Of a stretch of 64,000 bases of DNA, positions 1 to 64,000 are shown in pieces. The stretch is from positions 4,032,001-4,096,000 of the forward strand of contig CAWIAD010000002.1 in NCBI GenBank assembly GCA_963833985.1. The letters run 5' to 3'. This DNA is from an uncultured Planctomycetaceae bacterium (GTDB taxonomy: Bacteria; Planctomycetota; Planctomycetia; Isosphaerales; Isosphaeraceae). Both the position numbers and the translations under genes were made by a program. The notes under the pieces are model-generated. The model made no database searches. It saw only the letters and a program-made list of their open reading frames with translations, and was not told the DNA's origin. The first letter of the stretch is position 1. Each line of letters starts with the position of its first letter.

Positions 1-1
1 C

Positions 2-1277
2 CGGGCCCTTGCTGGCTCCGAGCCGCCAACGCAACCCCATGCTCAATCGTCCGCCTCACGCCGCACCTGGAGTGCGGGCCGGATGTTCCGTTTCCTGATC
101 GGGCTCGGGCTGCTGGGCTTGCCGGCCTGGATCCTGATGCCCGGCCTGGGCTCGATCACGAGTTCCCGGGCCGTGGTGAACACTCGCATCCTGACCCTGA
201 GCCTCGCCCGCCGACGGCGTGGTCAGCGCCGCACCGGTGCGGGTGGGAGACCGCGTATCGCGCGAGACCAGACTGCTGAGCATTGACGCAACCAGGGTGC
301 CGGATGCAAGGGTCGATGAACTCCGCACGGAATCGGCGAGCCTCGGAGGCCGCGTCCAGGCGCTCCGCCGTCACCAGGAGCGGCTGCGCTCGCTCACTCA
401 GGATTTGCAGCAGCGGTTCAACAGCTACAAGGATTCGATGGTCCGGCGGGTCGCCCACGAGCTGGAAGAAGCGCGCTCGGAGGCCGAGGCGGCCGAGACG
501 GCGCTGCGGCAGCGGACGTCCGAGGAGGCCGAAGAGCAGACGCGTGTGCGGAGAGGGCTGGGCAGCCAGCGCGAGCTGAACCAGGCACGGTTCACCGCCG
601 AGATCGCTTCCAAGGTCGCCACGCGGGCGAACACGGCTGTCGAGCGGCTGACCGACCAGCTCGAATCCATGAAGCGAGGCGTGTTCACAGGTCCTGGCGA
701 CAGCCGCAACGACGTTCCGTATTCCCAGCAGCGGATCCACGAGTTGACCGTTCAGGACCTGGACCTCGAGGCGCGGATCCAGGAAAGCGAGGCGCGGATC
801 GCCCAGCTTGACAACCAGCTCGAGACCGAGCTGAAGCGCTCCGGCGCCGTCGCCGCCTACGACATGAAATCGCCCGTGGACGGGATCGTCTGGCGGCTGT
901 TCGTGGCTCCTGGCAGCGCGGTTGGTCCGCAGACCAGGCTGGTCCAGGTTGCCAGCACGGCGGAGGTGTTCATCGATGCGGCGCTCGACGCCAAGTATGC
1001 CGACGAGATCCGACCCGGTGACCTGGCCATGGTGCGGCTGATTGGCTCGGATGTCGAGGCGCCCGCGACGGTCAAGTACCTGCTGGGCAGTGAAGAGACC
1101 CGGGCGGACGACACCCTGGCCGCCCAGCCGCCCACAACCACACGGCAGGAGCTTCATGTGATCATGAGCTTCGAGCAGCCTCCCGCCGGCGCACCGGCGT
1201 TCAACCAGGACTTCATCGGGCGCCGGGCCGAGGTCCGCTTCCCCGGTGTCACCCACTCGGTCCTGAGGATGCGGTAA
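2..1277 (+). CDS. HlyD-family membrane fusion protein (BgsB/XcsB-like partner of a glucan synthase); probably starts upstream of the window; one frameshift near 203
   Basis: The frame with the TM segment (FRFLIGLGLLGLPAWILMP..RAVVN) is open from base 2 and joins ORF 219..1277 after a 1-nt shift (..SPADGVV..VRVGDRV). It has a long coiled coil, a second lipoyl half-motif (MKSPVDGIVW..VAPGSAV) and a C-terminal beta-barrel (IGRRAEVRF). Confidence 0.8.
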
Positions 1278-1283
1278 GAACAC

Positions 1284-3390
1284 ATGGTCGAGCTCATCCC
1301 CACGTCCTGGAGCGACTTGCGCCCCTATGCCCTGAGCATCTTGCTGGTGGGCTTCTATCTCTGCGTGGCGCCGCGGCTGCCAAGGCGGCAGACCTGGGCG
1401 CGAGTGCTGGTCGCAGGCGTCTGCCTGGCCACGGCCGTCCGTTACCTGGCCTGGCGCGTCTGGGCCACGCTCCTGCCGGCCGAGCTCGCTTCGGCCACCG
1501 GAGCCTGGTACCTGTGCATCTACGCCATCGAGATCATCGCATTCGTGAACTATTCCATCTTCTACCTGATCATGCTGCGCTGGGCGGAACGCTCCGGCGA
1601 GGCCGATCAGCTCGAGGCCGCGCTGCGGAGACGGCCGGCGGCAGAACTGCCCAGCGTGGACGTGTTCATCCCGACTTACAACGAAGGTCCCGAGGTTCTG
1701 CACCGCACCATCCTGGCCGCGCTGAGCATCGATTATCCCCGATTCCAGGTGTACGTGCTGGACGATGGCGGCCGCGACTGGCTGAGGGAATACTGCGCGG
1801 AAAAGGGAGCCCGGTACATCCGCCGCGTGGAGCGCACGCACGCCAAGGCCGGGAACCTGAATCACGCCCTGCGCCTCACCAGCGCAGAGCTGTTCGCCAT
1901 CTTCGACGCCGATTTCGCCGCGGCGCGCAACTTCCTGTACCGCACCGTGGGGTTCTTCGACAATCCGAGCATTGGCATCGTTCAGACGCCGCAGCACTTC
2001 TTCAACCCCGATCCGATCCAGCACAACCTGGGGCTGGCGCGTGCTGCCGGACGACCAGCGGCTCTTCTTCGAGGTCATGGCCCAGAGCCGCGATGCATGG
2101 GACTGCGCGTTCTGCTGCGGCTCGTGCAGCCTCCAGCGCAGGTCCGCCATCGAGGGTGTCGGCGGGGTGCCCACCGGCTCGATCACCGAGGACATCCTCT
2201 CGACCATCATCCTTTTGCGCAAGGGCTACATCACGCGTTACCTGAATGAACGCCTGAGCATGGGACTGGCCGCGGAAAGCCTGGAAGGCTACTTCACCCA
2301 GCGCACGCGGTGGTGCCGCGGCGCCTTGCAGATGCTGTTTCTCAAGGAAGGCCCGCTGGGCCCCGGGCTGACCTTGATCCAGCGGCTCTTCTTCTTCCCG
2401 CTGGACTGGCTGGTCCAGTACCCGGTGCGGGTCGTGGGAATCATCGTGCCCATCGTCTTCCTCTGGACGGGCATCGGCCCGTTCCTCATCACATCGCTCG
2501 ACGAGCTGATGTCGTACCAGTTGCCGGCATTCATTGCGCTCACCTGGACCATGCGGTTCTTCGCGCCCAACTGCTACGTGCCCATCCTGTCCACGGCAAT
2601 CTCCTTCTTCAACAGCCTGCGGATGGTGCCCACGGCGCTGGCGACCATGATCAAGCCGTTCGGCGTTCCGTTTCGCGTCACCCCGAAGGGAAACAACAAC
2701 GCCGCCAGTGCGGCCGACCGGTACGCCCTGATCATCACCGGCGTGCTGGCAGCACTGACGCTCGGGGGGCTGATTCTCAACCGGCTGGACCCGGATCGGC
2801 TCATGGGCGGGCACACGGGCCTGGTCGTTGCCGAGATCTACGCCCTGGTGAACCTGGTGATCCTGGCTCTGGCCGCGGTCATGGCGCTGGAGGTGCCTCG
2901 ACTGCGCCGCACGGAGCGGTTCCCCGTCCATCACCACGGCACGTTCACCACGGCCAGTGAGGAACAGGATGTCCCCTGCGTGCTGCTGGACATCTCCGAG
3001 AGCGGTGCGCGACTGGCCAGCGATCAGTACCTGGAGGCGGGATCCTGGATCGATGTCGACGTCCCCGGCCTGGGCGTTCTGCCGGCGCGGGTGGTGCGCT
3101 CCACGAAGTTGAGCATTGCCGTCGAATTCTCTGACCTGGCCGAAGATCAGCGGCACAAAGTCATCGAATTCATCTACAGTTCGGGACTGAACAACGAGGT
3201 CAGGCAGCTCAACCTCTCCGACACGTTCCGCGGCCTGCTCTCATTCCTGCTCGGCATGCAGCCGGCCATCCGGCAGGCGCCCGCCGTGGTCAGAGGGCCA
3301 GAACGCGTCACGCCCGCGCTGCCCCCAAAACCGGTCTCATACCGGCCGCACCGCTCCCGTGACTCGCTTCAGCCCGTGAACGCCGGTTGA
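1284..3390 (+). CDS. GT2 processive beta-glucan synthase (cellulose/curdlan/mixed-linkage glucan synthase family) with C-terminal PilZ domain; frameshift near 2040
   Basis: ORF 1284..2249 has IPTYNE, LDDG, HAKAGNLN, FDADF and QTPQHF. ORF 1972..3390 continues with FCCGS, ITED, QRTRW and FRVTPK, then PilZ motifs RRTER and DISESG. Confidence 0.9.
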
Positions 3391-3595
3391 CGGAGAGAGC
3401 CGTACTCGCCCGCAAGAAACGGAGGCCAGAAACGCGCGGCTGTCTCGATCAAGCCAGTGCGCCAATAAATGGCCTCTGCTCCACCATGACATCAGTGAAG
3501 TGAGGTAGATCCTCTTCGGTCGACTATCCCGCATTCGCGAGAAAAGATTTGCTGACGACTGGCTGAGCGCCTCTCGAAACCATGATGAACTCTTC

Positions 3596-4003
3596 TCACT
3601 GTCCGGTGGGACCAGGCAGGAACCGCGCGCTTGTGGCGATCACCATGGCTTTCATCTTCTGCGCGGGTTTGTCCAAGGGCCAGTTTCTCACGTCCGCGTG
3701 GTTTGGGTTTTCGGGGAGTGGACTTGCCTCGACAGTCAGTCCTTCGGCCTCGAATACAGTTGCCGCCAGATCCGCACGGCCATGCAACGTCGCCCGGCGA
3801 AGTCCGGACACTCTTTTCCCCTCTGACCAGAGCTCTTCCTCCGTGGCGTTCCGATGTCGCGTAACAGAGAGTTCCAGGTGTGGGTGCGGAATGAGTGCGT
3901 CCGGTTTGATGGTGCGGTTTGAACGAACGTGGCTGGAAAAGAGAATGTAACGAGCCAGAGATTCCGAGGAGTCGACCGGCGGGACATCATGCGAGTCAAA
4001 CAT
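3596..4003 (-). CDS. Hypothetical protein with an ADP-ribosyltransferase-like (Tse2/RES-type) motif pattern; putative toxin/effector
   Basis: 135-aa ORF, third gene of a tightly coupled operon (3-nt gap). It shows an early LAR strand, a central ELSV motif and a late NPNHADV motif. The fold assignment is inference. Confidence 0.55.
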   Translation of the reverse strand: MFDSHDVPPVDSSESLARYILFSSHVRSNRTIKPDALIPHPHLELSVTRHRNATEEELWSEGKRVSGLRRATLHGRADLAATVFEAEGLTVEASPLPENPNHADVRNWPLDKPAQKMKAMVIATSARFLPGPTGQ

Positions 4004-4006
4004 CGT

Positions 4007-4447
4007 TCAAAGTTCTCGAACGAGTTGAATCAGTGTATCAGGTGCTGACGAGTAGAATGCAAGTGTGCCGTAACGCCGATCCGCGCCAAAGAACCCGGCG
4101 TAGTGCAGGAAGCCATTGGGGTCCACGCTCACAGACAAGCTTCTGGCGGAAGACTTGTGCCATTCGAGCGTCAATTGACCGTCCGGCTCTGCGCCCATCG
4201 AAGGTCTTGGAAATCCCAGTGGGAGTGTATCGATCAGGACATACGCATAGCGAAAAGTCTCCAGATCAACGGGTAAAGCGTCGTACCCGTCCCAACCGGC
4301 ATTGCGACACTGCTCCCAGGTTTCCGCCAGTTCATCAAGAGCTTCCTGATGGCCAAGCACGGAAAAACGGAATGCCTCGCGAGGTTGCCGCGCTGCCGTA
4401 TCAATCACATGAGAGAACTGCCCTTCACACAACGACTCCGCGCTCAT
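4007..4447 (-). CDS. Conserved hypothetical protein (WDGYxA motif), middle gene of the TIGR04255-type operon
   Basis: 146-aa ORF with GWDGYDALP...PDGQLTLEW. Its start overlaps the upstream stop (ATGA at 4444-4447). Confidence 0.7.
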   Translation of the reverse strand: MSAESLCEGQFSHVIDTAARQPREAFRFSVLGHQEALDELAETWEQCRNAGWDGYDALPVDLETFRYAYVLIDTLPLGFPRPSMGAEPDGQLTLEWHKSSARSLSVSVDPNGFLHYAGFFGADRRYGTLAFYSSAPDTLIQLVREL

Positions 4448-5235
4448 GATGAACCTCCCCCGAACGCTTCCACGGCCTGTGCCGTCAATAGCGTGAAGAA
4501 TACCTTGTTTTTCAGCCAGCGCATCTGCTTCAAGGCGCTGTCCATCGAATCAGGCTCGTCAGGAATTGGGGTTGTTGAAAACACGTCGATATCTAGCAGC
4601 AGGCCCGCACTCGCCTTCAACCCGGCCGAGAGTGGTTGGAGCACCTTGATGACTCGCACGTTGAACGGATGCCCTGGCACATCGAACGTACTCTGGTACA
4701 CGAATTCCTTCAGCGGCAGGTCCCATGGGCAGGTCGGTGGATCGTGCAGGTAGTCTTGCAGCGAGTGCGGCGTCGCCTGGGCAATCTGGTTAATGAAACG
4801 AACACCGAGTCGCTGGGTTTCCAGTGGCTCGGCAATCTCCGAGTATGCGCGCCATGCGTCACGTGCTGCCTGGAGGAACGTCTCCCAGTGCTCGTAATCT
4901 CTCACTCGGCTGAAAACCAGACCGTCCCGAGTCAGCTGAATTACGTACCGGCCATCATTCGACTTGAGCCGAAGTCCCTGCAAGCCGCGTCTATGCTTCA
5001 CAACAGAAGAGTCTTCGCCATCCTGGGCATCGACCGTTGCCATCATATCCACGTGATGAATGGGTTCCCGGACAGGGTACTCGGGAAGGCTCTCGGACAA
5101 CCGCTTGCGGAGCATTTCTTGATCGAGCAAGTTCCGCGAGCGCGCCTGCCAATGGATGGCTGCTTCCACAATCGGCGGTCGGGCCAGGCGTGGGAAGCTC
5201 TCGTTCAGATCGAGCGTGAATATCCCACGGGTCAT
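4444..5235 (-). CDS. TIGR04255-family protein
   Basis: Motifs PRLARPPIVEA, IQLTRDGLVFSR..YEHWETF, RLGVRFINQI, LLLDIDVF and LKNKVFFTLLT. GGAGG RBS lies before the ATG at 5235. Confidence 0.8.
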   Translation of the reverse strand: MTRGIFTLDLNESFPRLARPPIVEAAIHWQARSRNLLDQEMLRKRLSESLPEYPVREPIHHVDMMATVDAQDGEDSSVVKHRRGLQGLRLKSNDGRYVIQLTRDGLVFSRVRDYEHWETFLQAARDAWRAYSEIAEPLETQRLGVRFINQIAQATPHSLQDYLHDPPTCPWDLPLKEFVYQSTFDVPGHPFNVRVIKVLQPLSAGLKASAGLLLDIDVFSTTPIPDEPDSMDSALKQMRWLKNKVFFTLLTAQAVEAFGGGSS

Positions 5236-5339
5236 TACAGCTTGCCTCCCCGGATGAAGCCCTTCTCTCAATGTATCGAGATCAGACTCGCCGAACACGG
5301 CCGTATTTCGCGGACAACGGGAACCCAGTTACGAGCCTC

Positions 5340-5547
5340 AGCAGCATGTCGACTTGCTCGCGGGCTTTCCAGCAGCATCTCGCCGGGCTCGACCTTCGGG
5401 CGCTGGGGGGACGAGGAGACCCTCGAAAGCCCGCTTCAGAAGGCTCTGGCGAAGCCGGGCAGCACGTTTCAAGATCGCGTCTACCTCTGCATCGATCTTA
5501 TCAAGAAGCGAGCTTCGCCTCTCGATCTCTCTGCGATTTCACGCTGA
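5340..5547 (-). pseudogene. hsdS: C-terminal remnant of a type I restriction-modification specificity subunit
   Basis: Not in the ORF track. Manual translation of the minus strand gives QREIAE/EIERRSSLLDKIDAEVDAILKRAARLRQSLLKRAFEGLLVP/QRPKVEPGEMLLE (two shifts). This matches the conserved HsdS C-terminal helix pattern (LRQSILxxAFxGxLVPQxPxDEPAxxLLE). No upstream TRD sequence is visible. Confidence 0.75.
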
Positions 5548-5842
5548 CGTGCGGCTGACCGGCCCGCTGCCCTGGCATGCCTTCGTGGTACGACCGGCGT
5601 GGTACGACCGGCATGGCCCCTTGCCCGAGCAGGGTCCCGCGGTGGCCAGAATCAGCCTCCTGGAGGAGGCTGTGAGCTCTGAGCGCCGGCGCCATGGAAG
5701 CCCTCACGCGACCCGCCGTCGATGGAGAACTGCGGCACCGGGGACCTGTGGCCGCTTCCGGTGGCGGATCGGCGGGGATAAGATCCAGCCAGTGTCGTGG
5801 CCTGGCGAGAGGCGGCTAACGGGCGGTTGGAGACAAGACCCG

Positions 5843-6877
5843 ATGATTCGTGTGACCCGATTTTCCCCGCGGCTTCTGGCGGTCGTCTTGCTCCTCGCCG
5901 CGGGAGTCACCATCCCCTCGGCCGCGTGCGCAGGGGATTCCTGGCTCGTCTTCAAGGGCGGCGCTGGCCCGGGCAAGGGAAAGCACGTCGTGCTTGTGAG
6001 CGGCGACGAGGAGTATCGTTCGGAGGAGGGGCTGCCGCAACTGGCGAAGATTCTCAGCAAGCGTCACGGCTTCGACTGCACCGTGCTCTTCGCACTGAGC
6101 GAGGACGGGGTGATCAACCCCACCCGTACCGACCATATCGCGGGCCTGCAAGCGCTGCGGACGGCCGAGCTGATGGTCATCCTCACGCGGTTCCGCAACC
6201 TGCCCGACGTCGAGATGAAGGAAATCGCCGACTACGTGGATTCCGGCCGGCCGATCGTGGGCATGCGGACGGCGACGCACGCGTTCAACATCAAGCCCGG
6301 CAGCGGCTACGCCGGGTACTCGTGGACGAGCAAGACGTGGGAAGGCGGCTTCGGGCGTCAGGTGCTCGGCGAGACCTGGATCGACCATCACGGCCACCAC
6401 GGCAAGCAGAGCACGCGGGGCATCCTTGCGCCTGGTGCGGAAGGGCATCCCATCCTGCGCGGGATCAAGGACGGAGACATCTGGGGGCCGACCGATGTGT
6501 ACAAGGTGAGGCTGCCGCTTCCCGGCGACTGCAAGCCGCTGGTGCTCGGGCAGGTGCTCGAGGGCATGAGCCCGACCGACAGGCCGGTCGAAGGCCCGCA
6601 GAACGAGCCGATGATGCCCGTCGCCTGGACAAAGACCTTCGCCGGCAAGTCCGGCAAGCCCGCGCGTGTTTTCAACACCACCATGGGTGCCTCGCAGGAC
6701 CTGCTGAGTGAAGGCACCCGGCGGATGCTGGTGAACGCCTGCTACTGGGCCGCCGGCCTGGAAGATCGCATTTCCGCGAAGAGCGACGTCGCGCTGGTTG
6801 GCGACTACCGGCCAACGCCCTTCGGCTTCGGAGCCCACAAGAAGGGCGTGAAGCCGGAGGACCTGTCGGCGGAGTAG
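5843..6877 (+). CDS. Secreted ThuA-like (class I glutamine amidotransferase-like fold) protein
   Basis: Signal peptide, then VVLVSGDEEYRSEE, GMRTATHAF, RVFNTTMG and RRMLVNACYW. Confidence 0.75.
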   Translation: MIRVTRFSPRLLAVVLLLAAGVTIPSAACAGDSWLVFKGGAGPGKGKHVVLVSGDEEYRSEEGLPQLAKILSKRHGFDCTVLFALSEDGVINPTRTDHIAGLQALRTAELMVILTRFRNLPDVEMKEIADYVDSGRPIVGMRTATHAFNIKPGSGYAGYSWTSKTWEGGFGRQVLGETWIDHHGHHGKQSTRGILAPGAEGHPILRGIKDGDIWGPTDVYKVRLPLPGDCKPLVLGQVLEGMSPTDRPVEGPQNEPMMPVAWTKTFAGKSGKPARVFNTTMGASQDLLSEGTRRMLVNACYWAAGLEDRISAKSDVALVGDYRPTPFGFGAHKKGVKPEDLSAE

Positions 6878-6898
6878 CGCGGCAAGGAAGGATCAGGA

Positions 6899-7201
6899 TC
6901 AACCGCGGAACTGGGTCTTCGGCCGCGCGGCCGCCAGTTCGTGCAGCGTATGCATGATGTTGTACGCGGAGAGCTCGCAGAGCAGCCGGGTGACGTCCTC
7001 GTGGAGGGAGTCGGAGAGCTCGGGCTCGACCTTCTTCATGAGGGCGATGAGCCGGTCCTCCTGCGCCTTGAGCTCATGGGCCTCGATCTTGCCGTCGGCC
7101 ATCGCTTCCATGAAGCCGGTGAGCCGCTGGGCGTAATCCTGGATGAGCGGGGCGTCGGTCGATTCGTCGAGCCAGTGCGTGCGTCCCTGGGTCTTGCTCA
7201 T
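6899..7201 (-). CDS. Small conserved helical hypothetical protein (ADGxxxxxE motif reminiscent of TerB-like proteins)
   Basis: 100-aa ORF with typical codon usage, last gene of the PspA/AAA cluster; contains MEAMADGKIEAHE. Confidence 0.65.
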   Translation of the reverse strand: MSKTQGRTHWLDESTDAPLIQDYAQRLTGFMEAMADGKIEAHELKAQEDRLIALMKKVEPELSDSLHEDVTRLLCELSAYNIMHTLHELAAARPKTQFRG

Positions 7202-7270
7202 GGGGTTGCTCTCTGGGTATCGATGATAAGGTGGAGACGTTTCCGTACGAAAACAACAGGAAGTCCCGGG

Positions 7271-9178
7271 TCAGTCCTCGATCAGCTTGCGAAGGCTCGC
7301 CATCCGCTCCTGGAGCCTGGCGCGCTCCTCGGGGTGGGTCAGGCGTTCCCGCCAGGCAGCCGGCAGATAGCTCATCGAGGTACATTCCAGCACGGCGGCG
7401 AGCTCTTGCTTCTCTTTTTCGAGCCCTTGCGCCGAGGGGACGAAGTCCTCGACCGCCTGCTTCAGGTCTTCGGTCATGATGGACTCGTGGCCCTCGATGA
7501 GGGCGCTGCGCTTGGCCGATAGGACGATGCTCTCGATATCGGCACCGCTCAGGTTCCGCCCGGCCAGGCCGTCGGGCAGCAGGTCGGGGTTGAGCTCGGC
7601 CTTGTTCTTCTTCCCCATCACCTTGAACATGTACCGCACTTCGGTCTCATCGATGGGGTTGAAGAGCGGCAGGTGGACCTCGGCGCGGCCCTGGCGCTTC
7701 AGGTCGATGGGTAGGAAGTCGGGCCGGCTGGTCAGGAGCATCCAGATCAGCTTACCGCGATAGCGGGTATCGCCCATCTGGCTGGCGATCATCGAGAAGA
7801 CGCGACCCGACGTGCCCGAATCACCCCCCGACTCGCGGTTCCCCAGCGCGGCGTCGGCCTCGTCGATGACCACGACGACCGGCCCCATGGCGCGGAGGAC
7901 GGTGAGCAGCTGCTCGAGGTTCCCTTCGGTCTCGCCCACGTACTTCGAGCGGAAGTTCTTGAGCTTGAGGCAAGGGACGCCCACCGAGCCGGCGAAGCAC
8001 TCCGCCAGGTAGGTCTTGCCGGTGCCGACGGGGCCGCAGATGAGGTAGCCCATGGGCGCGGCGTCGAGCCGGCCCTTGGCCAGCAGGGACGCGTCGTCGA
8101 TGAGCCGCTTGCGCACGCCGTCGTTGCCCACGAAGTCGTCGAGCGTATGAGGCGGCTCGACGAACTCGACGAGCCCCCGCGCCTGGCGTTCGATGAGTCC
8201 TTTCTTGAGGACCTTCAGGCTGCCCGAGTCGAGCTTGACGCCCGATTTCTCGGCCCGCGCCAGCAGCCGCTCCAGGCTCACCAGGCTGAGGCCGCTGGTG
8301 AGGTCGGCAAGCTGCGTGGGCGTGAAGTTGGTCAGGTTGCCCAGGTGGCCGTCGCGGTTGTCGAACCAGCCGGCGAACGCCTGCCGGGCGGCCGCATCCG
8401 GCATGGGAATCTCGATCGCGGCCACGTGCGGGCTGCCCACGAGGCGCTCGTTCAGCTCGGAGAGCCGGTCGCAGAGCATGCAGATGGCGATATTGCTGCG
8501 CTTGATATAAGGGCTCTGGGCCCAGGAGAGCAGGCGGACGAGGCGCGAGCCCTGCGGCCCGGCCATCTGGCTCAGCTCGGAGGTGGGCATGAGGTACTGG
8601 GCATGGTCGAAGATCACACCCACGTTGATACGCCGGTCCGGCTTGTCCTCGAGCACGTTCTTCTGGAAAAGCTGATCGAGCAGGGCAAGGAGGGCGTCGG
8701 GGTCCTTGGGCCAGCTTCTCGGCTCGCCGATCCGCTCGGAGACCGGGCCGAACATCGTGCGCAGCCGCTCACGGTTGGTCCCCGCGGCCATGCGCAGGCC
8801 GTAGCTCAGGTCGTGCACCAGCACGATGTCCCAGGCCCCGAAGAGCTGTGTGGCCAGAAAGTCCGAAACCGTACCGTAGGTTCCCGGCGCGGATTCGTCC
8901 TGGCGCACCAGGTCGTGCACGTTGCCGTTGAAGATGAAGAGGCAGGTGGAACCGGCATAGTACTGTTCGGCGAATTCGCGGGCCCACGCGGGAAACCATT
9001 TCGGGACGGCCGCGGCTGCCTCGCCGGGCAGGGCAGGGGCCGCGGCTGCCGGCACGCTCATGGCGGCAGCCGCGATCGCCGGTTCGGTCTCTCCGCCTGG
9101 TTTCACCACGGGGCGAATCTCCTGGGGTAATGGTGGGACTCTGGTCGACCCTGGCCGTCCCGACCCGATCCGATCCAA
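7271..9178 (-). CDS. AAA+ ATPase (classical clade) with a degenerate N-terminal AAA-like domain; start uncertain (9178 or 9061)
   Basis: Walker A GPVGTGKT, pore loop SKYVGE, Walker B VVVIDEAD and second region of homology TSRPDFLPIDLKRQGR. It abuts the pspA-like stop. Confidence 0.9.
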   Translation of the reverse strand: MDRIGSGRPGSTRVPPLPQEIRPVVKPGGETEPAIAAAAMSVPAAAAPALPGEAAAAVPKWFPAWAREFAEQYYAGSTCLFIFNGNVHDLVRQDESAPGTYGTVSDFLATQLFGAWDIVLVHDLSYGLRMAAGTNRERLRTMFGPVSERIGEPRSWPKDPDALLALLDQLFQKNVLEDKPDRRINVGVIFDHAQYLMPTSELSQMAGPQGSRLVRLLSWAQSPYIKRSNIAICMLCDRLSELNERLVGSPHVAAIEIPMPDAAARQAFAGWFDNRDGHLGNLTNFTPTQLADLTSGLSLVSLERLLARAEKSGVKLDSGSLKVLKKGLIERQARGLVEFVEPPHTLDDFVGNDGVRKRLIDDASLLAKGRLDAAPMGYLICGPVGTGKTYLAECFAGSVGVPCLKLKNFRSKYVGETEGNLEQLLTVLRAMGPVVVVIDEADAALGNRESGGDSGTSGRVFSMIASQMGDTRYRGKLIWMLLTSRPDFLPIDLKRQGRAEVHLPLFNPIDETEVRYMFKVMGKKNKAELNPDLLPDGLAGRNLSGADIESIVLSAKRSALIEGHESIMTEDLKQAVEDFVPSAQGLEKEKQELAAVLECTSMSYLPAAWRERLTHPEERARLQERMASLRKLIED

Positions 9179-9928
9179 TCAGATCTCTGGTAGCGGCTCG
9201 AGGGCCCTGGTGGCCGGGCCGAGCTGCTTGGTGGACTGAGCGGCCGCGGGCGTGGCCAGCCCCATCTCTTTCTCGAAGTCCTTGAGCGCATCCTCGCCCA
9301 TCGTCTTCTCGACGGCGATCTCGCGCTTCACGTCCTCGACACCCTCGCCGGAAAGATCGGCCGCCACCCGGACGTGGGCGCGGTTCTTGTCGATCTGGTC
9401 CTGGAGGATCTGCTCGGCCTGGCCGAAATCGGTCGTGACGTTGAAGTTGAACTGGTTGGCAAGCTGCGACATCTCGGCCTCGGCGCGGCTCATCTTCAGG
9501 TCGGCGTCGTACTTGGTGATGCGGTGCTTGACTTCCTCCAGCTTCTCGACGGCATGCTTGATCTTCAGCAGGTTATTGCTGTAGGCCTGCTCATGCAGGG
9601 CGAGCTGCTTCTCGTTCTCGGCCTGGTCTTCCCTGGCTCGCTTCAGGTCCAGCGCGAACCTGGCCGCCGTCTCGCGATCGCCGGCGGCCAGATAGGCCTT
9701 GATCTTGGCCTCGATGGTCGCCACCTGCTTGCGCTGGCCGTCCACCTGCCGCGTCACCCGCTCAACGAGAGCCCGGTACTGGGCCAGTCCCTCGCGACCT
9801 TCCCGCAACTGGTCAACCGACCGGTCGTACTCGTACTGCATCTGGGCGATCGGGTCGTAGCCGCTGAACCAGTTGCCCAGCTTGTTGAACTGCGCCGAGA
9901 TGGCCTTCCAGATTTTTCCCAGGATCAT
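9179..9928 (-). CDS. PspA/IM30 (bacterial ESCRT-III-like) family protein
   Basis: N-terminal amphipathic helix (MILGKIWKAISAQF), DPIAQM motif, long coiled coil, AYLAAGDRETAARFA; 249 aa. Confidence 0.8.
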   Translation of the reverse strand: MILGKIWKAISAQFNKLGNWFSGYDPIAQMQYEYDRSVDQLREGREGLAQYRALVERVTRQVDGQRKQVATIEAKIKAYLAAGDRETAARFALDLKRAREDQAENEKQLALHEQAYSNNLLKIKHAVEKLEEVKHRITKYDADLKMSRAEAEMSQLANQFNFNVTTDFGQAEQILQDQIDKNRAHVRVAADLSGEGVEDVKREIAVEKTMGEDALKDFEKEMGLATPAAAQSTKQLGPATRALEPLPEI

Positions 9929-10071
9929 GGTTCACCTATGTCCGAGCCAAGGGGAAGAGTGGAACGATAGAGCCATGGTAGTGGATCGCCGGGGCATTTT
10001 CCAAGCACGAGGTGCCACCTGGTGCACGGCTTCGAGGGCGATTCGGAAATCATCGCTATTCCTCGTCTGGT

Positions 10072-12993
10072 TCACCAGCTCTGCTCCGCGGTCTCGCTGG
10101 ACCAGGAGCCCGAAGCGGAAGCGGCGTCAGGGTTTTCGGCCACCGGCTCCGGGGCCGCCGCCGGGGCGGAGGCCGCGTCGAGGGCTCGCGACGCGGGCGT
10201 CATGGCCTCCGCGGCCAGGGCGCCGGCCGCGCCGATGGCCGCCCCGGCAAGGACCTCAGGCATGGCAATGGCCGGAGCCATGGCGCGCCTCTGATCCGCC
10301 TCGAACTGCATCTGCCGCCACTGGGCCTGCTGCATCGCCACGACGTGCTCCTGACGCGCCTGCTGGACGGCGGCACCCGCGCTGCGAATGGCCTGCTCGT
10401 AATCCTGCGAACGGTATGCCGCCTCGGCCTGGGCAAGCTGGCTCTCGGCCGGCCGCCTGTTCATCATCCCGCCCGTTGCGAAGGAACCGCCCCGCTGGCG
10501 GATCATGCGTGCGGCTTCCTCGATCTCGGCCTCGGCCTGCCGGGCGAGCCGGACGTCCTCGCGGGCCAGGCGTTCGGCCTGCGCAAGGTCGGCCTCGGCA
10601 CCCTTGACCAGTTCCAGCAGCCGGGTCCACTCGGCACCCGTGCTGGTGCTCTCCTGTTCCACCTGCGAGAGTGCGTTCTCGGCGGACTGGTAGCGCTGGT
10701 TGGCCGCCAGCCGATCTTCTTCGTGTCCGGCCAGGAAGGCGCGCACCCTGCTGGCGTCCTGGCGGACGCGATCGAACGTCGAGGCCAGCTCACGGTAGAC
10801 CCGCTGGTCGGTCTCGGCCTGGCTGCGGGCAATGGCGTAATCCTGGAGCACCCGGGAGAGTGCCTGGCGAACTTCGAGCCAGTCGGGGGCGGCCTGGTTC
10901 ATGACTGCCTCCAGCTCGCGCCTGGAGTTTTCCGCCGTGGTGAGCGAGCTTCCCGCAATGGTGCCGATTGCCTGGGCGTTCTGGCTGAAGTAGCGGCTGG
11001 TCGCGTGCGCCTGGTCATCGAGGCTGCGGGCGTCGCTGCGGCACTGCTCCCGGATCGTCTTGAGTGCCGCAAGCTGCTCGGCCACACCGCTGAAAAGCTG
11101 GAAGACTGCCTGCTGCTCCCGGACGAGCTGGCCGGCGAGCCGTGATCCATTGAGATACTCCTGCGCCGCGGAGGCCTGTGCCACCTCATCGGCCTTGCTG
11201 TCGAAGGTTTGCAGCAACGCGCGGGCCTGGGCAAGGTGGCCGGAGACGTTCTGCCAGGAAGAGGGGGCGAAATCGCGTTTCAGCTCGTTCTCGAAGGCCT
11301 GGTACTGTGCCAGCGATTCGCGCAGGCGCTGGGTTTCGCGGACGCGCTCCGGCTGCCCCTGCTCACACAGATCCCGTGCCTTGAGCACGCCCTCGAGGGT
11401 CTCCTGCGACTGCTTCAAAAGGGCCTGGGCGGCCTGCAATCGCTCCAGTGCGGCCGGCGCGTCGCCCTGGTGAATCGCCGAGCGCAGGTCCTCCAGTTCC
11501 TGGTAGGTCTGGCTGATCGGCGGGTCGGGGTTGCCACCCTCCTCATCGAGCCGCAGACCGCTCCTGCGCACCTCCGCCACTTGCTGGCCGAGGGCCGAGA
11601 GCGCCTCGGAAAGCTTGCGGCCGTCGGCGTACCGTTCCAGGATCTGGTGCACGCGATCGCGCAGGGCCACGGCGCGCTCATGGGCCGCCTCGAGCGTCTG
11701 CCGCGCACCGACCGGGTCGGGAGTGAGGACCTCTGCCGCATGGGCCGCCTGCGTGGCGATGGCGTCCGCTTCGGGCGTGTAGGGCGTGCAGGGCAGCCCC
11801 TCCTTCTCCACATCATTGATCCGGCCCTGGACCTCTTGCCGGCGGCTCGCCAGCACCTCGGCCGCGGAACGCGCCTGCGCATGAGCACTGTTCAGCGCGT
11901 CGATGGCGCCGGTGCACCGCTTCGCCTCGGCGTCGATCTGTTCGAAGGCCTTCGAGTCGCTCACCAGTTTTTCGGCCTCCTTGAGCTTCTGAGTTCCCAG
12001 GGCCGAATCCTTCCGGGCCAGCTCCTGGGCCTTGTCCAGCGCGTCCATGACTTCCAGCCAGCGATCCCAGAGCGTGGTGAGGCTGGTCTCGATCTGCTGG
12101 TACATGGCCAGGGTGGCTCCGCTCATCGGCTCCTTGAACTCGGGATTCTCCACGCGCAGGTTCTTGAGCCGGTTCTTGAGGGCGTCGAGCCGATCCATGA
12201 CGTCGACGGCCTTCTGTTTGAAGTCCTTGATCTTCGCTTCCACCGAGCTGCGGGTGCGGTGCCGGGCAAGCCAGATCAGGCCAGCGACGATCAGGCCCAC
12301 CGCCAGCAATGATGCCAGGAGCGCCGGCAGCACCTGGCTTTGCAGGGTGCTCCGGGTGCTGGCGGCCGCAGTGGCCGGGACGCTGCTTCGGGGGGCCGGC
12401 CTGGCTGTCCCGGCGGGAACCAAGGGGAGGCCAGGAGCGGTCGCAGCCGTAGCGGTGCCGGGCCGGGCGACATCCTCCTCGATTGCGCTCAAGAGCGAGG
12501 TGATGGCCTGAGCATAGCTTCCTTGCCGGGCCAGCGGGATGAAGTTCTTGCTGATGAGAGCGTCCAGGACGTCCTTGCCCAGCCCGGCACGTGTGTTCAG
12601 GTCCAACCCGGGGTGCAGGGCCACCTTGTGATCGTTCACGGCCACAACCGTGATCACCGACTGCCGGTAATCGAGCTTGAGTCCCTTGTCGCTCGCTTCG
12701 CGGGACCACCGGGCGGCCAGCTCATCCACGTAGCGGGTTGCCGCGTCCTTCGCGGTGCCGACTCGGTCCACGAGCACCACGAAGTAGGAGCGAGGCGACC
12801 CTCGCTCCAGTCGCTTGATCGTTTCCTCGACGGATTGATACGACCCGGGCACGTCCACGACGTAGACCCGGTCTCCGGTGTACATCGGAAACGGCGCCTT
12901 CTCCTGTGCCGCGGCCTGGCAGGCCCAGCCCGCAAGCAGAGCGAGTTGTACGCACAGGCTCAAGGCGAGGGAGGGACGCGGATGGAATCGCAT
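10072..12993 (-). CDS. TPM-domain membrane protein with a very long cytoplasmic coiled coil
   Basis: Signal peptide from the ATG at 12993, TPM-like domain (YFVVLVD..VITVVAVNDHKVALHPG..FIPLARQGSYAQAI), one TM helix (LLASLLAVGLIVAGLIWL), roughly 650 aa of helical repeats and a C-terminal SGSWSSETAEQSW. Confidence 0.75.
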   Translation of the reverse strand: MRFHPRPSLALSLCVQLALLAGWACQAAAQEKAPFPMYTGDRVYVVDVPGSYQSVEETIKRLERGSPRSYFVVLVDRVGTAKDAATRYVDELAARWSREASDKGLKLDYRQSVITVVAVNDHKVALHPGLDLNTRAGLGKDVLDALISKNFIPLARQGSYAQAITSLLSAIEEDVARPGTATAATAPGLPLVPAGTARPAPRSSVPATAAASTRSTLQSQVLPALLASLLAVGLIVAGLIWLARHRTRSSVEAKIKDFKQKAVDVMDRLDALKNRLKNLRVENPEFKEPMSGATLAMYQQIETSLTTLWDRWLEVMDALDKAQELARKDSALGTQKLKEAEKLVSDSKAFEQIDAEAKRCTGAIDALNSAHAQARSAAEVLASRRQEVQGRINDVEKEGLPCTPYTPEADAIATQAAHAAEVLTPDPVGARQTLEAAHERAVALRDRVHQILERYADGRKLSEALSALGQQVAEVRRSGLRLDEEGGNPDPPISQTYQELEDLRSAIHQGDAPAALERLQAAQALLKQSQETLEGVLKARDLCEQGQPERVRETQRLRESLAQYQAFENELKRDFAPSSWQNVSGHLAQARALLQTFDSKADEVAQASAAQEYLNGSRLAGQLVREQQAVFQLFSGVAEQLAALKTIREQCRSDARSLDDQAHATSRYFSQNAQAIGTIAGSSLTTAENSRRELEAVMNQAAPDWLEVRQALSRVLQDYAIARSQAETDQRVYRELASTFDRVRQDASRVRAFLAGHEEDRLAANQRYQSAENALSQVEQESTSTGAEWTRLLELVKGAEADLAQAERLAREDVRLARQAEAEIEEAARMIRQRGGSFATGGMMNRRPAESQLAQAEAAYRSQDYEQAIRSAGAAVQQARQEHVVAMQQAQWRQMQFEADQRRAMAPAIAMPEVLAGAAIGAAGALAAEAMTPASRALDAASAPAAAPEPVAENPDAASASGSWSSETAEQSW

Positions 12994-13364
12994 GATCTCG
13001 GCTTTCTTTCGCAACTTCAACCGGTGCGGACACCGCCAGTGGTTTCGCCGCTCCATCCCATTTCTTGAGGGGAATGGCATCGAACTCCGGCGCCCGATGA
13101 TAGCTGGGACTCGTTGCTGTTGTCATCGGTCCCGTGGATGCAAAATCGGGGCCCCGTGGTGGCGGCCCAGCCGGGCCGGGAAGCTGGAAACCCTGGCGCC
13201 GCGTCCCGACGCGTGCAGGCTGGGCGGCACTCCGAATGGCTTGATCACGGACAAGGCCCCCAGGAAGGCGGCGATCTCGACGCGATCCTCCAGCGCATGC
13301 AGAAAGGGCACCTCACCCAGCCGTGGAACGTCGAGCCGAGCTTCGAGCTGCGGAGGAATAATCG

Positions 13365-14738
13365 ATGACGCAGTGCGAATGTCCTGCACAAAGGTCGTTT
13401 CTGAACGCTGGGCCCTTGTCGGAGCCGAACACGGTGAATCACTACGGCACGACCATCTGGACGCTCGCGGCGTCGGTCCTGGTGACGGTGTTCGTGGGCG
13501 GTGCGATCTGGCTGGGCTTCAACAAGTTCGCGGTTTTCGGCGTGGCCGGGGCGGTTTTCGGCCTGAGTGCCGTGATCGCAACCCGATCGCGTCCGGGCGA
13601 CCAGACCGGGGAGCTGCGCGACCTTGCCCGGACGCTGGGACTGGCTTTCGAGCCGGGTGAGGCCGAGGGGGAACCGAAGTTCAGCCCCGCGGTCTCCGTG
13701 CTCGGGCGCTGGGTTTCCGCCGCGAACCGCCTGAGCGGCACCTTGGACGGCGTGAGCGGGACGATGATCGACCTCACGACAATCCAGGGAACCGGAGACA
13801 GCGAGACGCGACGCCAATGGACGGCCATCCGGTTCGAGCCTGGCGGATTGCCGGCTTTCGTGTGCGTTCCCAGATCACTGGACACGCTGGCCGAGCGGGT
13901 CACTCTCGCCACGATCCACTTCGACGCCCGCGGCGAGGACGAGCTCACCCGCCAGACCGTCGCCGATTTCCGCAAGTTCTACGTGCTTGGCCTGAGGGAA
14001 ACGGCGGGCGTCGCCGACGAGGAAGCAGCCCGGCGCCTCTTCGTCGCGCCTCGGCTGGAGGTGCTGGTGGAGCACCCCGGCTGGCGCATCGAGTCGGCCC
14101 GTGGATCGCTGGTCCTCGCGCACCCGGGGATCGTGCCGGCTGCTGATCGAGCCAGCCTGTGGAAGCAAGCCGCGCGGATTCGCCGCGCCCTCACGGCACC
14201 GGTCTCCCGATCCGTGAGTCCCATTCCCGCGGCGCCCGGGATGGACATCGGCCGCCAGCGCAGCCGACGCGCCGGGAGTCAAGCCGGTGGTGTGATTGGT
14301 CTGGTGTGCGGGTTCTTCGGCTCCTTCATCGCGTTCGCCGCATTGAGTGCCAGCCGTTTGGGGCCCGCGGGCCACGGTCCGGCCAACCCCTCGCCAGCCG
14401 CGTTCATGCCATGGTTTTTCGTCGTCGTGATCGGTGCGTCGATAACCTGCGTTCTTGTGGGTTCATGGCTCGGCAGGCGCGTGGCGGACCTGCGTTACCG
14501 TCCGGATCACGCCGGCCTCTCCAGGCGTAAGGTCTCCAAGGTCTGGGTTGCCGCCGGAGCATTCCTGGGCTGGATGTTGGGCTTCGTTGCGGGCATGGGG
14601 CTGATGATGCTCATCACACCACAGCGGCTTCCCCCGTGGGTGGCACCTGTCGCGTTCTTCTCACCGCCCGTGATCGGGCTGGTGCTGGGCGGGTTCGCCG
14701 GTGGTGCCTACGGTCTGAAGAGAGCGGCTGGCGCGTGA
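13365..14738 (+). CDS. Hypothetical integral membrane protein
   Basis: 457-aa ORF with two N-terminal and four C-terminal hydrophobic segments around a soluble domain; start uncertain. Confidence 0.6.
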   Translation: MTQCECPAQRSFLNAGPLSEPNTVNHYGTTIWTLAASVLVTVFVGGAIWLGFNKFAVFGVAGAVFGLSAVIATRSRPGDQTGELRDLARTLGLAFEPGEAEGEPKFSPAVSVLGRWVSAANRLSGTLDGVSGTMIDLTTIQGTGDSETRRQWTAIRFEPGGLPAFVCVPRSLDTLAERVTLATIHFDARGEDELTRQTVADFRKFYVLGLRETAGVADEEAARRLFVAPRLEVLVEHPGWRIESARGSLVLAHPGIVPAADRASLWKQAARIRRALTAPVSRSVSPIPAAPGMDIGRQRSRRAGSQAGGVIGLVCGFFGSFIAFAALSASRLGPAGHGPANPSPAAFMPWFFVVVIGASITCVLVGSWLGRRVADLRYRPDHAGLSRRKVSKVWVAAGAFLGWMLGFVAGMGLMMLITPQRLPPWVAPVAFFSPPVIGLVLGGFAGGAYGLKRAAGA

Positions 14739-14771
14739 GCGAGCAACCCGGGAAGGTCCGTATTGGCGGGT

Positions 14772-16870
14772 CTAGTGTGAGATCGGTCTCCCGGCGGCAG
14801 GACGGGCCGCCTGCGAGTCGGGGGATGTCTTGAGGCGCAAGATCGTCAGCGAGTGCGCTGGGAAGCTGTGGCGGAATGACGCCGACACGCCGGCGACCGC
14901 TTCCTGCTTCGGGGCGACCTTGCGCGGCTCGTCGAGCGTATTGACGTCTTTGGGATCGCCGGCGAGAACGAGTGCGGTCCCGGCCGGCTCGACGCGGCCC
15001 GCACCGTGCAGAGTGACGTTCGTGGCTACCGCAGTGCTTCCGGCGTTGACGAACTTGACGATCAGGGTGCGATCGGACCTGTCATAGGTGGCCGTGGCGA
15101 AGACGGTGGAGGGGGTGTCGCTGGCCGGCACCACTTTCGGCACCTCCAGTCTGGTGGGGAGGACGACGTCGCCCTTGTTCTGGGCCAGCATGACCTGGGC
15201 GTGGTAGCTCGGCGAGCCGAAACTGCGCAGGGCGTCATAGCCGATGAGGTTCGTCCCCCATTGCCAGGCCTTCGGGTATTGCCTGGCCGGGTCCGCGGGG
15301 TTCACATTGACAAAGAGAGGCGCGTAGCACTCCATCACCACCGCGTCGGAGTTCTTCTCCAGGCCCATCACGAAGGCGGCGTCGGCCAGAGCGGCGTTGT
15401 GGGTGGGCGTGGGCCGGCCCTCCTGCGTCGCCCACTCGCCGACGAACGTCTGGATCGTTGCGTCGCGCTGCCGCCCGTTCCAGCCTCCGCCCGCGAAGGC
15501 CAGGGCCGGCGCCGCGCCGGTGGGCGGGTCGTACATGGTGGCCATCCGCATGAGCTGACGCGCGTCACGGTAGAAGTGATCGTCGTAGAGGTCGGGCTTG
15601 AAGCTCTTCACCGGCGCGGTCGCGATGATCTTGAGCTGGGGGTAGCGCTCGCGGATCGCCCGGGCCATCTGAGCGAACCGACCGTCGTAGCTACCCGACC
15701 GATCGAACCAGTCCTCGTTGCCAACCTCGACGTAGCGCAGGGGGAAGGGCTCGGGGAACCCGTCCGCCGCCCGCTTCCCGCCCCACACGCTGTCGGCCGG
15801 GCCGCTGACGTACTCGATCTCCTCGAGGGCCTCCATCGTGTACACCGCCATCTCCGGGCTGCCGGCCTTGAAGTGGTCGCCGTTCAGAACGTAGCCGGCG
15901 AAGAGGGCCAGCACCGGCTCGGCTCCAAGCTGCTTGCACCAGAGCAGGTATTCCGGCAGGCCGAAGCCGTCGGAGGATCGGTATCCCCAGCATCCCATGT
16001 GGCCCGGCCTCTGCTCGGCCGGGCCGATCATCTGCTTCCAGTTGAACCGGTCGGCGAACCGGCTGCCTTCCGCGTAGTTGCCGCCAGGCAGTCGGATGAA
16101 CTTCGGCCTCATCTCGGCCAGCAGTCTCATGAGGTCCGGGCGCAGGCCGTTCGGGGTGTCCTGGTAGGTCGGCGGGAACAGCGACACCAGGCTGAAGGAA
16201 ACGCTGCCCGTGCCGCGCGCCGAGACGACGAATCGCGCCTTCGCCGTGGTCGGTGCGCCGTGCGCCGTCCTGAGCGTGACCGTGTACCTGTCCCACGCCG
16301 CGGTGACGGGCGCCGTTTCGCCTTCGGCGACAACGACGTCCCCCTCGTCGGTCCTGAGCGACGCCATCAGCGGGCCGGCGAAACCGCCGCCCCCCCGGGC
16401 GAAAAAGCTCGCGATGTAGGCCGTGTCCGGCCGCACCGGGATGCCCCAGTAACCGTCGTTCGCAACGCCTGACTCCCCCCCGGCGAGGTCGAGCCTGAGG
16501 CTGATTGGCAGGGCGGCGTTCACGGGGTCGGCGGTGTCGACGGTCACCTTGCCGGCGCCCACGATCGACCAGTGGAGCGGCATGGCGCCCTGCGCGGGCC
16601 CGGGCCTCCACCTGGTGGACGCGGGAGCGGGTCCTGGAACGTGCGGTTCTGGATCAGCTCGGCGAACAGGCCGCCGTCATAGCTGTGGTTGATCTCTTCG
16701 GTCATGAGGCCGAAGAAGCCCGCCGGAATGGTCGCGCCAGGCTTGTTGACCTCCACGTCGAGCGTGGCCGGTCCCTCGGCGCGTGCCGCCGTCGCGGCCA
16801 CGCCCGCGCATGCCGCGACGATGGCAATCCACCGGGCCCGGTTCAAACGGGATCCGCCTGCTCCTGGCAT
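14772..16870 (-). CDS. Secreted alpha-L-arabinofuranosidase, GH51; frameshift near 16600
   Basis: ORF 16544..16870 has a signal peptide and FGLMTEEINHSYDGGLFAELIQNRTF. ORF 14772..16583 has IRLPGGN, VEVGNED, FVGEWA, YAPLF and SPSYH. Confidence 0.9.
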
Positions 16871-16954
16871 GAGTCGTACTCCACAGTGGCTGTTCGAGTC
16901 CCGATTGAAAGCCGTATCAATACCGTTTCATTTCCGGGTCCCGGTGGCGGCAGG

Positions 16955-18421
16955 TCAGCCAGACTTTACGCTCGTGACCTTGTGGTCCGGAGTCAGTTGC
17001 CACGGGTCGCGGCGCGGCCTGGAGAGCATCTGGTTGGCCTCCGCGTCGTCGAACCGGTGGGCCACGGGATCCCACTTCAGCTTCTTGCCGGTGCGCAGCG
17101 CGATCACGCCGATGTGGCAAACGAGCACCGAGCCGCCGCCGACCGTGGCATTGCAAATCGGCTGCCTGCGGCTCTTGACGCAATCGACGAAGTTCTGCAT
17201 CTGGTTGGTCGGCCGTCCTTCGTAGACCATCGGGTCGTCCTTGAGCGGCTCCGCGAGGATCCTGGCGTCGCTGGCCAGGAGCGAACCCCGGCTGACGAAG
17301 ATCGTACCGCTTTCTCCCAGGATCAGCACGCCATTATCGTTGGGGCCAATCGTCATTTCCGTGCCATTGCGGCGCTTGGGCGGCTTGCCATCCTTGTCGA
17401 CGAGCTTGCCGGGGCTGGAGCCACCGCCGCTCATGGCGATGACCTTGGCGCCATTGTCGTAGGTGTACTGGACCTGGAAGGTCGGGTGGCAGTTGTAGCC
17501 GTCGCCGCCCTTGTAGGGTGCGGCCGCCTTGAGCACCTCCACCGCGACCGGGCCGCTGCCGTCCTTGTTCAGGGCCCACTGCGCGATGTCCAGATGGTGT
17601 GCGCCCCAGTCGGTCATCTTGCCGCCCGAGTATTCGTACCACCAGCGGAACTCGTAGAAGCAGTTCGAGAACCTGCCCTTGTGGCGATAGGGCACGTGCG
17701 CGGTGGGGCCAAGCCAGAAGTCCCAGTCCAGGCCTTCGGGGACCGGCGCTTCGGGAATCGGGCCGCTCGTCGGGTTGCCGTCGATACGGCATTCGATGGT
17801 CTTGACCTTGCCGATGCGGCCGGCGCGGACGAGCTCAACCGCCAGGCGGAACATGCCGCGGTAATCGGTTCGCTGCTGGCTGCCGGTTTGCAAGATCCGT
17901 CCGGTGTCCTTGACGACTTTCTGAACCGCCAGGGACTCGGCGACGGTGAGCGTGAGCGGCTTCTCGCAGTAAACGTCCTTGCCAGCCCGCAGCGCCTCGA
18001 TGGTCACCTGGGCATGCCAGTGGTCGGGCGTGGCGATGAGCAGGCAATCGAGCGACTTGTTGTTGATGAGTTCGCGGAAGTCCTTGGTGCTGGCCGCGAA
18101 CTCCTTGAAACCTCTCTGGTGCATCGCCTCCGTGGCCCGTTTGCGATGCGCGGCAGCCACGTCGCAGCCGAGGGTGAAGGTCAACTGGCCCGATTTCACC
18201 GGGGGGCGAGATTCACCCACGACCTGCAAGCTGCGGCTCTGGGGGCTGCCAATGCCGACGATGCCCATGGTCAGGCGATCGTTGGCGGACGTCTTCCGGG
18301 CCGCACCCTCCTCCTGTGCGGCCAGGAGCTGACGCGCGTACCAGTCCGGCAGCCCCGCGGCGGTCAGCGCTCCCAGCGAGCGCTGCATGAAACCACGTCT
18401 GGTCAAATTCCCCTTTTCCAC
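16955..18421 (-). CDS. Tat-exported Gfo/Idh/MocA family oxidoreductase
   Basis: Twin-arginine signal TRRGF, then ATPDHWH, YCEKP, QTGSQQR and DWGAHHLD. Confidence 0.9.
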
Positions 18422-18482
18422 GTATGCACCTCTCTTTACTAGATGGATCTCGGCGGAAGACGTGCTGCACGAAAAACGAGGC

Positions 18483-20630
<2,148 letters not shown>

Positions 20631-20679
20631 TCACATTTGTTTGCTCGCCTTGCGGCCCCCGAGGGTTCACCGCGACGGC

Positions 20680-21900
20680 TCACGGCCTGGCCAGAGCACT
20701 CAGTATGGCCCCGAGGGCGGGCTTGGGCTGGAGTGCCCGGTCCCAGAGCAGCGCGTGATTGGTACGGTTCGGCACCGGAAAGGAGTTCAGCCAGGACAAC
20801 CCGTCATGCACGCCCCAGAAGGTGATGCGCGTCACGGTTCCCGGATGCTCCAGGGCAATCTGGAAGATCCTGCGGTAGAAGCGGGCCTGGGCCTCGGCCA
20901 CTTCCGGCGGGAGGACGCGCGGATAGGGATTAGCGCCGGCCGCCTCTCGGGCGGCGATGTCCGCGCCGCGTCCGCGCCGCGGCAGGACGTCCACGTCCAG
21001 TTCGGTGATCACGACCTTGACACCTTGGGCAGCATAGGCTTCGATCGACTGCTCGAGCCGATCGAGTGCGCTGGCATCCTCGAGCCGCAGGTGGCATTGC
21101 ATCCCGACCGCGTCGAGGCGCACGCCCGCGGCCTTGAGCTCGCGGATGAGGCGGATCGTCTTCTCACGCTTCACGGGTTGCTCATTATTGTAGTCGTTGT
21201 AATACAGCTCGGCGTTGGGGTCGGCCGCATGGGCGAACTCGAACGCCTTGATGATGAAGTCGTCGCCGATCGCCCGCCGCGCCGGCGTGTCGCGCAGGTA
21301 TTGCTCTGGCGCGTCGCTGATCGCTTCGTTGACCACATCCCAGCCGATCACTTTCCCCTTGAAGTGGCCCACGACAGCGTCGATGTGTCCCTTGAGGTTC
21401 CGCAACGCCTCCTCGCGCGGCAGCGGCTTGCCGTCGGTACCCCGGTATAACCAGCCAGGCGACTGGCTGTGCCAGCAGAGGGTGTGCCCGACCACCTTCA
21501 TCTGGTGCTGCCGGGCGAACTCGACGATCCTGTCCGCCCCGGCGAAGTTGAACCTGTCCGGCTGCGGGTGGATGCTCGCGGGCTTGAACTCGTTCTCACC
21601 GGTGAGGCAGTCGAACTGCTGCGCGATCAGCGCCCCCAGCTTCGGGTCTTCGAGCCGCCGGGACATGACGGCGGTTCCGATCAGGAATCGGCCATCCGCC
21701 GCATGTCGCAGCGTCTCGCCCGGAGCCGCGCTCGTGGGCGGTTGACTTGCCACGCTCGGCGCTGCGCCGGCCGGTGCCTGCGGAGGCGCCTTGGTCTGGG
21801 CGAGCACTTCGGACCAGCCACCCGGTAACGCGAAGGCCGAGAAAAGCGCAAACGTCGAGAACGCCAACCAACGAGAGCGTGAGCGGTTCACGGCTGTCAC
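20680..21900 (-). CDS. Secreted endo-1,4-beta-xylanase, GH10
   Basis: ENEFK, GHTLCWHSQ, WDVVNE, YYNDYN, ITELDV and TFWG motifs; signal peptide. Confidence 0.93.
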   Translation of the reverse strand: MTAVNRSRSRWLAFSTFALFSAFALPGGWSEVLAQTKAPPQAPAGAAPSVASQPPTSAAPGETLRHAADGRFLIGTAVMSRRLEDPKLGALIAQQFDCLTGENEFKPASIHPQPDRFNFAGADRIVEFARQHQMKVVGHTLCWHSQSPGWLYRGTDGKPLPREEALRNLKGHIDAVVGHFKGKVIGWDVVNEAISDAPEQYLRDTPARRAIGDDFIIKAFEFAHAADPNAELYYNDYNNEQPVKREKTIRLIRELKAAGVRLDAVGMQCHLRLEDASALDRLEQSIEAYAAQGVKVVITELDVDVLPRRGRGADIAAREAAGANPYPRVLPPEVAEAQARFYRRIFQIALEHPGTVTRITFWGVHDGLSWLNSFPVPNRTNHALLWDRALQPKPALGAILSALARP

Positions 21901-22311
21901 CTCGCCTGCACTGAGACTTGATGGTCAGAGGATCGAAACATGTCCGGATCGGTAGCCGTCGCGTCGCACTCGCGAATGACTTCCAGGGACTTCCGCCCCG
22001 CACCTGAGGGACTGTCCACGGATCGTCTCGGCTATGCCTAGCCTTACTTGCGACAAATCGGCCGGAGCTGGCCCGAGTAACCCGCCGGCAGAGTTCGCGA
22101 CTCTCTCCAGGCCTGGGGTGATCAAGGGCGCCGGCCGGCGGCTTGCCGACCGCTGCCGCCTGCCTGGCACTGGAATGGCATCGGGCGGCGTGCAGGCCGC
22201 GGCTCCCGGCGCATCACCCGAATGGGTGCCGATCTGAGCGACGGAATGTGTGCTGGGACTGCGATCGGGCATCGTGAATCCGTGCTCCGTCGGCATCGCA
22301 CTGGAAGGGTC

Positions 22312-22327
22312 AGGTAATCGCTTACCT
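22312..22327. promoter_or_regulatory. Putative LacI-family operator 1 (AGGTAATCGCTTACCT)
   Basis: Perfect 6-bp arms around a CG-centred core (AA-N-CG-N-TT), in the divergent GH10/lacI intergenic region. Confidence 0.65.
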
Positions 22328-22398
22328 CACGTAGTTTAGCTTGACCCTACCCGGAGTCAACGACATAATGCCGGAAGTTTTGTGCCCATCGGTGAGAG

Positions 22399-22410
22399 GC
22401 AATCGTTTGC
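22399..22410. promoter_or_regulatory. Putative LacI-family operator 2 (GCAATCGTTTGC)
   Basis: Same AA-T-CG-N-TT core with palindromic arms, 22 nt upstream of the lacI-type start. Confidence 0.5.
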
Positions 22411-22432
22411 GTAAGCGGCAGGATGGCGCTCA

Positions 22433-23515
22433 ATGACTGCCCCGCGTCGCAGAGCAGGGGACCCCGTGCGAAGCCCACCCACCCTCTCCGACGTCGCCAA
22501 GCTGTGCGGGGTGACCCCCGCGACGGTGAGCCGCGTCCTGAACAAGAAGAAGGCGTTCTCCGCGAGCCCGGCGGTGCGGCGAAAGATTCACGACGCGGCC
22601 GAGAAGCTCGGTTACATGCCGGACCTGGCGGCGCGGAGCCTGAACCGGCGGACGACGCGGATCATCGGCCTCTTCGCCTCCCCCGCGACCCCCGTCGCCG
22701 AGGGGGTTTACGTGCAGCTCATCGAGGGTGCGCTGGAGGTACTGCACGCGAGCGATTACGACGTCTTCTTCGACCTCAGCGCCAGCCGGAAGCACACCGT
22801 GCCGTTCTGGCGGTTCGATGGGGCCTTGCTGCTCCAGAGCCCCCGGCCGGGGATGGTCGCGGAGCTGGACCGCAGGCGCGTACCCTACGTATGCGTGAAC
22901 GAGAAGGTGGGCGAGCCGGTGGTGCAGGTGCTGGCGGACGACGCGCTGGGGACCCGCCGGGCTGTCGAGCTGCTGGCCCACCTGGGGCATCGCCGCATCG
23001 CCTACGCCAACGCGCAGGCGACGCACCTGGCCCACTACTCGATCGGCGAGCGCCATGAGACCCTGGCAAGCGTCGCCGAGGAGATCGGCATGGAGCTCGT
23101 CGGCGGGCACGAACAGCCCTTCGCCGACGGTATCGGGTTCCTGCGCGATGCCGTGCTCGGCCAGCGCGCAACGGCCGTGATCGCCTACGACCACGAGATC
23201 GCGGTGCGGCTCGTCGGCGCGTCCGCGGCGCTCGAGCTGGGGATCCCGCAGGACTTCAGCCTGATCGGCTTCAACGATGTCTTCCCGGTCTCCCTGCTGC
23301 CGACACCCCTCACGGTCGTGAGCGTGCCGGGCCGGGAGATGGGCCGGCTCAGCGCCTCGCAATTGCTCAGCAGCCTGGCGGCGCACCAGCCGGCAGCCAC
23401 AAGAGAGATTCGCGTGCCGGAAGACCTGGTCACGCGCCGTTCCACGGCCCCTCCACCGCCCGAGCTGGTTCGTCGCGGCAGAAAGAAAGCCTCCGGGCTG
23501 GAGCCGGCGCAATAG
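22433..23515 (+). CDS. LacI-family transcriptional regulator
   Basis: HTH TLSDVAKLCGVTPATVSRVLN, hinge YMPDLAARSL and sugar-binding domain (IPQDFSLIGFND, PLTVV). Confidence 0.95.
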   Translation: MTAPRRRAGDPVRSPPTLSDVAKLCGVTPATVSRVLNKKKAFSASPAVRRKIHDAAEKLGYMPDLAARSLNRRTTRIIGLFASPATPVAEGVYVQLIEGALEVLHASDYDVFFDLSASRKHTVPFWRFDGALLLQSPRPGMVAELDRRRVPYVCVNEKVGEPVVQVLADDALGTRRAVELLAHLGHRRIAYANAQATHLAHYSIGERHETLASVAEEIGMELVGGHEQPFADGIGFLRDAVLGQRATAVIAYDHEIAVRLVGASAALELGIPQDFSLIGFNDVFPVSLLPTPLTVVSVPGREMGRLSASQLLSSLAAHQPAATREIRVPEDLVTRRSTAPPPPELVRRGRKKASGLEPAQ

Positions 23516-23597
23516 AGCACTCGCGCGTGGCTGAGCACGCGGCATGAACCGTCACCGAGGTCCCAGTTGAAGGCCGTAGCAGGGGAGAGACGCTCGC

Positions 23598-26500
23598 ATG
23601 AGATTCATCACGTTGGGGATCGTGATGCTGCTGGCACCGCTCTGCGTCGCGGCCCAGGACAACGGGGACGGCACGTACACCAACCCGCCGCTGTACGCGG
23701 ACTACCCGGACCCGGACATCATCCGCGTGGGCGAGAATTTCTACTTCGCCTCCACCACCTTCGTGAACTCGCCCGGGCTGGTTACCCTGCAATCGAAGGA
23801 CCTGGTGAACTGGGAAACCGTCGGCTACGTGATCGAGCGCCTGGACGGCGATCCGAAGTACGACATGACCGGAGGCACGGCCTATCGCAACGGCGTCTTC
23901 GCCCCCTCGTTGCGCTATCACAACGAGACCTTCTACATCGCCTTGACGCCCAACGGCAAGCCCACCCGCATCTACGAAACCCGCGACATCCGCGGGCCCT
24001 GGCAGTGCCATGTGCTGAACGATTCGGCCTTCGATCCCGGCCTCTTCTTCGACGACGACGGTACCCCCTACCTCTTCACGTCGGGCGGCTGGAGCGGGCA
24101 GGTCCACCTGAAGACGCTGAGCCCGGGGCTGGACAAGATTGTCGCCACCAGGAAGCTCTTCTACGTCAGGGGGATCGAGGGCAGCAAGGCGCTGAAGATT
24201 CACGGCTGGTATTACCTGTTCAACTCACTGCCGGGGCGGATGGCGCTGATGTGCTCGCGTGCACGCCAGCTCGACGGGCCGTGGGAGACGATCCGGGTGC
24301 TCGACGACAGGAACGGGGGGCACCAGGGGGCGATTGTCGACCTGCCGGACGGGAAGCACTACGGCTTCGTGATGCGCGACAGCGGCCCGATCGGACGCGT
24401 GACCAACATCTGCCCGATCACCTGGAAGGACAACTGGCCATTGTGGGGCGAGCCGGACAGCCCCGGTCACGTGCCCGCGACGGCCAGGAAGCCGATCTCG
24501 GGCCATCCTGTCATCGCGTGGCCCGCATCGGCCGGTTTCGATGGCCCGCGCCTGCCACTGAACTTCCAGTGGAACCATAACCCCGATGACACCCGCTGGT
24601 CCCTGAGCGAGCGGCCCGGTTACCTGCGGCTCAGGCCGACAGTCGCGCCGGACCTCTGGCACGCGAGGAACTCGCTGACCCACAAGGGGTGGGGGCCGAC
24701 GAGCTCTGCCGTGGCGAGGCTGGACATCACGCACCTCCAGCCGGGCGATATCGCCGGCCTGGGCATGCTCGGCAAGTCGCTGGTGACACTCGCGGTCGCG
24801 CGGTCGGCCAGCGGCCAGGCCGGGCTCATCCTCAGCACGGGTGTCGAGCACGGTGCCCCGGTCGCCCCCAGGGCATCGGCCGAAATCGGCAAGGCCGAGG
24901 TGATCCAGCTCGCCTTGCAGATGGACTTCACCCGCGCCAGGGGCCGGTGCGGGTACAGCCTGGATGGCAAGCAGTTCACGGCCCTTGGCGCCGAGTTCCC
25001 GCTCATGTGGGACTGGCGGACCGGGACATTCCAGGGCCAGCAATACGCGGTCTTCTGCTACAATCCAGAGCCCAGCGCCGGGTACCTGGACGTCGACGAA
25101 GTCCGCTTCGAGAAAGTGCCACTGAGGGAGCCGGCGTCCGCGCAGGGGAAGCTGGGTTCGGCGGCCTCCGATGCGGTGGCGTCTGGTGCGGTGGCCTTCG
25201 AGTCCTTTTCGTACTCGGGTTCCGACCCGCTCTCCTCGTCCGCGGGCAGTGATTCCTTCCTGAACCCGGTTCTCGCGGGCATGTACCCGGACCCCAGCCT
25301 CTGCCGCGTCGCAGGCGACTATTATCTTGTGAACTCGACGTTCGCCTACTTCCCCGGCCTGCCGATCTTCCACAGCCGCGACCTTGTCCACTGGGTCCAG
25401 CTTGGCAACGTGATTGACAGACCCTCGCAGGCCTCGGCGCTGCGAGGGATCAACGTCTCGGGTGGGATGTACGCGCCGACCATCCGCCACCACCAGGGCA
25501 AGTTCTACGTCATCTGCACGCAGATCGGTGCCCGAGGCGGCAACTTCGTGGTGACGGCGGACCGGCCGGAGGGGCCATGGTCCGAGCCGATCTGGTTCCG
25601 CAACATTCCGGGCATCGACCCCTCGCTCTTCTTCGACGAGGGACGGTCATATGTAGTCTTCAACGCCGAGCCGCCCGAGAACAGATCGTTGTACGACGGC
25701 CACCGCGCAATCTGGCTTCAGCAGGTCGATCTCCACGCCGGCACGGTCACAGGCGCGAGACGGCTGCTCGTCAACGGCGGCACGGACCTCTCAAGGAAAC
25801 CGATCTGGATCGAGGGGCCGCACCTGCTCAAGAGGAATGGCTGGTACATCCTCATCGCCGCGGAGGGCGGGACCGGTCCGGATCATTCCGAGGTGGTTTT
25901 CCGCAGCCGCGAGCTGGCCGGGCCCTACGTACCGTTCCCGGGGAACCCGATCCTCACCCAGCGCGACCTGCCGCGCGACCGCTCCGACCCCGTCACCTGT
26001 ACCGGCCACGCGGACCTGGTAGAGCTTCCGAACGGCGAGTGGTGGGCCGTGTTCCTGGGCTGCCGGCCGGATCGAGCCGGGGACGGCCTGCTCGGCCGCG
26101 AGACGTTCCTGCTGCCCGTCCGCTGGACCGATGACTGGCCCGTCATCCTTGACAAGGGTGCCGTCGTGCCGCGCCTCGTGCGGCGACCGGCACTGGCGGA
26201 GCAGCAGCCTCCAAGCTGGCGGCCCACCACGGGCACCTTCACCATCACGGACGACTTCGACCGCAAGTGGCTGGATCCGGCCTGGATCGGCCTGCGGGCG
26301 CCTGCGGCGACCTGGTGGACCGTCGACGCGGCCTCGGGCCGTCTGCTCATCACCCCGCGGCAGGTTAGGTTAACTTCCCGGACAGAGGACCCCTCGTTCC
26401 TCGGCCGCAGGCAGCAGCATGCTTCCTACACGGCACGCACAACGCTGCGCGTCGACGGCAAGACCCCGAACAGCGACGCCGGCCTGGCCGTGTTCCAGGA

Positions 26501-26837
26501 CGAGACGCATCACGTCTTCGCCGGCGTACGAATTCGCCAGGGCGCGGCGCGCGAGGTCTTCGTCGAGCGTACGTTCGCCCGAACCAGCGCGGACCGGGGG
26601 GAGACGACCCCGGAAGTCCTCTTCACCGCAACTCTGCCCCACGGGTGCCAGCAGGTGCAACTCGAGGCACGGGGAGAAGGCACGTCCCTGTCCTTCCATT
26701 ATCGGTCGAAGGAGGCCGAGAAATGGACCTCGCTGATGGACCATATGGATGCCAGGCTCCTGAGCGGTCAGACCGCCGGCGGGTTCACGGGCGTCTGTAT
26801 TGGGATGCATGCCCGCAGTGCACAAGACGGTCCATGA
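23598..26837 (+). CDS. Secreted double GH43 beta-xylosidase/arabinofuranosidase (two GH43 + beta-sandwich units)
   Basis: Signal peptide. Unit 1: NPPLYADYPDPDIIR, FAPSLR, DPGLFFDDDG. Unit 2: NPVLAGMYPDPSLCR, YAPTIR, IDPSLF, IEGPH, TGHADL. Confidence 0.92.
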   Translation: MRFITLGIVMLLAPLCVAAQDNGDGTYTNPPLYADYPDPDIIRVGENFYFASTTFVNSPGLVTLQSKDLVNWETVGYVIERLDGDPKYDMTGGTAYRNGVFAPSLRYHNETFYIALTPNGKPTRIYETRDIRGPWQCHVLNDSAFDPGLFFDDDGTPYLFTSGGWSGQVHLKTLSPGLDKIVATRKLFYVRGIEGSKALKIHGWYYLFNSLPGRMALMCSRARQLDGPWETIRVLDDRNGGHQGAIVDLPDGKHYGFVMRDSGPIGRVTNICPITWKDNWPLWGEPDSPGHVPATARKPISGHPVIAWPASAGFDGPRLPLNFQWNHNPDDTRWSLSERPGYLRLRPTVAPDLWHARNSLTHKGWGPTSSAVARLDITHLQPGDIAGLGMLGKSLVTLAVARSASGQAGLILSTGVEHGAPVAPRASAEIGKAEVIQLALQMDFTRARGRCGYSLDGKQFTALGAEFPLMWDWRTGTFQGQQYAVFCYNPEPSAGYLDVDEVRFEKVPLREPASAQGKLGSAASDAVASGAVAFESFSYSGSDPLSSSAGSDSFLNPVLAGMYPDPSLCRVAGDYYLVNSTFAYFPGLPIFHSRDLVHWVQLGNVIDRPSQASALRGINVSGGMYAPTIRHHQGKFYVICTQIGARGGNFVVTADRPEGPWSEPIWFRNIPGIDPSLFFDEGRSYVVFNAEPPENRSLYDGHRAIWLQQVDLHAGTVTGARRLLVNGGTDLSRKPIWIEGPHLLKRNGWYILIAAEGGTGPDHSEVVFRSRELAGPYVPFPGNPILTQRDLPRDRSDPVTCTGHADLVELPNGEWWAVFLGCRPDRAGDGLLGRETFLLPVRWTDDWPVILDKGAVVPRLVRRPALAEQQPPSWRPTTGTFTITDDFDRKWLDPAWIGLRAPAATWWTVDAASGRLLITPRQVRLTSRTEDPSFLGRRQQHASYTARTTLRVDGKTPNSDAGLAVFQDETHHVFAGVRIRQGAAREVFVERTFARTSADRGETTPEVLFTATLPHGCQQVQLEARGEGTSLSFHYRSKEAEKWTSLMDHMDARLLSGQTAGGFTGVCIGMHARSAQDGP

Positions 26838-26953
26838 CGCATTCCCGGCTTCGTCGATGGCCTCCAGCCCTGACAGACAATAATGCCCGGGGTCCCGAAC
26901 TGATCAGGCCGGTCAATCCCCGACCGTTACTTCCCTGCCGAGGTCGCACCGAG

Positions 26954-29273
26954 ATGAATCACCTGCGAGTCAGCCCGACCATGACCATTCTTGCCCTGCT
27001 CGGCCTCGGTTCCATCGCCGTGGCACAGGGCGGCGACACAACGCTGAGCTTGCGCTACGATACGCCCGCCAGGGCCTGGAATCAGGCCTTGCCAGTCGGC
27101 AATGGCCGCCTGGGCGCAATGGTCTTCGGCGGAGCGGCCGAGGAGCGATTGCAGGTCAACGAGGATACGGTCTGGGCCGGCGCACCGCACGACTATACTC
27201 ACAAGGGGGCCGTGACCTACCTCCCCGAGATCCGCCGCCTGCTCTTCGATGGGAAGCAGCATGCGGCCGAAGCCCTGGCGGCACAGCACTTCATGAGCGT
27301 CCCGCTGAACCAGCTTCCCTACCAGCCCTTCGTGGACCTCAAGCTCCGGTTCGCCGGCCACGATCGGGTCGAGGACTACGAGCGCGTGCTGGATCTGGAT
27401 CGGGCCATCGCTTCGGTCCGGTACAGGCTGGAAGGCGTGAACTATCGCCGCGAGGTCTTCTGTAGCTTCCCCGACCAGGTGCTGGTCGTCCGCCTCGAGG
27501 CCGACCAGCCCGGCAAGCTCACATTCCAGGCAGTTCTTTCCAGCCCCCACAAGGAGAGTCATGTCGGGGTGCAAGACGTGACGCTGGTTCTCGATGGCAA
27601 GGTGGCGCAGCGGAGTGTCGGCAGGCCCCGCATGGAACTGCCGGGCGCGATTCGCTTCGAGGCCCGCCTGCGGGCAATCGCCGATGGCGGCCAGGTGCGC
27701 GTCGGGTCCGAGGGAATCGACGTCCAGGGGGCCAGCTCGGTCACCCTGATACTGGCGGGTGCGACCAATTTCAAGACCTACAAGGACGTCACCGCCGACC
27801 CGGCCGCGCGGAGCCGGCAGACCATGGCCGCGGCCGCTGGCCAGTCCATCGACGGCCTGCGCAGCCCACGTCGCCGACCACCAGCGACTCTTCCGCCGCG
27901 TCGCGCTCGACCTCGGGACAACCGAGTCGGCCAGGCTGACGACGGACCGGCGGCTCAAGTCCGTCGCCCGGCAGGACGACCCCGCGCTGGCCGCTCTGTT
28001 CTTCCAGTTCGGCCGCTACCTGATGATCGCCAGCAGCCGCCCCGGCAGCCAGCCCGCGAACTTGCAGGGCCTCTGGAACGAGTCATTGAATCCCCCCTGG
28101 GACAGCAAGTGGACCGTGAACATCAACACCGAGATGAACTACTGGCCCGTCGAGGTCGCGAACCTTTCGGAGTGCGCAAGCCCTCTGTTCGACCTCATCT
28201 CGGATGTGGCCGAGACTGGCAGGACCGTCGCGAAGGAGCAGTACGGCGCGCGCGGCTGGGTCCTGCACCACAATACCGACCTGTGGCGCGGAGCCGCGCC
28301 GATCAATGGCTCGGACCACGGCATCTGGGTCACCGGCGGTGCCTGGCTCTGCCACCACCTCTGGGACCACTATCTCTATACCGGCGACCGCCGGTTCCTG
28401 GAGGATCGGGCCTATCCGATCATGAAGGACGCCGCACTGTTCTTCGTGGATTTCCTCGTCAAGGACCCGAAGACCGGCCAGCTCATCAGCGGGCCGTCCA
28501 ACTCTCCCGAGCAGGGGGGGCTTGTCATGGGCCCGACCATGGACCATCAGATCATTCGCGACCTGTTCGCCAACACGGTCCAGGCGGCCGAGGTGCTGGA
28601 GCGCGATTCCGAGCTCGCCGCGCAGCTCAAGGAGCTGCTGCCGCGCATCGCACCGAACAAGATTGGCCGCCACGGGCAGCTCCAGGAGTGGATGGAAGAC
28701 AAGGACGATCCCAGGAACACGCACCGGCACGTCTCACACCTGTGGGGCCTGTTCCCCGGCTGGGAGATCACGCCGGGCACCCCGGAGCTGTTCCGGGCCG
28801 CACGCCAATCGCTCCTCTTCCGCGGGGATGGCGGCACCGGCTGGGCGAAGGCCTGGAAGATCAACCTGTGGGCGCGCCTGCTCGACGGCGACCATGCCCA
28901 CAAGATGCTCATCGAGGCGCTGGCGGGGAACACGCTGCCGAACCTCTTCGACACCCACCCGCCCTTCCAGATCGACGGCAACTTCGGCGCGACCTCCGGC
29001 ATTTCCGAGATGCTCCTCCAGAGCCAGAACGCCCGCATTCAGCTCCTTCCCGCCCTGCCCAGCGCGTGGCCGAGCGGGTCGGTCAAAGGTCTCCGGGCAC
29101 GCGGAGGCACCACCATCGACCTGGACTGGAAGGGCGGCAAGCTGGCGCGTGCCGTGATCCATTCCGAGCTCGGAAGACCGTGCGAGATCGGCCTCGGAGA
29201 TCAGCTCCAGAAGCTCAGCATCGCGGCAGGGCAGAATCTCGTCATCGGCCCGGACCTGAAGCCGGTGCCCTAG
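26954..29273 (+). CDS. Secreted GH95 alpha-L-fucosidase/alpha-L-galactosidase; frameshift near 27860
   Basis: The N-terminal part has [24 protein letters not shown]. The C-terminal part (ORF 27759..29273) has [27 protein letters not shown] and PFQIDGNFG. Confidence 0.92.
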
Positions 29274-29685
29274 CCAGGCGGGACGCCGAAGCGAATTTCA
29301 AAATCGCTCGCGTCCTCTCTCGTGAGCGACTTCCTGGATCCGCCCCGGGACAGTACCCCCCCCCCGGCGTCCGATGACTGTTTCGTTCGACCTCGCTCGG
29401 AGCTCGGCTGTGCGGCCGTTCGCCGAGTCCCCCGCTTTCGCGGCACGAGGCAGGACAAGTCCATAAGCGGTGATCGCTTCGGCTGCGACGACGCCCGCGC
29501 GGATTTGCTCGTCGCCCGGTGACCATTCGTGAGAGGACACGCCCGGAATGCCTACGTGATCGCGGGTCGCGGCAAGTTTTCGGATCGCCCGTTTTTTCTG
29601 TCGATTCTTCGTACCGGGAATCGTCAGTACCACGCGGGCCTCATGGGAAGGCCTTGATTCACACTCGATCCGAGGAGAAAAATCC

Positions 29686-30217
29686 ATGAACGTTCGAACG
29701 GCTCCTGCGCTCTGCGTGACTGCCCTGCTGGCGTGCGTGGCTTCCTTGAGAGCCGGCGACGGTGCTGCACCACCGGCCGCGCAACGCTTCGAAACGCTCA
29801 AGAAGCTGGTGGGGGACTGGGTTGAGGTCGACAAGGACGGCAAGCCGACGGATCGGGTCGTTTCCTCCATCCGGCTCACCGCGGGAGGTACCGCGCTCGA
29901 GGAAACGCACTTTCCTGGCGGCGACCACGAGATGGTGACGCTTTACCACCTTGACGGTTCCGACCTGGTGCTGACTCACTACTGCATGCTGGGGAACCAG
30001 CCGCGGATGCGCGGAACCCGGCCAGGACACCAAGACGTTCGCCTTCAAATCCACCGGGGTTTCGAATCTCAAGTCCAGTTCCGATACCTACATGAGCCAG
30101 GCCACGCTGACGCTCCAGGACGACGGCCACTACAAGGCGGAGTGGGTCGCGTGCAAGGACGGAAAGCCATGTCACGAGGCGAAGTTCCAGCTCGTGCGCA
30201 AGCCGAAGTCGTCGTGA
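29686..30217 (+). CDS. Secreted hypothetical beta-barrel protein; frameshift near 30012
   Basis: GAGGAG RBS, signal peptide, FETLKKLVGDW..EMVTLYH..LTHYCMLGNQPRM. It continues in another frame as EPGQDTKTFAF..KAEW..FQLVRKPKSS, with a stop at 30215-30217. Confidence 0.65.
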
Positions 30218-30280
30218 CGGGGGCCGGTTCGGCAGCCGCTCTCGAGTCCCGGTCGCTTATTCCGGAGGAGAGATCCGATC

Positions 30281-30643
30281 ATGGCGAAGTTCATGTTGAT
30301 CCTGCACAAGACTCCGGGCACGTGGAAAAGCGCATCGCCCGAGGAAATGCAGCAGAAGGTCCAGCGCTACCAGGCCTGGATCGACAAGATCCGCTCCAGC
30401 GGTCAATACGTGACCAGTGAGAAGCTCGGGGAGGACGGGGGCAAGCAGCTGAACGTCCAGAATGGGCGGTTGACTATTGTCGATGGACCGTACAGTGAGA
30501 CCAAGGAGGTTGTCGGCGGCTACTTTGTCCTTCGCGCGGAGAGTTACGAGGAAGCTGTCGAGCTCGCCCGCGATTGTCCCTTCCTGGAGGATGGCCGAAT
30601 CGCGCTTCGCCGGACGGATCCGATGGGCTGCGGGGGCGAGTGA
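30281..30643 (+). CDS. YciI/DGPF-domain protein
   Basis: MAKFMLIL..VDGPYSETKEVVGGYF..EAVELARDCP; GGAGG RBS. Confidence 0.88.
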   Translation: MAKFMLILHKTPGTWKSASPEEMQQKVQRYQAWIDKIRSSGQYVTSEKLGEDGGKQLNVQNGRLTIVDGPYSETKEVVGGYFVLRAESYEEAVELARDCPFLEDGRIALRRTDPMGCGGE

Positions 30644-30659
30644 GGTGCGGGGAACGACG

Positions 30660-30760
30660 CTTCCAGGAGCTGGTCGAGCATCTGTTCCGCCACCAGGCAG
30701 GGCAGATGCTTGCCACGCTCACCCGCATTTTCGGGCTCGAGTATCTTGACCTTGCCGTGC
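30660..30760 (+). pseudogene. N-terminal fragment of an ECF sigma factor of the type normally encoded after YciI/DGPF genes
   Basis: ELVEHLFRHQAGQMLATLTRIFGLEYLDLA matches the start of sigma region 2 of these ECFs. Similarity then stops abruptly and the frame closes at 30795. Confidence 0.7.
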
Positions 30761-30880
30761 GCGCGGGACGCTCCGGCAAGGCTGCTACCTGTTAAGAAAA
30801 GGCGTTGTCGTACGTGAACACCGAGCCGGAGCGCCGCTCCGTGTTGATGCGCATCGGGTCCCTGAGTTGCTGACGTCCCA

Positions 30881-33800
30881 TCATTCCTGGTGCGCGAACG
30901 GTACCGGCGGGAAGGACAGGTCCATGATGAGGGCCCGGAAGCCGTCGCTGCCGCGGAGCGGCTCCAGGGCGGCCTCCATGCGGATTGCGCCGGTGTTGCG
31001 GTAACCCAGGTTGACCGCCTTGTGAAGCAAGCTCATGGCCAGAGCGGCGTGTTCGTCTGCCTCGGAGGCCGACAGGCCGGAAGCGGGCTGGGTGGCCAGG
31101 CCCGCGAGCGCCGCGTGGCAACAGGCGGTCTCGAACCACTCCTCGCCGGCCCGTGCCTTGATCCCGTCGTACAGGGTCAACGCGTGCTGCGTGTCCGCCG
31201 CAGCGCCGGCGCGGTTGCCCAGGTCGCGCAAGGCCAGTCCGCGTCTCCGTAACGAGTGGGCCAGCAGGCCCCGGTACCACGGGTTTGAGCTCTCTTGCAC
31301 CAGCTTCTCCTGAATGGCGATCGCACGGTCGTAATCTGCGCGTGCCTCGGCGGGCCGGCCGAGCACTCGCACCACGTCGCCCAGGTCGTACAGCGCACCC
31401 GCCAGGCCGACTCGATGAGCGGGGATCCCGGGGTTCTCCTTGATGAGGTTTTCATACAGGGCGAGGGTTCGACGTTGCACCGATTCCGCCGCGGCCGGGC
31501 GTCCGGTCTCGAAGAGTAAGATGCCAAGGTCCATGAGGTTGTTCGCGAGCTCGGCGCGGAAACCGGTGACACTGGGATCGCGGTCGACAAGCCCCTGGTA
31601 GATGGCCATCGACCGGCGATACTCCGCTTCCGCCTCCAGTGCCTTGCCCGATTCTGCGAGCATGTACCCGAGGTTATGACGGCTGCGGGCCAGGTCGCTC
31701 TGAAGCTTGCTGACGGCGGGGTTCTCTTCGGCGAGCTTCTGCCGGAGCACCAGCGCACGCAGGAATTCCACCTGCGCCTCGGCGGTTCGGCCCGTCTGGT
31801 AGAGCACCATCGCCAGCGCCGAGTGGCCGTCGGCAAGGTTGCCGCGGAACTCCGACAGGGTCGGATTATCCTCCGCCAGCTTCTGGTAGATTGCGATCGA
31901 CTTCTGGAATTCCGACTGCGATTCCGCGGCCCGGCCCATCTGGCTGAGCACCTCGCCCAGGTTCCTTTGGCTGAGCGCCACGTCGTTCCGCAGGTCGGTG
32001 ACCGCCGGGTTGTCGTCGGCGATCTGCTGCTTGATCTGCATGGCGGTGCGGAATGCGGCCTCGGCCTCGGGAAGCCGACCCGCCACGTTCAAGAGCAGGC
32101 CGCCGAGGTTGTTGTAGACCATCCCCAGCCGGCGCCGGTACTCGGTGTTCGTGGGGTTTTCCTGGACCAGCTTCTCGTAGATCGCAAGCGCCTTGCGGTA
32201 CTCTGCGCCGGCCTCAGCGGGCCGGCCTGTACGAGCCAGCACGTTACCGATCCGGTTGATTGTGTTGGCCAGTTCCCGACGCGCCTCGGGCGTTGCGCCG
32301 GCAGCGTCGGCGAGGATTTCCTGGTCGGCACGAGCCTGGCGCAGGACCTCCAGACCGTCAGCCGCGTGGCCCGTGCTGTAGAGTAGATAGCCCAGCCGAG
32401 ACCGGCAGTCGGCCAGTGCCGCCCGGACCTGCCTGGAGGCTGTGCCCGAGGCAGACGCCGACAGCGGCTGAGCCGCCAGCAAGAGCTCGGCTTTGCGGTA
32501 GGTCGCCAGCGCCTCGCCGGTCGTGTGGATGCCCTCCAGCAGGCTTGCGATGGCTGTCAGGCTGCGGCCGATCTCGGCTCTTGCCTGAGGATCCGCCGTC
32601 GGTTCGGCGACCAGCGCTCGCGCGCCGCCAGCACCGACCGATGTGCCGCCAGGGCTTCTTCCTTGCGGCCCACCTTGTCCGTCAGATCAGCCAGCTCGAA
32701 GTTGGATGCCGCCAGCGCCCTGCGCGAGGCGAGGTCAGTCTCCTGACCAAGCAAGGCCGAGAGCTTGCCGTAAAAGTCCGCGGCCGACCTGAGCAGCCGG
32801 TCGCGCAGCTCCCGGAACTGGTTCTGTTTCAGCAGGAAATCCTCGCTCACGCCCGTGTGAAACGTCTTGATGGCGTCGACGGCCAGATCGTAGCGCTCTT
32901 GCACCTTTGTGTTGGCGGCGATGAGGTCGGAATTGGCCGTCGCCAGTGCCGTGTTCGCCCTGGCCAGTGCGGTGTTCGCTCGCTCGGCGCGGATCAGCCC
33001 CCAGGTGGTGCCGGCGATGCCCAGGATGAGCGAGAGCAACAGCAGCGCGGCCGCGGCCACCTGTCCGCGATGACGGACGGCGAACTTGCGCAGCCGGTAA
33101 CCGGCGCTGGGCGGCCGGGCCTCGACAACCTCGTTGCTCAGGTATCGCTGGATGTCGCGTGCCAGGCCGTTGGCCGTCTCGTAGCGCCGGTCGCGCGCCT
33201 TCTCCAGGCACTTCATCACCACCCAGTCCAGCTCGCCGCGCAGAATCGCGGTGAGACGGCGCGGCTCCATCTGACGCACGGCCGCCAGCGACGGCAGCGC
33301 CGCATCCGTGGAAAGCCGGGTGGACGGCTTTGACGGCTCCTCCTCGCGGATGATCCGGATCATCTCCGTGAGAGCGGCCTTCCTGAGCCGGCTGGCGTCG
33401 ATCGGCCGCAAACCAGTCAGCAGCTCGTAGAGCACCACGCCCAGCGAGTAGATGTCGGAGCGCGTGTCGATATCCTCGCCCGATAACCCGGCCTGTTCGG
33501 GCGACATGTATTCGAGCGTTCCCACCACGGCGCCGAACTGGGTGGCCAGCGATTCATCGGTCAGCTTGCCGGCGGCCGCGGTGGCCTTGGCCACGCCGAA
33601 ATCAATCACCTTGGGTACGGGCCTGCCGTCCACCAGGGTGACCAGGATGTTCGCCGGCTTCAGGTCGCGATGGACGATGCCCTTCTGGTGCGCATGCTGC
33701 ACCGCCTGGCAGATGGGGACGAAGAGCTCCAGCCGCTCCCGTGGCGTCAGTTTCAACTCGTCGCAGAATCTCGTCAGGGGCAAGCCGTTCACCAGCTCCA

Positions 33801-34467
33801 TCACGAAGTACGGCTGGCCGCTGGCCGTCATGCCGCCGTCGAGCACCCGGGCGATGTTCGGGTGGTCCATGAGCGCCAGCGCCTGGCGCTCCTGCTCGAA
33901 GCGCTGGAGCACCGCGCGTGAATCCATTCCAGGCTTGATCAGCTTCAGCGCCACCTGGCGCTTCACGGGCTCGGTCTGACGCGCGACCCAGACCTCTCCC
34001 ATCCCGCCCTCACCCAGCTTCTCCACGAGCGTGTACCGCCCCGCGATCGCAGCGCCGGCGTCGAGCCGGAAGCGCGCCCCGGCAGGGTCCACCATCGAAA
34101 AGGAACCAGCACCGGTCTGCGGACGGAGCTCCCCGGTGGCTGACGTTGCGTCGAGGTCCCGAGGGCCGGACGTCAGCGAGATTCTCCGTGTTCCGTGATC
34201 TCGCGCAGCAGCATCGGACGAGGCGGTGAACTCGCGGGTCAGCTCCGTACCGGCTCCGTCCGTCGCGGGCGAGGTGGAATCGGCGGACGCCTGGGGATGG
34301 GTCGGAGGGCTGAGCAGCGTCGCCCCGGCGGTCTCGTGTGCAGCCAGGAGAGTTTCGACAGCGCGGAGCAGTTCCGGCTTGCCGGCGCACGCCTGCTGGA
34401 GAAAATCGGCACGCTCTTGCGGGCTTGACTTGGCCAGGGCCTGATCAAGGAGCGTCTCTTCGTTCAT
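30881..34467 (-). CDS. Hanks-type Ser/Thr protein kinase with TM segment and C-terminal TPRs; frameshift near 32613
   Basis: LGEGGMGEV, VALKLIK, HRDLKPAN, IDFG, GTLEYMSPE and DIYSLG. A TM segment follows, then TPRs in ORF 30881..32482, joined by ERLVAEPTADPQARAEIGRSL after a 1-nt shift. Confidence 0.92.
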
Positions 34468-34759
34468 CGTCGTCTCCAGCACGCCAGAGTGGGTGGGCAG
34501 CGAGATGTCCAGTGCTTCGTGTGAAGGGGTCAAACTGCCTCTTAGCATCCACACAATTCTTACGAGATGCAATTGCTTTGTTGGAGATTCCGCGTCGGGA
34601 CAGCCGCGCGATCGTCCACGGTCACTCATGACGACCAGGCCTGATCCCGCGGGCCGGGTGTGCAGGCGGTCAGATCGCCCACCGCTCTCGCGATCTTCAT
34701 CGGAACTGCGATAGAATACCTCCTTGTCGATCAGCCGTATTCATTCAATGAGGTCTGCC

Positions 34760-34963
34760 ATGCTCAGCGCCCGCAATCAGCTTCCCGCCGTTGTGAAATC
34801 CGTCACGCTGGGAAGCGTGATGGCTGAAGTCGTCGTCGAGGTCGCCGGACTGGAAATCGTTGCCGCGATCACCCGCGGCTCGGCGGAATCTCTCAAGCTC
34901 CAGGCCGGAGACCGTGTCAAGGCGGTGATCAAGTCCACGGAGATCCTCATCGACAAGTCTTGA
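34760..34963 (+). CDS. Mop/TOBE molybdate-binding protein (molbindin)
   Basis: MLSARNQL..IVAAITRGSAESLKLQAGDRVKAVIKS, 67 aa. Confidence 0.9.
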   Translation: MLSARNQLPAVVKSVTLGSVMAEVVVEVAGLEIVAAITRGSAESLKLQAGDRVKAVIKSTEILIDKS

Positions 34964-35005
34964 GCCGGGCAGGTTGCCGGACATTCGTCCAAAAGGTTTG
35001 CGGAG

Positions 35006-37572
35006 ATGATGAAGCCCGCTCGCGTGTTCAACCCGTCCGGCGCGATCACGATCCGCGGCGCCCGGGTGCACAATCTGAAGAATGTCGACCTCGACGTGCC
35101 GCGCGATCGCCTGGTTGTCTTCACGGGTGTGAGCGGGTCCGGCAAGAGCTCGCTGGCTTTCGACACCATCTTCGCCGAGGGGCAGCGCCGCTACATTGAT
35201 TGCCTCTCCAGCTTTGCCCGCCAGTTCCTGGACCAGCTGGAACGCCCGGACGTCGACCTGATCGAGGGCCTGCCGCCCACGGTGGCCATCGATCAGAAGG
35301 CCGGCCAGGCCAGTCCGCGCAGCACGGTCGGCACCATCACCGAGATTCACGACCACCTGCGCCTGCTGTATGCCCGGCTGGGTACGCCGTTCTGCCCGCA
35401 CTGCCGCGTGGCCATCCACCGGCAGACGCCCGAGCAAATGGTAGCGCACGTCCTGGCTCTGCCGCAGGGCCGTAAGGTGATGCTCCTCGCGCCCTGGTGC
35501 GCGGTCGCAAGGGCCAGCACCTCGAGGTCTTTCAGTCCATCCGCCGGGCGGGCCTGATCCGCGCCCGCGTGGACGGCCAGATCGTCGAGGTGACCGATCA
35601 GCCGCCCAGGCTGGCGAAGGCGAAGGCCCACCAGATCGAAGCGGTCGTGGACCGGCTGGTCATCCGCGACGGCATCCGTACCCGCCTGACCGAGAGCCTG
35701 GACCTGGCCCTCAAGCTCGCCGAAGGCGTGGTCGTGATCACCGCCGAGACGGACCAGGGATGGGAAGACCAGGTGCTCAGCCGCGAGCTTTCCTGCCCCG
35801 CCTGCGGCGCAGGGTTGCTTCCGCTGGAACCGCGCGGCTTCAGCTTCAACAGTCCCCAGGGCGCCTGCCCGCAATGCGAGGGGCTGGGGACCGTTCCCAA
35901 CCCGGCGCCCACTCCCGGATTCGGCGATGAGAAAGTGATCTGCCCTGCCTGCGGTGGCACGCGTCTCCGGCCGGAGGCCCGCGCCGTGCGCGTCGGCGGC
36001 CGGTCCATCGACGAGCTCTCCGCCCTGGCCATCAGCGCGCTGCGGGCCGAGATCGAGCGCATACCTTTCGACCCGGCCGCCGAGCCGGTCGCGCGGCCGA
36101 TCGTCCGCGAGATCACCGGCCGCCTGGGTTTCCTGGAAGAAGTGGGACTGGGCTACCTGACACTGGCCCGTGGGTCCGACACGCTTTCGGGCGGGGAGCT
36201 CCAGCGCGCCCGGCTGGCCACTCAACTGGGCGCGGGGCTGGTGGGCGTTGGCTACGTGCTCGACGAGCCGACCGCCGGCCTGCACCCGTGCGACACCGAC
36301 CGGCTCATCGCCAGCCTGCGCAAGCTTCAGGCCCAGGGCAACAGCCTGCTGGTCGTCGAGCACGACGAGGCCGTCATCCGCGCGGCGGACTGGGTGATCG
36401 ACCTTGGCCCCGGTGCCGGTCCCGACGGCGGCCGGCTGGTGGCGGCCGGCCGCCCCGAGCAGCTTGCCATGGCTGCCGGCTCCATCACCGGCCGCTACCT
36501 GCGCGAACGCACAGCGCCATCGCCGGGCAACCGCACGCGCACCGCGCCCGACGATACGGGCGGCTGGATCGTCATCAAGAATGCACAGCAGCACAACCTC
36601 AAGGACGTCACCGCGCGGATCCCGCTGGGCCGGCTCACCTGCGTCACGGGCGTGAGCGGATCCGGTAAGAGCACGCTGGTGCACGACGTCCTGGCGCGGG
36701 AGTATCGGCGACTGGCCCGGCAGCAACCGGTTGATCGCGCTGCCTCTGCGGTGCTCCAGGGCATCGAGCAGATCACCATGCTCATCGAGGTCGATCAGGG
36801 TCCCATCGGCCGCAGTCCGCGCTCCACGCCCGCCACCTTCACCGGCGTCTTCGACGGCATTCGCAAGGTCTTCGCGGCGACGCGCCAGGCGAAGCTGCGC
36901 GGCTACGGCGCGGCGCGGTTCAGCTTCAATGCACGCGGCGGGCGCTGCGAGGCCTGCGAGGGCCAGGGCCGGCGCAGGGTTCCCATGCAATTCCTGCCTG
37001 ATCTTTATGTCACCTGCGCGGAGTGCCAGGGCCAGCGCTTCAACCGCCAGACTCTGGAGATCCGCTTCAAGGGCAAATCGATCGGCGACGTGCTCGACCT
37101 GCAGGTGGATGAGGCCCGCTCATTCTTCGCCGCGCAGCCGCGCGTGCTGCCGGGCCTGGACGCCCTGCATGACGTGGGCGTGGGCTATCTGACGCTGGGC
37201 CAGTCCAGCACCACGCTCTCCGGCGGCGAGGCCCAGCGCATCAAGCTGGCGGCCGAGCTTGCCCGGCCCGCCGCCGGCCATTGCCTGTACATGCTCGACG
37301 AGCCGACGACCGGATTGCACTTTGCCGACATCGACCGGCTGATGCACATCCTCAATCGCCTGGTGGACCAGGGCCACACCGTGGTGGTGATCGAGCACAA
37401 TCTGGACGTCATCGCCGCCGCTGACTGGCTGATCGACCTTGGCCCCGACGGCGGCGACGCCGGCGGCACCCTGGTTGCCATGGGCCCACCGGAAGTCGTC
37501 GCGTCTGTCCCCGCGAGCCGGACAGGACACTACCTGCGGCAGCGGTCCAGCGCAGCCACGCAGGCCGGCTGA
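35006..37572 (+). CDS. uvrA: Excinuclease ABC subunit A family protein (short form); frameshift near 35495
   Basis: [42 protein letters not shown] twice, LDEPT twice and a second GVSGSGKST. Confidence 0.9.
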
Positions 37573-37684
37573 CACCGTGCCGGCTTGGCTTCAGGCCGCC
37601 GTCGAAACCTGGTCCGCCCTCGCCACGCGAAGTTGCGGCGAGGCAGTCAAGGGCGCATCGAGCACCGTGGTGCCAGCCCGCAGA

Positions 37685-38469
37685 TCACGGCCTGACGGCC
37701 GCGCGGCCGAAGTCTTCATGCGGCAGCGATCCGCGCGTGCTCGCCGTGGTATCGAGGGCTTCCAGCAGCGCGTCCACGTCGGCGAAGGGGCGATCTCCGG
37801 CATGGACCCAGCGGACCGTGCCTTCGCGGTCGACGATGAACGTTCCATGCAGGGCTTCTCCGTCGTCCCTGGTGCCGCCGGGAAATGGCTTCCAGACCCC
37901 GTAGGAGAGGGCGACGGCATGGTCGGAATCACTCAGGAGCGGGATCTGGAAACTGCCGAACCGCCGCATACGATCGCGCGAAAAGTTCGGGCTGTCGGCA
38001 CTGACGGCCCAGACCACCGCGCCCGCGCGCGGATTCGAGGCATCGCCTGCTCCAGTTCCACCAGATGGGTCACGCATGCCATGCAAGTGGAACCGAGGTA
38101 AAAGACCAGCACCACCGGCCCGTTCGCGGCCACGGCGCCCAGGTCGTGCGGCTTCCCCCACGCGTCCTCCAGCACGAGCGGCGGGGCCGGCCGGCCAAGG
38201 AGCGGATGGGCCTGGGTAGGGATCCGGTGTCCAGTTTCGTCCTCAGACTCATTGAAGGTCGAGACGGACCGAATTCGCTCGTCCATGATCTGCCGCATGA
38301 GGTCCACCTGGACGACGCCCCGGGTGTGACCGGTGTCATCGACCTTCGACCGCTGGAATACTCCTGGTACCGGCCGCGCAGGCCGCTGGCCGTGGAGCGT
38401 CCACCACGCCCAGGCCGCCGAGACGGTGATGACCGCAATCAAGCCCGATGCGCGCGTGAGTCTCTTCAT
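37685..38469 (-). CDS. Membrane-anchored AhpC/TSA (redoxin) family protein; frameshift near 38030
   Basis: N-terminal TM, GRPAPPLVL..GPVVLVFYLGSTCMAC, then in a second frame VWAVSAD..IPLLSDSDHAVALSYG..HGTFIVDREGTVRW. Confidence 0.8.
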
Positions 38470-38491
38470 GGGAAGCACGGCCAGCCTCCGC

Positions 38492-38866
38492 TCAATCGAA
38501 GAACGGTTTCGACTCGCGCAGCAGATACGCCTCTTTCTCGGCCTCGCCCCAATCTCCGGCCTGGGCTTTCTGGATGATCTCCTGGAGATCCTTGTGGCTC
38601 GCATCGGAGAGCTCGCCCGCGTCGTGACGCTCCTCGATGCGCCTCATGTCCCTGTCCAGCTCGTTCTTGTTCCGCAGCGTGATGGCCGTCAGCAGCGCCT
38701 CGAGCTCGCGGCGGTTCTTGTACTCCCGTTCCGAAGGCTCGCCACAGCCGGCCAGCGTGAGTCCGACCGCGATCGCCAGAAGCCAGACCGTTCGCAGCCC
38801 CCGAACGCGTCCCCGGCGCTGATCCGGATCGCTGGACCGAGGCAGTCCCTCAATAGGCGTCAGCAC
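38492..38866 (-). CDS. Small putative lipoprotein
   Basis: Hydrophobic stretch ending in lipobox LAGC; lies between the DUF1559 gene and the redoxin gene; start uncertain. Confidence 0.7.
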   Translation of the reverse strand: MLTPIEGLPRSSDPDQRRGRVRGLRTVWLLAIAVGLTLAGCGEPSEREYKNRRELEALLTAITLRNKNELDRDMRRIEERHDAGELSDASHKDLQEIIQKAQAGDWGEAEKEAYLLRESKPFFD

Positions 38867-39896
38867 TGATCACCTCCCCGTTGCTGCGGCTGCTCAGAGC
38901 GCTCCACGTCCTCAGGTTGATGGATTGCTTGATGAAACGGACCGATCCGTCGCCCAGCAGGACATTGGCCCCGCCAGGGTGGAGCGCGTACATCTCATCG
39001 GTGTGCCCAAGGGGGCTGTTCGGGGGATGGATGACGACCGGGTCTTCGTACAGCGAGGGGCCGCTATGAGCCGCCAGGATGGCGTTGGCGTAGTCGAAGT
39101 TGACCCCGAGCCCGCCCGTGCCCAGACTGGCGAAGGCATTGTAGGCGAAGTGCCGGTAGCCGGGGATGATGCCCACCCAGGTGGCGTCCGACAGGTAGGG
39201 CGTGCGCTCGCCGGCGAAGACCGTGTTGCTCAGGCCGTCGGTCACGCCGGCGAACCGGATGCGGCTGTTCCGAAAGATTGGCCCGTTGCAGCCGGTCACC
39301 GTGTTGTCGTAATTCACGGTCACCGGCATGCCCGAATCATTCCAGCCGACGTTGTAAACGTAGTTCGATCGCGCGAAGGACTGGTTCGCCACGGGCAAAG
39401 GGATCAGGTTCGCGTCGACCATCGCGCAGTTCGGCGACGGGTTGTTGGCCGAAGGGCAGACGAAGACGCTCATTTGCGTGATGACGGCCGTGCTGTTGCC
39501 GGCCACCCACGTGGGCAGGTTCACGTTGATCGCGTTCGAGAGCGTGCCCTGCTCAAGCTGGGGCAGCAACATCGCCAGCCAGCCCCAGCCGGGCCCGTTG
39601 TCGCCCGTCTGCGGGTCGGGGTTGTAACCCGGTACGCCCAGAACGGGCAGGGGACCGGTGACGCTGATGTATCCCGAAACGATGCAGCCGACGGCCGACT
39701 CGTAGTTCGCGATCGCCAGGCCAATCTGCTTCATGTTGTTGGTGCATTGCGCGCGTCGGGCCGCCTCGCGGGCCGACTGCACCGCCGGCAGCAACAGGGA
39801 GATCAGAACGGCGATGATGGCGATGACCACCAACAGTTCGATCAGGGTGAAACCACCTCGCCTTGCTCGCTGCAATCGACCTGAAAGCATTCTCAT
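38850..39896 (-). CDS. DUF1559-domain prepilin-type protein (planctomycete family)
   Basis: GFTLIELLVVIAIIAVLISLLLPAVQSAREAARRAQCTNNMKQIGLA, VTDGLSNT and an H-X9-DG motif (HPGGANVLLGDGSVRF). Confidence 0.95.
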   Translation of the reverse strand: MRMLSGRLQRARRGGFTLIELLVVIAIIAVLISLLLPAVQSAREAARRAQCTNNMKQIGLAIANYESAVGCIVSGYISVTGPLPVLGVPGYNPDPQTGDNGPGWGWLAMLLPQLEQGTLSNAINVNLPTWVAGNSTAVITQMSVFVCPSANNPSPNCAMVDANLIPLPVANQSFARSNYVYNVGWNDSGMPVTVNYDNTVTGCNGPIFRNSRIRFAGVTDGLSNTVFAGERTPYLSDATWVGIIPGYRHFAYNAFASLGTGGLGVNFDYANAILAAHSGPSLYEDPVVIHPPNSPLGHTDEMYALHPGGANVLLGDGSVRFIKQSINLRTWSALSSRSNGEVISADAY

Positions 39897-40057
39897 CACT
39901 CCATGATCGACGTGGAAGCACGCGATCACGGAGAATCCTAACGCAAGTCTTTTGGTGGTGCAATGGAGATTTTTGGGTAACCAAAATTTTATCGCCTACT
40001 CTTGCGAACAATGAGATTCATGACGTCAAAGCGACGGACCCAGGGACCGTGGTGGCC

Positions 40058-41787
40058 CTACCGAGCCTTCTTGATCCGGAGGTTCCGGTATTCGACCACG
40101 TTGAGCTCGGACTGGAGCGCGAGCGGACCTTTGTCCGGGATGGTGAGGGTGGCTTCGAGCAGCTCGCCGTTACAGGTGCATCGCGCCTTTGTGCCGGTGA
40201 CGACCACCTCGATCGCATTCCAGTCGCCATCATTGTAGGACCTGAGGGTCTTGTAAGGGCCGACCCGCGGGTAGTCACGGATCTGAAGCTGGTGTGCGAA
40301 CGCCTTATCGCGCAGGTGCAGCCCGCTATTGGCGTTCCTGGAGGCGCGGAATTCCAGGCGGAGGGTGAAGTCGCCGTCATAAGACTCCACCGTGTCGATC
40401 TCGGCCATCTTGAGGGGCGTGTCCTTCGAGCCGTTGATCACGAGCATGCCGTCCCGGACCGCGAAACGGCGGTCCTCGGATGCCGTCTTCCCGGCCAGCT
40501 CGGTGCTGCCCTGCCGCCAGCCGGTCAGGTCCTTCCCGTTGAAGAGGGGCAGGAAACCCGGCTCAGCGGCGGGCGCGGCGGTGAGAGGAGCCGTGGCGAA
40601 GGGTCGCGCGGGTGCAGCTCCGGAGGGCGAGCCTGCGGAGGGTGCTGCGCCTGGTGCTGCAGCTGGCGGGCCCGGTCGCGATCCGGCGCCGCGGCCCTGC
40701 CCGATGGGACGGGGCGGGTTGGCGACGTGGGCGGCCACTTCCCTGGCGGCTCTGGTCTCCACGCCCGGTTTCTGGAGGAATCCGAGATCCCGAGCCCAGT
40801 CGATGAAGCGATACTGCCAGGTGCCGAAGGGTATGCCGTTGCGGTCGGTCAATCCGCCGGACATGCGGCTCCCATCCGGCAACGGGTCACCCGGGTGCCG
40901 TCCGTTCCCGTAAAGGTGCATCTCCACGTTCGGCACGCCGGCGGCCAGCATTGCCTGGTAGTAATCGAGGGTCCAGAAGGCGTGGACGCGGTCGCCGGCA
41001 CTGGCGCAGACGAGGAATGCGGGCGGGACGTCCTTCGGAACCACCGGCGCCGTGCGGTTGCGGGCGAAGGGCGTTGGGCCGGGGTAGATGAGGCCGACGA
41101 AGTCCGGCGCGAGGAAGTGCCGGCAAACGGGTCCGACGTGCCGTTGTTCGTCCTGTCCCAGTCGTCGTAGAGCAAGGCGGCCGGCGCAGCCAGCTCTGCG
41201 CCCGCGGAGAAGCCCATGACGCCGATCTTCCTGGGGTCGATGCCCCATTGCCTGGTGTAGGCGCGGACGACCCGGACGGCCTGCTGAGCGTCGTGGACGG
41301 CATCAACCTCGGCCACATAGCCGTCCGCGCGCAGCCGGTTCCGCAGGATGACCGTGTTGATGCCGTAATTGTAGAAGAAGGGGACGAAGTCGGCGGCCTC
41401 GCCACCCACGTTCAGCGTCCGGTGGCCACCTCCGGCGATGGCGATCACCGCGGTGCCCGTGTTGATGGACTTCTCCACGAGGTGGACTTCGATCGAGGGA
41501 TTGTGGATGGAGACGATGCTGGAGATCCGGCCGGGGACCGCCTGGCTCATGTGGTAAATCTCGGGCACGTGCAGCCTGTCAGCCTTCAGGTAGGGTGAAT
41601 CGGGCGGGAAGAGTGTGACCACGATGCCGCCGGGCAGGATGGCCTGGGGCGCGTACGGCCGGCCGGTGTCGGCCGCCGTCTTTGGCACGGACTGGGGTGC
41701 CGGCAGCGCGGGCAGCAAAGCCTTCTCCTGCGCCACCGCAGATGCGCCGAGGAAGGCGCAAACGGAGAACAGTGCTGTTCGTCTCAT
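40058..41787 (-). CDS. Secreted alpha/beta-hydrolase (xylan esterase-like) fused to a DUF1080 (3-keto-disaccharide hydrolase-like) domain; frameshift near 41115
   Basis: Signal peptide from 41787, AGGGH and GFSAG nucleophile motif. The second frame has PDFVGLIYPG, EMHLYGNGRH, a Pro/Ala linker, LFNGKDLTGW, NSGLHLR and GPLALQSE..YRNLRIK. Confidence 0.8.
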
Positions 41788-41910
41788 CGGTTCTTGAACC
41801 TCTGTGTTTGTCGCAGTCGCCACACCACTGCCGCAGTTGCCGCGCAATGAGCACAGGGGTCATCTTACCGGGTCCTGGCTCGACCAGGGACACCCGGATG
41901 GCAACCAGAT

Positions 41911-44900
41911 TCAAGGCCGCTCGGCGACCAGACGGAAGCGGCCCTCGCCGTAGAGGAGGTAGTTGGCCCAGTCGGGGAGCTTCTGCTCCCGCAGCCTGGC
42001 GCGGGCGAGCGTCACGGCGTTTTCCAGCGTTTTGCCGACGGAGAGCTGTGTGTAGACCTCGGCGGAGAAGACCTGGGCGGCCTCGTCGTTCACGGTCCAG
42101 AAGGTTCCCAGGTAAGCCTCCGCGCCGGCACGCAGGAAGAACTCGGCGAACGAGGCGGCCTCGCTGGTCACCTCGCCGCGCACCCGGCCCGCCTGGCAGG
42201 CATTGACGAAGGCCACCCGCGGAAGTTCCAGGCCGTGCAGGTCGGCCAGGGTGAGCCGCTCGCCGCCGGCCAGCACCAGGCCGCTGCCGCTCTCGCCGGG
42301 ACCGGCGAAGTAGGCGTGTCCGCAGTAGTGCAGCAAGTCCGCTCCGGGCAGGGCCTCCCGCAGCGCAAGCTTGGTCGCCTCGCCTCCGCGCAGCACACGA
42401 AGCTTGACCCGTACCTGGAGTTGCCGGAGCAAGGCCTCGACGGCCCGGCCCTCCTCGTCGGCGCCGGGGAGGTTCTCCGTCGGGTCGATCACCAGCAGCA
42501 CGTGGAACTCCTGGGCCCGAGGCGGTCGTGCGAAGAGCCGGTCCACGGGTACTCCCGGCACGGCGAGCCTGCGGCTCAGGCCGGCGCCTGTGGCCGGCGC
42601 GCCAGAGCCCGGCGCAACGATCGTCTCGAACGGCAGGCGCGAAGACGCGACGTCGTGCACGATGACGACCCGGGCGCCGGCCGTGCGGGCGAGCATCTGC
42701 TCGGCCTGGTCGCCCAGGATCAACCGGGCCAGCGCCTGGCCGCGCGCTTGCAGGGAAGGTAGGTCCGGCGTACTCCGCTGGCCGGGACCGCAGCCCGCGG
42801 CCAGCCCGCAGAGCTCGGCTTCGCTCAGCGCCTGCCGCCGGAAGTCGACCACGGTACTGCCGGCCGGCGGGAGCACGGTCACCACAAGCTGGGCGTCTTC
42901 ATGGCTGACGTGCACGACGAGAGGCTCGTCGCGCGGGGGCTCGGCCAGCTCGGAGACCTCCTCGATCCGGGTGGTCAGCTTGACGCCCGGGTCGGCGGCG
43001 AGCAGATCGCGGAGGGCCTCGAAGCGCTGCACGTCGTGCTCGAACCAGGTGACGCTGGCGTGGCCGGCGAGCGCGCCCAGTGCGCTCAGCATCTCGCGCG
43101 CGGCCGGTCTGGCGTCCTCGGTGACGTTCCCGCCATAGGTCACCACGCCAACCCGCCGCAAGCCGTACTGCCGCGCCATGGCGGCCGTCTGGCGGGCCGC
43201 ATCGGCGACCTGTTTTTCGATGGCCCCGGCCTCCCTGACCGATCCCAGGGATGCCAGGTAGACCCAGTCGGCGTCGATACCCGAGCGGCTGGCGCTGACC
43301 AACCGTGAGCCGGAGCGGCGGACGGCGGACGCACGGCCGCCCGTGGCGCGATCGATCACGGCCGCGGCCCCTCCGAGTGGCACATCGTCAAAGCTGGCGA
43401 CGGCGATCGCGTCCAGCTCGTGCGCGCCAGCCACGCTGCCGTGAACCAGCTCCACAAGCAGCTTGCCGGAGGCGGCTCTGCTGTTCAGGTTCAGCAACCC
43501 GCGGAGGATGAGTGACGTGATGCGCACGGTGTCACGCGAGCGCAGGAGCTCTCGGTTCTGCGCCGCGGTCAGGCCGTTCCAGGCCATGGAAGCCTGGTCG
43601 GAGAGCAGGAGCGGGAGGCCGGCGGCCTTGATTGCCTGCGCCAGGCCTTCCAGAGAGACCGGGAGTCCGAGCTTGTCCCGGTACGGGTCGTGGTCCACGG
43701 TCTCGGCCAGGGTGCGAACGCGTTCCACGCCCACCCACGTGGCGTCCTTCATCCGGTCGGGAATCTCGCGGTCTTCCAGCAGGTCGGCCACGAGGGCCGC
43801 GGCCCCGCCGAAGCCGCCCACGACGTACAGCGGCTGGCCGATCTCGAGCGACCGCCAGGCCTCCTCGACCACACCCGGAAAGCGCCCCGTGTAGCCCTCG
43901 CCCGGCGGCTCGCGGCGCGGCTCGGCTGCGCCGCCGATGAGCACGCGCGCGGCGGTCGTCCGCGCCATCACGCGCCGCATGTCCGAAAGGTAAAGCGACG
44001 GGTGATGCGCGGCCTGCTCGCTGGCCGGCAGAATCGCCAGTGCGGCCACGTCGTCGAGTGACGCCAGGTGGTGCAAGGTCATCGGCACGCTCGACGGAAT
44101 CTCGTCGATGCGGCTGGACGCTGTGAGGTAGCTGTGAAGGAACTCCGCGGGGTGTGCGGCCGTCTGGTTGTAAGCCCGGATCAACTCGGCGAGCAGAAGT
44201 GTGTAGCCTTGCCCGGCGGCATTGTTCGTCACCATCGGGCGATAGTCGCCACCGTACGCGATGGCCGCCCCGGCCGAGATGAGCGTCCTGGCGATATGCA
44301 CGGTCAAGTCGACGAAGTGATGCCTGGTCCACCCTTCGGGCCCGTTCAGATCGGGACTGTCCGAGAGCGACATGGCCACCTGGAGCCCTTGCAAGGGTGC
44401 GAATCCCGGGCTGCCCGTGTCGCGGCTCAGCACATGACGGTAGGCCGTTGTGGGCGTGACGAGATGAAGGCGCGGATTGGCCGCCATCAACACCTGGCGT
44501 TCCTGGGTGGAAAGCTCCGGGTCCGGGTGCATCACAAGCTGGGGCGAAGCACTGCGCAAGGGGCCCTGGGCCATATCGAGCAGCTCGGGCGGGCGAATGA
44601 GGATGTCGGCTTCGGGCAGCCCGGCCGCCTCGCAGACGCGCACGGCCTCGCGCAGGAAGTGCACGGACCTCAGCCACTCGATCATGGCCTGGAGCACGAC
44701 CTGCCCCGCGGGGTCGTGCCCCTGGTTCCAGACCACGGTGGGGCTGTTCCCGCCGTAGGGGAGGCTCCTGCGCTCGCCCTTCTGGAGCAGCTCGACCGTG
44801 AGCGTGGGCAAGCCGTGCTTCTTGGCTGCGAGCAGCTCGCGCTGGCACCAGATCCGCGAGCTGTAAGAATCGCCCCGCACGGCGACGAACACGCCCCGGC

Positions 44901-45543
44901 TGGCCGCGAAGTCAATCTGTTCCTGAAGCGATTCGCCGGAGAGCAGCTCGGTCGTGTCGAAAAACGCGTTCGCCGTGGCGTTCGTCTTCGCGTAGTGGGC
45001 GATCTTCTCGGCGGCCTGCTGGGTGGGAACCAGGTCGGACTTGGCATGCGAGACGAACAGCGTGGTTTCCCTGCGGTCCCGGGACAGCAGCCGTGAGACC
45101 GCAAGCACGATCTCCAGCAGGGTCGACGCCCGGCGCGGCTGCGTCCCGTACAGCTCGGTGAGAACCAGCTTTCCGGGGAGCTCGGCCTCGGCGTTCCGCC
45201 AGACCTCGTCCACCGGTACGGGAAGCACGTGGCCAGGTCCGAGAAGCTCGTGCCAGCGGCGGATGCGCCGGATCGTCGCGTCCCGGTTCAGGGCGAAGGA
45301 GAACCTTCCCAGCACCGGGATCACCGCGACGGTTTCCGCGCAGTCCAGGTTCACGTGATCTGGATCAACCGCGCTGAGGATCGGGATTGATGCACCGAAG
45401 GCGAGCGGGTCCTGCACGGGACGCGTGAGGTTGTCGTAGAGGTCGAGCCCCAGGGAGGAGGCGGCGGCGCGTTCGCCCGGGTGGAAAGCGACGGTGAGAA
45501 CAACCAGGACGGGCCGCGCCGGAGCGTCGTTCGCTGTGGTCAT
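41911..45543 (-). CDS. Multidomain putative immune protein: degenerate TIR-like + TIR + SLOG + macro-like + CHAT (caspase-like protease)
   Basis: TIR: LFVSHAKSD..FFD..YSSRIWCQRELL. SLOG: VAMSLSDS..AYGGD..LSDMRR..ARVLIGG..PGVVEEA..PLYVVGGFGGAA. Macro-like: VELVHGSV..DAIAV..GGAAAVIDRA. CHAT: DPTENLPGADEE, LLHYCGH, FVNACQ, YLGTFWTV, WANYLLYG. One uninterrupted frame of about 1210 aa. Confidence 0.85.
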   Translation of the reverse strand: MTTANDAPARPVLVVLTVAFHPGERAAASSLGLDLYDNLTRPVQDPLAFGASIPILSAVDPDHVNLDCAETVAVIPVLGRFSFALNRDATIRRIRRWHELLGPGHVLPVPVDEVWRNAEAELPGKLVLTELYGTQPRRASTLLEIVLAVSRLLSRDRRETTLFVSHAKSDLVPTQQAAEKIAHYAKTNATANAFFDTTELLSGESLQEQIDFAASRGVFVAVRGDSYSSRIWCQRELLAAKKHGLPTLTVELLQKGERRSLPYGGNSPTVVWNQGHDPAGQVVLQAMIEWLRSVHFLREAVRVCEAAGLPEADILIRPPELLDMAQGPLRSASPQLVMHPDPELSTQERQVLMAANPRLHLVTPTTAYRHVLSRDTGSPGFAPLQGLQVAMSLSDSPDLNGPEGWTRHHFVDLTVHIARTLISAGAAIAYGGDYRPMVTNNAAGQGYTLLLAELIRAYNQTAAHPAEFLHSYLTASSRIDEIPSSVPMTLHHLASLDDVAALAILPASEQAAHHPSLYLSDMRRVMARTTAARVLIGGAAEPRREPPGEGYTGRFPGVVEEAWRSLEIGQPLYVVGGFGGAAALVADLLEDREIPDRMKDATWVGVERVRTLAETVDHDPYRDKLGLPVSLEGLAQAIKAAGLPLLLSDQASMAWNGLTAAQNRELLRSRDTVRITSLILRGLLNLNSRAASGKLLVELVHGSVAGAHELDAIAVASFDDVPLGGAAAVIDRATGGRASAVRRSGSRLVSASRSGIDADWVYLASLGSVREAGAIEKQVADAARQTAAMARQYGLRRVGVVTYGGNVTEDARPAAREMLSALGALAGHASVTWFEHDVQRFEALRDLLAADPGVKLTTRIEEVSELAEPPRDEPLVVHVSHEDAQLVVTVLPPAGSTVVDFRRQALSEAELCGLAAGCGPGQRSTPDLPSLQARGQALARLILGDQAEQMLARTAGARVVIVHDVASSRLPFETIVAPGSGAPATGAGLSRRLAVPGVPVDRLFARPPRAQEFHVLLVIDPTENLPGADEEGRAVEALLRQLQVRVKLRVLRGGEATKLALREALPGADLLHYCGHAYFAGPGESGSGLVLAGGERLTLADLHGLELPRVAFVNACQAGRVRGEVTSEAASFAEFFLRAGAEAYLGTFWTVNDEAAQVFSAEVYTQLSVGKTLENAVTLARARLREQKLPDWANYLLYGEGRFRLVAERP

Positions 45544-46148
45544 TCCCACCCCCCGCGCCGGTATTCGGCGTCGCTGACGGAACGCGGCAGGCGCCGGCCT
45601 ACCGGTCTGGGCGCGTCCTGTCGCAACCATCCGGGGCCGGAGATGCCGAGATGGCTCCGCACCCCGGCACGCGTCCGGAAACCTCATAGAACGGTATAGT
45701 CGGACAGCCGATCGTGTCCAAGGAAAAACGCGCACGGTTTTCCGGTGCACGGTCTCTTTTCGGAGCCGCAACATGACGAGACGTGGTAGTCTGGCAGCGC
45801 CGGCACCAGGTGTGGAAGGTTGCGCTCCGGCCGTCGATCTCCTGTCGAGTTCGATCTGCCAGCGCGGCGCGGCCGAGGCACCAGCCGGGAATTTCGGACT
45901 GTGGACCTGTTTGTTGATTGCAGTTGTGTCTCTTCATCCGCGACCGTCCCGCGGCCCGCGCGATTGACGACCACCGGTCGGGGCCCCAGAATGATCATGC
46001 GCTGATCGCGTCTACCGGGGAATCGGGAGGATGCGTTCTGGAAAGCAAGTCCGCGACGACTCTGATCTCTGGGCGACTCCTCCGGTGAGTCTCTCCTTTG
46101 CTCCAGGTTCGAGCCACTCTCAATCTCATGAGAAAGATGGAGGTCCGA

Positions 46149-47131
46149 ATGATCGTGCGGCGCATCCTGGTTATCCTCGGCGCGGCCGTCCTCACCCTGA
46201 CCATGGTCCGGGTGACGACGGCGCAGAACGGCGACCAGAAGGCATCGGGTCTGGGGTTGTGTGCGAAGTGCGCCTTGCACATGACGCCGCAATGTCAGAA
46301 TGCCCTGGTGATCGACGCCGGCGGCCGGCGCCAGGTTTACCTGTTGAAAGACAACCAGGTCAGCAAGGCGTTTCACAAGGACGTGTGCAAGACCAGCGTG
46401 CCGATCGTGGTCGTGGGCCGGGTGGTCCGGGCTTCCGGGCCGCGAGCCGACGGCGTGGTGGTCCTCGGCGAGATCGAGCCTTCGAGCCTGGCCCTGGATG
46501 ATTGCGAAATCAACCCGGTGGTCACGCTGGGCGGCGTGGGCCAGTGCGCCAAGTGCAGCCTGAAGCAGTCCACGACGTGCGTCAACGTGATGACCTGCCA
46601 CCTGGACGCAAAGGACGTGACCTTCTGGCTGGCGGACAACGAGGTATCCAAGGCGTTCCACAAGACCATTTGCAAGTCCAGAGAGGTGATCCTCGCCACC
46701 GGCAAGCAGGAAGGGAAGGACGCTGCCGGCCACGAGATATTCACCCCGATCAAGCTTGAACGGGTCGTCTCCGAGCCAGCAAGCGTTCAGCCTTCAGCGG
46801 TCGAGCACGCAACGAAGCCGGTGGAAGCTCCTGTCGCGGCCGAAACACCGCTCCAGAAGTTGCAGTACGTGATGGGAAATGTCTGGTGCGAGCCTGCTTC
46901 AAGCACCGCGGACGTGATTGTCAGATCGTCGTGCAGTTTAGCGATGAAGGGAAGTGGCTGTATTACTGGCTGACCGATACGGACGCCAAGACGAAGATTC
47001 ACGCGGAGCTTTACGACGGCCAGACGCCGAGCAAGGCAGCATTCATGAAGGTGTCCGGAATCATCGTGCAGCCTGCCACCGAGCAGGCCGGCGGTCTGCT
47101 TTCCGCCTCGAAGTTCGAAGTCATCCACTGA
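46149..47131 (+). CDS. Secreted Cys-rich protein with three CxxC...C repeats (DUF6370-like); frameshift near 46890
   Basis: GGAGG RBS and signal peptide. Repeats are CAKCALHMTPQC..VSKAFHKDVC and CAKCSLKQSTTC..VSKAFHKTIC. Restoring one G at TGCGAG^CCTGC gives a third, CEACFKHRGRDC..YYWL..KIH. Confidence 0.7.
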
Positions 47132-47192
47132 ACGATTCCGGGAGCGGTGGTTTCTGTTCTGTTCTTCCTTGTGTCCGAGGTCGAGCACGCTC

Positions 47193-48263
47193 ATGCGCAT
47201 CTTCATCAGCTACCGACGCGAGATCAGCCGCGATATCGCAGACAGGATCGATGAGCGGCTGGTCAGGAAGTACGGGCGCCAGTCCGTCTTCAAGGACGTG
47301 CATTCGATTCGCCCCGGGCAGGATTTCCGGAGCATCATCAACGGGGCCGTGTGTCGTTGCGACGTCCTGCTTGCGGTCATCGGACCGCGGTGGGTGACCG
47401 TCACGGACGACCACGGCAAGCGGCGGCTTGATTCCGAGAACGACTTCGTGCGACTGGAGATCAAGACGGCCCTGAAGGCGGGCATTCCGATCATCCCCCT
47501 GCGCGTCGACGAAGCGCCCGTGCCACGTGAGGAGGAGCTCCCCGCGACCCTCCAGTCTCTGGTCTATCGCAACGCGCTGCCCATTCGCCCCGACCCGGAT
47601 TTCGAGCGCGACATCAGCGATCTGCTGGGAACGCTCAAGAGCCTGGAGTCCGGCTCTCGAAATGTGGTGAAGCTGGTTGCGGCGTCTCTGGCGGTGCTTG
47701 CCTTGCTTGCGGCAGTGGCCCTCGCGGCCGTCTTCCACCCCTGGCAAGTCAGCGGAACGAAGGATCAATCCTCAGGGCTCCTCATCAAGACGACGGGCCG
47801 CGGTGACTCCGGGGGAGGAGCGGCTCCGGAGCTTCCCACCAGGGACCCCCAGCCACCCGTCCAGACGGCGGGGGAGAACGGTTCCACGGGTAAAACCGCG
47901 GCCATCCTGCTGGCGTCGGCAGCCGAGCTGCGGAAAGTGGAGGAGTCGATCGAGTGCAACGACCTGGGCGAGGCGCGCCACCTTTTGAAGGACCTGAAGT
48001 CGCGGTGCGCGGGCGACCCCCTGCCCACCTACTACGATGCCGTGGCTGTTCTCAAGCTCCAGGGCTGGACAGGAGAGCCGGAAAACCTGATCCAGGAAGG
48101 CCGGAAGCTGGAGCAGCAGGGCGGGGCATGCGGCGATCGGAGCAGGCTCGATCCGCTCCTCGAGAGCCTGCTGGCTTACCTCACTCCGGAAGACCAGTTG
48201 AAGCTCCAGGGCTTGCTCGGCAGGACGATCAAGTCATCCGCAACGCTCCCGGGCGCACCATGA
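47193..48263 (+). CDS. TIR-domain protein with one TM helix and a C-terminal helical (TPR-like) domain
   Basis: MRIFISYRR..VFKDVHSIRPGQDF..LLAVIGPRW..DFVRLEI (catalytic-position Glu present), TM LVAASLAVLALLAAVALAAVF. Confidence 0.88.
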   Translation: MRIFISYRREISRDIADRIDERLVRKYGRQSVFKDVHSIRPGQDFRSIINGAVCRCDVLLAVIGPRWVTVTDDHGKRRLDSENDFVRLEIKTALKAGIPIIPLRVDEAPVPREEELPATLQSLVYRNALPIRPDPDFERDISDLLGTLKSLESGSRNVVKLVAASLAVLALLAAVALAAVFHPWQVSGTKDQSSGLLIKTTGRGDSGGGAAPELPTRDPQPPVQTAGENGSTGKTAAILLASAAELRKVEESIECNDLGEARHLLKDLKSRCAGDPLPTYYDAVAVLKLQGWTGEPENLIQEGRKLEQQGGACGDRSRLDPLLESLLAYLTPEDQLKLQGLLGRTIKSSATLPGAP

Positions 48264-48286
48264 ATTGCCCTGCGTTTGCGAGACAT

Positions 48287-49816
48287 TCACCGCTCCAGGG
48301 ACTGGTCGACCTCCGGGAAGAGAGCAGCAATGCTCGGCTTGGTCACCTTGCCCATGCTGTTGCGCGGCAATTCGTCCAGGAGCAGTAGCCGGGTGGGGAT
48401 CTTGTAGGGAGCCAGCCGTTCGCCGGCCCAGGCCCGCAGCGCGGCCAGCGTGAACTGCTGGCCCTGGGAGAGCACCAGGGCCGCACCCACGCGCTGTCCC
48501 CATTCCGCGTCAGGCAGTCCCACCACGGCCGCCTCGCGCACCGCCGAGTGCCCGCGCAGCACTTCCTCGATCTCCAGGGCGGAGACCTTGTATCCTCCCG
48601 TCTTGATGATATCCACGCTGTTGCGGCCGAGGATCCGGAAGTAACCGTCCTCCACCTCGGCGATGTCCCCGGTACGGAACCAGCCGGCGCGGAACGCCGC
48701 GCTGGTGGCCTCGGGCCGGTGCCAGTATTCCCGGAAGACCGAGGGCCCCCGGACCTCGATCTCGCCGGGCGTTCCAGCCGCGACCTCCTGACCCTGCTCG
48801 TCCACGAGCCGGACGTCCACTCCGGGGAGCGGAACTCCCACCGAGCCCGCACGCCGTTCGCCGTGCAGCGGATTCGAAAGCGCCATGCCGATCTCGGTCA
48901 TGCCGTAGCGCTCCAGCAGCACCTGGCCGCTGATCGATTGCCACTCCTCGAGCAGGCTCACCGGCAGGGCCGCCGAGCCGCTCACCATGAGCCGCAGCGC
49001 GTGGCAGCCGGCCGAAAGCTCTACCTGCCGCGCGGGCTCGCAGGCATGCCAGGCGGCGATGAGCCGGCTATAAATGGTGGGCACAGCCATGAAGACCGTG
49101 AGCGCGCCGCCGGCGATGACCTCCCAGACGGCCTGGGCGTCGAACTGCGGGTGGATGGTCACGCAGGCGCCCGACCACAGAGCGCAGGTGAGCACGTTGA
49201 TGATGCCGTGAACGTGGTGCAGGGGCAGGACCAGAAGCGTGTGATCGGCAGCCTGCCACTGCCAGGCCTCGACCAGCGTGGCGACCTGGGCCTGAATGTT
49301 CCCGTGGGTGATGACCACCCCCTTGGGACGGCTCGTCGTGCCGCTGGTGTAGAGGATCAGCGCGTCTCGGTTCGGCGCGAGCACGGGCAAGGCCGGCGTG
49401 CCCGCATCGGCGTCCAGCAGCTCCGAGGTTTGCAGGAAGCGCAGGCCGCGCGGCGCGGCGATCGGCCCCAGCTTGCCGGCCAGGTCCGGAGTGGCGATCG
49501 CGACCGATGCGGCGGAGTCCTCGACCACATACGCCAGCTCCGCCGCGGGGTGCGAAACCGCCAGTGGCACGGCCACGCCGCCGGCCCGCCAGACGCCCCA
49601 CTGCACCGCCACGTGGTGGAAGCCGGGGGGAACCAGGAAGGCGACGCGCTCGCCCCGCAGATCGTCCGTTCCGGCGAGCAGCCGCGCCGCCACGCGGGCG
49701 CTTGCGGCGAGCAGGTCGGCGTAGCGATAGGTCCCCTCGGGCGCGGAGACGGCAATGCGGCTGGCCTGGGTTGCCGCACGGGCCGCGAGGGGAAAGCCAT
49801 CGGCATGGGCACTCAT
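48287..49816 (-). CDS. Acyl-CoA synthetase, malonyl-CoA synthetase (MatB/ACSF3)-like
   Basis: YTSGTTSRPKG, LPLHHVHG, ERYGMTE, FRTGD and PRNSMGKV. Confidence 0.88.
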   Translation of the reverse strand: MSAHADGFPLAARAATQASRIAVSAPEGTYRYADLLAASARVAARLLAGTDDLRGERVAFLVPPGFHHVAVQWGVWRAGGVAVPLAVSHPAAELAYVVEDSAASVAIATPDLAGKLGPIAAPRGLRFLQTSELLDADAGTPALPVLAPNRDALILYTSGTTSRPKGVVITHGNIQAQVATLVEAWQWQAADHTLLVLPLHHVHGIINVLTCALWSGACVTIHPQFDAQAVWEVIAGGALTVFMAVPTIYSRLIAAWHACEPARQVELSAGCHALRLMVSGSAALPVSLLEEWQSISGQVLLERYGMTEIGMALSNPLHGERRAGSVGVPLPGVDVRLVDEQGQEVAAGTPGEIEVRGPSVFREYWHRPEATSAAFRAGWFRTGDIAEVEDGYFRILGRNSVDIIKTGGYKVSALEIEEVLRGHSAVREAAVVGLPDAEWGQRVGAALVLSQGQQFTLAALRAWAGERLAPYKIPTRLLLLDELPRNSMGKVTKPSIAALFPEVDQSLER

Positions 49817-49849
49817 ATTCGCAGTTCGCTCGTCCGGGTCGAGGGTGAC

Positions 49850-50422
49850 TCAGCGCTCCAGCAAAACGACAACTTCTTCCTTCATGCCTCCGCCAAAATC
49901 CTTGAGGTGCGGATTGGACATCGCCTTGACCACCCAGCCCTGCCGGGCCAGGAAGTTCAGGGCCTCTTCCAGGCGGGCGACATCGAACTTGCCCTCGAAG
50001 AGCTTGTCGCGCGACCAGAGGACCTTGTATTCCTTGAACGGCGTGGAATGGTGTGCCTCGAAGGCGTGGGCGGCCTCGGCATGATCGTGGGGTGCAGGCT
50101 CAGCGCCTGCCTCGGCCTTGAACACCTCGGCCTGCGCGTACGTGGGAACCTCCCAGGCCGATGCGTCCAGGCCGTCAACGGCAATGCCGCCGTTGGCTGC
50201 CTCGGCGGAGGGCCGTGGCGCCTCGGGCACAGACGCAACAGCAGCTCCGGTCGCGGTGGCCGTCGCGGCCGCAACCGCTGCGGGCTCTGCACCCGGGGCC
50301 CTGGCCACCGCCGGCGCCACGATGAAGCTGATACCACACTTCTTGCATTTGATGCGGGCTCCCACCAGAGTCGGGGGAATCTTGCCCCGCTCACCGCATG
50401 ATGGACAGGCGACGTAAGGCAT
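49850..50422 (-). CDS. Zinc-ribbon + DUF4177-like protein
   Basis: CPSC..CKKC, an Ala/Pro linker and EYKVL..LEEALNFLARQGWVV. Confidence 0.75.
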   Translation of the reverse strand: MPYVACPSCGERGKIPPTLVGARIKCKKCGISFIVAPAVARAPGAEPAAVAAATATATGAAVASVPEAPRPSAEAANGGIAVDGLDASAWEVPTYAQAEVFKAEAGAEPAPHDHAEAAHAFEAHHSTPFKEYKVLWSRDKLFEGKFDVARLEEALNFLARQGWVVKAMSNPHLKDFGGGMKEEVVVLLER

Positions 50423-50814
50423 CGTCTCGGTCTCCCGGGGCCGGATCCGGCTGCGCGTGCCTGGTTCAGTGCATCGAAACATCAAGCTGTGCGTGGTCGC
50501 GCCCACTCGATGCAGGTGCAGCGCGCACGCGGCGGGCCCTGCGCCGCGCCCACGGTAACGCGCGGAAGCTCGCGTTTCCAAAGCTTTTCGGGACGAGGCC
50601 CTGGCGCTTCATGAACACGCGGCGAGAGCGCAAGTGTTGAGAAAAGTTAACGTGCGCAACACAGTCGAGCGAAAAACCTCGGGATTGCTTGACGCGACCC
50701 CATTACTTGATAGCCTTTACCAGATGAACGTACAAGCTGACCTTGACGCGACCCGGGCCTCGATCGGGTCAGCATGATCTCTTCCCGAAACCCAGCAGGA
50801 GTGGTTGAGGCCGC

Positions 50815-51054
50815 ATGGATTCCAACAAAGTTCTGGATCAGCTGGACACGCTGATCGACGATCTTCTCAATGACAGCGATCTGCCGGCGTCGTCGCTGGC
50901 GTCCATGCTGATGGCGGCGCACGACAGCGTCAAGGACGGCTATCACTTTGCGCTGGCGCGGCGCGTGTGCGATGCCAGCAATGCCATGCGGGACCGCTAC
51001 GCCGCGGATTACTGCGAGTTCAGTGCGGCGGCTGAGACCCTGGACGGCGACTGA
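50815..51054 (+). CDS. Small acidic hypothetical protein
   Basis: 79-aa ORF with a GAGG RBS and GC3-biased codons. Confidence 0.6.
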   Translation: MDSNKVLDQLDTLIDDLLNDSDLPASSLASMLMAAHDSVKDGYHFALARRVCDASNAMRDRYAADYCEFSAAAETLDGD

Positions 51055-51223
51055 CCCCGTGTTCGGGCCGGTGGTTCGCGCGAGCGCCGGCGGGTGCGGG
51101 TCCCGGTCCGCCATGCGCTGCAATGGACGCCGGTTTCCCTTATGATGTGGCTGTGGAATGCCGGCGGGGCGGGCCTGGTCTTGACCGAGAGTCCAGGCGC
51201 CGCGCCAGATGCAGCGCAGCGGG

Positions 51224-52503
51224 ATGACATCAACCCTGTTCTCCTTGAGCATTCTGGCGGGCCTGGCAATCCTGGCCCTGGCCTCGCTTTCCGGGGTAGC
51301 CCTCGCCTCGGCGCATCGAGGCAAGCTCAGAGAACGAGCCGCGCGGGGGGATCCCGGCGCGGTGGCCGCGCTCCGCATCAGGGAGCATCCGGGGCCGTTT
51401 CTGGCGGCGACTCGGCTGGCCGCCGGGCTGGCGGTATGCACGGCCTCGGTCTGCGCGGCGCCTGGGCATGGGACGGCCTGGCACGCGCGGGCGCGGCATC
51501 GGGAGTCGTTCCCTGCGCGGTCCTGGCCGCTGTCGTCGCCGGCATGACGGCGGCCGTCTTGCTGCTGGGTGAACTGCTTCCTGGCAAGATCGCGGCGCAA
51601 TGGCCGGAGCGGGTCGCCTGCCGGGTCGCCCGGCCGCTTGCCCTGGCGGCCAGGGTGGCCAGACCGTTCTGGCGCAGGTTGCCCTCTATGCTTGGCTCGC
51701 GAGCGTCTCCAGCGTCCCGGAATGCCGAGGCTCGGCCGCGGTTAAGCGTGGAGGAATTCGAGGTCCTGCTCAGGGACTCGGTCCAGGCCGGTGCGTTCGA
51801 CGCAGCGGAATCCGAGATCTTCCGGCGGGTGCTCCGGTTCTGCGACCGCCGGGGCAGGGTGCTCATGACCCCTCGCGACAAGGTGGTCTGGATTGATGTC
51901 TCGGATGGCCCCGAGGAGATCCGCCGCAAGGTCATCACCGCACCCTACTCGAGGTTTCCCGTCTGCGATCAGAGTCTGGATAACTTGCTCGGGATCGTGC
52001 GGGTCAAGGACCTGCTCGCCCAGAAATCGGGGGCGCCGACGTTTCAGCTCAAGGGGCTGCTGACCCTCCCCGCCTTCATCTACGAGGGCGCGCGGGGACC
52101 GCAGATCCTCGAGAGCCTCAGAAGCTCGGCCGCGGAAACGGCCGTGGTGCTCGACGAGTACGGCTCGGTCGTGGGGCTGCTCACGCTCAGCGACATCCTC
52201 GCAGCGGTGCTCGGGGAATTGCCCGACCGGAACGGCGAGGACGACAGTCCGGCGAGTGTCCGGTGCGGCGACGGCTCGTGGCTGCTCGACGGCCGTCTCC
52301 CCCTCGACGAGTTCCGCGAACTGTTCGAGCTTGCCGGGCTCCCCGGCGGCGACATCCACACCGTCGCGGGACTGATCATCAGCCACCTGGGACACATTCC
52401 CCGCGTCTCCGAAAGCTTCGAGTTGCTGGGGCTTCGTTTCGAGGTCGTCAAGATGGACTCCCAGCGCGTGGAGCGCGTGCGCGTCAGCTCGTTGGTTCCG
52501 TGA
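51224..52503 (+). CDS. CNNM/CBS/CorC (hemolysin TlyC-like) membrane protein; frameshift near 51460
   Basis: The N-terminal TM frame (ALASAHRGKLRERAARGD) shifts into GELLPGKIA, LMTPR, YSRFPV, VLDEYG and TVAGLI. Confidence 0.85.
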
Positions 52504-52548
52504 TCGCAGAGCCATGCACCTTGACCGTCCCATTTAAGGAAATACAAC

Positions 52549-53511
52549 ATGTTTACAGTTGAGCTGGTCATTCTGGCCGCGATGGCGCTGGCGGAACCGT
52601 GCGCCGCCCTGGATCCGCCGGCCGACACGGCGGGCGGCTGGGTGAAATACGCCGGCAACCCCGTGCTGGGCGGCCAGTACGGGACCTGCTTCGACGTGGC
52701 CGTTCTTCGCGAGGCGGGAAAGTACCGGATGTGGGTGTCCTGGCGGCCCCGGCGCAGCGTGGCCCTGGTGGAGAGCACGGACGGGCTGAAATGGACGCCG
52801 CCCGAGATCGTCCTGGCGCCGGACCAGGTTCCCTGGGCCGACGATATCAACCGCCCCACGGTGCTCAGGCGATCCGACGGCTACCACATGTGGTTCACCG
52901 GACAAAAGGACAGCAAGTCCTCGGCTATCGGCTACGCCCGCAGCGCGGATGGCAAGACCTGGAACCTGGCATCCGCCAGGCCTGTTCTCCTGGTCGACCA
53001 CCCCTGGGAGAAGGTTGCCGTGATGTGCCCGCACGTCCTCAGGGACGAGCAGGGGCAGCGTTACCGTATGTGGTATTCCGGCGGTGATCAGGGCGAACCC
53101 GATGCGATCGGCCATGCCACCAGCCGGGATGGACTTACCTGGACCAAGGATGCCCAGAACCCGATCTTCACGCCGGATCGCGCGTTCGACTGGGAGAAGA
53201 ACCGCGTGACCGGCTGCCAGGTCGAGAAGCGCGGGGATTGGTACCTGATGTTCTACATCGGCTTCCGCGACGTCGAGCACGCGCAGATTGGACTGGCCCG
53301 CTCGCGCGATGGCATCACCGCCTGGCAGCGACATCCGGCCAACCCGATCATCCGCTCCGGCACGGGCCAGTGGGACGACGACGCCTGTTACAAGCCCTAC
53401 GCCCTCTTCGACGGCCGGCAATGGCTGCTCTGGTACAACGGCAGGCGGCAGAGCCTGGAACAGATCGGCGTGGCCAGCCACCAGGGCGAAGATCTGGGGT
53501 TTCCCCGTTGA
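52549..53511 (+). CDS. Secreted five-bladed beta-propeller glycosidase-like protein (GH43/32/130 structural group)
   Basis: Repeated blades YRMW, YHMWF, YRMWY, YLMFY and WLLWY with IGxAxSxDGxxW and NP motifs; AAGGA RBS. Confidence 0.75.
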   Translation: MFTVELVILAAMALAEPCAALDPPADTAGGWVKYAGNPVLGGQYGTCFDVAVLREAGKYRMWVSWRPRRSVALVESTDGLKWTPPEIVLAPDQVPWADDINRPTVLRRSDGYHMWFTGQKDSKSSAIGYARSADGKTWNLASARPVLLVDHPWEKVAVMCPHVLRDEQGQRYRMWYSGGDQGEPDAIGHATSRDGLTWTKDAQNPIFTPDRAFDWEKNRVTGCQVEKRGDWYLMFYIGFRDVEHAQIGLARSRDGITAWQRHPANPIIRSGTGQWDDDACYKPYALFDGRQWLLWYNGRRQSLEQIGVASHQGEDLGFPR

Positions 53512-53667
53512 ACTGCTGAACAGGTCCATGGCAACCGGCCAGGGAACCGGCTGCCGATCGTTGTGGCGCTCGGGATGATCGGTTCTGCTCAGGCATGGCA
53601 TGGAGAGGGGCCGATCGGTCCTGTCATCGGAAGGACGCATCGCGGTTCGTGAACAAGGGAGAATGCG

Positions 53668-54753
53668 ATGAGCTTCGGCTCTTTCAGAGGTTGCGTTGTT
53701 GCCACTGTCTGCCTGCTGCTCACCGCGGGGTCTGTCACGGAAGGTCTCCGCGGCCAGGAAAGTGATCCGGCGGCGCGCAAGTCGGGCCGCGGCCGATCAG
53801 CGGCAAAGCGAGCGCGGCCGGCGGCGTCCAGGGGAGCCCCGGATGGGCCGCCAGGAGTCCGCACGCTGCCAGGGCATACCGGCTTCGTGCGCGCCGTGCG
53901 GTTCTCTCCCGACGGCCGTCGCGTCCTCTCCGGCAGCGAAGACGGCACAGCGCGGCTCTGGGATTTCGCGAGCGGGCGCAGCCTCGGCGAGATCCAGAGC
54001 CCGGGCGGCAGCGTGCAGGCCGTGGCCTTTTTGCTGGAAGGCCGTGATGCGATTCTGGGGGATCGGAGCGGGAAACTGACTGTCTGGGACCTCAGCGCCG
54101 GAAACCAGGCGGGCGAGCTCAAGGGGCACGAGGGCGGGGTCAAGACCATCACCGTCTCGCCGGATAGCTCCTTTGCCATTGCCGCGGGCGACGGCCGCGC
54201 CATACGCGTCTGGGACATCGGCTCCGGCCGCACCATCGCCCGCCTCGAAGGACACGGCGACTGGGTCGGCGACGTCGCGCTGGCGCGTGACGGCCGCCAC
54301 CTCGTCTCGGCCAGTGGCGACAAGATGGTCAAGTTGTGGGACCTGTCGACTGGCCGTGCCATCAGTACGTTCCGCGGCTTCTCGCGCGAAGCAGATGCCG
54401 TCGCGATCACCCCCGACGGCCGCTTCGTGATCGGTGGCGGTTTTGAGGAGTCCGCCCGGGTCTGGGACGCCCGCACGGGGAAACAGACGAAGTCGCTGGA
54501 TGGCCAATCGGGCGGCAACTACTGCCTGTCTCTCTCGCGCGACGGGCGCTTCGTCGCAATCGGCTACGAGAAGAAAGGCGTCGGCATCTGGGACCTGGGG
54601 ACCGGCAAGTTGGTCCATCGCGAGAACCTGGAAGCCAGCGACACCGGAACCGAGGGAATCCTGTCCATCGATTTCTCGCCTGATGGCCGCAAGCTCGCCG
54701 CGGGCGGCCGGGCCAACCTCGTCTACCTGGTGACGCTGCCGAAGCTGCCGTGA
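53668..54753 (+). CDS. Secreted WD40-repeat protein
   Basis: About seven GH..WD repeats after a signal-like N-terminus. Confidence 0.9.
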   Translation: MSFGSFRGCVVATVCLLLTAGSVTEGLRGQESDPAARKSGRGRSAAKRARPAASRGAPDGPPGVRTLPGHTGFVRAVRFSPDGRRVLSGSEDGTARLWDFASGRSLGEIQSPGGSVQAVAFLLEGRDAILGDRSGKLTVWDLSAGNQAGELKGHEGGVKTITVSPDSSFAIAAGDGRAIRVWDIGSGRTIARLEGHGDWVGDVALARDGRHLVSASGDKMVKLWDLSTGRAISTFRGFSREADAVAITPDGRFVIGGGFEESARVWDARTGKQTKSLDGQSGGNYCLSLSRDGRFVAIGYEKKGVGIWDLGTGKLVHRENLEASDTGTEGILSIDFSPDGRKLAAGGRANLVYLVTLPKLP

Positions 54754-54921
54754 GCCAGGCCCCACCCTGGCGATCTGCCGGTACGCTCTTTCCTCCAGAG
54801 CCGACACCGATCATGATTTGCAGGGAAGTGTGGCGATGGCTGGAAAAGCGCGCAGGCTGCCGCTCAGGGCGTTGAAACCTGGGCTTCGACATCGCCGCGT
54901 TCCGGCAGGAGACGCTGACTG

Positions 54922-55857
54922 ATGAGACACCATGCTTTGTGCCTGACCGCGGCATCCGCGGTTGTACTCGGGGCCGCCTGGATTGCCGTTCTTCCCGTGC
55001 GGGCCGATGGGCCAGACTTCACCCGCAAGGAGGACGTGGTTTACGGCCGGAAATTCGGCACAGCCCTGACGATGGACGTCTTCACGCCCAGGGATCACAA
55101 GAATGGCGCCGCCATCGTCTGGGTGATCAGCGGTGGCTGGTTCTCCGCGCACGAAGCCATCAATCCGGGTCCCATCGCGGAATTCCTGAAGCGCGGGTAC
55201 ACGATCTTTGCCGTGGTACACGGCAGCCAGCCGCGTTACACCATCCCCGAGATCGTTGCGGATATGAACCGGGCGGTGCGCTTCATTCGCTATCACGCGT
55301 CCGACTACGGCATCGATCCCGATCGGATCGGCATCACCGGCGGTTCGGCCGGCGGGCACCTCTCGCTCATGCAGGGAACCGCCGGCGACAAGGGTAACGC
55401 CTCCGCCAGGGACCCGATCGACCAGACCTCCAGCCGCGTCCAGGCCGTGGCCTGCTTCTTCCCGCCGACCGATTTCCTGAACTACGGCAAGCCCGGCGAG
55501 AATGCCGTCGGCCGGGGCATCCTCAAGGGCTTCAAACCGCCGTTTGACTTCCACAAGCAAGACCCCGATACCAGTTTGTTCCGGCCCATCACGGACGAGG
55601 CCCGAATCCTCGAAATCGCCCGCCAGATCAGTCCCGTCTACCAGGTCTCGGCCGACGACCCGCCCACCCTCATCATCCACGGCGACGCCGACCAGCTCGT
55701 GCCCATCCAGCAGGCCGAACTCTTCTTGGACAAGCTCAAGCAAGCCGGCGGCCAGGGGAAGCTCGTTGTCAAGAAAGGTGCATCGCACGGCTGGCCCGAC
55801 ATTCAGAAGGACATGCCCATCCTCGCCGACTGGTTCGATGAGCATTTACGGAAGTAG
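54922..55857 (+). CDS. Secreted alpha/beta-hydrolase (BD-FAE-like esterase)
   Basis: SGGW oxyanion motif, GGSAGGHL, IHGDADQLVP and GASHG. Confidence 0.88.
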   Translation: MRHHALCLTAASAVVLGAAWIAVLPVRADGPDFTRKEDVVYGRKFGTALTMDVFTPRDHKNGAAIVWVISGGWFSAHEAINPGPIAEFLKRGYTIFAVVHGSQPRYTIPEIVADMNRAVRFIRYHASDYGIDPDRIGITGGSAGGHLSLMQGTAGDKGNASARDPIDQTSSRVQAVACFFPPTDFLNYGKPGENAVGRGILKGFKPPFDFHKQDPDTSLFRPITDEARILEIARQISPVYQVSADDPPTLIIHGDADQLVPIQQAELFLDKLKQAGGQGKLVVKKGASHGWPDIQKDMPILADWFDEHLRK

Positions 55858-55859
55858 TA

Positions 55860-56135
55860 GGCAGCAGGCAGTGGGCAGTGGGCAGTGAGTTTGTAGGGTG
55901 GGTCGAGCCGCAGGCGAGGCCCACCATGGCGGCAGCAGGCAGTGGGCAGTGAAGAGGAAGGGGAGTTTGTAGTGCGGCAGCGGGCAGCGGGCAGTTTGTA
56001 GGGTGGGTCGAGCCGCAGGCGAGGCCCACCATGGCGGCAGCAGGCAGTGGGCAGTGAAGAGGAAGGGGAGTTTGTAGTGCGGCAGCGGGCAGCGGGCAGT
56101 TTGTAGGGTGGGTCGAGCCGCAGGCGAGGCCCACC
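55860..56135 (+). repeat. GTAG-type REP array (BIME-like): three identical 33-bp palindromic units at a 105-bp period, with heptamer-rich linkers
   Basis: GTAGGGTGGGTCGAGCCGCAGGCGAGGCCCACC at 55893-55925, 55998-56030 and 56103-56135. The two 72-bp linkers are identical and contain GGCAGTG/GGCAGCG/GGCAGCA heptamers. The array lies between convergent genes. Confidence 0.9.
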
Positions 56136-56187
56136 AGGGTCGCAGTGGGCGGGTGCGGGGGACGCGATTTGCGGGCTGGACTGTCCT

Positions 56188-56934
56188 TCAGTGGTGATCG
56201 GCCGCCAGCGTGAACACCCGCTGCACGAGACGATCGGCGAGGTCGGGACCGGGACCCAGCGTTTCGGGCGCCTGGCCGGAACGGACCAGGTGGATCGCGT
56301 GCGCGCCTGCAAGCACGGTTTGCAGGTCGTTCGCAACCGTCAGGTTCGCCTGGCTGGCACGGGCGGAGGTTTCAGCCTGGCGGATCAGCTCCGCGGTGGC
56401 CGCTCCCGAGAGCAGCTTGAAGCCCACGAGAAAGAGATCCGGGGCCCACTCGCGTACCAGGCGGATGACCTTGGGCGTGGGCCGGCAGCGGATCACGAGC
56501 TCGCTGGCGCTGGAGCTTAGCTTGCCGGCAACTTGCTCGGGCTCGTAGTCGGAGACGGCCATCGCCAGAAAAGCCACGTCGATGCGCTCGGTCGAGAGCA
56601 GCCGGCGCAGGGTCCCGGCATAGTCGGCAACCGTGCCTGTCTCCAGCGGCACAAGGTGCAGCCGGTCGCGCGTGAGCAGCCACTGCCAACGCAGGGATTT
56701 CAGGCGGTCGAACTCGGTGGCAAGATCCGCGCAGTCGAGATCGATCTGGGCCGACCGGAGCAGGGGGACCTGAGCCGAAGGTGCATGAACGTGCCACACG
56801 CGGGCCCCATGTGCCAGGCAGCTCTCCGAGATCGCGGCTGAGAACCGGCCCGTCGAAATGTTCGTGATGGTACGCACGTCGTCGATGGGCGCCCGGGTTC
56901 CCCCACCAGTCACAAGCACGTTCATGGGCGGCAT
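56188..56934 (-). CDS. coaB: Phosphopantothenate-cysteine ligase (stand-alone CoaB domain)
   Basis: VLVTGGGTRAPIDDVRTITNISTG, AMAVSDY, TPKVI, LVGFKL and VANDL. Confidence 0.85.
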   Translation of the reverse strand: MPPMNVLVTGGGTRAPIDDVRTITNISTGRFSAAISESCLAHGARVWHVHAPSAQVPLLRSAQIDLDCADLATEFDRLKSLRWQWLLTRDRLHLVPLETGTVADYAGTLRRLLSTERIDVAFLAMAVSDYEPEQVAGKLSSSASELVIRCRPTPKVIRLVREWAPDLFLVGFKLLSGAATAELIRQAETSARASQANLTVANDLQTVLAGAHAIHLVRSGQAPETLGPGPDLADRLVQRVFTLAADHH

Positions 56935-57089
56935 GGTCCTTTCAGCGGTGTGTTTCTCTTGCATGAGCGGCTCGGCGTGGGCTAGGGTGAGGGTGGGCCG
57001 TGCGGCGAGGATCGGGCCCGGCCAGGTCCGCACGCACGGTGGGCACGCGTTTCGATTTCGATTGGCCCATGACAGCATCCGCCCGAACC

Positions 57090-58409
57090 ATGAGTGTCCC
57101 TTTCGATCCCCAGGCCCGCGAGCTCTACGACGTGCTGGCGAGCTGGCCGATCTTCGATCCTCACTCGCACATCGATCCGCATCGTCCCGCGGCACGGAAC
57201 CTCGATGAGATTCTGGGTTATCACTACTATACCGAGCTGGCACATGCCGCCGGCATGCCCGCGGAGCAGGTGAGCCCGGACTTGCGGCCCGAGGAGCGCG
57301 TGCAGCATCTTGCCGGGTTCCTCGAGCGAATGGACAACACGGTCCAGTTCTCCTGGTTGCTCGAGATCGCGAAGACGTTTCACGCCTGGGGCCATGACCG
57401 GCTCGATCCCGAGTCGGTCGGCGAGCTTTACGAGCGGGCGCACCGCGACACCGGCGGGGCGGGGCCGGAGTGGGATCGGCAGGTCTGGAAGCAATCGAAG
57501 CTCGAAGCCGTGTTCCTCACGAACGATTTCGACGACCCGCTGGAAGGCTGGGACACCGCCGCCTATGTCCCCTGCCTGCGCACGGACGACCTGGTGCTCA
57601 GGCTCCATGAGCCGAGCACCATCGAGCGTCTCCGGCGTTGCACGGACGTGGATGTTCAGGACCTGGCCGGTCTTCGCGAGGCGATTGGCCGCATCTTCGA
57701 GCGTTTTGTGAGCCGGGGCGCGCGGGCCTGCGCCATCAGCCTGCCGCCCGATTTCGTTCCCAGGCGGGCGACGCCCCGGCGCGCCGTCACTCCGGTTCGC
57801 CGCGCCATCCAGCACATGGACCTGCGCGGCGACGAGCATGAGGAGATCCGCACCACGGTCTTCTGGATGCTGGCGGAGTTCTGTGCCGAGTTCGGTCTGC
57901 CGTTCGACGTCATGATTGGCCCGGTCCGCAACGTGTACCCGGCGGGAGTTGCCGGTGGCCGCGATCTCTTCGATCGCCGCGTGAGCCTTTATGAGTATCG
58001 CGAGCTGTTCAACCACTTCGCGAACGTGCGGTTTCCCGTCTCCACGCTGGCGCCCGACGCCGGCGCCGAGCTGGTGGCGTATTCCTGGATTTTTCCCAAT
58101 GTGCTGCCCATGGGGCACTGGTGGTATTCCAACGTCCCGGCGTTCATCGCGGCCGACCTCAAGGCCAGGATCCAGGCCGTGCCGAAGGTGAAGCTGCTGG
58201 GTTATTACTCCGACGCCTACAAGCTCGAATTCATCTTGCCCAAGTTCAACATGTATCGGCGAATTCTGGCCGAGACGCTGGCCGAGGAGTGCGTGCGTGG
58301 CCGGGGCTGGTCGATCGACCGGTCGTTGCAGCTTGGCAAAGTCATCCTGCTTGACAATCCCCGCAGAATATTTGAGCGAAACCGGGCCGGTCAGACCCCG
58401 GCGATTTGA
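57090..58409 (+). CDS. uxaC: Glucuronate (uronate) isomerase-like amidohydrolase-superfamily protein
   Basis: DPHSH metal motif, GYHYY, FLTNDFDD, GHWWY, YYSDAY and RRILA. Confidence 0.75.
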   Translation: MSVPFDPQARELYDVLASWPIFDPHSHIDPHRPAARNLDEILGYHYYTELAHAAGMPAEQVSPDLRPEERVQHLAGFLERMDNTVQFSWLLEIAKTFHAWGHDRLDPESVGELYERAHRDTGGAGPEWDRQVWKQSKLEAVFLTNDFDDPLEGWDTAAYVPCLRTDDLVLRLHEPSTIERLRRCTDVDVQDLAGLREAIGRIFERFVSRGARACAISLPPDFVPRRATPRRAVTPVRRAIQHMDLRGDEHEEIRTTVFWMLAEFCAEFGLPFDVMIGPVRNVYPAGVAGGRDLFDRRVSLYEYRELFNHFANVRFPVSTLAPDAGAELVAYSWIFPNVLPMGHWWYSNVPAFIAADLKARIQAVPKVKLLGYYSDAYKLEFILPKFNMYRRILAETLAEECVRGRGWSIDRSLQLGKVILLDNPRRIFERNRAGQTPAI

Positions 58410-58545
58410 CCGGAACGGGAACTGCGGGCATGTTTTGGGTACGTGATGCGCTTTCTGCCGCGTTCGCAGTCCGCGAGCGACCGCTTCCGCTTCGACCCTG
58501 GTTGTTCTCGGTCCCGTGACCGAATGCCCTAGAGGATCGACTTCC

Positions 58546-60084
58546 ATGTGGCCTGCAATCGAACTCCCACGGTTTCCCGCGGTCCTGGTGCTGTCGCTGT
58601 CGCTTGCCCTTTGCCTGCCTCTGTCGCTCCAGGCCCAGGAACCTCCGGGGCTCTCCTCGGGAACCGGGCAGGGGACAGGAACGGGACGCTCGGCCGGCGT
58701 CCAGCACAGCGGCTCCGAATCCGCCTCGGGCTCAGGTCCCCAGGGCCGGCCCTCCGAGAATGAGCAAACTCCCGGACTCAACGTGGGACAGGACAGGGGC
58801 GGGCGCATGGGCGGACCGGGACAGGGGCGCCAGTCACCCGGGAGCCGCTCCATCCCCCTTGGGCCCGGGGTCAATGTCCGCTTCCCCGACGATCCTGCGC
58901 TCGGGCCGCTCCTGAGCGACGAAAGGCCCTCGGAGGCCGGTTCGGTCTCGCCGGCACAGGTGGCTCCGGATCTGATCCAGAACGTCCGCAGGATCACGAA
59001 CACGTATGACCGCAGCCGGGCCTTCCAGGAGCTGGCGCGTGAGGCCATCCTGAGTAACCAGTTGCTGGTCGCGCACCGCACCCTGGGCGAAGCCGCGGAA
59101 GCCGCGCTGAGCGAGCAGAACTCGCTCAGGCACGACCAGCTCATCATCGAGGTGATCACGACGACCGGGCTCCTGAGCGAGACCTTGATCCGCGAGGGCA
59201 GAACGCAGCTCACCATGCTGGAGGCGGCCGAAGGAACCAACGAGGCGCTCCCCCGGCGGCTCAATCCCAGGATGTCGATCCGCCTGGCGCGCCTGGAATG
59301 GCAACGGGCCGCCGTGCTGGCCCGCGTCATCATCAACCCCACCTATCGCTCCGAGTATCTGGGCCGCGTGACGGAGGGGCTGGGCCGAGACAGCTCCCGG
59401 ATCATTCTGGAATACGTGCGCCGCACCGATCTGGACAACGCCCCCCAGACAGAGAAGATGAGCGACTCGGATCTGAAGGAAATCGAGCAGTCCGCGGATC
59501 AGTTCCTGGTGGAAGCCGAGCGGGTCGCGGGCGAGATCCAGCGCCCGATCTGGAAGAATTCCGCACTCGAGCGGACGGCGATCAACGCCGGCGAGTCGCA
59601 GCAGTACGCGCGTGCCTTCTCCATCGCCCGCAGCATCGAGAATGCCGAGGCCCGCTCGCAGGCGCTCATCCTCGTCGCCGAGTCTCAGTGCCGGCACCGC
59701 CAGACCGAGGCAGCCACCAAGACCTATTCCGAGGTGGCCGAGGCCGTGGCGCGCATCGACCAGGCGGGCCTCCGCGGTGTGCTGGCTGGCTACCTGGTCG
59801 ACAGCCTGATCTCCACCGGCCGGTTCGAGGACGCGCGTGCCTGCCTGGTGCTTTACCCCACGGAATCCGAGCGCTACGTGGCCCTGGGGGCAATCGCCGA
59901 GAACGAGGGCAGCCGCGGCTCACCCGACAGCGCTCGCGAGTGGATCACGCGCAACGTCCGGCCCGAGTACCGTTCGGCCCTCTTCCGCCGGGTCAACAAC
60001 GGCGTGCTGTCGCGCATCCGCAACTCGCGGCAGAGCCTCTTCTCGGGACGCGAGGGTCCTTCCATGTCATTGCCGGCGCAGTGA
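58546..60084 (+). CDS. Secreted hypothetical protein (Gly/Ser-rich N-terminus, helical repeats)
   Basis: Signal peptide ending AQE and a long ORF with strong GC3 bias. Confidence 0.7.
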   Translation: MWPAIELPRFPAVLVLSLSLALCLPLSLQAQEPPGLSSGTGQGTGTGRSAGVQHSGSESASGSGPQGRPSENEQTPGLNVGQDRGGRMGGPGQGRQSPGSRSIPLGPGVNVRFPDDPALGPLLSDERPSEAGSVSPAQVAPDLIQNVRRITNTYDRSRAFQELAREAILSNQLLVAHRTLGEAAEAALSEQNSLRHDQLIIEVITTTGLLSETLIREGRTQLTMLEAAEGTNEALPRRLNPRMSIRLARLEWQRAAVLARVIINPTYRSEYLGRVTEGLGRDSSRIILEYVRRTDLDNAPQTEKMSDSDLKEIEQSADQFLVEAERVAGEIQRPIWKNSALERTAINAGESQQYARAFSIARSIENAEARSQALILVAESQCRHRQTEAATKTYSEVAEAVARIDQAGLRGVLAGYLVDSLISTGRFEDARACLVLYPTESERYVALGAIAENEGSRGSPDSAREWITRNVRPEYRSALFRRVNNGVLSRIRNSRQSLFSGREGPSMSLPAQ

Positions 60085-60118
60085 CGCGAACCCGCTCTGG
60101 CCGGGCTGTGGCTCAACG

Positions 60119-60898
60119 TCAGGACACCGGGAAAAACGCCCCGTAACGCTGCCTGGCCAGGCGAATCCCCGCATTCACCACGGACGTGTCGGATGCCACC
60201 ACGAAGAGCTGGCACCCCAGCGCGCGCATCCGCTCGGCGTACTCCGGCCCGCGCGAGTAAACACCCCACGGCATCTTCGCCTCGGCGCAGGTGCGGGCAA
60301 TCGTCGCGATGGCGTCCAGGCAGCGCGGGTTCTCGAAATCGCCCGGCACGCCCAGCACCTGGCTCAGGTCGGAGGGGCCGACAAACAGCAGATCGACATC
60401 CGGCACCGCGGCGATCTCGGCGATGCCCGTGAGCGCCTCGGCCGTCTCGATCTGGATGCCGACGAACGTGGAGGCATTGGCGGCGGCCATGTATTCGGGG
60501 ATCGGCGTCAGGTTGAACCGGCCGTCACGATTGCCGCCGTTCAGCCCGCGCTGGCCGCGCGGCCAGAACTTGGCCCAGCGCACCGCCTGCTCGGCCTCGG
60601 CCGCCGAGCGGACCATGCTGATCATCACGCCCCCCGCGCCCGCTTCAAGAGGCCGCATCACCGAGGCATAGTCGGTGGCCGGCAAGCGGACGAAGTGGTC
60701 GATGCCGTACGCCTTCGCCGCCAGCGTGGCCAGCTCGATGTCCCGCAGCGTGATGCCCGCATGCTCGAAGTCGAGCCAGAGGGCATCGAACTGGCCGTGC
60801 TCGCCGATCATCTCGACCAGCTTGGGACTGAGCAACTGCCCCAGCGCGAAGACCCGGACCACCTCGCCCCGGGCCAGCAGCTCCTTGATTCGCGGCAT
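60119..60898 (-). CDS. HpcH/HpaI aldolase family protein
   Basis: FDALWLDFEH, PRGQRG, IQIET and LFVGPSDLS. Confidence 0.9.
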   Translation of the reverse strand: MPRIKELLARGEVVRVFALGQLLSPKLVEMIGEHGQFDALWLDFEHAGITLRDIELATLAAKAYGIDHFVRLPATDYASVMRPLEAGAGGVMISMVRSAAEAEQAVRWAKFWPRGQRGLNGGNRDGRFNLTPIPEYMAAANASTFVGIQIETAEALTGIAEIAAVPDVDLLFVGPSDLSQVLGVPGDFENPRCLDAIATIARTCAEAKMPWGVYSRGPEYAERMRALGCQLFVVASDTSVVNAGIRLARQRYGAFFPVS

Positions 60899-61082
60899 CG
60901 TCCCAACCTCTCTTGACGCCCGTCGATCAGGGCAAAGGACCAAGCTTACCTGCCGGAGAGCCGCGAACCAAGCCCCGTAAGGCACGCTATTGCGTGCCGA
61001 GGTGGAAATGGCAGTCGATCGCAAAAGGCAGGAGCCTTGACGTGACGTGGAATCGAGATGACGTCGAAGCCGTGAGTCACGT

Positions 61083-61475
61083 TCAGGCTCGGGGAAGATG
61101 CGGCACGGAATAGGCAAGCATCGTGGCGTCGACCGTGAGGATCGTCAACTCATGCTGGATTGCCTGGGCAATGAGAATGCGGTCGAATGGGTCACGATGC
61201 AGCAAAGGCAGGCTCGCAAGATGGGTCATCGCTTTCTCATCAATGGGCAGGCTGGCGATTCCATGAGCGTTCCTTTGCTCCGGCAGATACTCAGCCGGCG
61301 AACCAGGAAGTGGAAGGTGACCGAGCCTGTGCTTGATGATCGCTTCCCAGATCGAGGCGACACTCAAATACACCTCGTTCGCCGGCTCCCGAATGGCTGT
61401 GAGAAACGTGGCGGGGAGATTCGGGTCGGCAGTGATGTACCAGAGAAAAATGTGGGTATCGAGAAGCAGCCTCAT
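61083..61475 (-). CDS. vapC: VapC-family PIN toxin
   Basis: MRLLLDTHIFLW, SVASIWE, HRDPFDRILIAQA and ILTVD; start overlaps the antitoxin stop. Confidence 0.92.
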   Translation of the reverse strand: MRLLLDTHIFLWYITADPNLPATFLTAIREPANEVYLSVASIWEAIIKHRLGHLPLPGSPAEYLPEQRNAHGIASLPIDEKAMTHLASLPLLHRDPFDRILIAQAIQHELTILTVDATMLAYSVPHLPRA

Positions 61476-61711
61476 CACCCCTCGAAATCGCGGAGAACCT
61501 GGTCCGGCAAAGGTGTATCGAAATCGGCCGGAACCGTGAAAGCCCCAGCCGCCAGACCGAACGGCCGAAGCTCGCGGGCGGGAGGGGAGAGCGGGCACAA
61601 TTCTGCCACCGGTCGGCCTTCGCGCGCGATCACAAGGTGTTCTCCTGCCTCCACGCGGTCCAGGAGACCGGCCACGTCTTTTTGCAAATCCTGAGGGCTG
61701 ATGTAGTCCAT
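61475..61711 (-). CDS. Phd/YefM-family antitoxin
   Basis: LLDRVEAGEHLVIAREGRPVAEL..VPADFDTPLP, directly upstream of the PIN toxin. Confidence 0.9.
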   Translation of the reverse strand: MDYISPQDLQKDVAGLLDRVEAGEHLVIAREGRPVAELCPLSPPARELRPFGLAAGAFTVPADFDTPLPDQVLRDFEG

Positions 61712-61835
61712 AGAATGAGTTTACCTCACGTGGTCGGTTGTGTAGGAGGCCGATCCGACCCCTGGTCGACATGGCGAGGCCCACCAGACAGCTTTATTGC
61801 GTGCCGGGGCAGAGTTCGGCATGCAGCAGCATGCC

Positions 61836-64000
61836 CTACTTTGTGCTGGATATCGTCAGGAGGTGATCCACTTCCGCCCAGAGCTGCTGCCACGCCTTGC
61901 GTTCGGGCTCGGGAAGCTTCGCCAGCGCGGCGGAGTCGCGAATGCCGGCCAGGTCGGAATCGACTCGCCAGTGCTGGAGCGTCGGCCGTACCAGCGTGCG
62001 CGCCTGGGCATCCCCCACATCCAGCACCTTCGTCCAGGCGGCCAGCTCGGCTTTCAGCCAGTCGAGGGCCTGGGCGCGGAGCCTTGCCCGGGTGGCGTCG
62101 TCGGGCGGCGGCTCGTCCTTGTCCGCTCCGGCACCGGCCAGGGCCGCAGCGCAGGCGGCGTTGTAACGATGACCGTTCTGGCGGTCATCGCCGAGTTTGG
62201 GATCGGCCGCCAGCGCCTCGGCCCAGAACCGGGCAGCGGAAGCGTGGCGCTTCGTGTCGTAGCACATCTGGGCGATGGCCAGGCGGTCGACGTTGTCGCG
62301 GGGTTTTTCTTCGCCCCTGAGCAGCGCCGGCAGCCGATCCGCCAGCGCCGCCAACCGCTCTGCCTGCTGGACCCACTGCGCCGAGGGGTATCGCCAGCCG
62401 GGCTGCCTGGTACCCAGCTCGTGCCCCTTGCGATATTCCGCGAGCGACCCGTCGTAGTCGCCCTGGCTCCGGAGGCAATAACCCAGGTTGCAGTGGGCCT
62501 CGGCATAGCCGGGCTGGAGCCGGATCGCGGTGCGGTATGCGGCGATGGCCTCGTCCAACTTCCCCTGGGCACTCAGAGCGATGCCGAGGTTGTAGTGGGC
62601 CCCGGCGAGGTCGGGCTGGAGCCGGACCGCGGTGCGGTATGCGGCGACGGCCTCGTCCCACTTCCCCTGGCCCCTCAGAGCGAAGCCGAGGTTGTTGTGG
62701 GCGTTGGCGAGGTCGGGCTGGAGCCGGATCGCGGTGCGGCATGCGGCGACGGCCTCGTCCCTCTTACCCTGGTTCGCCAGGGCCAAGCCGAGGTTGTTGT
62801 GGGCCAGGGCATAGTCGGGCTGGAGCCGGATCGCGGTGCGGTATGCGGCGCTGGCCTCGTCCCACTTACCCTGGGCCGCCAGGGCGAAGCCGAGGTTGTT
62901 GTGGGCCGCGGCGAGGTCGGGCTGGAGCCGGATCGCGGTGCGGTATGCGGCGACGGCCTCGTCCCTCTTACCCTGGGCCCCCAGGGTGTTGCCCAGGTTG
63001 CAGTGGGCCTTGGCGAGGTCGGGCTGGAGCCGGATCGCGGTGCGGTATGCGGCGACGGCCTCGTCCCTCTTACCCTGGTGCGCCAGGGCGATGCCGAGGT
63101 TGTAGTGGGCCCCGGCGAGGTCGGGCTGGAGCCGGATGGCGGTGCGGAATGCGGCGACGGCCTCGTCCAACTTACCCTGGTCCGCCAGAGCGGTGCCGAG
63201 GTTGTTGTGGGCCAGGGCATAGTCGGGCTGGAGCCGGATCGCGGTGCGGTATGCGGCGACGGCCTCGTCCCTCTTACCCTGGTTCGCCAGGGCCAAGCCG
63301 AGGTTGTTGTGGGCCAGGGCGAGGTCGGGCTGGAGCCGGATCGCGGTGCGGTATGCGGCGACGGCCTCGTCCAACCTACCCTGGTCCGTCAGAGCGGTGC
63401 CGAGGTTGGCGTGGGCCACGCCGTCGTCAGGCTTCCGCTGTATCGCCGTGCGGGCGGCGTTGACGGCCCGCTCCAGGATCGGCGCCGCGTCGTCGGCCCG
63501 GCCATTCTCCTTCAAGTAGTGCCCCAGGCAGGACAGGTGCCCCGCGTTCTCCGGCCGTCGCTCCGTCAGGTCGCGGAAGACCGCCTCGGCCTCGGCGCCG
63601 CGGCCCATCCGCTCGAGCAGGTGGGCCAGCTCATGGGCCGTCTCGGGGCGCAGCGCGCGGGCCGCCGTGTAGTACCGCACCGCCTCCTCGCGCGGGCGGC
63701 CGCAGACTGTCCAGGGCAACAGCCAGTGAGTAATTGACCCAGACGTCGCCGGGATGGCGGCCGGCCGCGGCACGCAGCAGGGCCACGGCGGATTCGGCCT
63801 GGCCGATGTCCGCCAGGGTATTGCCGAGCAGCACGGCCGTGGGTGCAGGTAGCCCGGCCGACTCGGGAGCGCTAGCCAGGGCCTTGAGCGCCTCGGCCTG
63901 CGGCTTGCGGTCCTCCGCCAGCAGGATCGTGCGCACGCGGTCGCGATACGGCTCCGGGTCCGCCAGCCGCGCTGTCTCCATCGGCTGCCGCCAGGCGGCC
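61836..64000 (-). CDS. C-terminal part of a large TPR protein (probably a Ser/Thr kinase-TPR), 5' end outside the window; frameshift near 63690
   Basis: ORF 63631..63981 (ARLADPEPYRDRVR..HPGDVWVNYSL) joins ORF 61836..63773 (EEAVRYYTAARALRP). It has TPRs and a C-terminal RYNAACAAALA..RAQALDWLKAEL..W tail typical of planctomycete kinases. Confidence 0.85.
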   Translation of the reverse strand, partial: PPGGSRWRQRGWRTRSRIATACARSCWRRTASRRPRRSRPWLALPSRPGYLHPRPCCSAIPWRTSARPNPPWPCCVPRPAAIPATSGSITHWLLPWTVCGRPREEAVRYYTAARALRPETAHELAHLLERMGRGAEAEAVFRDLTERRPENAGHLSCLGHYLKENGRADDAAPILERAVNAARTAIQRKPDDGVAHANLGTALTDQGRLDEAVAAYRTAIRLQPDLALAHNNLGLALANQGKRDEAVAAYRTAIRLQPDYALAHNNLGTALADQGKLDEAVAAFRTAIRLQPDLAGAHYNLGIALAHQGKRDEAVAAYRTAIRLQPDLAKAHCNLGNTLGAQGKRDEAVAAYRTAIRLQPDLAAAHNNLGFALAAQGKWDEASAAYRTAIRLQPDYALAHNNLGLALANQGKRDEAVAACRTAIRLQPDLANAHNNLGFALRGQGKWDEAVAAYRTAVRLQPDLAGAHYNLGIALSAQGKLDEAIAAYRTAIRLQPGYAEAHCNLGYCLRSQGDYDGSLAEYRKGHELGTRQPGWRYPSAQWVQQAERLAALADRLPALLRGEEKPRDNVDRLAIAQMCYDTKRHASAARFWAEALAADPKLGDDRQNGHRYNAACAAALAGAGADKDEPPPDDATRARLRAQALDWLKAELAAWTKVLDVGDAQARTLVRPTLQHWRVDSDLAGIRDSAALAKLPEPERKAWQQLWAEVDHLLTISSTK
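62508..63425 (-). repeat. Nine near-identical 102-bp tandem units encoding TPRs
   Basis: The recurring DNA block GGGCTGGAGCCGGATCGCGGTGCGGTATGCGGCGACGGCCTCGTCC has a 102-bp period. The unit translates as xAxAHxNLGxALxxQGKxDEAVAAYRTAIRLQPD. Confidence 0.95.

Follow-up and report, generated by a model that had tools for sequence, protein, structure and literature searches.

The described systems nearest to the locus reported here are the Thoeris systems and the SAVED-CHAT/PCaspase cascade of type III-B CRISPR. Type III Thoeris consists of multiple TIR proteins and a SLOG-containing effector, the mechanism of which is given as uncharacterised (10.64898/2025.12.03.692087). In type I Thoeris, SLOG gating of ThsA provides a precedent, with S290, R371, G399 and E403 as its 3'cADPR-pocket residues (10.1101/2022.05.07.491051). 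The ThsA of type II Thoeris is a TM-macro protein, and the macro Asp binds adenine N6 (PMC11204291). Type IV Thoeris combines a TIR protein with the caspase-like ThsE and uses N7-cADPR (10.1101/2024.10.24.620036). Activation of a caspase-like protease by a TIR signal has precedent, as has a proteolytic cascade in SAVED-CHAT/PCaspase. With type III Thoeris signalling described as uncharacterised, and with stand-alone TIR proteins filtered out of a large TIR survey, the family considered here may have been passed over.

Here we describe a gene at 41911..45543, on the minus strand of the window (the whole 64-kb stretch of DNA analysed), which encodes an N-terminal domain, a TIR, a small domain X, a SLOG domain, a macro fold, a pre-CHAT domain and a CHAT protease, as delimited by ORF, Pfam and full-length homologues. 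No PADLOC (PADLOC-DB 2023 version) or NCBIfam system model covers the full protein length; the protein itself draws partial TIR- or CHAT-level PADLOC matches of ~19 bits, TIR or CHAT parts of relatives score no higher than 31 bits, and literature searches found no paper with the fused TIR-SLOG-macro-CHAT architecture. The fused protein is a Thoeris-like variant absent from PADLOC and NCBIfam system models, in agreement with the original prediction, in which the arrangement matched no described system familiar to its author. Tentatively, we favour its being the effector in a Thoeris-like anti-phage system that has yet to be catalogued, gated by SLOG and fed by separate TIRs.

Domain architecture of the fused protein

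The gene forms one open frame (45543-41911) of 1210 aa, and an ORF check of the window found no internal stops, as first predicted; the domain coordinates proposed at the same time were correct to about 30 nt. An alternative in-frame ATG at 45774 would give a 1287-aa product. Alignments with homologues open between residues 1 and 11 of the product that begins at 45543, which makes this the likely start and the longer form unlikely. Pfam positions are given here as renumbered to the 1210-aa protein. Among the 120 proteins listed, 113 (query counted) align over >1150 aa, and the 112 full-length homologues among the matches listed (identity 40-64%) exclude a mis-assembly, which had been raised for the SLOG-CHAT junction. 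The whole 1210 aa is accounted for by non-SIR2 domains, with no SIR2 in Pfam, NCBIfam and PADLOC scans, and no TM segment was found in the protein.

The N-terminal domain (aa 8-155; 45079..45522, minus strand like all domains of the gene) has a flavodoxin-like alpha/beta fold in an AlphaFold2 model of aa 8-375 (pTM 0.91), where N-domain, TIR and X are packed as one unit. Its sole listed fold match is a receiver domain (Z 8.5), the list being filled by the central TIR. Comparison with the TIR on a deep alignment gave a weak in-register profile match (pairwise E 0.005-0.009, probability <10%), on a shallow alignment the result was negative, and an ESM Atlas lead pointed to TIR_2 (0.90). The domain is likely a catalytically dead TIR. 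The earlier proposal of a degenerate TIR-like N-terminus is borne out only in part.

The second domain (aa 158-295; 44659..45072) is a TIR. Pfam TIR_2 matches aa 163-242 at 25.3 bits, below the 28-bit cut-off, and the fold is matched at Z 12.4 by the SARM1 TIR (rmsd 2.6, 123 aligned) and at Z 10.1 by ThsB. The predicted WCQRE motif with its catalytic-position Glu is present (E236, codon 44836-44838), and Glu is found in 112/113 homologues among the matches listed. Between TIR and SLOG there always sits domain X (aa 300-372; 44428..44646), a small conserved alpha/beta domain of ~75 aa delimited by conservation and secondary structure. It carries the motifs RPPELLD and HPDP, also occurs in split and parent forms, and had been overlooked in the original prediction.

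The SLOG domain, likewise anticipated, belongs to cluster 2 (aa 384-690; 43474..44394); Pfam LD_cluster2/SLOG (PF18163) matches aa 384-666 with E 1e-38. By motif mapping, S394, R523, G557 and E561 are counterparts of ThsA S290, R371, G399 and E403, and they are conserved in 111-113 of 113 homologues among the matches listed (98-100%). These pocket residues are kept even where the TIR is dead, and SLOG is the most constrained domain even there. The conserved Arg/Glu pair is, we presume, equally compatible with a LOG-type hydrolase and a sensor.

The domain that follows (aa 692-862; 42958..43470) takes a macro fold, as proposed. It is modelled by AlphaFold2 with pLDDT 93.7 and pTM 0.89, and the macro topology spans the whole domain in model and fold comparison. 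Structural matches include a designed protein with a sequence nearly that of TTHA0132 (Z 18.3, rmsd 2.2, 150 aligned), PARP9 macro-2 with ADPR (Z 17.8), the PepA N-domain (Z 14.9) and the type II ThsA macro (Z 9.3). Pfam M17_N matches 24/44 macro-domain sequences and Pfam Macro matches 1; identity as a leucyl aminopeptidase was rejected, the likeness being limited to the N-domain of that enzyme. Both pyrophosphate glycine loops are retained (G725 in 111/113, G805 in 102/113 and G804 in 87/113 among the matches listed). The adenine-binding Asp position, set by profile alignment to TTHA0132, is Ser703 here and Asp in 19/113 homologues among the matches listed. With Asp so infrequent, and with the macro domain also present in fusions that contain no TIR, the suggestion that it is a second ADPR sensor is not well supported. 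It may instead serve regulation or oligomerisation within the CHAT cassette, perhaps weakly binding an ADPR-like ligand.

A pre-CHAT domain (aa 870-1005; 42529..42936), defined by HMM matches in both fusion classes and lying partly within the Pfam CHAT match, travels together with macro and CHAT and probably forms the half of the CHAT module that lacks catalysis. The caspase-like protease core occupies aa 1010-1206 (41926..42516), Pfam CHAT matching aa 933-1199 with E 3e-32. Its best PDB profile match is 8TL0, a CHAT-domain protein; a single-sequence PDB search gave no match at E up to 1. The expected dyad is in place and near-invariant among the matches listed, with His1076 of HYCGH (42316-42318) in 113/113 homologues and Cys1116 of NAC (42196-42198) in 112/113.

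A TIR-SLOG parent fused once to a mobile macro-CHAT cassette

The first 690 aa correspond to a widespread effector-less TIR-SLOG protein that occurs on its own. Such N-TIR-X-SLOG parents (~680 aa, no effector domain beyond the TIR) make up 63 of the best 150 representatives. Of 80 metagenome loci (475 kb, 126 TIRs), 63 have separate TIR genes beside the parent, as do 7/7 plasmid loci, one of them on a Priestia megaterium plasmid. Many of these TIRs are small ThsB-like proteins, and the plasmid parent module adjoins IS elements and CRISPR genes. Nmad2, MazG_C or UDG genes are present at 41/80 parent loci, and could be true effectors or a pointer to a modified-nucleotide ligand; TIRs are found without these genes at 23 of the 63 TIR-bearing parent loci, and searches of the own genome and of the surroundings of fusion loci found none of the three.

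The macro-CHAT cassette is also fused to alpha/beta-hydrolase (lipase) and FHA parts without a TIR, and the TIR-less macro-CHAT genes have TIR neighbours at 0/17 loci (0 in 161 kb). C14 caspase genes lie directly upstream at 5 loci and Lipase_3 genes at 4, both also occurring fused, and further partners include amidases. Within the 64-kb window no C14 caspase or class-3 lipase partner was found.

The CHAT fusions form one branch (support 99), showing that the parent was fused to the cassette once. The TIR Glu is kept in 59/60 parents versus 51/69 CHAT-fused representatives (18/69 lost), a comparison biased by a search profile that included dead-TIR fusions and a ranking that favours intact parents. 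The state of this Glu changes at least 13 times, all inside the branch, and the CHAT dyad is intact in 71/72 representatives. Among the closer 113 homologues listed, the TIR Glu is 99% kept. The idea that the internal TIR is the signal synthase is not well supported, since the Glu was lost repeatedly among these fusions while SLOG and CHAT residues persist.

The distribution of the fusion is patchy, with presence in 0/13 same-genus genomes and 1 fused copy among 400 phylum genomes, and the block 41900-48280 was found in none of the 13 same-genus genomes compared. This defence-like spread supports the immune role first suggested for the gene. Neither a tRNA, an informative repeat nor a significant promoter or terminator was found at the block edges, and no empty site was found in relatives because the genes flanking the block are not adjacent there. 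On viral contigs, 116 pattern matches included no relative. No plasmid record spans 80% of the protein, the plasmid matches being only at parent or CHAT level.

Neighbouring TIRs and readings of function

At the own locus there are two TIR-bearing genes. The second, divergent from the fusion at 47169..48263 (plus strand), encodes a TIR with its Glu kept (Pfam TIR_2, E 1.5e-12), one TM helix and a C-terminal domain. It lies 1.6 kb from the fusion gene, with a gene between them at 46098..46973 (plus strand, within the 41900-48280 block) for a Cys/His-rich protein of DUF6370 type that has two internal repeats, identified by Pfam. The own 10.2-Mb genome has only 6 TIR_2 matches by one count and 5 by another, 2 of these 5 at this locus, and the TIR-TM protein is a candidate for an upstream sensor TIR. 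Across fusion loci, 26 further TIR genes were found in 387 kb, at 12/38 loci. The occurrence of TIR genes at parent loci, fusion loci and the own locus points to an effector that is fed by other TIRs.

Under our favoured reading, separate TIR sensors (here probably the TIR-TM gene) would make an NAD-derived signal that would bind the SLOG pocket. Binding would cause rearrangement or oligomerisation and so activate both outputs of the protein, the NADase of its TIR and the protease of its CHAT domain, and these would likely arrest or kill the cell infected by phage. The internal TIR may have been the parent's original output, through NAD depletion or signal amplification, and may have become dispensable in some lineages after the protease was gained. 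With a C14 caspase or class-3 lipase encoded alongside it or in the same chain, CHAT could act as an initiator cleaving this partner, as SAVED-CHAT does PCaspase.

The original prediction was of a self-contained one-gene system, in which the N-domain/TIR would sense phage and the internal TIR would make a signal read in cis by SLOG to activate CHAT. We consider this unlikely, although stand-alone use is possible because 12/24 intact-TIR fusion loci with flanking DNA (flank <=8 kb) have no neighbouring TIR. It also gains from the near-universal TIR Glu of the close homologues, from the 136/166 fusion proteins that are core only, and from N-terminal STAND and ParA fusions, which could be built-in triggers. 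Against it, the parent has only its TIR for SLOG to control and sits among separate TIRs, and the TIR Glu has repeatedly been lost while SLOG and CHAT were kept. Against the favoured reading, in turn, a neighbouring TIR was found at 0/7 dead-TIR fusion loci, one of which has no flank, at two dead-TIR loci a DUF4062 or deoxyribosyltransferase-like gene is nearby, and the TIR-TM gene of the own locus is divergent and set apart from the fusion by another gene.

An assembly hub without a diffusible signal seems improbable to us. Here diverse sensor TIRs would recruit the N-domain/TIR through contacts between TIRs, and clustering would activate NADase and CHAT. The brakes would be SLOG and macro, which would bind or hydrolyse ADPR-type products. 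Neighbour TIRs are indeed fused to WD40, LRR, STAND, COR, FHA or TM parts, a likely dead N-terminal TIR would suit docking, the Arg/Glu pair is retained in SLOG, and TIR NADases require self-association (10.64898/2026.03.01.708072). However, the catalytic Glu is retained in 24 of the 26 neighbour TIRs that were aligned, many neighbour TIRs are small and ThsB-like, and SLOG is the most constrained domain even where the TIR is dead.

Of similarly low probability is a two-messenger relay within one chain, in which a cyclic ADPR-type signal made by outside TIR sensors would open SLOG and the internal TIR would next convert NAD to linear ADPR. Macro, on sensing this second messenger, would free CHAT to cleave a caspase or lipase executioner. 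If true, this would define a new type of Thoeris that carries its own checkpoint; the TIR-SLOG parent, itself uncatalogued, would be a TIR NADase effector under SLOG control and supplied by arrays of TIRs.

Very unlikely is a nucleotide-gated protease switch unrelated to phage, with a part in development, in remodelling of the envelope or in programmed lysis among PVC bacteria and myxobacteria with large genomes: most hosts belong to the Planctomycetota, Verrucomicrobiota and Myxococcota/deltaproteobacteria, amidases and lipases are among the partners, a weak HetF match occurs in relatives, and no known defence gene or defence island was found near the fusion in the 64-kb window besides the TIR genes, but the very patchy presence, the plasmid-borne parent beside IS elements and CRISPR genes, and the TIR arrays and TIR/SLOG/caspase parts typical of conflict systems speak against it.

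The family offers a convenient test bed: its protease could report on a cluster-2 SLOG, dead-TIR variants occur naturally, and parents that lack CHAT are found in hosts amenable to culture. Its study would identify the ligand of the cluster-2 SLOG family, show if an NADase effector gated by SLOG can be a TIR, and reveal the route from TIR signal to CHAT protease, extending bacterial parallels to TIR-caspase cell death.

Comparison with known systems

Several TIR genes around a SLOG protein are shared with type III Thoeris; this holds for the parent module and a third of the fusion loci. The stretch matched by the ThcB4 model, aa 29-174, takes in part of the N-domain and the TIR, but the score is 30.3 bits against a cut-off of 220, and ThcA gives no match at E up to 1. 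The scores of parent and split forms likewise fall far under the ThcB4 and ThcA cut-offs. Here, moreover, SLOG is of cluster 2 and fused, with macro and CHAT added.

The protein resembles the SIR2-SLOG ThsA of type I Thoeris in that its SLOG bears, at motif level, counterparts to the residues of the 3'cADPR pocket, and in its predicted supply by TIRs encoded separately. It differs in having another SLOG family, no SIR2, and a TIR and a CHAT protease as its predicted outputs. As in type IV Thoeris, TIR signalling would be coupled to a caspase-superfamily His/Cys protease. ThsE, however, is separate, lacks SLOG and macro, and is thought to sense via its own C-terminal domain, whereas here a CHAT-family protease (PF12770) stands behind SLOG and macro in a TIR-containing chain. 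A macro fold in a TIR context recalls type II Thoeris ThsA (PMC11204291), but here the macro is internal and soluble without a TM helix, its Z to that ThsA is 9.3 compared with 17-18 to classical macros, and the N6-binding Asp is mostly absent.

With SAVED-CHAT/PCaspase the family shares the fusion of a nucleotide-sensor domain to CHAT, and C14 caspase partners adjacent to or fused with relatives. Unlike in that system, SLOG/macro takes the place of SAVED, TIR rather than Cas10 is the proposed signal source, and there is neither a CRISPR link nor a caspase partner in the window. Lastly, the fusion of macro-CHAT to alpha/beta-hydrolases elsewhere and the recurring lipase partners resemble the caspase and alpha/beta-hydrolase pairings of Kaur et al. 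2020 (PMC7159879); the MoxR-vWA core is missing here, and the accessible parts of that paper mention no macro-CHAT or TIR-SLOG-CHAT.

Two separable modules in one conserved protein

The gene at window 45543-41911 (-) is a single open frame of 1210 aa, as originally predicted. In its product (the fusion), Pfam recognises SLOG cluster 2 (E 1e-38) and CHAT (E 3e-32), with TIR_2 scoring under the cut-off. Of 8000 candidates scored for homology, 138 matched; among the 120 listed, 113 proteins (query counted) align over >1150 aa at 40-64% identity, so the SLOG-CHAT junction is real and a mis-assembly is ruled out. The predicted catalytic residues hold up in these close homologues, with TIR E236 conserved in 112/113, CHAT H1076 in 113/113 and CHAT C1116 in 112/113. 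Hosts of the relatives (57 loci) are mainly Planctomycetota, Verrucomicrobiota and Myxococcota/deltaproteobacteria, which, with a DUF1559 gene in the window, points to a planctomycete.

The predicted structure of aa 8-375 (pLDDT 92.4, pTM 0.91) comprises three packed alpha/beta domains. The middle domain is a TIR by fold (SARM1 TIR Z 12.4, ThsB Z 10.1), and the third, X (aa 300-372), is small, conserved and was missing from the original list. The description of the N-terminus as degenerate and TIR-like stands in part: the N-domain is flavodoxin-like and matches TIR profiles weakly but in register, without Glu at the catalytic position; a receiver domain (Z 8.5) is its sole entry in a fold-match list taken up by the central TIR. 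Given the in-register match and an ESM Atlas lead to TIR_2 at 0.90, it likely descends from a TIR. In LOG enzymes, the Arg/Glu pair of the SLOG pocket is catalytic. The fusion's S394, R523, G557 and E561, conserved in 111-113 of 113, appear by motif to match ThsA residues S290, R371, G399 and E403, which belong to its 3'cADPR pocket (10.1101/2022.05.07.491051).

The predicted macro fold is borne out for aa 692-862 (model pLDDT 93.7): structural comparison scores Z 17-18 against classical macro domains, 14.9 against the PepA N-domain and 9.3 against type II ThsA. Pfam calls Peptidase_M17_N in 24/44 such domains and Macro in 1/44. Both glycine loops are retained, but the adenine-binding Asp position holds Ser in 75/113 and Asp in only 19/113, which argues against the proposed second ADPR sensor, as does the domain's occurrence without TIR. 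Macro, pre-CHAT and CHAT also follow an alpha/beta-hydrolase or FHA domain in proteins that lack TIR, and among 284 proteins compared (166 with X+SLOG+macro+CHAT) none has SLOG and CHAT without macro; the macro is therefore part of the CHAT cassette, and its ligand need not be a TIR product. TIR genes were found at 0/17 loci (161 kb) around TIR-less macro-CHAT genes. Those of these proteins that were checked (L034-L053; alpha/beta-hydrolase forms about 1050 aa) have intact GHSxG and His/Cys motifs; a sirtuin gene lies upstream at L053.

N-TIR-X-SLOG also stands alone without CHAT, as a ~680-aa protein (the parent), or in two pieces (about 390 + 285 aa). Searching with a profile of the module retrieved 1204 representatives (E cut-off 1e-30); the top 150 comprise 72 CHAT fusions, 63 ending at SLOG, 9 with other tails and 6 cut off after macro. 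In a FastTree X+SLOG tree of 141 rows (the 150 minus 9 named rows and one without usable X+SLOG, plus the query), CHAT fusions form one branch (support 99) with two short-tailed rows inside. One intact fusion is followed, 1.5 kb downstream, by a split TIR + SLOG cluster-2 pair (L013:13138-15239), placing two related modules in one island.

Gene neighbourhoods of parents and fusions

Separate TIR genes adjoin the parent at 63/80 metagenome loci, 126 in all over 475 kb (best 80 of 504, several near-duplicates), and at 7/7 plasmid loci viewed. Parent loci with arrays of small TIR genes (L071-L150, L064-L070) are widespread. Separate CHAT, macro, lipase or caspase genes were found in none of the 80, and patatin in one. 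Nmad2, MazG_C or UDG genes occur at 41/80 (e.g. L094:1948-4432, L111:2401-4920, L116:3585-8734), some with HMUDK_hel and thymidylate synthase, hinting at modified nucleotides; TIRs occur without them at 23, and they were not found near CHAT fusions. No PADLOC or NCBIfam system model matched the parent module over its full length, and the parent (fused or split) with its arrays of small TIR genes is a candidate for a separate Thoeris type.

Around the fusions, a leave-one-locus-out TIR profile detected 26 TIR genes in 387 kb at 12/38 loci (4 had no flank), and 24/26 aligned carry the catalytic Glu. The fusion's own 10.2-Mb genome has five profile matches, two at the fusion locus; ten host genomes chosen for having TIR neighbours hold 1-16 TIR_2 matches apiece, which often cluster on the contig carrying the fusion. 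At L008:3747-7366, a fusion copy in three ORFs sits within a dense TIR cluster, and 7/9 TIR_2 matches of that genome share one contig.

Within 2.6 kb of fusions lie 125 neighbour genes (119 scanned), with C14 caspases upstream at 5 loci and Lipase_3 genes at 4; lipase, C14 caspase, nSTAND1, ParA-TIR and phosphoesterase are also seen fused. Lipase_3, sometimes amidase-lipase, is fused N-terminally to TIR-SLOG-macro-CHAT at L040, L048, L051 and L056 and in P0168, P0181, P0183, P0184, P0186 and P0189, often with a dead TIR (catalytic Glu lost), a lipase-TIR pairing that may loosely recall plant EDS1. Other fusions carry N-terminal nSTAND1, ParA-TIR, DUF7379 or C14 caspase, and 14 have a C-terminal extension, mainly calcineurin-like phosphoesterase (L025:7986-13361; P0093, P0094, P0097 and others).

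In this window, a divergent gene for a TIR with one TM helix (47169-48263 (+)) lies 1.6 kb from the fusion, and the 6.4-kb block holding both went undetected in the 13 same-genus genomes searched (65-100% complete). The 120 same-family genomes gave one CHAT-level match, and 8/400 phylum genomes hold the module, fused in one. The block includes a DUF6370 protein gene (46098-46973 (+)) with two Cys/His-rich repeats at 285-nt spacing and a possibly frameshifted C-terminus. Near the fusion, AhpC/TSA (37685-38604 (-)) and BD-FAE/3-keto-disaccharide hydrolase (40058-41847 (-)) genes both run over two frames, through frameshifts that stem from either assembly error or decay. A Ser/Thr kinase and then a TPR gene (30881-34629 (-)), 7 kb downstream, are generic and show no link.

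Loss of the internal TIR glutamate and candidate mechanisms

The TIR Glu is present in 59/60 aligned parents against 51/69 CHAT fusions (Fisher p 8e-5, overstated through non-independent kin and a profile and ranking that favour this difference). On the X+SLOG tree its state changes at least 13 times, always within the fusion branch. The CHAT dyad is intact in 71/72 fusions, and nearly all keep the Arg and Glu of the SLOG; by these alignments, the internal TIR decays while SLOG and CHAT persist.

Our simplest reading, a tentative one, is that the parent would act as a ThsA-like effector whose SIR2 is replaced by a TIR, since it pairs a SLOG of the sensor type with a putatively active TIR as its sole effector domain, and ThsB-like TIRs abound among its neighbours. 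The SLOG would gate the TIR as output in the manner of ThsA, with the signal probably coming from separate TIRs; one lineage gained the macro-CHAT cassette and with it a predicted protease output, which could render the NADase dispensable. Counting against this reading, a TIR neighbour was detected at 0/7 fusion loci with a dead TIR, and at 12/24 intact-TIR loci with flanks there is none. The latter count favours the originally predicted self-contained one-gene system, which we nonetheless consider unlikely. A TIR-TIR assembly hub seems less probable again, and a non-defence role quite improbable.

Relation to known systems

Burroughs and colleagues reportedly defined SLOG cluster 2 in 2015, with TIR, patatin and alpha/beta-hydrolase as its partners, and may already have sketched the parent module. 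No TIR-SLOG-macro-CHAT protein was found described in the literature searched, which included the available parts of 10.64898/2026.03.01.708072, 10.64898/2026.10.19.760177, PMC7159879, PMC9503650 and PMC11204291. As read here, the fusion would share a predicted SLOG gate with type I Thoeris; both it and the parent resemble the TIR arrays and SLOG of type III (10.64898/2025.12.03.692087), and its predicted output resembles the caspase-like one of type IV (10.1101/2024.10.24.620036). It would offer an initiator option similar to that of SAVED-CHAT. By analogy, the fusion would work like a hybrid of types I, III and IV, and by the features tested it belongs to none of them. It is real, conserved and apparently uncatalogued, and is best counted within Thoeris-like TIR signalling, as a variant and not a category apart.
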